Positions 1-32,000 are shown, numbered from the stretch's first letter. The stretch: 32,000 nt of DNA from Trichodesmium erythraeum IMS101 (GCF_000014265.1 NC_008312.1:7110001-7142000); one strand, 5' to 3'. Numbers and translations are program-made. The notes: generated from the letters alone by a model not told the origin.

Positions 1-2276
1 AAGAGAAGGAGCGGCAAAGAAAAGAGAAGGAGCGGCAAAGAAAAGTAGAGGAACAAGCAGCAAGAATATTAGGAATGCTTTCTGACTCAATGATCAGACA
101 AAAGCTATCTTTACTTGATAAAGGTGTATTACTGAGCGTGGAGTCAATGAAGCAATACTTTGATATCAAAAAACGTTATGGAAAAGCTGACTCGGGCCTA
201 CTTGTTGAACTGGATCAAACTCTACGGAATGGAGTAAGTCAACTACCCAAGCATCTCTATACTCTCAAACACCAGTCCGATGTATATGCAGTAGCCTTTA
301 GCCCCGACGGCAAAACCATTGCAACTGCAAGTTTAGACAAAACCGCCCGCCTCTGGGATACTGAGAATGGCAATGTATTAGCTACTCTCAACCACCAGTC
401 CTCGGTAAATGCAGTAGCCTTTAGCCCCGACGGCAAAACCATTGCAACTGCAAGTTATGACAAAACCGCCCGCCTCTGGGATACTGAGAATGGCAAAGAA
501 TTAGCTACTCTCAACCACCAGGACTGGGTAAATGCAGTAGCCTTTAGCCCCGACGGCAAAACCATTGCTACTGCAAGTTATGACAAAACCGCCCGCCTCT
601 GGGATACTGAGAATGGCAAAGAATTAGCTACTCTCAACCACCAGTCCTCGGTAATAGCAGTAGCCTTTAGCCCCGACGGCAAAACCATTGCTACTGCAAG
701 TTCTGACAAAACCGCCCGCCTCTGGGATACTGAGAATGGCAATGTATTAGCTACTCTCAACCACCAGGACTGGGTAATAGCAGTAGCCTTTAGCCCCGAC
801 GGCAAAACCATTGCAACTGCAAGTTCTGACAAAACCGCCCGCCTCTGGGATACTGAGAATGGCAAAGTATTAGCTACTCTCAACCACCAGTCCTCGGTAA
901 ATGCAGTAGCCTTTAGCCCCGACGGCAAAACCATTGCAACTGCAAGTTCTGACAAAACCGCCCGCCTCTGGGATACTGAGAATGGCAAAGTATTAGCTAC
1001 TCTCAACCACCAGTCCTCGGTAAGAGCAGTAGCCTTTAGCCCGGACGGCAAAACCATTGCAACTGCAAGTTATGACAAAACCGCCCGCCTCTGGGATACT
1101 GAGAATGGCAATGTATTAGCTACTCTACTCCACCAGGACTTGGTAATAGCAGTAGCCTTTAGCCCCGACGGCAAAACCATTGCTACTGCTAGCTGGGACA
1201 AAACCGCCCGCCTCTGGGATACTGAGAATGGCAAAGTATTAGCTACTCTCAACCACCAGTCCTCGGTAAGAGCAGTAGCCTTTAGCCCGGACGGCAAAAC
1301 CATTGCAACTGCAAGTTCTGACAAAACCGCCCGCCTCTGGGATACTGAGAATGGCAAAGTATTAGCTACTCTCAACCACCAGTCCTCGGTAAATGCAGTA
1401 GCCTTTAGCCCCGACGGCAAAACCATTGCAACTGCAAGTTCTGACAAAACCGCCCGCCTCTGGGATACTGAGAATGGCAAAGTATTAGCTACTCTCAACC
1501 ACCAGTCCTCGGTAAGAGCAGTAGCCTTTAGCCCGGACGGCAAAACCATTGCAACTGCAAGTTCTGACAAAACCGCCCGCCTCTGGGATACTGAGAATGG
1601 CAAAGTATTAGCTACTCTCAACCACCAGTCCAGGGTATTTGCAGTAGCCTTTAGCCCCGACGGCAAAACCATTGCTACTGCAAGTTCTGACAAAACCGCC
1701 CGCCTCTGGGATACTGAGAATGGCAATGTATTAGCTACTCTCAACCACCAGTTCTGGGTAAATGCAGTAGCCTTTAGCCCCGACGGCAAAACCATTGCAA
1801 CTGCAAGTTCTGACAAAACCGCCCGCCTCTGGGATACTGAGAATGGCAAAGTATTAGCTACTCTCAACCACCAGTCCAGGGTATTTGCAGTAGCCTTTAG
1901 CCCCGACGGCAAAACCATTGCTACTGCAAGTTCTGACAAAACCGCCCGCCTCTGGGATACTGAGAATGGCAAAGAATTAGCTACTCTCAACCACCAGTCC
2001 TTGGTAAATGCAGTAGCCTTTAGCCCGGACGGCAAAACCATTGCTACTGCAAATTATGACAATACCGCCCGCCTCCATTGGGCAACGTCAGAAGGCTTAA
2101 TTCAAGAAGCTTGTAGTCGTCTCAGTCGGAATTTAACCGCAAAGGAATGGCAGCAGTATATCAACAGCGACTTGGAGACATATCAGAAAACTTGCGAAAA
2201 CCTTCCCGTTCATCCGAGTGTAACTGCAGAAGCTGCGCTAACCTCCTCAGACCAAACCCTTTGGTTTGACCTTTGA
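1..2276 (+). CDS. WD40-repeat protein, 3' portion (frame open to the left window edge; N-terminal domain not visible)
   Basis: Frame 3 has no stop from nt 3 (EKERQRK EKERQRK VEEQAARILG precede the first Met at 75), so the true start is probably left of the window. There are 14 complete and 1 divergent 41-aa units, HQxxVxAVAFSPDGKTIATASxDKTARLWDTENGxxLATLN (SPDG...WD signature). The C-terminal tail SRNLTAKEWQQYI...YQKTCENLP is of the kind seen at the ends of cyanobacterial WD40 proteins. Stop TGA at 2274-2276. Confidence 0.9.
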   Translation, partial: EKERQRKEKERQRKVEEQAARILGMLSDSMIRQKLSLLDKGVLLSVESMKQYFDIKKRYGKADSGLLVELDQTLRNGVSQLPKHLYTLKHQSDVYAVAFSPDGKTIATASLDKTARLWDTENGNVLATLNHQSSVNAVAFSPDGKTIATASYDKTARLWDTENGKELATLNHQDWVNAVAFSPDGKTIATASYDKTARLWDTENGKELATLNHQSSVIAVAFSPDGKTIATASSDKTARLWDTENGNVLATLNHQDWVIAVAFSPDGKTIATASSDKTARLWDTENGKVLATLNHQSSVNAVAFSPDGKTIATASSDKTARLWDTENGKVLATLNHQSSVRAVAFSPDGKTIATASYDKTARLWDTENGNVLATLLHQDLVIAVAFSPDGKTIATASWDKTARLWDTENGKVLATLNHQSSVRAVAFSPDGKTIATASSDKTARLWDTENGKVLATLNHQSSVNAVAFSPDGKTIATASSDKTARLWDTENGKVLATLNHQSSVRAVAFSPDGKTIATASSDKTARLWDTENGKVLATLNHQSRVFAVAFSPDGKTIATASSDKTARLWDTENGNVLATLNHQFWVNAVAFSPDGKTIATASSDKTARLWDTENGKVLATLNHQSRVFAVAFSPDGKTIATASSDKTARLWDTENGKELATLNHQSLVNAVAFSPDGKTIATANYDNTARLHWATSEGLIQEACSRLSRNLTAKEWQQYINSDLETYQKTCENLPVHPSVTAEAALTSSDQTLWFDL
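270..2075 (+). repeat. Tandem 123-bp (41-codon) WD40 cassettes, 14 complete plus a 15th divergent
   Basis: The CAC CAG (HQ) unit starts recur at 270, 393, 516 ... 1992 with an exact 123-bp period. Units are near-identical at the nucleotide level. Confidence 0.95.
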
Positions 2277-2496
2277 GTTCGCCCTAGCACTATTATGCTC
2301 CTCAAAAAAACCAAGCGATCGCTCTGACCAGAAGTAGTTGTCTCAACAATGAACCAACCCCTAAATTATTAATTCCTCTGCTGATGCTAACAGCTAATTT
2401 GTTAAGTTTATCTTGCAGAAAAGCTGGGCTAACATTCTGAGACCCAACCTACAGGGCTTCCAACTTTTGACCTTTAAACCTTAACTAAAAAGACAA

Positions 2497-3855
2497 TCAA
2501 ACTATCAACTTCTGAAACAATTCATGGTCCCGAATATTATCAAAATCAGGTTCATTTTTTGCCATCTTTTGAGACTTTTTACCATTCAAACTAACAGCCT
2601 TTTCAAAACTTTTTAAAGCCATATCAACATCACCCTTTAAACTATAACAACGAGCCTGATTATACCAAGCACTAAAAAAGTCAGGTTGAATCTTTACAGC
2701 ATTATCAAAACAAGCGATCGCCTCTCCATAAATTCCCAACTTCATCAAACAAGCACCGCGATTATTCCAAGCATCACCATAATCATTTTTAATAGCAATT
2801 GCCTGATTATAAGACTTAACTGCCTCCTGATATTTTTGAATTTTTGCCAAACAAACACCCCTATTATTCCAAGCATCTGCATAATCAGGTTTAACCTTAA
2901 TTCCTTGCTCAAAAGAATTAATTGCCTCTTGATAATGCTGCAATTCTATCAAACAAACACCCCTATTATTCCAAGCATCCGCATAATCAGCCCGAATTTG
3001 TAAAGCTCGATCATAAGAAGAAATTGCCTCATCAAATATCTTTAATCTTGTCAAAGCCACACCCCGATTATTCCAAACATCCGCCATTTTTGGATGAATT
3101 TTTAAAGCTTGATTATAAGCATTAATAGCCTCCTTAAACTGACCCGAAAAGAAAAAAGTATCAGCTTTTTTTGCATAGTCTTTCGCCATCATTAAAGGCT
3201 CAGAATTATCACCTTGTTCAGAAGAAAATTGAATCAAAGTATCCTGTTGAAGTTGTTCAATTTTTTCCTCAGCCTTGCCACTTTCTACCCTCAATTCATC
3301 TAAAATAACCTGAGTATCAACAATAATTTGTTTAAGTTGAGATACTGTATCATATTTAAAACTATCAATCTCTTGTTTTGTAACATCAACTTTGTGAGCT
3401 AACTTTGCCTGAAGAAACCAAATCCAAACTGCCGCTGAAGCCGGGAAAAAAGTCAAAACAATTAGAAAAACACTAAGTAATGACATAGCATGACGAAAAG
3501 TATAATCTACCTCCTCTCGGACACCATCGCGAATTTCTTCTCTTAGTTTAAAATCTTCAACTTGTTCTTGGTTTTGACTCAAAAAAATCAAAGATTTTCT
3601 TTTTTGATAATTATCAAAACTTTGATTTTGACCATAAGCAATACTGTCACTCATAGAAACTATAACAGTTAAAATTAGAGTAGAAACTAACCTAAGCAAA
3701 CTCAGAGTAAAACCCTTATAACCCTTCTCAAAATAATTATCATTAGGTCTAAAACCCCAAATTTTCCAGCCAATTTTTTTTCGAGAAATTATCAAACTCT
3801 GATTACAAAAAAAATTTCTGAGTTCCTTAACCCTGTTCCCTTTAATTATTTTCAT
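2497..3855 (-). CDS. TPR-repeat protein with N-terminal membrane segments
   Basis: 452-aa ORF. The C-terminal half holds at least 6 tandem 34-aa units with the AWNNRGV(C/A)L...Y(Q/G)EAI..(F/Y)(D/N/E)(Q/R/N)A(L/I) TPR signature. Hydrophobic stretches: LLRLVSTLILTVIVSM and LLSVFLIVLTFFPASAAVWIWFL. The start could be an internal Met. Confidence 0.85.
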   Translation of the reverse strand: MKIIKGNRVKELRNFFCNQSLIISRKKIGWKIWGFRPNDNYFEKGYKGFTLSLLRLVSTLILTVIVSMSDSIAYGQNQSFDNYQKRKSLIFLSQNQEQVEDFKLREEIRDGVREEVDYTFRHAMSLLSVFLIVLTFFPASAAVWIWFLQAKLAHKVDVTKQEIDSFKYDTVSQLKQIIVDTQVILDELRVESGKAEEKIEQLQQDTLIQFSSEQGDNSEPLMMAKDYAKKADTFFFSGQFKEAINAYNQALKIHPKMADVWNNRGVALTRLKIFDEAISSYDRALQIRADYADAWNNRGVCLIELQHYQEAINSFEQGIKVKPDYADAWNNRGVCLAKIQKYQEAVKSYNQAIAIKNDYGDAWNNRGACLMKLGIYGEAIACFDNAVKIQPDFFSAWYNQARCYSLKGDVDMALKSFEKAVSLNGKKSQKMAKNEPDFDNIRDHELFQKLIV

Positions 3856-4737
3856 TACCTTTTAAAAGCCCAGATTAACTAATAATATTTTCATCCATAG
3901 AATTAATTCTAATTAGGAATTGCCCATTAAACCCAAAGGCACTTAAATATAATAACTTTAGCCTTCGTATCAGGAAAAAAAGTAGAATTTTTTTAGATTA
4001 TCAAACCAAAAATATCAGTATTTTAAGCAGACAAAGCTAGAAAAATTAAGAGATAAATTTCCAACTACATCCTCTGTAATTCCTTTAACTCTATACAGAC
4101 ATTCTATAGAAAGCCCCTATCTACTTTTGACTACCACCTTCAACCATAAGACAAACTTCAGCAAACCCTAATTACAGCATCAGATCGGATATGAGATATA
4201 CAAAAAATCAATAGTCAAACTATTGTATTATAGGCATCTTATACCAATACCAACTTACTTTAAAGACGTCACAAATAGTTGCCAACTTTAAATGTAAAAT
4301 AATTTCCTAAAATCACTGAGAGCATCAAAGACTTAAGCATATAAACCTTAAACTTTTAAATTTAAATGCATCACCTCCGTGAAACAGTCTTAGCCCCTAA
4401 AATTGTGCCTTACCAGCAAGAGAAATGCTGTATCAAACCCCTAATAAACTGATAGTAAAATAAATAACAGTAGATTCAACATTAACGTGATATAATCCGA
4501 AATAAATATATTTTTTATTTATTCTCTATTTTCTGATCCATCTTCCCTAATACCTAGGAAATTTATATGTAAAGTCCCTAAGTATTCCCTATCCCCTAAA
4601 ACCATCAATATTATGTATTATATCAAGTATAAAATTGCAAATTAGCAATAGACAAAACTTAGGCAAAATTCTTATAGAAATAATGAATTTATGCAACTTT
4701 TGTTTAACTTTTGACTTTTAAGTTTTGAGTGAAAATA

Positions 4738-5364
4738 ATGTCTGAATGGATTGAAATTGGTAAAATTGTTGCACCTCAAGGTTTGAAAGGAGACTTACGA
4801 GTATATCCTAGCTCAGACTTTCCAGAAAGATTCACCGAACCCGGAAAAAGGTGGTTATTATCACCGGGTCAAGTAGAACCGATATCTATCGAATTACTGA
4901 GTGGTCGTTATGTTCCTGGTAAAGGGTTATATGTAATAGAATTAGCAGGAATTAAAAGCCGCCAACAAGCTGAAGCATTAAGAAATAGCCAGTTATTGAT
5001 TGAAAAAGGCGATCGGCCTCAACTTGAAGCTGATGAATTTTATGTACCAGACTTAATTGGTTTAACAGTTATTAATCAATTAAACGGGAAAACTATTGGC
5101 AAAGTTATTAATATTATTTTTGCAGGAAATGACTTATTAGAAGTCGAAAAAATCTCTACAGATACCCCTGTTATTTCTGAAGTTGTTGAAAATAATTTAC
5201 CTTCAAAAAGTAAGAGAAGTAGAGACACAAAGAATCAGAAAAAAAATCAATCCCCCCCATCAAAAAAAATTCTAATTCCCTTTGTCAAAGAAATTGTACC
5301 GATAGTTAATTTTGAACAAAGTATCATTGAAATTACTCCTCCTGATGGCTTAATTGACCTGTAA
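4738..5364 (+). CDS. rimM: 16S rRNA processing protein RimM
   Basis: WIEIGKIVAPQGLKGDLRVYPSSDFPERF at the N-terminus, then GRYVPGKGLYVIELAGIKSRQQAEALR and DEFYVPDLIGLTV, match the RimM barrel and PRC-barrel pattern. ATG at 4738 is preferred over the GTG at 4729 used in the ORF track. There is a lysine/serine-rich insertion before the C-terminal strand. Confidence 0.85.
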   Translation: MSEWIEIGKIVAPQGLKGDLRVYPSSDFPERFTEPGKRWLLSPGQVEPISIELLSGRYVPGKGLYVIELAGIKSRQQAEALRNSQLLIEKGDRPQLEADEFYVPDLIGLTVINQLNGKTIGKVINIIFAGNDLLEVEKISTDTPVISEVVENNLPSKSKRSRDTKNQKKNQSPPSKKILIPFVKEIVPIVNFEQSIIEITPPDGLIDL

Positions 5365-5521
5365 TATTATTTGACAGATATTTGACAGAAGTTAACACCA
5401 TCCTTACCCCGTAAGAGGAGAAATTATGCATTAATAAATTAAGATATTATCAGCTCAAAACTTTGACAACCTCAGTAATTTTAGGAAATCATTTCACACA
5501 TTATATTTTGAAACTATAACC

Positions 5522-5692
5522 TAAGCATTTAGCAGGCAGCTATCAGCTATCAGCTATCAGCTAAAAGGAGGAATTAACCTCCAAAAAGAATTAAAAATCT
5601 GACACCGAAAAGAAGATCAGCTCAACTGCATCTTGTTGCATAGTATGACCTAAGAAAAGCCCTTGAGCTGACTGCTAATAACTAAATGCTTA
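5522..5692. mobile_element. MITE-like element with heptamer (CAGCTAT) repeats in its inverted ends
   Basis: Left end is TAAGCATTTAGCAGGCAGCTATCAGCTATCAGCTATCAGCT. The reverse complement of the right end is TAAGCATTTAGTTATTAGCAGTCAGCT. CAGCTAT is repeated 3.7 times at 5537-5562. Internal hairpin GGAGGAATTAACCTCC. A second family member lies inverted at 31478-31742. Confidence 0.5.
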
Positions 5693-5785
5693 TAGGAAAT
5701 TTAATCAACTTAGTTTTTGAGCAAGTCTAGTATATTAGATTTATTCGTATATTCGTGCTAAAAATAAGCATCGTGCTTGACTCCT

Positions 5786-6250
5786 TCAAATTAGCTGAAA
5801 TTCCTGAACAGCAGGTAAAAAATTTTTATTTTCATGGTTAGAACGACTAAGTTTAATCAGAACAAACCTTTGTAGTGGCGTCAGATTTTTCCATTGATCT
5901 AACTTAATTTTAATACCTACTTCTTGTGCTTTTTTCTGAACTATTTCTGGAATTTTAGTCTCATCCATCCAAGCCGGATTTTTTTCAACAGATAAATCTT
6001 TAGCAGGAGTATCTGTATGGTCAATTACTAACTGATGTAGCCATACTCGATAACTTTGAATTTCTTCTAATTTACTGCAAGGTTTATTCACTAACTCTTG
6101 ACGAATTAAATGATTAAATTGATGCCAGTGGGATAATTTTAATTTTACTCCACAGGTATCTAATTTATAGCGTACTATCATAGGAATACACCGTAAAGAT
6201 TCTACAAAGTCTTGCTCAAAATCAAAATAATTTTCACTCATATATATCAT
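5786..6250 (-). CDS. Small conserved protein, probably nitrate-reductase-associated family (Nitr_red_assoc-like); product call tentative
   Basis: 154-aa ORF. The N-terminal FDFEQDFVESLRCIPMIVRYKLDTCGVKLKLSHWHQF matches my recollection of the cyanobacterial nitrate reductase associated protein family. Start is either ATG 6250 (MIYM) or ATG 6241 (MSENY). Confidence 0.6.
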   Translation of the reverse strand: MIYMSENYFDFEQDFVESLRCIPMIVRYKLDTCGVKLKLSHWHQFNHLIRQELVNKPCSKLEEIQSYRVWLHQLVIDHTDTPAKDLSVEKNPAWMDETKIPEIVQKKAQEVGIKIKLDQWKNLTPLQRFVLIKLSRSNHENKNFLPAVQEFQLI

Positions 6251-6464
6251 GTTCCTATTCTATAATTATTTGTAAAAGTTGAGAAATATCTACAAAGTCT
6301 TGCTCAAAATCAAAATAATTTTCACTCATATATATCATGTTCCTATTCTATAATTATTTGTAAAAGTTGAGAAATATCTACAAAGTCTTGCTCAAACTCA
6401 AAATAATTTTCACTCATATATATCATGTTCCTATTCTATAATTATTTGTAAAAGTTGAGAAATA
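6201..6464. repeat. 88-bp tandem triplication covering the start codon, first ~13 codons and 47 bp upstream of the 5786..6250 gene
   Basis: Units at 6201-6288, 6289-6376 and 6377-6464. Copies 1 and 2 are identical; copy 3 differs by one base (A to C). Confidence 0.95.
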
Positions 6465-6905
6465 TCTACCTTATATTTAAGATTTTTCTCAAACTCAAAG
6501 CTTCTTCCTATTTCATGACTACCCAATAACTAAAGTGTTCTTCTTTACCTCCATTATAAAATACTGATGTCACCAAATTTTATATTATACCAAAGGTGAA
6601 AAAAGAATACAGATCTAAGCCAAATATCAATTTTAATAATGATATTAAATTTGTTATTTTTTTTTGCGACTAACAGTAAAAATATCTGCTCATATAAATC
6701 TCATCATAATCAACCCAATAGAAGCAGAAATTCCCAACATAAAATTATAGTTTTTGACTGAATATAGTCCAGATGAAAACCTTCCAAAGAGTATATTCCG
6801 GATAAAATTTTCATAGCTTACTATTACTATAATTTTTTATTTCATATAGTATTTTTTTTTGATAGTTGATAGATAAAAAATTTCATCAAAAACTATCCCT
6901 GATTT

Positions 6906-7707
6906 ATAAATAAATTTCTGTAGATAAATTTCTGTAGATAAATTTCTATAGATAAATTTCTGTAGATAAATTTCTATAGATAAATTTCTGTAGATAAATT
7001 TCTGTAGATAAATTTCTGTAGATAAATTTCTGTAGATAAATGTCTGTAGATAAATTTCTGTAGATAAATTTCTGTAGATAAATTTCTGTAGATAAATTTC
7101 TGTAGATAAATTTCTGTAGATAAATTTCTGTAGATAAATGTCTGTAGATAAATTTCTATAGATAAATGTCTGTAGATAAATGTCTGTAGATAAATTTCTG
7201 TAGATAAATTTCTGTAGATAAATGTCTGTAGATAAATTTCTATAGATAAATGTCTGTAGATAAATTTCTGTAGATAAATTTCTGTAGATAAATGTCTGTA
7301 GATAAATGTCTGTAGATAAATGTCTGTAGATAAATGTCTGTAGATAAATTTCTGTAGATAAATGTCTGTAGATAAATGTCTGTAGATAAATTTCTGTAGA
7401 TAAATTTCTATAGATAAATGTCTGTAGATAAATGTCTGTAGATAAATTTCTGTAGATAAATTTCTGTAGATAAATGTCTGTAGATAAATTTCTGTAGATA
7501 AATTTCTGTAGATAAATTTCTGTAGATAAATGTCTGTAGATAAATTTCTGTAGATAAATGTCTGTAGATAAATGTCTGTAGATAAATGTCTGTAGATAAA
7601 TTTCTGTAGATAAATGTCTGTAGATAAATGTCTGTAGATAAATTTCTGTAGATAAATGTCTGTAGATAAATTTCTGTAGATAAATTTCTGTAGATAAATT
7701 TCTGTAG
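6906..7707. repeat. 14-bp minisatellite TAGATAAAT(T/G)TCT(G/A), 56 complete units
   Basis: Complete units run 6921-7704 (56 x 14 = 784 bp) with degenerate edges. 34 units carry T and 22 carry G at unit position 10; 5 units end in A. I cross-checked the unit order against the periodic E/D, K/T, N/H pattern of the antisense ORF translation. Confidence 0.97.
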
Positions 7708-8188
7708 CCTTATCCTCTAAATGTACTGTTAATAATTTTGGAAAATATTTATTACATAGAGATTTTTTTTGCTGTTTATCATATAACACTTGTTGTGTAA
7801 AAGCAGCTAAGTGACTGTTCTTAAACCAGGAAAAATTCTGTTAATAAACCCATCAATTTATAAGTTTTAAAAGGATATTTTTTTACTCTTACTTAGATTC
7901 AATCTAAAAATCTAACTTGATATTAATTTAAATCTAATAACTAAATTACTAAAGATTGCTGTACTAATTATTTATCATAAAAACCCCATACAATTTTATT
8001 AACCATTCTCCAGAAAAAACTAAATTTATTCTTCAAAATTTAAAAATAACTTATTCATAAAATAATGCTCTTGACTTTAAGTATAGTATATGATAAAAAT
8101 ACAATAAAAAAAATATCTAAACCTTTGACTTTTGATTTAGTAAATAGGTATGATAAGAGAATAATCTGAAAATAAACAAAAGGAAAAA

Positions 8189-9121
8189 ATGCGAATATTG
8201 ATTATGGGTGGTACCCGATTCATTGGGGTATATTTAACTAAAATTTTGGTAGAAAAAGGGCATGAAGTTGTATTATTTAATCGCGGAAATAAACCAGCTC
8301 CAGTCTCAGGAATTAAAGAAATTTATGGGGATAGGACTGATATTAATCAACTCAAAGAAAAGTTAGCATCAGAAAAATTTGATGCTATTTTTGATAATAA
8401 CGGACGAAAATTAAGTGACACAAAACCTCTAGCAGAAATCTTTAAAGGTCAAGTCAAACATTTCGTCTATATGAGTTCTGCCGGAGTTTATTTAAAGTCT
8501 GACCAAATGCCTCATATTGAAGGAGATACTATAGATCCAAAAAGTCGTCATTTAGGAAAATATGAAACAGAAACAGAATTAGCAAATCAAGGTTTACCCT
8601 GGACTTCTATTCGCCCTACTTATATTTATGGACCACAAAATTATAATGATTTAGAAGCATGGTTTTTTGACAGAATTGTACGCGATCGCCCAATTCCTAT
8701 TCCTGGTAATGGACTTCATATTACTCAATTAGGTCATGTCAAAGATTTAGCAATGGCAATGGTAAATATTTTAGGAAATGACAAAGCAATTGGGCAAATT
8801 TATAATATTTCTGGAGAACGTTTTATCACCTTTGATGGTTTAGCCCGCTCCTGTGCTGAAGCCACTGGAAAATCTCCTGATTCTATTAAGTTAGTACATT
8901 ACGACCCGAAGAAATTTGACTTTGGAAAAAAGAAAGCTTTTCCATTACGAATGCAACATTTTTTTGCCAGTATAAATAAAGCAATAACTGAATTAAATTG
9001 GCAACCAAAATATGACTTAATTTCTGGATTAAAAGATTCATTTGAAAATGACTTTATAGCATCTGGTCGTGCTCAAGCAGAAGTAGATTTTTCCATTGAT
9101 GATGAAATTTTGAAAGTGTAA
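8189..9121 (+). CDS. NAD-dependent epimerase/dehydratase family protein (CSP41-like)
   Basis: N-terminal Rossmann motif MRILIMGGTRFIGVYL. Length is 310 aa. The YxxxK-type segment and overall layout resemble cyanobacterial homologues of chloroplast CSP41. Confidence 0.8.
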   Translation: MRILIMGGTRFIGVYLTKILVEKGHEVVLFNRGNKPAPVSGIKEIYGDRTDINQLKEKLASEKFDAIFDNNGRKLSDTKPLAEIFKGQVKHFVYMSSAGVYLKSDQMPHIEGDTIDPKSRHLGKYETETELANQGLPWTSIRPTYIYGPQNYNDLEAWFFDRIVRDRPIPIPGNGLHITQLGHVKDLAMAMVNILGNDKAIGQIYNISGERFITFDGLARSCAEATGKSPDSIKLVHYDPKKFDFGKKKAFPLRMQHFFASINKAITELNWQPKYDLISGLKDSFENDFIASGRAQAEVDFSIDDEILKV

Positions 9122-9454
9122 GTTTGAGGTAATTAATAGTAGGTGGTGCAGTGGGAATTTAAGAGTTAAACTAAAAAATGTACTCAACAATGTAATTTTG
9201 GTAGTCCTACTCCTGTAGGTTTAGCAATGCCTAGTAAAGGCTGCCCAACCCCAAAACCAAAATAATGACAATAGACCACCCAATGCACCACAAATATATT
9301 TCCCTTACCCCAAAATAGTAGTTGCTTGGCATTTTCGCCCTGGAAAAATATGAAAGTGCCGTTACATAAGATTTTATCTATCTGAAACACGACTATGGCA
9401 GACAAGATGGTCGTGCTACAGAGAGTCAAAAAGCTTCTCACCCCCTAAACAACC

Positions 9455-10912
9455 TCAGTTGATAACATTTTCATTGTACCGCTCGCCGTCTATATCCACC
9501 TCTACTCTCAAGGTTACTGTAAACTGATCCCGAATATAACCCATCATTGTACCATACCAAGCAGAAATACCCAGAGGTCAAATGTGATCGAGCAAAGCCT
9601 GCAATAAAGTTAAGGTCAGAAAATTATTTTCGCGATCAAAACATTTAATACACTGCGCAACCGTTCAACTACTGCAAAATGACAATTAAATTTAACTGAG
9701 TCAACATGCTATCCACCCGATCAACATCTTCTCCCACCTCTTCTACAAACAAAATTTTCCCTCACCAGTCTGGCAAAAAATTCGAGCCCATCATCCCTGC
9801 TAACACAGACAAGTTTCCCCCCAGTAGTCGACCCCTTCCTTTTCCATCTGTGATAGTTTCCGCAATATTTCTAGGAGCTTGTCAGCTCATCGCTTTTTCT
9901 TGGCAAAATGACAACTAAATTTAACTGAGTCAACATGCTATCCACCCGATCAACATCTTCTCCCACCTCTTCTACAAACAAAATTTTCCCTCACCAGTCT
10001 GGCAAAAAATTCGAGCCCATCATCCCTGCTAACACAGACAAGTTTCCCCCCAGTAGTCGACCCCTTCCTTTTCCATCTGTGATAGTTTCCGCAATATTTC
10101 TAGGAGCTTGTCAGCTCATCGCTTTTTCTTGGCAAAATGACAACTAAATTTAACTGAGTCAACATGCTATCCACCCGATCAACATCTTCTCCCACCTCTT
10201 CTACAAACAAAATTTTCCCTCACCAGTCTGGCAAAAAATTCGAGCCCATCATCCCTGCTAACACAGACAAGTTTCCCCCCAGTAGTCGACCCCTTCCTTT
10301 TCCATCTGTGATAGTTTCCGCAATATTTCTAGGAGGTTGTCAGCTCATCGCTTTTTCTTCAAACAGTATATCTTTGAGATAAGCAACAGAAAATTTATTC
10401 CAGATAGATGTAGCAGAGGAACCGTGAAATGTCACCAGACCACTGCCAGGATATATTGCCAATAATAGAGCAGTAATATCGCTGTAGTCGATGATAATTT
10501 TAGGATTTTTCCGAATTAAGTTATAGTTTAATAATGATAAGATACGACTGCTACCCCAACCACTTCTGCTTGTTATCAATGCTTTGACCTCCTCATCCGC
10601 AAACATAGTATTAATATCTGCTGCACAGTCTATATCCTTACCTGCTAAATATCCATATTTATCGAGAGTATGGGTAGCAACTTTGACTTTTAATTTTTGT
10701 TTACTTAAAATCAAGTTTATATATTTAAGTTCGTGTTTAAAAGCTATGCTGGTAAAACTAACTAATGCTACGGTATCACCAACTTTAAAGCGGGTTGCTT
10801 TCAGCATGGGTAAAGGCGATACTGCTGATATAATGATTTGGAAATGGTTATTTATAGCAGTAACTTTGGTCGTCAATAAACTTAGACCTAGAAATTTTAA
10901 AAAGTAACGGCG
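9455..10912 (-). pseudogene. LD-carboxypeptidase (peptidase S66, LdcA-like) pseudogene with an internal tandem triplication
   Basis: The minus-strand N-terminal half reads RRYFLKFLGLS (Tat-like signal with no ATG in frame after the upstream stop), then KVGDTVALVS, GYLAGKD, SRSGWGSSR, DYSDITALLLA and LVTFHG. Continuing through the repeats it reads GRLLGGNLSVLAGMMGSNFLPDW*GKILFVEEVGEDVDRVDSML, with in-frame TGA stops. The distal part reads PLGISAWYGTMMGY...TVTLRVEVDIDGERYNENVIN, stop at 9455-9457. Several stops and frame changes are present. Confidence 0.8.
9674..10359. repeat. 229-bp tandem triplication inside the ldcA-like pseudogene
   Basis: Units at 9674-9902, 9903-10131 and 10132-10359. 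I saw only two single-base differences. 229 is not a multiple of 3. Confidence 0.95.
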
Positions 10913-11261
10913 ATGGTTAATTTTCTGGGAAAAGTTAGATGAGAATTAACTGAGTTCAGCAAGCAGCAGGAAGAATAGAAAACAATCATAATATTACTAC
11001 ATATTATGCCAGAAAAATAAATTGTTTACAAAATTTGCTCTTTGATGAATAGCTACTAATATTTATTCAGGATGAAGTACTCAGGAGTCATAATAAATAG
11101 TTTAAATATTATTTTATTGGTATAAATTTCTTTTTTTAATCAAAGGTAAATCAGATAGAATATAATTTTTATATCCCGATAATTGGCAACATTTTTTTCA
11201 GGAAAAAATCGTATTAATTTTGAGATGAAATAAGCAGTAAATTTACTAAGAAATAATCAGC

Positions 11262-12686
11262 ATCTTAATTTTGAATATTCAGAATTTATTATGATGATTT
11301 TTTCATAATAGCGAAACTAAAATTAATAATAATTACTATGAGATATTTCCTCTAAATAATGAGTATATTAATTTTGAGTTGCCAGAATTTATTGTGATTA
11401 TTTTTTCACAATAGCAAAACTGAAATTAACAATAATTACTATGAGATATTTTCTCTAAATAATGAATATATTAATTTTGAGTTGCCAGAATTTATTGTGA
11501 TTATTTTTTCACAATAGCAAAACTGAAATTAACAATAATTACTATGAGATATTTTCTCTAAATAATAAATATATTAATTTTGAGTTGCCAGAATTTATTG
11601 TGATTATTTTTTCATAATAGCGAAACTAAAATTAATAATAATTACTATGAGATATTTTCTCTAAATAATGAATATATTAATTTTGAGTTGCCAGAATTTA
11701 TTGTGATGATTTTTTCATAATAGCAAAACTAAAATTAATAATAATTACTATGAGATATTTTCTCTAAATAATGAATATATTAATTTTGAGTTGCCAGAAT
11801 TTATTGTGATGATTTTTTCATAATAGCGAAACTAAAATTAATAATAATTACTATGAGATACTTCCTCTAAATAATGAATATATTAATTTTGAGTTGCCAG
11901 AATTTATTGTGATTATTTTTTCACAATAGCAAAACTGAAATTAACAATAATTATTATGAGATACTTCCTCTAAATAATAAATATATTAATTTTGAGTTGC
12001 CAGAATTTATTGTGATTATTTTTTCATAATAGCAAAACTAAAATTAATAATAATTACTATCAGATATTTTCTCTAAATAATGAATATATTAATTTTGAGT
12101 TGCCAGAATTTATTGTGATGATTTTTTCACAATAGCAAAACTAAAATTAACAATAATTATTATGAGATATTTCCTCTAAATAATGAGTATATTAATTTTG
12201 AGTTGCCAGAATTTATTGTGATTATTTTTTCACAATAGCAAAACTGAAATTAACAATAATTACTATGAGATACTTCCTCTAAATAATGAGTATATTAATT
12301 TTGAGTTGCCAGAATTTATTGTGATTATTTTTTCACAATAGCAAAACTGAAATTAACAATAATTACTATGAGATATTTCCTCTAAATAATGAGTATATTA
12401 ATTTTGAGTTGCCAGAATTTATTGTGATTATTTTTTCACAATAGCAAAACTGAAATTAACAATAATTACTATGAGATAATTCCTCTAAATAATGAGTATA
12501 TTAATTTTGAGTTGCCAGAATTTATTGTGATTATTTTTTCACAATAGCAAAACTGAAATTAACAATAATTACTATGAGATATTTTCTCTAAATAATGAAT
12601 ATATTAATTTTGAGTTGCCAGAATTTATTGTGATTATTTTTTCACAATAGCAAAACTGAAATTAACAATAATTACTATCACTTAAT
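11262..12686. repeat. 103-bp tandem array, about 13.8 copies, intergenic and AT-rich
   Basis: The GAGTTGCCAGAATTT motif recurs at 11376, 11479, 11582 ... 12612 with an exact 103-bp period. A degenerate first unit starts at 11273, and the last unit is truncated at about 12686. Each unit contains the hairpin TATTGTGA-N8-TCACAATA. Confidence 0.95.
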
Positions 12687-12889
12687 TCTCATTTTTATAT
12701 AGAGCGATCGCTAACAGAGTAATACGGTTTATATCAAACTAAAACTTTTATGATGTGGAACCATAATTAGTAGCTATTCAGATTACATAAATGCAAAAAA
12801 ACATCCTTACTTGAACTATATTAAATTATATCAGAGATATTTTAGCGATCGCCATGTCAAGGTTGATAAATGTTTATTACAAATAGTAA

Positions 12890-12909
12890 GGACGTTGTAT
12901 ACAACGTCC
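12890..12909. terminator. Perfect 20-bp palindrome GGACGTTGTATACAACGTCC, possible bidirectional terminator downstream of purN
   Basis: Perfect palindrome 117 bp downstream of the purN stop. It shares its core with the GTAGGAACGTTG...CAACGTCCCTAC hairpin at 27815-27842, so it may simply be a dispersed repeat. Confidence 0.35.
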
Positions 12910-13025
12910 AGACAGAATACCGAAGTTTAATTAAATCTTGAAAAAAAGGGTAAGTGGGTTTTAATATTTATTCTATATTCAAATTAATTCTTCTCTTATT
13001 AAGTTAAATACTGAAATTTTAACTA

Positions 13026-13691
13026 CTACTTAAAACCAATTTTTTTTGATGCAGCAAGAGTAATAGCACCCACAATAATTTTATGTTCTTGCACTTGAAT
13101 TTTCTGGTGGAGAGTTTCTGGTGTATCATCAAGCAAAATTGGTACAGCAGCCTGCATTAAAATCGGACCATTATCGACTTCTACATCCACTAAATGTACT
13201 GTACAACCAGTTATTTTTACTCCTGCATTTAAAGCTTGTTCAACTGCTTCTATACCCTTAAAACTAGGCAACAAACTAGGATGAATATTGATGATTTGAT
13301 TAGGAAAAGCATCTATTAAAATTTTAGTAACTATTCGCATCCAACCAGCCATAATCACCCACTCTACATTGTATTCTTGTAAAGTTTTGACAATTTGACT
13401 ATCAAATTCTTCTCGGTTTTTGTATTTTCGATGATTTAACAATACTGATGGAACATTCCACTTTTCTGCTCGTGATGTAACCTTAGCTCCAGGATTGTTA
13501 TAAATCATTACCTGAATTTTGGCATTTAATTTTTGATTACTTATCGCTTCTGCAATAGCCTCAAAATTACTCCCATTACCAGAAGCTAGAATCCCCAATT
13601 TTATAGGAGAAAATTTTGGCAAAGCATTTTCAGGAATAGCTGGAGAAACTAAACAAGAATTAGAATTAATTAGTTGAGTTTCAGTTTTCAT
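13026..13691 (-). CDS. purN: Phosphoribosylglycinamide formyltransferase
   Basis: KLGILASGNGSNFEAI, WVIMAGWMRIV, INIHPSLLPSFKG and GCTVHLVDVEVDNGPI are the classic PurN motifs. Start placed at MKTETQ (ATG 13691) rather than the upstream ATG 13745. Confidence 0.9.
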   Translation of the reverse strand: MKTETQLINSNSCLVSPAIPENALPKFSPIKLGILASGNGSNFEAIAEAISNQKLNAKIQVMIYNNPGAKVTSRAEKWNVPSVLLNHRKYKNREEFDSQIVKTLQEYNVEWVIMAGWMRIVTKILIDAFPNQIINIHPSLLPSFKGIEAVEQALNAGVKITGCTVHLVDVEVDNGPILMQAAVPILLDDTPETLHQKIQVQEHKIIVGAITLAASKKIGFK

Positions 13692-14146
13692 TTTGTGTAA
13701 AATACAATAGTGTAAATTATTTAAATTATACAGTATTATAGTCATATTTACAACTAATAATCTAGGTTTTTTTATACATTAATAAAAATATGTATTTTTT
13801 AAATATTAAAAGTCAAATATTATGTAAGAATTAAGGCATTAAATTATTACAATTATTACTAGAATATTTTTGTCAAAATAGTTTTTCAAAATCTTTTTTT
13901 TGAGACAAAAATAGGCAATAAAATTGAAGTGCATAGTAAACATTCAGCATACTAGAAAGATAATTTCATCTTAGTCTGCTATAGTGATCATAGGCAAGAT
14001 ACCTGTGCTACTGAGATCAAATTCCCGATGCATACTAACTATATATAGTTTTAATATATAATATGTAAAGTTTTGGAGTAAGTATTAATATGCACTATTA
14101 TATAGGTAAATAATTAGTATTAAGTATTAACCGAATCAGAGATTGT

Positions 14147-14767
14147 TTACAATGGATGAAAGCCACATACTGTAGTAGATATTTTAATAGGATAATCGTA
14201 TTTTTTAGCACTAAATTCTTCCTTGAGAATCGAATAAATTTTTAAATCTTGATATTTTCCCTTCATAAATATACATTCTCGTAGAACACCCTCATATTTC
14301 ATTCCTACTTTTTCCATGACTCTGGCAGAAGCTATATTTTCAATCAAACATCTAGCTTCAATTCTATTTAACATCATCGTTCTAAAGCCAAAATAAATAA
14401 TAGCATTAACCACCTCAGTCATATAACCTTTTCCCCAATATTTCCGAGACAATGTATAACCAATTTCTGCCCTAGAGTGTTCTATCTTCCAGTCAATAAA
14501 TCCAGCAGTACCAATAAATTTTTGCCCTGCTTTGTGAACAATACCCCAGTTAGAAAGCTGATTATTTTTATAGTTGTTAATTGTATATTGTAAAAACAAC
14601 TTAGTATCTTTAATTGAGTTATGAGTATACCAACCTGTATATTTTGAAACTTGTGAATCCTGAGTATATTCAAACATATCTTTTGCATCTTTAAAAGACA
14701 TTTTTCTCAACAAAATTCGTTCAGTTTCAATAGTTGGTAAATTCCTAAAAAGATCCAAAGTCTTCAA
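14147..14767 (-). CDS. GNAT family N-acetyltransferase (RimJ/RimL-like)
   Basis: ERILLRKMSFKDAKDMFEY, AEIGYTLSRKYWGKGYMTE, LNRIEARCLIENIASARVMEKVGMKYEGVLRE. Confidence 0.85.
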   Translation of the reverse strand: MKTLDLFRNLPTIETERILLRKMSFKDAKDMFEYTQDSQVSKYTGWYTHNSIKDTKLFLQYTINNYKNNQLSNWGIVHKAGQKFIGTAGFIDWKIEHSRAEIGYTLSRKYWGKGYMTEVVNAIIYFGFRTMMLNRIEARCLIENIASARVMEKVGMKYEGVLRECIFMKGKYQDLKIYSILKEEFSAKKYDYPIKISTTVCGFHPL

Positions 14768-15252
14768 TTTTTTTAATCTCCTAATTTTATAGACAAACTA
14801 AATTATTTAACCATAACAATATATTCTTAGTCAAGTATGATACTAATGGTCATTTTTTTTCATAATAAAAACATCAAATCTTCTAAAAATATCAATATTT
14901 TTTATTGGACAATATAAATTTATAAATATCTCAAAACCTCTGTTTTAAGCCATATTATTTTAGTATCAAGTTGTTGAAAAGTTGGGCGCAAAAGTTCAGA
15001 TTGCAAATAGAAAAATGCGTCTGGCAAATCAGGTTTTGTATTATCTTTGCTTGGTAAGTATTACATAGTAGGCAAAGTCTTCTTTGCAGTCAGCCTTAGT
15101 GCTTCATATGGAACGGATATATTAGTCATATTATTTTTCTCAACCTAGTTTCTATAATCAGGACTTACCCAAGCACATTATATATAGTATGCTGTCATAT
15201 TAAATTGTCAATACTATAACGAGTTGTTTTTCGGAATTAAAATATCCTTCAA

Positions 15253-15535
15253 TTAAGTAGAACTATTAAAGATATACTTTATTACAGATTGAGGTGAGTG
15301 CATCTTATCTGTTTCTAACAACGCAAAAATTTGAGCGACAAGCTCAGTTGAATGAACCTTTAAACCTTCAGCAAGTTTTAAAACCACTTTCCAATGTAGA
15401 AATTTTCAACCCCCCTTCTAACTCATTAATGTATGTACGATGAGCAGCAGCATCAAAATCTTCTTGTAACAACTCTTCTAGTTATCTCTATGCAGCAAAC
15501 ACCTTACCAAAAACTTGATTAATAGATTTTTTCAT
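15253..15535 (-). pseudogene. XRE-family helix-turn-helix regulator pseudogene
   Basis: Minus strand from ATG 15535 reads MKKSINQVFGKVFAA*R*LEELLQEDFDAAAHRTYINELEGGLKISTLES. After a frame change it reads KLAEGLKVHSTELVAQIFALLETDKMHSPQSVIKYIFNSST*. That is two in-frame stops plus one frameshift in an otherwise typical HTH_XRE layout. Confidence 0.7.
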
Positions 15536-15538
15536 CTC

Positions 15539-15586
15539 TGCATACTATTGCATTCGCAACCTATATTCTACAGGCAATAGTATGCA
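15539..15586. promoter_or_regulatory. 13-bp perfect inverted repeat TGCATACTATTGC-N22-GCAATAGTATGCA just upstream of the XRE start
   Basis: Arms at 15539-15551 and 15574-15586. The position fits an autoregulatory operator or promoter for the HTH gene. Confidence 0.4.
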
Positions 15587-15753
15587 ATTTATAACACAAA
15601 AAGTAAAAAAAAAACGATTTCAACCCTATATATAGTTATATTTAGCTATAATTAACCCTATATATACTTAATTATGTAAATAATTGTACCTCTATCAAAA
15701 AGTGGAGATAAACCTCAGCATACCCCCACTCAAAAACTAAAATTTTACCCCAA

Positions 15754-18564
15754 CTAAACCGTCTCTGCAGCAGTAGTCTGTACAGCAGGTTGCGGTTGGA
15801 ATTGGAACAAAGAATAAACCACATTTCGGCGAATATCCGTCATCATATCCAAGAACAACTCATAACCCTCACTCTTATACTCTATCAACGGATCTTTCTG
15901 TCCATAACCCCGTAAACCAACAGACTCCCGTAACGCATCCATCTGCTGTAAATGCTCCCGCCACAAAGTATCAATTTGCTGCAAAATAAAGAAACGTTCC
16001 GCATCTCGCATCAAACCACCACGAATCTGATTTACCTGTGCTTCCTTAATATCATAAGCATTCCTTACCTGTTCATGCATAAAAGTCCTAATATCTTCCA
16101 TCGACAAATCAAACAATTGCTCAGGGGTTAAATCTGCCAACAAGTAAACAAACTGCTTCACCTTCTCTACCAACTTATCCAACTCCCACTCTTCCGAAGG
16201 TAACTCAGGATTAATATACGCCTCCACAATATCATCCATCGTTTGCTCCGCATACTTAATCACCTGCTCCTTCAAATCTCTACCTTCCAATACCCGCCGA
16301 CGTTCCGCATAAATTGCTCGACGTTGATTATTCATCACTTCATCATACTCAAACACCTGCTTACGCATATCGTAATAATAAGTTTCCACCTTCTTTTGGG
16401 CACCTTCGAGAGAACGAGTTAACAACCCAGACTCAATTGGCATATCTTCCTCAACCCCAAACGCCTGCATCATTCCAGCAACGCGATCGCCACCAAAAAT
16501 CCTTAATAAGTTATCTTCCAAACTCAAGAAAAATCTAGTCGAACCTGGGTCCCCTTGTCGCCCCGCTCTTCCCCGTAACTGATTATCAATGCGGCGTGAC
16601 TCGTGGCGCTCAGTACCAATAACGTGCAATCCACCACATCCCACTACTTGGTTATGTTCTCTCTCTATGTAGTTTTCATATTCTTGCCGAATTAAGTTAT
16701 AAACTTCCCGCAACTTTTCAATAACTGGTTCAGTAGTCGGAGCTTTTTCCGCAGCGATCGCCACCTTATCTTCCACCACCAACTCAGGCAGCGCTCTCTC
16801 TCCCCACTCTTTAACTGCCAAATTTACTGCTAGCTTCAACATTCCCTCCGTTTCTTGTGATAGCTTAACTGGAAATATCTGAGGTGAAACTTTCCAGGTC
16901 TTCACCTTTTGCTGGGGATCAAAACCTTTTGCTACATGAGACTTTTTCAGTCCTGATACTCTTACCATACCCAAACCATCATCATCTTCTGGTTTCACAA
17001 CTTTAGGCATTAGATACTCCCGTAATTTCAACTTTGCCATGTACTCAGCATTTCCACCCAAAATAATATCTGTACCTCGACCTGCCATATTCGTGGCAAT
17101 AGTGACTGCACCGCCACGACCTGCTTGTGCGACAATTTCTGATTCACGCTCCACATTTTCTGGTTTAGCATTCAAAAGTTGGTGGGGAATTTTCCCCTCA
17201 CCTAGTAACCTAGATAGTAACTCTGATTTTTCTACACTCGTTGTACCTACTAACACTGGACGACCTTCTTTATGCATTTCTGCACATTCTTGAGCGATAG
17301 ACTTCCATTTTCCTACTTCTGTTTTATAAACTACATCTGATAAATCTTTTCTACCAGTTGGTTTATTCGTGGGTATAATTGTTACTTGTAAATTATAAAT
17401 CTTTTCAAATTCTGCTTCTTCTGTTTTTGCCGTTCCTGTCATTCCCGATAACTTCGGATAAAGTAGAAAGAAATTCTGATAAGTAATAGTTGCCAGGGTT
17501 TGGGTTTCTGGCTGAATATCCACCCTTTCTTTCGCCTCGATCGCCTGATGTAGACCATCACTCCATCGTCGCCCAGGCATTACCCTACCAGTAAATTCAT
17601 CAACAATAACTACTTCATCATCTCGGACAATATAGTTAACATCTTTGATAAATAATTCCTTTGCCTTCAAAGCATTAAATACAAAATGGGCCCAAGGGTC
17701 TTCAGGGTTATATAAATCTTGTACTGCCAATAATTGTTCTGCTTCAGCAAAACCCTCATCACTCAATAGAACATTTCTGGCTTTTTCATCTACTTCATAA
17801 TGTTCTTTTTCTTTACTTAAAGCTGCTGCAATTTCTGCTGCTTTGATATACTTTTCACTTGGCCTTTCTACCTGCCCAGAAATAATTAAAGGAGTCCTTG
17901 CCTCATCTACTAATACTGAGTCAACTTCGTCAATAATGCAAAAATTAAATGGACGTTGTACTACTTCCTCCATATTAGTTGCCATATTATCACGCAAGTA
18001 GTCAAATCCAACTTCGCTGTTAGTAGCATAAGTAATATCACAGGTATAATTTTTTTTCCGTTCTTCTGGATTCATACCCTGTTGAATTAACCCTACACTT
18101 AAACCTAGAAAACGATGTACTTGTCCCATCCATTCCGCATCCCGTCTTGCTAGGTAGTCATTAACAGTAATTACATGGACACCTTTACCTGTTAGACCAT
18201 TTAAGTATGCTGGTAAAGTAGCAACAAGAGTTTTACCCTCCCCAGTTTTCATTTCTGCTATTTGGCCTTGATGTAAAATAATGCCCCCCAATAGTTGGAC
18301 ATCAAAGTGTCGCATACTTAGGACTCGTTTTCCTGCTTCTCGAACCACTGCAAAAGCTTCCGGTAGAATTTCTTCTAATATTGCTTTTTCTTCATCCTTA
18401 GTTTTTGCTTTTTCTAGAGCTTGTCTAAATTCTCCTGTTTTAGCCTTGAGTTCTTCATCTGAAAGTTTTTGAATATCTTCTTCAAGAATATTAATATCTG
18501 TTACCCAAGGTTGAAATTTCTTGAGTTTGCGTGCGTTGGGGTCTCCCAGAAGTTTTTTGAACAT
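15754..18564 (-). CDS. secA: Preprotein translocase ATPase SecA
   Basis: 936-aa [19 protein letters not shown] start, Walker [38 protein letters not shown], and a full-length SecA layout. Confidence 0.97.
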
Positions 18565-18616
18565 GGTTGGTATCTAAAAGTTAAATTTCAATTATTAATA
18601 GTCAAAAAAATGATTC

Positions 18617-18645
18617 TTTATACCATTTAATTTTTATTTTGTCAA
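18617..18645 (-). promoter_or_regulatory. Candidate sigma70-type promoter of secA
   Basis: On the minus strand: TTGACA (18645-18640), a 17-nt spacer, then TATAAA (18622-18617). The -10 element ends 52 nt upstream of the secA ATG (18564). Confidence 0.4.
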
Positions 18646-18964
18646 TATAATTCTTGTCTGAGTTTAATCAGTATTAGAACTATTTGGTTGTCAAAAAATT
18701 GGTATGAGTTATTTTATCAAAAATTTACGGGTCTAAAAGCTCGGCTGATTGGGTATAGGTGTTAGGATTACAAAAGTTAGGATCATGCGTTGCGTAATCA
18801 AAACTTTTTCTACTTATTCTGCCTGGGGACAGTTAGTAGACCTTCAAAAAAGTCTGTGGAGATTTCCGTAGTGCTTGAGAGCAATGAATGTTAGTCTGAC
18901 TAATAATACCAATTAAAAAAATATTATAAATAGATATAGATAAGAGTAATTGAATAAAGAAAAG

Positions 18965-19352
18965 CAATACTCGATTTACCCAGGAACAAGGAGGGATTGA
19001 TCCTGAGGCCGAAAATCTGAAATTATGGCCTTCTTAGGGAGCCGTAAAGTAATCCCAGTTAAGTGGCTCTCATTCAGGAAGTCCTGAAGATCAACTTCTG
19101 CATAAGCCCCTCCTAGCTTCTGCCAACTTATAAAAATTTTTTAGTCCTACTTAAACATTTTCTGGCCGCCAAAATGTATCAAAGTCAGTTAATACCAGGA
19201 AATTAGGTCAAGACCCTAAAAATGACTAAAATCCCTACTTATTAAGGATTTAGACTTTATTGACCTCACAGCCAATTTCCCTCTATATTTAAGTCTATTT
19301 TCTTCCTCCCTGGCCTTAATCCTCGGTATTCCTGGGGTAACCCTAAGTATTG
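18965..19352. mobile_element. 388-bp MITE-like element with imperfect terminal inverted repeats
   Basis: Left end is CAATACTCGATTTACCCAGGAA... The reverse complement of the right end is CAATACTTAGGGTTACCCCAGGAA... Similarity continues patchily for about 45 nt. There is no ORF inside and no clear target duplication. Confidence 0.35.
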
Positions 19353-19471
19353 ATAGCAAAAAGTTATTAAAATAATTTGGTCCCCTAACCTCACCTTTGA
19401 AGATGAAATATTTTTCAAGGGTTGCTCAAAATTACTGTAACAAAAACAACCTCTAACTTCTGACTTGAATA

Positions 19472-20017
19472 TTATTCTGGCCTTACAGGGTTAAGAGTCC
19501 GAAAGTCAAAATCTTTGACTTTGGGATGACAATAAATACAACCTTTGATACTTAATTGTTGAGGAAGCTGGAGTTGAGGATGAAGTGCTTTGAAGTAACG
19601 GGAACTAGCAATTCTGTAAGGAATTCTTTCATCTTCCTGAGATTTGCGACGAGAAGAAACCTGTAAATAATTCCAAATAAGTTGACGGGGTGGATCTATA
19701 AGACTAGGAAACTGTACACCGTAGTGTTGAGAATCTCGAAGAATTATTTGCCAACTTTCTGTAGGGAGGACTTGAGGTGGTACTGCAACATGACAAGTAG
19801 CACAATTCTCTAAGTATAATGATAGTCCTAACCTATGGCGTTGGGGAACTACATCAACATTGCTAATTAACTCAGAATTAATTTGTGAAATGGTCGTGGC
19901 AGTAGAGATTTTTCCTACAACCAAAACGCACCTCGTACTGCAGAAAAATATCAGTAGTAACAGAAAAAAAAGAGTTGGCCTTTGTCTACACCTATTCCTG
20001 AGATTAGATCTTGACAT
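19472..20017 (-). CDS. Dihaem cytochrome c family protein
   Basis: Two CxxCH haem-binding motifs (CATCH, CIYCH). N-terminal hydrophobic anchor PTLFFLLLLIFFCS. Confidence 0.75.
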   Translation of the reverse strand: MSRSNLRNRCRQRPTLFFLLLLIFFCSTRCVLVVGKISTATTISQINSELISNVDVVPQRHRLGLSLYLENCATCHVAVPPQVLPTESWQIILRDSQHYGVQFPSLIDPPRQLIWNYLQVSSRRKSQEDERIPYRIASSRYFKALHPQLQLPQQLSIKGCIYCHPKVKDFDFRTLNPVRPE

Positions 20018-20061
20018 AAATATAATCTCTGTGCTATTTTAAAACGATTTTTTGAACCTGA

Positions 20062-20967
20062 CTAAAGAATTGGAATTGTCATACCCTCTTTTGCTACTAA
20101 CCCATTAGAGAATATTGACTGGAGAGCCACTTGAACTTCATCCAATAAATCATCATTATGACCAGGATCGTGCTGAAACATAGCTATTTGTTTCACTCCT
20201 GCCTTTCTTGCTATTTCTACCCCTACTTCCCAAGTAGAATGTCCCAAGCCAATTTTTGGAGATTTAACATCATAATACTCTTCATTTGTGTAGGTAGCAT
20301 CATAAATTAGTAAATCAGCATTACGAGATAAATGAAGTATATTTTCATCAAAGTAACCTTCATAATGTTCTGTATCTGGACAATAAACTACAGTTTTACC
20401 CTGCCAACACACTCTATATCCAATAGCAAAATTTGGGTGATTTAAAGAAATTGTTTCAATTTCAATATCATCAACCTGAATTACATCTCCATTATTAAAA
20501 TCATAAAACTTCATCTGCGAACCCATTATTTGTAAAGGAATAGGAAAGTTAGGATGTACCATTTGATCCGATAAAGATTCCTTAATTGTTGTACCATCAG
20601 GTGCTATGGCCCCATATATGTGAAATTTATTAATAGGTAAAAAGGCCGGAACAAAAAATGGGAAACCTTGAATATGGTCCCAGTGGGTATGACTAAAAAA
20701 TATATGAGCTTCGACTGGCATTTCCTTAAGTAGTTCTAAACCCAGCACTCTTAGGCCAGTACCTCCATCAAAAATTAAACGTTTTTCCCCTACACGCATT
20801 TCTACACAGGAGGTATTACCACCATAGCGAACTGTGCTGCTACCGGGGGTAGGTATACTACCTCGCACACCCCAGAATTCAACAACAAAGTCAGTTGACA
20901 AGCTGTCTGAGGGAGTAGCTGTTTCCTCAGACTGTGATATTGGGGATGAGGACTCTGAAGATAGCAT
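20062..20967 (-). CDS. MBL-fold metallo-hydrolase
   Basis: The HTHWDHIQGFPFF (HxHxDH) motif, a later HPNFAIGYR, and an LIYDATY...GHS pattern. Confidence 0.85.
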   Translation of the reverse strand: MLSSESSSPISQSEETATPSDSLSTDFVVEFWGVRGSIPTPGSSTVRYGGNTSCVEMRVGEKRLIFDGGTGLRVLGLELLKEMPVEAHIFFSHTHWDHIQGFPFFVPAFLPINKFHIYGAIAPDGTTIKESLSDQMVHPNFPIPLQIMGSQMKFYDFNNGDVIQVDDIEIETISLNHPNFAIGYRVCWQGKTVVYCPDTEHYEGYFDENILHLSRNADLLIYDATYTNEEYYDVKSPKIGLGHSTWEVGVEIARKAGVKQIAMFQHDPGHNDDLLDEVQVALQSIFSNGLVAKEGMTIPIL

Positions 20968-22162
20968 ATTTCTATGTTTTAGAATTTCGCTTAGTACGAA
21001 ATCTGTGGAAAATTTCTTAATTTTAAATTTAGCTTATTCTAGCAAAATGGGTTATTACTTATTAGCTAGTATATCTTGACATAATCTAATATAATTTAGT
21101 ACATAAAGCTCTACATTAATCACAAAATTTTTATTACCGATGTAAAGATACCTGAGATTTGTGTATCTATAACTACTAAAATTCAATAATATTAATGCAT
21201 AGCAAAGCTGCTAAATTATCAGGAATAGTGACTAATTTTAGAGTTTAGATCCCAACAATGAAATTATTTTAACGTTCACACTTAAGAATTAGTATGAAAA
21301 AAAATTAAGTCAAAAGTCCCTTACTAAAAAAATATTCCTACTGTAATTGATGTAAATCTGTAGGTAAAAGTTTTTATTGACAATAAACTTTGATCAAAAT
21401 TATTACTTTGGAGTAAAAATAATTTCTATGAAAGCTGAGGAACTGTTAATCAAAATACAAAAATTAGACTGAGTTCAACTTCAAGAAAAAGTATTAAAAT
21501 GGCTTTCGGTTCATGTCCTTCCCTCTAAGATTAGACATATTCTCATGTTAGAAAAAATGGCAGAGGAACTAGCTGGCTATTATGGTCTAAACCAAGAAAG
21601 GGATAAACCTGCAAGGCATGAAATTTGACCAAGCTAAATACTTAAGGAGGACCATAAGTCTATTACAAATCTCAAAGGGAATAAGGTTGAAAAATAGACT
21701 CAATACTTGCTTCATATATATGTTTATTATAATTTTGCCTAAAAAAGAATTTGGTATGGCAAAAATATCGACATTTTAGCTGTAATTTTTAACCATACAT
21801 TAGGAACTCCGGCTATAAATCAGTAGCCTTGGCTAATTTTCCTAACAGATACGAATCGAACCTGGTAGAGTTAAGATCCCTCAGCTAGGTTATCTGAGAC
21901 AACTAGCTCAAAAAAACCTTTGCCAAGCAGTTTGGTTAACCAGGGATTATACTATAAAAAACCTGCTTGACTTACATAGCTTGATTCACCCACGAATTCT
22001 ATTAATGAGAAATTAGTTGATGGAAAAGGCCAAAAACAACTGGATCAGCAGAGGATGAAGCAGTCAAAAAATTAACAATATATGATCAATATAGAAATAT
22101 AGAGGCCAAAGATTAGCCAATATAAATTAGTAATTCAATTAATTAAGGAAATAGATAATTTG

Positions 22163-22582
22163 ATGTCAAATTACCCTTATATTCAATCCTTATCAACCGA
22201 AACAAGTGGGATAAATTTGGAAGCGGATAAAACTTTAGAATTGACATCCACAATTGTTAATGCAGCATTGGACCGCAAAGGAGATAACATTGTTGTTATT
22301 AGAGTATCAGAAGTATCTTATTTGGCAGACTACTTTGTAATTATTACAGGTTATTCTAATGTCCAAGTAAGAGCTATATCTCAGGCGATCGCCGAAAAGG
22401 TAGAACTTGAAAGGCAAGTAAATCCATTAGGAGTAGAAGGCCACAGCGAAAGTTCTTGGATATTAATGGATTATGCTGATGTTATAGTTCATATATTGAA
22501 GCCCGAAGAAAGAGACTTCTATAACTTGGAAGCATTCTGGGGTCATGCAGAAAGAATAGATATTTCATCTTTGATCAATTAG
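22163..22582 (+). CDS. rsfS: Ribosomal silencing factor RsfS (iojap-like)
   Basis: AALDRKGDNIVVIRVSEVSYLADYFVIITGYSNVQVRAISQAI and WILMDYADVIVHILKPEERDFYNLEAFWGHA. ATG at 22163 is preferred to TTG at 22160. Confidence 0.9.
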   Translation: MSNYPYIQSLSTETSGINLEADKTLELTSTIVNAALDRKGDNIVVIRVSEVSYLADYFVIITGYSNVQVRAISQAIAEKVELERQVNPLGVEGHSESSWILMDYADVIVHILKPEERDFYNLEAFWGHAERIDISSLIN

Positions 22583-22647
22583 ATTTAAACTGTCCATAAC
22601 AATAACTTTTTTGCGGGTATAAAAATAGGTGAGGAAAAAATTTATCT

Positions 22648-23148
22648 ATGATTAGACAAATAACATCTAGTTCTCCCGTTCCACCAGAACAACAACCAGT
22701 AAATGAATATGAAGAACTCAAAAATTCTTGGTTATTTTGCTGGGTGACATTAGAAAGATTTGATTATTTAAGGAAGCTAGTCTGGGTTTGGGTTTGGAGT
22801 TGGTTAGTATCAGGACCTGTAGCCGCGGCCAGTTTTCCACCAGAAAAATCTCTAGTGCAATTTTTACTGAGTGGTTCTGCTGGAGCAAGTTTGATTCTAA
22901 TTTTGGTATTGTTGCGACTTTATTTGGGTTGGAATTATGTGCGAGCGCGTCTGGCGAATAAGACTGTTTTTTATGAGGAGTCTGGTTGGTATGATGGGCA
23001 AACATGGCTAAAAACACCAGAGGAAATTATAAAGGATAGACTAATACTTCAATATCAAGTTCAACCACTTATGCAAAGATTACGCAAAACTTTTTATAGT
23101 TTTACCTTAGTAATTTTTATAGGTGGAATTATTTGGTTATGTCTATGA
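22648..23148 (+). CDS. DUF1230/CGLD27-like membrane protein
   Basis: PVPPEQQPVNEYEELKNSWLFCW N-terminal motif, two predicted TM helices, and YEESGWYDGQTW. Family name is from memory. Confidence 0.65.
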   Translation: MIRQITSSSPVPPEQQPVNEYEELKNSWLFCWVTLERFDYLRKLVWVWVWSWLVSGPVAAASFPPEKSLVQFLLSGSAGASLILILVLLRLYLGWNYVRARLANKTVFYEESGWYDGQTWLKTPEEIIKDRLILQYQVQPLMQRLRKTFYSFTLVIFIGGIIWLCL

Positions 23149-23615
23149 AATCTGCTAAAGCAATTATTAAAAAGTCTGACTAAATTATCGTAGATAATCA
23201 AATTAGTAATTTTATTTTTTTACAACCTCAATTTTTGCTGAATAAACTCATACTAATAAGCAGATTAATTGAGAGCTTATTATAGTTAATACTATTGATA
23301 ATTATATAAATAATAGCTATAGTTTCATAGGTATAAATCTTAACTTGATAAATACTCTCCCAAAATATAATTAAAGCATTGGAACGGATATGATATTGAC
23401 AACACGTGAATAGTAAAACTATTGTATTGCCCGAATCTTACCTAACCTAATATGTACCTCACCAGTAGGGGTAAGTTCTGTAAATAATTGACTCGTTCAA
23501 ATACTCCACTTACCCAAAAAAATAAATAAAAATGACCAATAAATAAGGTCTCAAACTTTCTTTTTAATAAGGGAGAAAAAAGAAAAATTTTAATTTTCTG
23601 GCTGAGGGTGAAGAA

Positions 23616-23641
23616 ACTGATAACTGATAACTGATAACTGA
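23616..23641. repeat. Heptamer repeat ACTGATA x3.7 (STRR-like) abutting the start codon at 23643
   Basis: ACTGATAACTGATAACTGATAACTGA ends one nucleotide before the ATG at 23643. Confidence 0.9.
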
Positions 23642-23642
23642 A

Positions 23643-24593
23643 ATGACCAGGGGAAAAAGAACACAAACTAAACAACTGGAAGTCAGACTACTTAGAGAAG
23701 GTATTGTTGAATCAACTCACCAAGTTCAGGCAACAATATGTGACCATAGAGGCAGAATTTTATCTGTGGCGGGAGATGCTGATACAGCTACATTCGTCCG
23801 TTCAGCTCTCAAACCATTTCAAGCTTTAACAGTAACTACCACAGGTATTCTAGAACAGTATAATTTAACTGATATAGACTTAGCTGTTATATGTAGCTCT
23901 CATCAAGGTACAATCGAGCAAGCAAGACAGGTATTTCATGTGTTATGGCGCTGTGATATTGATTCATCAAGATTACAATGTCCAACTCCACTAGAAAAAA
24001 ATAGTCCTTTACAACATAATTGTTCTGGTAAGCACGCAGGTATGCTAGCTATTTGTCAACAAAGAAATTGGCCTATGGAATCTTACCTGGAAATGAAGCA
24101 TCCAGTACAACAATTAATTATTAGCAAAGTTGCTGAATTGCTGGCCATGCCCGCACCAGAATTTATCGGCGCTCGTGATGACTGTGGTGCTCCAACTTAT
24201 CTCCTACAATTAAGCCAAATGGCAACACTTTACGCCAAACTAGCTTCAGGTAATAGTTTGGATCTAGAAAGAATTGTCCGGGCCATGACCTATCATCCAG
24301 AAATGGTGGCGGGAAATGGGCATTTTGATACAGAGTTAATCCGCTTAACTTCAGGAGAACTTGTTAGTAAGTCTGGAGCTGAAGGAGTCCAATGTATTGG
24401 CCGGGTAGGTGAGGGTATGGGTTTAGCTATAAAAGTTAATGATGGTGCAAAAAGGGCAAAATATGCAGTAGCTATTCACTTATTAACTCAAATGGGTTGG
24501 ATATCTCCTAATATTGCTGAAACTCTGGCAGAAAACTATATGTTACTCAGTAATGTTAAGCGTTTAGAAGTAGTGGGAGAAATGTCGATTTAA
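23643..24593 (+). CDS. Asparaginase-II family protein (PF06089-like)
   Basis: The motif series RSALKPFQAL, CSSHQG, NCSGKHAGMLA, DCGAPTY, HPEMVAG, VSKSGAEGV, AIKVNDGAKRA. Confidence 0.8.
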   Translation: MTRGKRTQTKQLEVRLLREGIVESTHQVQATICDHRGRILSVAGDADTATFVRSALKPFQALTVTTTGILEQYNLTDIDLAVICSSHQGTIEQARQVFHVLWRCDIDSSRLQCPTPLEKNSPLQHNCSGKHAGMLAICQQRNWPMESYLEMKHPVQQLIISKVAELLAMPAPEFIGARDDCGAPTYLLQLSQMATLYAKLASGNSLDLERIVRAMTYHPEMVAGNGHFDTELIRLTSGELVSKSGAEGVQCIGRVGEGMGLAIKVNDGAKRAKYAVAIHLLTQMGWISPNIAETLAENYMLLSNVKRLEVVGEMSI

Positions 24594-24894
24594 AATTTCC
24601 TTAAGAAGATTCCCAATAGCCAGAAAGTTAGAACTCAGAAAAAAAAGAAGGATTTAAAACGCGGAAATTATTTAAGAGTTTACCAATTGACATCCTATAG
24701 TGCTTTTAGGTACAGGGTATTCTTGTAATCCCAAGCTCCCATTTCGTTTTACGTTTCATTGACTGCTACACGCACCCCAACCTACTCCTCAACTCACAAG
24801 AGTTGCGAGTTGAGGTGATAGAGGTGAGTTAGATTTGGCCTGGTGGGTCTGTTTTTTTTCTGGGACTGCCCTTGGGGTACTAATTAATTAATAT

Positions 24895-24961
24895 ATATCT
24901 CTAGAAAAGGTTCTCAAATCCTGACTCTACCATTCTAAAACTAGTCTTTTGGGAGAGGTCT
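24895..24961. repeat. About 70-bp inverted-repeat element, copy 1 (AAAAGGTTCTCAAA...CTTTTGGGAGAGGTCT)
   Basis: Aligns along its length with 27588-27657. Its ends are complementary (CTCTAGAAAAG / CTTTTGGGAGAG). Confidence 0.6.
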
Positions 24962-25165
24962 AATATACAAAACAGATATCTTTAAAAAAACAACTAAAAA
25001 GTCGTCTGATGGACAGGCAAAGCTTTAAGATCAAGTCAGGTTGAAGTGTCTTGTCCTTAAACAGCAAAACAATACTAGCAATAGTATTTCCTGGGGATAG
25101 GATGATGCTATATAGACCCAAGATGCAAGCTGGAAAAAAAAATTTGAAAATATTTGAGAATGGGG

Positions 25166-25195
25166 TTGCAATTTTTATTGAGTTATGATTATAAT
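25166..25195 (+). promoter_or_regulatory. Candidate promoter of the tRNA-fMet gene
   Basis: TTGCAA (25166-25171), an 18-nt spacer, then TATAAT (25190-25195). The mature tRNA 5' end lies at 25208. Confidence 0.5.
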
Positions 25196-25207
25196 AGATG
25201 AAGTTGA

Positions 25208-25593
25208 CGCGGGATAGAGCAGTCTGGTAGCTCGTCGGGCTCAAGTTATAGGGAAAGATAAATTAAACCAAGTGTAAATCGAAACCGCTATTGGTTTAGC
25301 TTGAATCTTTACCTTGTAAGGGGCGGCATATAAGGAAACTTATATGTGATTACTTGTCAAATTCGGGGAAGCCGTTAGCGGGGTAATCCCGAGCCAAGCT
25401 CCAAAGTTAAAAGGAGAAGGTGTAGAGACTGGTTGGCAGGTACTCTAACAGTTCTATTTTAGTTTTATAGAAGCTGAGGGTAAAGGGACAGTCCAGACCA
25501 CAAACTAATTCTAATATTTTTAGAGTTAAGGCAGTTAAAGCTGTAGTGGTAAGCATAACCCGAAGGTCGGTGGTTCAAATCCGCCTCCCGCCA
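25208..25593 (+). tRNA. Initiator tRNA-Met (CAU) interrupted in the anticodon loop by a group I intron
   Basis: Exon 1 is 25208-25241, CGCGGGATAGAGCAGTCTGGTAGCTCGTCGGGCT. Exon 2 is 25554-25593, CATAACCCGAAGGTCGGTGGTTCAAATCCGCCTCCCGCCA. Joined, they fold as a 74-nt cloverleaf with three G-C pairs closing the anticodon stem and an unpaired 1:72 (C/C); both are initiator hallmarks. CCA is not encoded. Confidence 0.93.
25242..25553 (+). ncRNA. Group I intron (IC3-like), 312 nt, no ORF
   Basis: The core GTCAAATTCGGGGAAGCC...CCCGAGCCAAGCTCC...GAAGGTGTAGAGACTGG...GAGGGTAAAGGGACAGTCCAGACC closely parallels the conserved core of the Azoarcus and Anabaena tRNA introns. The 5' exon ends in U and the intron ends in G. 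A shared CA dinucleotide leaves the boundaries ambiguous by 2 nt. Confidence 0.88.
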
Positions 25594-25612
25594 TTAAAAT
25601 TAAAAGTAAAAA

Positions 25613-25645
25613 AAAGCTAAGTAGTTAAATATTACTTAGCTTTTT
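25613..25645 (+). terminator. Rho-independent terminator after the tRNA
   Basis: AAAGCTAAGTA-gttaaatat-TACTTAGCTTT stem-loop; the right arm runs into the T-run TTTTT (25641-45). Confidence 0.7.
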
Positions 25646-25816
25646 ACTATATGGCTGTTTGTCCTTCTATTAAAACCCACATTCCGCACAACAGAATTGT
25701 ATTATGAGAGGTTACAAGATAATATCTATTTAATTTACGTATAATTACTTATGGTCTTTAGTCACTTCAAGTGAGATCATAAAACTTATGATTGCATCCT
25801 TATTGAGCATCAAAAA

Positions 25817-26145
25817 ATGTCTTTAATAGAAGAAATAACAGTTGAAAATCTTGACCCGACAAAGGAATAGTTGCAGGGTTAATTGATGAGATAGAAATAG
25901 TGGAACTAATTAATCAAAAATTAGGAGTAGATAATGGAGAAAAAATTGCTACTGGACAAGTAATAAAAGCTTTAATTTTGAATGGGTTAGGGATGGTCTC
26001 ACGTCCATTATATTTATTTAGTCAATTTTTTGAAGACAAAGCTATAGAAAAATTATTAGGCACAGGTATAAATAGTGAATACTTAAACGATGATAAAATA
26101 GGTAGAGTAATGGATGATATCTATCAATTAGGACTAACAAATTTA
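25817..26145 (+). pseudogene. IS1634/IS4-type transposase N-terminal fragment (DUF4277-like), frameshifted and truncated
   Basis: MSLIEEITVENLD, then a frame change, then GIVAGLIDEIEIVELINQKLGVDNGEKIATGQVIKALILNGLGMVSRPLYLFSQFFEDK...LNDDKIGRVMDDIYQLGLTNL. The reading ends where the IS1-like inverted repeat begins (26146). Confidence 0.65.
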
Positions 26146-27120
26146 GGTAGTCCTGTATATGTAGTGATAAAATTATGGTGAAGCGATCGCTTGATTATAA
26201 TGATGAATGAAATACCAAATAGCACCCAAATTGTTTTCTAATTTTTTAGAAAAAGATCAAGTTTTTCACAACTCAGGGATACATCCTTTGACCCAAAGTA
26301 TTATTTAACCTTTCCATAATAAGCAGTTAAGCCAGTTTCTAATAATCCGATAATTGCCTACAATGAGGAAAAATCACATCATAAGCTGACCAAAAATCTG
26401 TATAACAAATTGCACATTGCCTATATATTCCTGGCCATGAATTCCACAATTGGTTAGCGCCTTTTTCTCCTCTTTCTCCTAAAGAGAAAGCCACAATTTC
26501 TTTGGTTTCTATATCAATGGCTAGCCAGAACCATTGCTGATTATTTTTACTCCCAACAAATGACCACATTTAATCACACTCAATAGTCAGTTTTCCCGGT
26601 TTTTTTTAGTACATTTAATAAACTGTGAAACTTCTGCAAAGTTCCGATTAAACTAGTTTTGTAGCCATTTTTCAGATACACCTATTACACGAATCATCCC
26701 AGCTCAACTAATTTTTTCTAATAATAATTTATCAATCAATTCTTGGGGGGAATTGTTGATGTATACTTTAGAGTTATTGGGGACAAATTGTCTTTGACAG
26801 GTTTGACATTGATATTTCTGTTTTTTCTGATGAATTGTCTCATTTTTAACAATATGGCTACTACCACAACTTGGACATTACTTAATCATCATTTGCCTCC
26901 CGAACTATATGTTAATGTGCATATTTAGTAAGTGTATGTTAGCACAATTTGTGGTATGATATTTAGAAGAAATTTATTGATAACTTAGTACTTGGTTATA
27001 TTAAGGGCTCGCCTAGCAAATAAACTTTTAATTTTTAGTAGGCAAAAGCGCAATATTTCTGATATTAATATCTATTACTGACTGCTTATATGAACATATC
27101 ACTACATATATAGGACTACC
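26146..27120 (-). mobile_element. IS1-family insertion sequence, 975 bp, degenerate
   Basis: 23-bp terminal inverted repeats GGTAGTCCT(G/A)TATATGTAGTGAT at 26146-26168 and 27098-27120. Minus strand reads MMIK*CPSCGSSHIVKNE..QKYQCQTCQRQF (InsA zinc finger), ..LLLEKIS*AGMIRVIGVSEKWLQN*, ..LTIECD*MWSFVGSKNNQQWFWLAIDIETKEIV..YTDFWSAYDVIFP (InsB), then a frameshifted ..ERLNNTLGQR.. tail. At least 4 in-frame stops. Confidence 0.8.
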
Positions 27121-27495
27121 TATCGCAGAATTAATCGCCAACACAGAAGGGAAAACTAACTGTAAACATTGGTATACTGATGATTAGGGTGGGTACGAGG
27201 GAGTGCTCCATCCTGAAGTCAAGCACATCATTGGGGTAGACCAGACGCAGCATAAGGAGGGAACTAACGGGATTCTCAGACAGCAGATAGGTAGATGGCA
27301 TCGCCGACAGAATAAATTTGGTAAGGTCTGGGCACACCCGGTGAGATAACAGTGAAGTTAGCGATCGCCTATTTCAATTAGATTTGAGTTCATAGTCGCA
27401 AAGAAAATACTGCTGCACAAAGAGCTGAGTTGGCGATCGCTCCTTGGAGTTGGCACGACCATTATACTTATCCCACACTTTACTGATGCACTACC
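27121..27495 (+). pseudogene. Second IS1-family transposase C-terminal fragment with its own end repeat
   Basis: Reads HWYTDD*GGYEGVLHPEVKHIIGVDQTQHKEGTNGILRQQIGRWHRRQNKFGKV, paralogous to the InsB C-terminus. The reverse complement of the sequence ending at 27495 begins GGTAGTGCATCAGTAAAGTG, which is IS1-end-like. Confidence 0.55.
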
Positions 27496-27587
27496 GATAT
27501 TACTTACACCCTCTAATCATCTTTTGTGTAACAACGCTGATCAAATCTGCTAGCTTCTAAGTAAAATAATTTATAACACTAATCATG

Positions 27588-27657
27588 AGACTTCTCTTCC
27601 AAAAGGTTCTCAAACCTTTATGCTCCATTTCAAAAACTGGTGTTTTTGGAGAGGTCT
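27588..27657. repeat. About 70-bp inverted-repeat element, copy 2
   Basis: AGACTTCTCTTCCAAAAGGTTCTCAAACC...CAAAAACTGGTGTTTTTGGAGAGGTCT. The ends are complementary. Homologous to 24895-24961. Confidence 0.6.
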
Positions 27658-27997
27658 ATAGATAAAAATGAAGCTTTGTAGGAGTTTGTCAAGCAAACTC
27701 CCACCATATTTAATTAATTATCAGGAAATACCCAGGTAGGGGCAAAAAAATTGGGGTCTGGAAACCAAACCCGCTTTTCAAATTGATGAACTACATCACT
27801 ATAACCAAAGCCTTGTAGGAACGTTGCATTCAACGTCCCTACTGTGCTCTGCCGACATGAAAACTGCTGTCAGTAGCGATCGCCCAACTCAAGTTATTCC
27901 CAGTCATCTTGAAGAAGACTTCTGCTGTGAGCCGAGAAATTTATTTATGGAGGGAAACACAGTACGCTATATATAGCGTAACTGCGTAAGTCCTGGA

Positions 27998-30499
27998 CTA
28001 TACAAAATTGAACTGATTTGTATCTAAATCCATACCTTTTAGCCCTCTAACAATAGCAATTAGTTCATTATCACCGTTGTCATTGTTACTATAAATAGCT
28101 TTTCCAGTAGGTAATCCAGAAACATTGTTCTCAATAGTATAGTCAGAAATACTACCATATAGTTGAATCCGATCCCCTTGAGCACCATTAAAACCAAGAA
28201 TCATAGCGTAATCTTCTGTACCATTATCATCATAGTAAACCTGACCAACCTGAGCATGACCTAAGATAAATGAATCAGCACCAGAACCGCCATGCAAAAT
28301 ATCTATCTCACTATTGCCAGGTTGAGTAGCAGTTAAATCGACTCCTATAAGAGTATCTGCACCCTTTCCACCCTTAAGAATATCGTTACCAGTACCACCA
28401 GTGAGTACATCGTTACCAAGTTGCCCGTATAATTCGTCATTGCCTGCATCACCGTTCAGTGCGTCGGCATCCTTTCCTCCTTTAAGGGTATCATCATTAT
28501 CTCCACCATTGAGAGTATCAATACCATTACCACCATTGAGGGTATCATTACCATTGCCTCCGTTCAGTTCGTCGGCATCGTTTCCTCCTTTAAGGATATC
28601 ATCATTATCTCCACCATTGAGAGTATCAATACCATTACCACCTTCGAGGATATCATGACCACTACCTCCGTTAAGTTGATCGTTACCAGGTTGCCCGTAT
28701 AATTGGTCATTGCCTGCATCACCGTTCAGTTCGTCGGCATCGTTTCCTCCTTTAAGGATATCATCATTATCTCCACCATTGAGAGTATCAATACCATTAC
28801 CACCATTGAGGGTATCACTACCGCTACCTCCGTTAAGTTGATCGTTACCAGGTTGCCCGTATAATTGGTCATTGCCTGCATCACCGTTCAGTTGGTCGGC
28901 ATCTTTTCCTCCTTTAAGGGTATCATCATTATCTCCACCATTGAGAGTATCAATACCATTACCACCTTTGAGGGTATCATTACCACTACCTCCGTTAAGT
29001 TGATCGTTACCAGTGGAGCCCATCAGTGAGTCATTGTCCACTTCACCATTGAGAACATCGTCACCAGCTCCACCATTAATAGTGTCCTGGCCGTCGCCTC
29101 CAGACACAGTATCATCACCTGCTAAAGCTTTAATGTTGTTAGCAGTAGAATCTCCAGTGAGGTTATCGTCACCAGAAGTAGGAACATTTGGAGTAGGCTC
29201 TGGTGTAGGTGCGGGAGTAGGCTCTGGTGTAGGCGCGGGAGTAGGCTCTGGTGTAGGTGCGGGAGTAGGCTCTGGTGTAGGTGCGGGAGTAGGCTCTGGT
29301 GTAGGCGCGGGAGTAGGCTCTGGTGTAGGTGCGGGAGTAGGCTCTGGTGTAGGTGCGGGAGTAGGCTCTGGTGTAGGTGCGGGAGTAGGCTCTGGTGTAG
29401 GTGCGGGAGTAGGCTCTGGTGTAGGTGCGGGAGTAGGCTCTGGTGTAGGTGCGGGAGTAGGCTCTGGTGTAGGTGCGGGAGTAGGCTCTGGTGTAGGTGC
29501 GGGAGTAGGCTCTGGTGTAGGTGCGGGAGTAGGCTCTGGTGTAGGTGCGGGAGTAGGCTCTGGTGTAGGTGCGGGAGTAGGCTCTGGTGTAGGTGCGGGA
29601 GTAGGCTCTGGTGTAGGTGCGGGAGTAGGCTCTGGTGTAGGTGCGGGAGTAGGCTCTGGTGTAGGTGCGGGAGTAAGCTCTGGTAATTCGTCACTGACTA
29701 CATCTAGTTTGACGTTTTCGGAATTAACTTGAACTTGATAAGTTGCTGTATCGCCTGCCTGACCATTCTGATCTAGATCACCAGAGAAGGTGACATCGTA
29801 AGTTACATTTGGGTCTACATCTAAACTATAACCACCTGCATCTAGAGTAGTGGTAGTAAAAGTATTAGCACTATTAGTAGTATCAACTGCCGTAACTGTT
29901 ATCCCTTTTATTCCTTCACCGACTGTATAGAAATCGTCATTATTAACAGCATCAGTATAGGCCACACCTGTAATAAATGGGCCACGATCCCCAGAAAAAG
30001 CAAATTTTTGGGTAGTCATGACTGCGTTGTAATTTTCGAATTGTCCCTGTAGCGAAGAGATTCCGACTTCCTTAAAGTTACCACTCATCAGGTTTCTCCG
30101 ATGACCCGGACTGACGAATAGGTTTTTGTGGTTACCCTCCACAAAAGTGGTTAAGTCTGGCGTACCTGTTGTTCCCCTGTAAGCGATATTTTCCCCAGTA
30201 GACCAGGGAGGTGCGAGGACATACCCCGCAGCCTGCATACGTTGGGTGGGGCTGCTACCACCTTCTCCTGTGTGACTAAATACGTTATTATTTAGCATCC
30301 ATTGACTATGATCTTGAGCAGCACTATGGAGTTCGAAATTAAATACTAGAGGTTGTTTGGCATCGGTGGAAATTGTATTTGAAGGAAGTCCTTGATTTAG
30401 GTCTCCATTTAGATATAAATCAGCTTCTCCTTGAGGATTTGCTCGACCTCTGTTTACCAATTCGAGCATATATTGGTCTTGAGCAGTGGGTTGTGTCAT
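27998..30499 (-). CDS. Secreted-type multidomain protein: N-terminal CAP/SCP (PR-1-like) domain, (PAPTPEPT)n linker, RTX calcium-binding nonapeptide repeats
   Basis: 833 aa. CAP-like motifs: [46 protein letters not shown]. About 20 PAPTPEPT repeats. Dozens of GGxGxDxL nonapeptides organised in 54-aa super-repeats. There is no N-terminal signal peptide, which fits type I secretion. Confidence 0.9.
28453..29010 (-). repeat. RTX nonapeptide region with 162-bp (54-aa) super-repeats
   Basis: CGTTCAGTTCGTCGGCATCG... recurs at 28561 and 28723, with a close variant (CGTTCAGTTGGTCGGC) at 28885, giving a 162-bp spacing. A shorter 108-bp step precedes it, from 28453. Confidence 0.85.
29190..29690 (-). 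repeat. 24-bp perfect tandem repeat x20 (+ partial) encoding PAPTPEPT
   Basis: GGAGTAGGCTCTGGTGTAGGTGCG is repeated from 29190. Only two copies differ (GGC for GGT, synonymous). The unit has 15 of 24 G+C in an otherwise AT-rich window. Confidence 0.97.
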
Positions 30500-30909
30500 G
30501 GTTTGTATTTAAATATAAACGATTGTAATTGACAAAGCAGGAATTATTTTCCAATAGACTCGCAGAACTAAATCACATATATAGTAGGGGCTTTTTGGCG
30601 TTTGCCCTCTACAGATAGGTTATTATTTATAAGTTTGAGTAGACCCCGATTAATTTAATGTTAGCATTTGAATCAACAAAAAGTCAATGAAAAATTACTT
30701 AATTTCAGCTAAATATTCGGAAAATGCCAAAATAGCCGTACCCTAGTCCCTTATTATCTTGGGCTAATTGGAAAATGCTAAAAGAGGCGATCGCTAATCC
30801 CTCATCACCTTGCACTCCACTCACCGATGATAAGGGAGAAGGAGGCGATCGCTAGTTCTTCTCTTCTGTACAGAAGCAAATTTATGAGAGTTTGGGTGGT
30901 ACAAAAGAA

Positions 30910-31001
30910 CAGGACTTACGCAAATTCACCTTAAAAACACCAAATGTAGGGGCTTTCTGGCATTCGCCTTCACTAGATATAGTGCCCGTGCGTAAGTCCT
31001 G
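30910..31001. repeat. 92-bp palindromic-end element, copy A (CAGGACTTACGCA...TGCGTAAGTCCTG)
   Basis: 13-bp perfect terminal inverted repeat. About 90 percent identical to copy B at 31602-31693. Confidence 0.85.
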
Positions 31002-31477
31002 AGGAATATGATTACGAGGTTTAGAAAAAGTTCGTAGACTGGCAGAAGATGGCATAAAGGGGGGAGTGGTTCTCCGGTGTTAACTTGTAATGATAAGCTT
31101 GTATGGGGAACCTGCCCAGTTTATTTCAGTTTGTATTTCGGTTTGGAACCGCGCGGATAGATGTTGGGCGATCCTTCTTCTTTCGTACGTGGGCTTGTAG
31201 CTACTAACATATAGTTATAGTAGTTGTCAATGAAGAAATTTGGGTTATGTTTTTTCCGGAAGTTTCCTTAACTCTACAGAAAAGAATTTTAAAACTAGTT
31301 TGAGTTTGAAGACCTCAAAAATTATCGTGACAACCAAAACCTTGTACAGACATTCCATGGAACCTACCTACTGTACCCGACTAAAATGAAAAACGCTGTA
31401 ATTATCGGGATATTTTTCAGGTTCAAGCCCTACTACAGACTAGATTTTTTTGTAGGGGGTTTGGAAACTAAACGCAA

Positions 31478-31742
31478 ACATTCAGCTATCAGCAGTCAGC
31501 TCGAACACTTTACCTAGGTCATGCTGGGAAAAAAACACATAAAAGTAACAAAATACTTGCATAAAGCTGATCATCTTTTTTGTGTCCGACCTTTAATTAT
31601 TCAGGACTTACGCAAATTCACCTTAAAAACACCAAATGTAGGGGCTTTCTGGCATTCCCCCTCACTGGGTGTAGTGCTCGTACGTAAGTCCTGTTATTAT
31701 TGGAGGCATTTCACCTCCTTCTAGCTAATAGCTGAATGCTTA
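31478..31742. mobile_element. Second member (inverted orientation) of the heptamer-ended MITE family, carrying a nested 92-bp element
   Basis: The reverse complement of the right end, TAAGCATTCAGCTATTAGCTAGAAGGAGGTGAAATGCCTCC, parallels 5522-5581. The left end AGCTGACTGCTGATAGCTGAATG (reverse complement) parallels 5666-5692. Shared internal blocks: GATCAGCT and ATGACCTA(A/G)G. Confidence 0.55.
31602..31693. repeat. 92-bp palindromic-end element, copy B, nested inside the MITE at 31478-31742
   Basis: CAGGACTTACGCAAATTCACCTTAAAAACACCAAATGTAGGGGCTTTCTGGCATTC...TACGTAAGTCCTG. One mismatch in the terminal repeat. Confidence 0.85.
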
Positions 31743-31760
31743 CAACTAAACCCCTAAAAT

Positions 31761-32000
31761 TTAATCTACTAATTCGATAGCCCGCTTAGTCAAAGTTTCA
31801 GCAGTAATACCATTAAAAGCCATCACCTCACCAGCACTAGAAGCAGTCTCCCCTCGACGCCAAGCAAAGGTATCCCGCTTAACCTGACTCCGTAACATAA
31901 TTGGTTCTAACATCAAACTGGCGCCACCAGTCACAGCAATTAAAGCATCACCACCGAATAATTCCTCAAAACCAGCATCATCCAAAAAACCGCCATCAGC
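31761..32000 (-). CDS. C-terminal part of an unidentified protein (frame open to the right window edge)
   Basis: Minus-strand frame reads ...ADGGFLDDAGFEELFGGDALIAVTGGASLMLEPIMLRSQVKRDTFAWRRGETASSAGEVMAFNGITAETLTKRAIELVD*. The composition is coding-like and less AT-rich. I do not recognise the family. Confidence 0.55.
   Translation of the reverse strand, partial: ADGGFLDDAGFEELFGGDALIAVTGGASLMLEPIMLRSQVKRDTFAWRRGETASSAGEVMAFNGITAETLTKRAIELVD

Follow-up and report, generated by a model that had tools for sequence, protein, structure and literature searches.

Among the closest described systems to the locus considered here are the HET-E, HET-D, and HNWD proteins of Podospora anserina, fungal NLRs that combine a NACHT domain with WD40 repeats (Paoletti 2007, PMC1805685; Chevanne 2010, PMC2873952). 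The WD40 units of HET-E and HET-D are nearly identical in DNA both within and between loci, are exchanged, and vary in number, and strong positive selection acts on codons 7 and 9 around codon 8 and on codons 25 and 27 around codon 26, on the interaction surface of the propeller. In bacteria, the Highly-Repetitive WD40 class has been defined by an internal repeat identity of at least 0.7, in a study of which population-level allelic variation was not a part (Hu 2017, PMC5587647). One highly repetitive protein, from Nostoc punctiforme, has been solved as tandem propellers of 14-15 blades (2YMU), in a construct without a known N-terminal effector. Apaf-1, with a STAND NTPase ahead of about 15 WD40 blades in two propellers (7 + 8), couples protein-ligand sensing to caspase activation, and the nSTAND1/NACHT sensors of multicellular bacteria, including cyanobacteria, join peptidase or TIR effectors to a hypervariable C-terminal sensor diversified by diversity-generating retroelements, or DGRs (Dore 2024, PMC10907252). 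In Trichodesmium erythraeum IMS101 itself, Tery_2471 (ABG51681.1; peptidase C14 caspase p20) appears in the list of WD40 metacaspases given by Jiang 2010 (PMC2853523).

We analyzed 32,000 nt of the IMS101 genome (NC_008312.1, positions 7110001-7142000; henceforth the window), on whose plus strand the 3' part of one ORF (3-2276; 757 codons plus stop) runs off the left edge and encodes a linker, a WD40 array, and a C-terminal tail. The likeness to fungal HET-E/NWD and highly repetitive bacterial WD40 proteins drawn in the original prediction matches what we find, both having already been catalogued, and the array is a further example of the regime described in fungi and noted in bacteria. The codon pairs of HET-E and HET-D have their counterparts in codons 4 and 6 around V5 and in codon 22 (joined by 24 in paralogues) around D23. 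However, the fungal proteins combine NACHT with a HET domain, whereas relatives of the window gene point to nSTAND1 with a caspase-like peptidase; the host is a bacterium without RIP; position 24 is invariant in the window array; and allorecognition and cell death have been demonstrated for HET-E and HET-D, whereas for the window protein such a function is putative. Apaf-1 differs in recruiting its caspase via a CARD, where the relatives suggest a fused caspase-like domain, and in its divergent, non-homogenized blades and other NTPase clade (NB-ARC). The DGR-diversified sensors would share the nSTAND1-type NTPase, but they employ adenine error-prone reverse transcription and a C-type lectin in place of cassette recombination and WD40.

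The cassette array and its variable residues

The reading frame is open in translation from nt 3 to the TGA at 2274-2276; an internal ATG at 75 is a mechanical ORF call only. A helical linker (3-251; AlphaFold model helices 2-33, 35-59, and 64-78), which has no Pfam match, would connect a putative NTPase outside the window to the propeller, and a 21-bp tandem duplication at 1-45 (2.1 copies by Tandem Repeats Finder) encodes EKERQRK twice. It is followed by HLYTLK (252-269), a d-like strand resembling VLATLN, strand d of each cassette, and then by fourteen complete 123-bp cassettes of one blade each (270-1991, cassette i starting at 270 + 123(i-1)). A partial 15th cassette with strands a-c (HQSLVNAVAFSPDGKTIATANYDNTARL; 1992-2075) keeps the register for 28 codons before the unique tail and departs from the consensus at codons 4, 12, 18, 21, 22, and 24. 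The fourteen near-identical cassettes first claimed for 270-2075 are thus confirmed for 270-1991, with the partial unit occupying the remainder, and the blade count of 14 is corrected to 15, since HLYTLK and strands a-b-c of the 15th cassette bring the strands to 15 blades' worth. HLYTLK is probably the 'velcro' strand completing the blade of the partial cassette; the AlphaFold pLDDT is below 50 at residues 84-86 in this region.

The C-terminal tail (2076-2273; 66 residues, HWATSEGLIQEACSRLSRNLTAKEWQQYINSDLETYQKTCENLPVHPS...) has two predicted helices (696-706 and 713-720; AlphaFold) and matched no Pfam family. It does match 594 representative proteins (E <= 0.001), mostly near the C-terminus of proteins of 1000-2000 aa, and from these matches appears to be a module that many long repeat proteins conserve at their C-terminus. 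A terminator-like hairpin over the last codons of the ORF (2247-2269; a 10-pair stem with 3 G-C pairs) is a weak match to the consensus, and nothing points to a function for it. The repeat itself gives rise to the antisense ORFs at 578-1057 and 1070-2041, and the array contains no Rfam family and no tRNA.

That the repeated unit is a WD40 blade, as had been proposed, is evident from profile, model, and structural matches alike. Fifteen stretches match Pfam WD40 (PF00400; E = 4.9e-178, with 570 bits where 27 would suffice), each cassette forms four strands in the AlphaFold model (mean pLDDT 88.9; strand a at codons 4/5-10/11, b at 16-21, c at 25-30, and d at 36-41), and the top PDB matches in Foldseek are propellers, with 2YMU first (about 54% identity, E = 9e-220) and Apaf-1 second (E = 5e-33). 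The Nostoc propeller shares the repeat consensus but has 42-residue blades with another c-d loop, seen as a one-residue alignment gap. His1, Ser21, Asp23, and Trp29 do not vary among the 14 cassettes and would fit the residues of the DH[S/T]W tetrad (PMC3419727).

Tandem Repeats Finder reports a single array (260-2075) of period 123 with 14.8 copies, 94% matches, and no indels. When cut from 270 into 14 in-frame units of 41 codons, the cassettes have a mean pairwise identity of 94.5% in nucleotides and 91.4% in amino acids (minimum 0.854); the internal identity of 0.914, along with diversity at the R1-2, R1, and D-1 hotspots, places the array in the Highly-Repetitive WD40 class. Two pairs of cassettes are identical (6 = 10 and 9 = 11), leaving twelve distinct cassettes in a unique order.

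Amino acid variation among the 14 full cassettes lies exactly where it was first noticed, namely at positions 3 (S/D/F), 4 (D/S/W/L/R), 6 (Y/N/I/R/F), 22 (L/Y/S/W), 35 (N/K), and 36 (V/E), with a single N-to-L change at 41 and the remaining 34 unit positions invariant. The pairs listed for positions 3/4 also stand, except that SL comes from the partial 15th cassette rather than from a full one. Positions 3, 4, 6, and 22 alone are multi-state with multi-nucleotide codon differences, while 35 and 36 each have two states that differ by a single nucleotide. Altogether 19 of the 123 DNA columns vary; the six hot codons, which make up 18 columns, contain 12 of the variable ones (hypergeometric P = 4.5e-8), and the 34 scaffold codons hold only five synonymous-only sites (codons 12, 18, 20, 21, and 40). 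Many of the hot residues are Ser or Asn, 4 of the 14 cassettes are 'blank' (SS-N/S), and hot-residue diversity is lower than in the paralogous arrays. The hot residues show no 7-blade periodicity along the array, which rules out that the array is a duplicated 7-blade propeller.

Top-face hotspots of WD40 propellers follow the rule V/L/I-R1-R2-V/L/I, with D-1 preceding the tetrad Asp (PMC3419727). Applied to V5-N6-A7-V8 and D23, the rule gives R1 = 6, R1-2 = 4, and D-1 = 22, so that, on the predicted secondary structure, positions 4, 6, and 22 are predicted to be canonical WD40 top-face hotspots; position 3 is the adjoining residue of the d-a loop. [quoted passage not shown] Positions 35/36 are not top-face positions: they close the c-d loop and open the outer strand d, on the bottom or outer side. 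The hot-position pattern is a general one among highly repetitive WD40 arrays (PMC5587647): variability is highest at positions 3, 4, 6, 22, and 24 both in three further Trichodesmium arrays and in 12 further highly repetitive ones. The hot positions of the window array, with 24 added, also vary in paralogous and orthologous arrays, codon 24 being variable in the paralogous arrays only and not in that of the window.

Relatives and the predicted N-terminus

The earlier guess of an N-terminal STAND or effector part is borne out in relatives of the gene. The syntenic orthologue (L001; about 84% nucleotide identity, with the same downstream TPR gene) runs continuously from nSTAND1 (E = 7.8e-87) through a linker (91.4% identical in nucleotides to that of the window) and repeats to the tail; it starts after the effector region, its source naming it 'peptidase C14, partial', and its array of only about 2 repeats may be an assembly collapse. 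A full-length paralogue (L002) carries a caspase domain (Peptidase_C14, E = 7.3e-10) in which both the His and the Cys motif occur, followed by nSTAND1 (E = 1.3e-112) and about 16 repeats. The order Peptidase_C14, nSTAND1, linker, and 13.7 cassettes recurs in Tery_2471 (P0246, 1481 aa) and in its MAG counterpart (GBRTRLIN201; L009/P0122, with the protein in the same 90% cluster), in which the FFAGHG and LDCCFSG motifs are found; the linker of L009 is 96.3% identical in nucleotides to window 17-340. Judging from orthologue and paralogues together, the window gene would almost certainly begin, outside the window, with a Peptidase_C14 (caspase) domain and an nSTAND1 NTPase.

Tery_2471 comes from the same species, its cassettes have a 34-residue scaffold identical to that of the window and vary at the same positions, and its first cassette is likewise of the SD-Y type. 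It differs in having 13 full and 1 partial cassettes in another order and a longer, different C-terminal tail, like that of L002. Since the window tail and TPR neighbor match contig L016 of the MAG that holds L009, Tery_2471 most probably lies at a different locus. We accordingly rejected L009 as the certain orthologous 5' half: it is most likely a paralogue, because L016 from the same MAG is 100% identical on the 3' flank, the L009 linker only 96.3%, and the Tery_2471 tail different. As among the HNWD loci, repeats are nearly identical both within the array (94.5% in nucleotides) and between loci, the scaffold consensus of L002, L003, and L004 being identical to that of the window or different by at most four scaffold-codon bases (L004) and that of Tery_2471 agreeing in amino acids.

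Extension to the left by other routes yielded less: the linker peptide had no relative in a metagenome scan, a genome scan gave orthologues and paralogues only, and, apart from the C-terminal fragment of the window itself (P0325), a protein search with the linker and first cassette brought up nothing but short WD40 fragments. With the tail, only one close contig emerged from a metagenome scan (L010), and it begins at the array end.

Probable exchange among cassettes and proposed selection at the hot codons

The originally suggested shuffling of cassettes, here read as gene conversion of cassettes and segments, is supported by the four-gamete test, by a multi-codon tract common to cassettes of different alleles, and by paralogous arrays that vary at the same positions. 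All four gametes occur in 35 of the 66 informative site pairs, and because some of these sites lie only a few nucleotides apart, they indicate exchange and not duplication alone. The population variants are short-read contigs in which chimeric paths through repeats are possible, with L018 most at risk; in that contig, window-type sequence is interrupted over at least 90 nt (2053-2142) by a tract encoding the residues found in the Tery_2471 tail. The last cassette is variant at hot codons in L021 and L022, and in L022 it carries GCT-AGC-TGG at codons 20-22, i.e., two linked synonymous variants plus Trp22, a combination seen otherwise only in window cassette 8. In L015, with flanks 96.4% identical, the 3' cassettes are non-homogenized and 77-85% identical to any window cassette. 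More generally, alleles with flanks 96-98% identical have different residues at the same hot positions. Cassette copies also differ between the paralogous arrays, with 14.7 in the window and 13.7 in Tery_2471; L004 and L015 show at least 9 up to the contig ends, and L001 about 2 in what may be a collapsed array.

It is very improbable that cassette number and order, and part of the mosaic, merely reflect mis-assembly of a near-perfect 1.8-kb repeat. Every short-read assembly of the locus does break inside the array (L004, L009, L015-L024), and the short array of L001 might be such a case; but the ORF is intact, its twelve distinct cassettes stand in a unique order, and the last 1.5 cassettes recur without change, junction included, in four independent contigs (L016, L017, L019, and L020). 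Further, 15 blades is a reported count in IMS101, with WD40(14), (15), and (15) (PMC2853523), other long near-perfect tandem arrays are resolved in the window, which suggests a finished or long-read assembly, and the pattern per position is independent of cassette order.

Concerted evolution in the sense that cassettes cluster by array failed its test: the window-to-L002 scaffold distance is 0.028, against 0.037 within L002 and 0.013 within the window array, so between-array distances are not above some within-array ones. Because cassettes do not cluster cleanly by array, part of the uniformity is due to purifying selection on a common scaffold, in addition to conversion. Homogenization of the scaffold is recent, its array-internal pS of 0.053 being well below the orthologue pS of the single-copy parts (linker 0.135, tail 0.18-0.28, TPR gene 0.30). 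GC3 is raised in the array (0.49, against 0.23-0.35 in the neighbors and 0.27 over the caspase and nSTAND1 domains of L009), which would agree with GC-biased conversion.

The near-identity of the cassettes even at synonymous sites, with differences at six codons, is recovered in Nei-Gojobori estimates: the scaffold has pN = 0 and pS = 0.053, and the six hot codons have pN = 0.349, a ratio of 6.6. Minimum-change counts give 21 changes at these codons, where 2.9 would follow from the synonymous rate of the scaffold (Poisson P = 6e-12), and 20 of the 23 minimum-spanning-tree steps over the eight hot codons are nonsynonymous. As in HNWD, the nonsynonymous excess seen in this count-based test flanks the strand-a Val (codons 4 and 6 around V5) and the b-c-turn Asp (codon 22 before D23). 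To some degree, excess variation is expected here without positive selection, the hot positions being the least constrained of any WD40 blade.

These rates bear directly on the proposal that a recent tandem amplification has simply drifted, the array being too young for its synonymous sites to have diverged, the six codons its only unconstrained surface positions, and neither diversifying selection nor recognition involved. The identical cassettes do indicate very recent duplications, Hu et al. read highly repetitive WD40s as young duplications (PMC5587647), and the hot positions are loop or edge residues with many a Ser or Asn 'default'. Nevertheless, we consider neutral drift unlikely: it predicts a ratio of at most 1, whereas the six-codon rate is about 7x the scaffold synonymous rate; the hot-codon changes are mostly nonsynonymous and multi-nucleotide; alleles of the same locus carry different hot residues; and the closely spaced four-gamete failures call for exchange.

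The prediction had also spoken of 'targeted' hypervariability, a word that need not mean a targeted mutator, of which none was found. Trichodesmium carries DGRs, and nSTAND1/NACHT sensors are DGR-diversified in multicellular bacteria (PMC10907252), which would favor a DGR or similar dedicated element writing the six codons. Its probability is, however, negligible: reverse transcriptase is absent among the window ORFs and no template/variable repeat pair was seen in the window; the substitutions are not adenine-specific (TCC>GAC, TCG>TGG/AGG/GAT, TCT>TGG/TTA); the DGR targets described in PMC10907252 are C-type-lectin folds rather than WD40; the variable codons recur in every cassette instead of in one variable region; and variants move as tracts with linked synonymous markers, the signature of conversion.

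A likely sensor and its biological meaning

The genomic neighborhood comprises genes for TPR, RimM, nitrate-reductase-associated, epimerase, LD-carboxypeptidase, formyltransferase (PurN-like), GNAT, and SecA proteins, and further ones for a dihaem cytochrome c, a metallo-beta-lactamase fold, RsfS, asparaginase, and an RTX/CAP protein. These housekeeping neighbors rule out a defense island, and PADLOC matched no curated defense system; beyond a generic caspase model for L002, its hits were spurious ones to repeats. Such observations would suit a multivalent propeller on which endogenous partners dock, in the manner of the cyanobacterial WD40 Ser/Thr kinases, the differences between blades making distinct docking sites and not an evolving receptor; WD40 propellers are generic interaction scaffolds, and the literature consulted gave no experimental link between caspase-STAND-WD40 proteins and cyanobacterial immunity. 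Endogenous interfaces are, however, normally conserved between strains, whereas the last cassette here differs at contact codons even among strains that are nearly identical, one allele has wholly different 3' cassettes, and paralogues differ in cassette number. Moreover, the combination of caspase, STAND NTPase, and repeats is the architecture of death and immunity receptors (PMC8195603; PMC10907252). We hence regard a non-immune docking role as quite improbable, if somewhat less so than an assembly artifact.

The window array is instead likely to be the sensor end of a caspase/STAND-NTPase, NLR-like protein, as judged from its sequence and that of its relatives. In the account that we favor with reasonable though not full confidence, a Peptidase_C14 effector would be followed by an nSTAND1 P-loop NTPase, the helical linker, a 15-blade tandem beta-propeller, and the helical tail. 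Cassettes would often recombine unequally and undergo gene conversion over short tracts, both within the array and with paralogous arrays such as that of Tery_2471, which would homogenize the scaffold, alter cassette number and order, and reshuffle a pool of contact-residue variants, whose diversity selection would retain or favor. What the top faces of the propellers bind may be a variable ligand, for instance a protein of phage or other non-self origin or a cue of damage; its binding would release NTPase-driven oligomerization and activate the caspase-like protease by proximity, leading to cell death or proteolytic signaling in this filamentous, colony-forming cyanobacterium. Ligand sensing that triggers the protease or cell death is the inferred, not the demonstrated, part of this account.

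A bolder and more tentative reading is that the locus and its paralogues form a bacterial counterpart of HET-E/HET-D, i.e., a germline receptor repertoire of a multicellular cyanobacterium, diversified without a dedicated mutator, in which conversion between cassettes and between paralogues would keep making new propeller surfaces that detect proteins of phages or foreign strains and set off a fused caspase-like protease. This is a possibility that we would not yet put ahead of its negation.

The array offers bacterial support, at the level of both sequence and populations, for an idea so far suggested only by fungal analogy, namely that the high internal repeat conservation of bacterial NLR-like proteins is both cause and consequence of rapid diversification. 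On what relatives suggest to be the same nSTAND1 chassis, it would also present a recombination-based alternative to DGR-mediated hypervariation of sensors. The WD40-bearing metacaspases of IMS101 had previously been catalogued but not dissected, and the hot residues now define exact sites for mutation or cassette swaps. Trichodesmium is a major oceanic nitrogen fixer whose blooms are brought down by programmed death of a caspase-like kind. Should the propeller prove to be a recognition surface under rapid reshuffling, the trigger of death would likely be a variable biotic ligand rather than abiotic stress; and if the counterpart to HET-E/HET-D proves true, the metacaspase-associated collapse of Trichodesmium blooms would be tied to biotic non-self recognition.

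Array anatomy and the distribution of variation

Tandem Repeats Finder recovers one array at 260-2075 (period 123, 14.8 copies, 94% matches, zero indels). It lies in a reading frame that is open from nt 3 at the window's left edge and ends with a stop at 2274-2276; therefore, the 5' part of the gene lies outside the window. Cut at 270, the array resolves into 14 full 41-codon cassettes (270-1991, + strand) and a 15th, partial one (1992-2075, + strand), which stays in register for 28 codons before passing into a unique 66-residue tail. Across the full cassettes, the amino acids vary at positions 3 (S/D/F), 4 (D/S/W/L/R), 6 (Y/N/I/R/F), 22 (L/Y/S/W), 35 (N/K), and 36 (V/E), with a single further change at position 41 (N to L), and the remaining 34 of the 41 positions are without any change. 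When the cassettes were re-cut and compared, the variable positions listed in the original prediction proved right in all details, with the ‘SL’ pair reported there coming from the partial 15th cassette.

At the nucleotide level, 19 of the 123 columns vary, 12 of them inside the 18 columns that make up the six hot codons, i.e., 3, 4, 6, 22, 35, and 36 (hypergeometric P = 4.5e-8). The 34 scaffold codons hold five synonymous and zero nonsynonymous polymorphisms, corresponding to Nei-Gojobori pN and pS values of 0 and 0.053, respectively; the pN of the hot codons is 0.349 (their own pS was not used), which is 6.6 times the scaffold pS. Minimum spanning trees of the codons require at least 21 substitutions in the six hot codons, often multi-nucleotide (e.g., TCC/GAC, TCG/GAT, and TCT/TGG), and 20 of the 23 tree steps over eight hot codons are nonsynonymous. 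At the scaffold synonymous rate, only 2.9 substitutions would be expected in these six codons (Poisson P = 6e-12). A young array diversifying by neutral drift is contradicted by this approximately seven-fold rate excess, as well as by the allelic turnover described below. Drift could nevertheless account for positions 35 and 36, which have two states apiece, one nucleotide apart, and are dimorphic markers, unlike the hypervariable sites.

The propeller and the placement of its variable residues

Fifteen stretches match the Pfam WD40 model (E = 4.9e-178). In an AlphaFold model built from 32 input sequences (mean pLDDT 88.9, pTM 0.56), each cassette forms one blade, with strands a, b, c, and d at codons 4/5-10/11, 16-21, 25-30, and 36-41, respectively, and the propeller is flanked by a three-helix linker before it and two helices after it. 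The low pTM fits a model in which the propeller units and the helical ends are placed uncertainly relative to one another. A d-like strand, HLYTLK (252-269), precedes cassette 1 and, together with strands a-b-c of cassette 15, provides the strands for 15 blades; thus, the 14 full units initially counted stand, but the number of blades is corrected to 15. Closure of the structure by HLYTLK and a 7+8 split of the blades may be envisaged. The top solved relative is 2YMU, from Nostoc punctiforme, a protein of 14 blades that is itself highly repetitive (phmmer E = 9e-220; Foldseek E = 2.7e-48), followed by the designed WRAP-T propellers and Apaf-1.

According to a published rule (PMC3419727), the top-face hotspots of WD40 domains are R1, which belongs to a (V/L/I)-R1-R2-(V/L/I) motif where strand a begins; R1-2, which precedes R1 by two residues; and D-1, directly ahead of the tetrad Asp. 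Applied to V5-N6-A7-V8 and D23, this rule identifies positions 6, 4, and 22 as R1, R1-2, and D-1, respectively, and position 3 is a d-a-loop residue adjoining hotspot position 4. In contrast, position 35 is the final residue of the c-d loop and position 36 the first of the outer strand d, and they therefore lie on the bottom/outer rim. Hence, the proposed top-face location of the variable residues holds for positions 4, 6, and 22 but not for the merely dimorphic positions 35 and 36. The array accordingly encodes a tandem propeller of near-identical blades that differ at canonical contact positions.

Probable exchange among cassettes, alleles, and paralogous arrays

All four gametes are present in 35 of the 66 informative site pairs, some of them involving sites a few nucleotides apart, which supports exchange between cassettes. 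Their homogenization is recent because the within-array scaffold pS (0.053) is far under the orthologue pS of single-copy parts of the gene, namely the linker (0.135) and the tail (0.18-0.28), and under that of the neighboring TPR gene (0.30). In three other Trichodesmium arrays (L002, L003, and L004), positions 3, 4, 6, 22, and 24 have entropies of 1.2-2.7 bits, with the exception of an invariant position 6 in L004, and nearly all scaffold positions have zero entropy; positions 3, 4, 6, 22, and 24 are also the most variable in 12 highly repetitive arrays from other bacteria.

Four independent contigs of the window's locus (L015, L018, L021, and L022), with flanks 96-98% identical to the window, reveal variation between alleles. 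These are short-read assemblies with possibly chimeric repeat paths, and the differences of L021 and L022, which lie near the junction, are the most reliable. The last cassette of L021 differs from the window solely at codon 4 (Leu to Ser), whereas that of L022 has Trp at codon 4, Lys at codon 6, and changed codons 20-22 (GCT-AGC-TGG), a combination of two synonymous variants and Trp22 that elsewhere occurs only in window cassette 8. In L018, a stretch of 90 nt or more (2053-2142) encodes residues that match those in the tail of Tery_2471, a related IMS101 protein considered below. The 3' cassettes of L015 (flanks 96.4%) are just 77-85% identical to any window cassette, and this contig reads as a non-homogenized allele of the locus. 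It corresponds to ENA ERZ27286976 k119_959852 (reverse strand, locus positions 4031-5407) and encodes a nitrate-reductase-associated protein identical to that of the window; its 3' cassettes are heterogeneous and indel-bearing (e.g., HELWLVAVTFSPDGK…, HEDSAIALAFSPDGKTIVTGS…), and its 5' cassettes are of the homogenized type.

That the contact residues vary among alleles disfavors a housekeeping scaffold role for the propeller. An assembly artefact is an unlikely source of either the pattern itself or the 3' end, whose sequence recurs exactly in independent contigs, though the internal cassette order comes from the window assembly alone. We also rejected the writing of the variation by a DGR: the window has no reverse transcriptase, the substitutions show no adenine bias, and the variants move with linked synonymous markers. 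On the same first two grounds, no targeted mutator was found behind the hypervariability originally described as ‘targeted’.

The GC3 of the array (0.49) exceeds that of the linker, TPR gene, and SecA (0.23-0.35) and of the caspase/nSTAND1 part in the related contig L009 (0.27), which is compatible with GC-biased gene conversion, other causes being possible. Overall GC is likewise 0.49 in the array (270-1991) vs 0.25-0.41 elsewhere. Cassettes from the same array do not form clean clusters; hence, purifying selection on the shared scaffold also contributes. The third-position distance between the window array and L002, L003, and L004 (0.056-0.094) is smaller than the synonymous divergence of single-copy flanks (0.14-0.30), and this cross-locus likeness could stem from conversion between loci or from selection acting directly on the DNA. 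In these three arrays, which come from different loci and different Trichodesmium species, the scaffold DNA consensus equals that of the window or departs from it by four scaffold-codon bases at most (L004).

The window holds four further tandem arrays, all long and near-perfect: 103 bp x 13.9 (11251-12678; AT-rich, with a small inverted repeat in every unit) and 14 bp x 57 (6910-7707), both beyond recognizable coding sequence, and 229 bp x 3 (9674-10359) and 88 bp x 3.1 (6201-6469), which abut or overlap the ends of the Pfam-positive ORFs 10340-10876 (- strand) and 5786-6250 (- strand), respectively. Short-read contigs of the locus end at the 88-bp and 14-bp arrays and also within the WD40 array. 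The gene at 27998-30499 (- strand), which includes a perfect 24-bp x 20.6 repeat (29190-29684) and 162-bp repeats (28560-29013), encodes a protein of 833 aa that has a CAP/SCP domain and no fewer than 10 RTX nonapeptide repeats. A Group I intron at 25305-25514 (+ strand, flanks to about 25597; Rfam RF00028, 61 bits, E = 2e-13) is directly followed by a sequence (..gcataacccgaaggtcggtggttcaaatccgcctcccgcca) resembling a tRNA 3' half with a CAU anticodon; ARAGORN called no tRNA at this site, and the region is probably an intron-interrupted tRNA gene.

Relatives and the predicted sensor role

A T. erythraeum MAG (GCA_018457135.1) contains contig L016, which shows no difference from the window across the final 153 nt of ORF sequence preceding the tail and mismatches it at 4 of 5022 positions downstream, placing the window in this species. 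The nearest 5' sequence, L009 (protein P0122; 96.3% identity to window 17-340), encodes Peptidase_C14 (caspase-like) and nSTAND1 domains and breaks within the first repeat. Tery_2471 (1481 aa), from the same 90% cluster, has a caspase, nSTAND1, the linker as in L009, and 13 full and one partial cassettes with a 34-residue scaffold identical to the window's, followed by a longer and different tail. Because one MAG contains both L009 and L016, and because the tails are different, Tery_2471 is most probably a paralogue of the window gene rather than an allele. In L009, a phytochelatin-synthase-like papain-fold peptidase gene (9233-9967, + strand; PF05023, E = 6.5e-69) lies 34 nt upstream of the Tery_2471-type gene on the same strand and may be co-transcribed with it.

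The syntenic orthologue L001 (Trichodesmium MAG_R04), which has the downstream TPR gene in common with the window (~84% nt identity), runs unbroken from nSTAND1 (E = 7.8e-87) to a tail of the same kind, by way of a linker with 91% identity to that in the window and then two repeats. From linker to tail (1463-1870, + strand) there are only about two WD40 repeats, reflecting either short-read collapse or a real repeat-loss (inactive) allele; het-d and het-e are known to have such alleles. The window's linker contains a perfect 21-bp tandem duplication (1-45, + strand) that encodes EKERQRK twice and is missing in L009 and L001. The full-length paralogue L002 (MAG_R02) combines a caspase with FFAGHG and LDCCFSG motifs, nSTAND1 (E = 1.3e-112), a transmembrane-like segment, and ~16 repeats, and three WD40 metacaspases with 14, 15, and 15 repeats were reported from IMS101 (Jiang et al., PMC2853523). 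Since L001, L009/Tery_2471, and L002 carry nSTAND1, and the latter two also a caspase, we predict with high but not complete confidence an N-terminus of caspase and nSTAND1 beyond the left edge of the window. The tail (2076-2273, + strand), 66 residues after the last blade (…EGLIQEACxRLxRNLTxxEWxQYI…TC…PVHPS), matched no Pfam family; 594 representative proteins match it at E <= 0.001, mostly near the C-terminus and with lengths of 1000-2000 aa, and it seems to represent a conserved module, so far undescribed, at the C-terminus of STAND-like proteins with repeats.

In the Podospora HNWD genes, WD40 units are nearly identical, both inside one locus and from locus to locus, and are exchanged; four codons under positive selection form two pairs around a conserved residue on the interaction surface (PMC1805685). 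The window array has a like geometry, with 4/6 around V5 and 22 (and 24 in paralogues) around D23, and its sequence points to the same evolutionary regime. Its internal identity of 0.914 exceeds the 0.7 threshold that defines highly repetitive WD40 proteins, in which the leftover diversity lies at predicted hotspots (Hu et al., PMC5587647). The neighboring genes are housekeeping, and a PADLOC defense-system scan found nothing specific. We propose that unequal recombination and the conversion of short tracts, both inside the array and between it and paralogous arrays, would homogenize the scaffold while altering cassette number and order and reshuffling contact-residue variants, whose diversity would be maintained by selection. 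We infer that the propeller acts as the sensor in an NLR-like protein, in which ligand binding would license nSTAND1-driven oligomerization and activate the fused caspase-like protease. With the above corrections, the original prediction of a recognition module evolving by cassette shuffling is supported, its function remaining at the level of this proposal.

Bacterial NLR repeats were suggested to ‘might similarly’ diversify (Dyrka et al., bioRxiv 10.1101/2020.01.06.895854), Trichodesmium caspase-WD40 proteins have been catalogued (PMC2853523), and nSTAND1 proteins with DGR-diversified lectin sensors have been described (PMC10907252). The novelty is thus modest; what is added here is locus-level evidence in a bacterium, in the form of hot codons that vary between alleles, shared tracts, chimeras between paralogues, and an excess in GC3.
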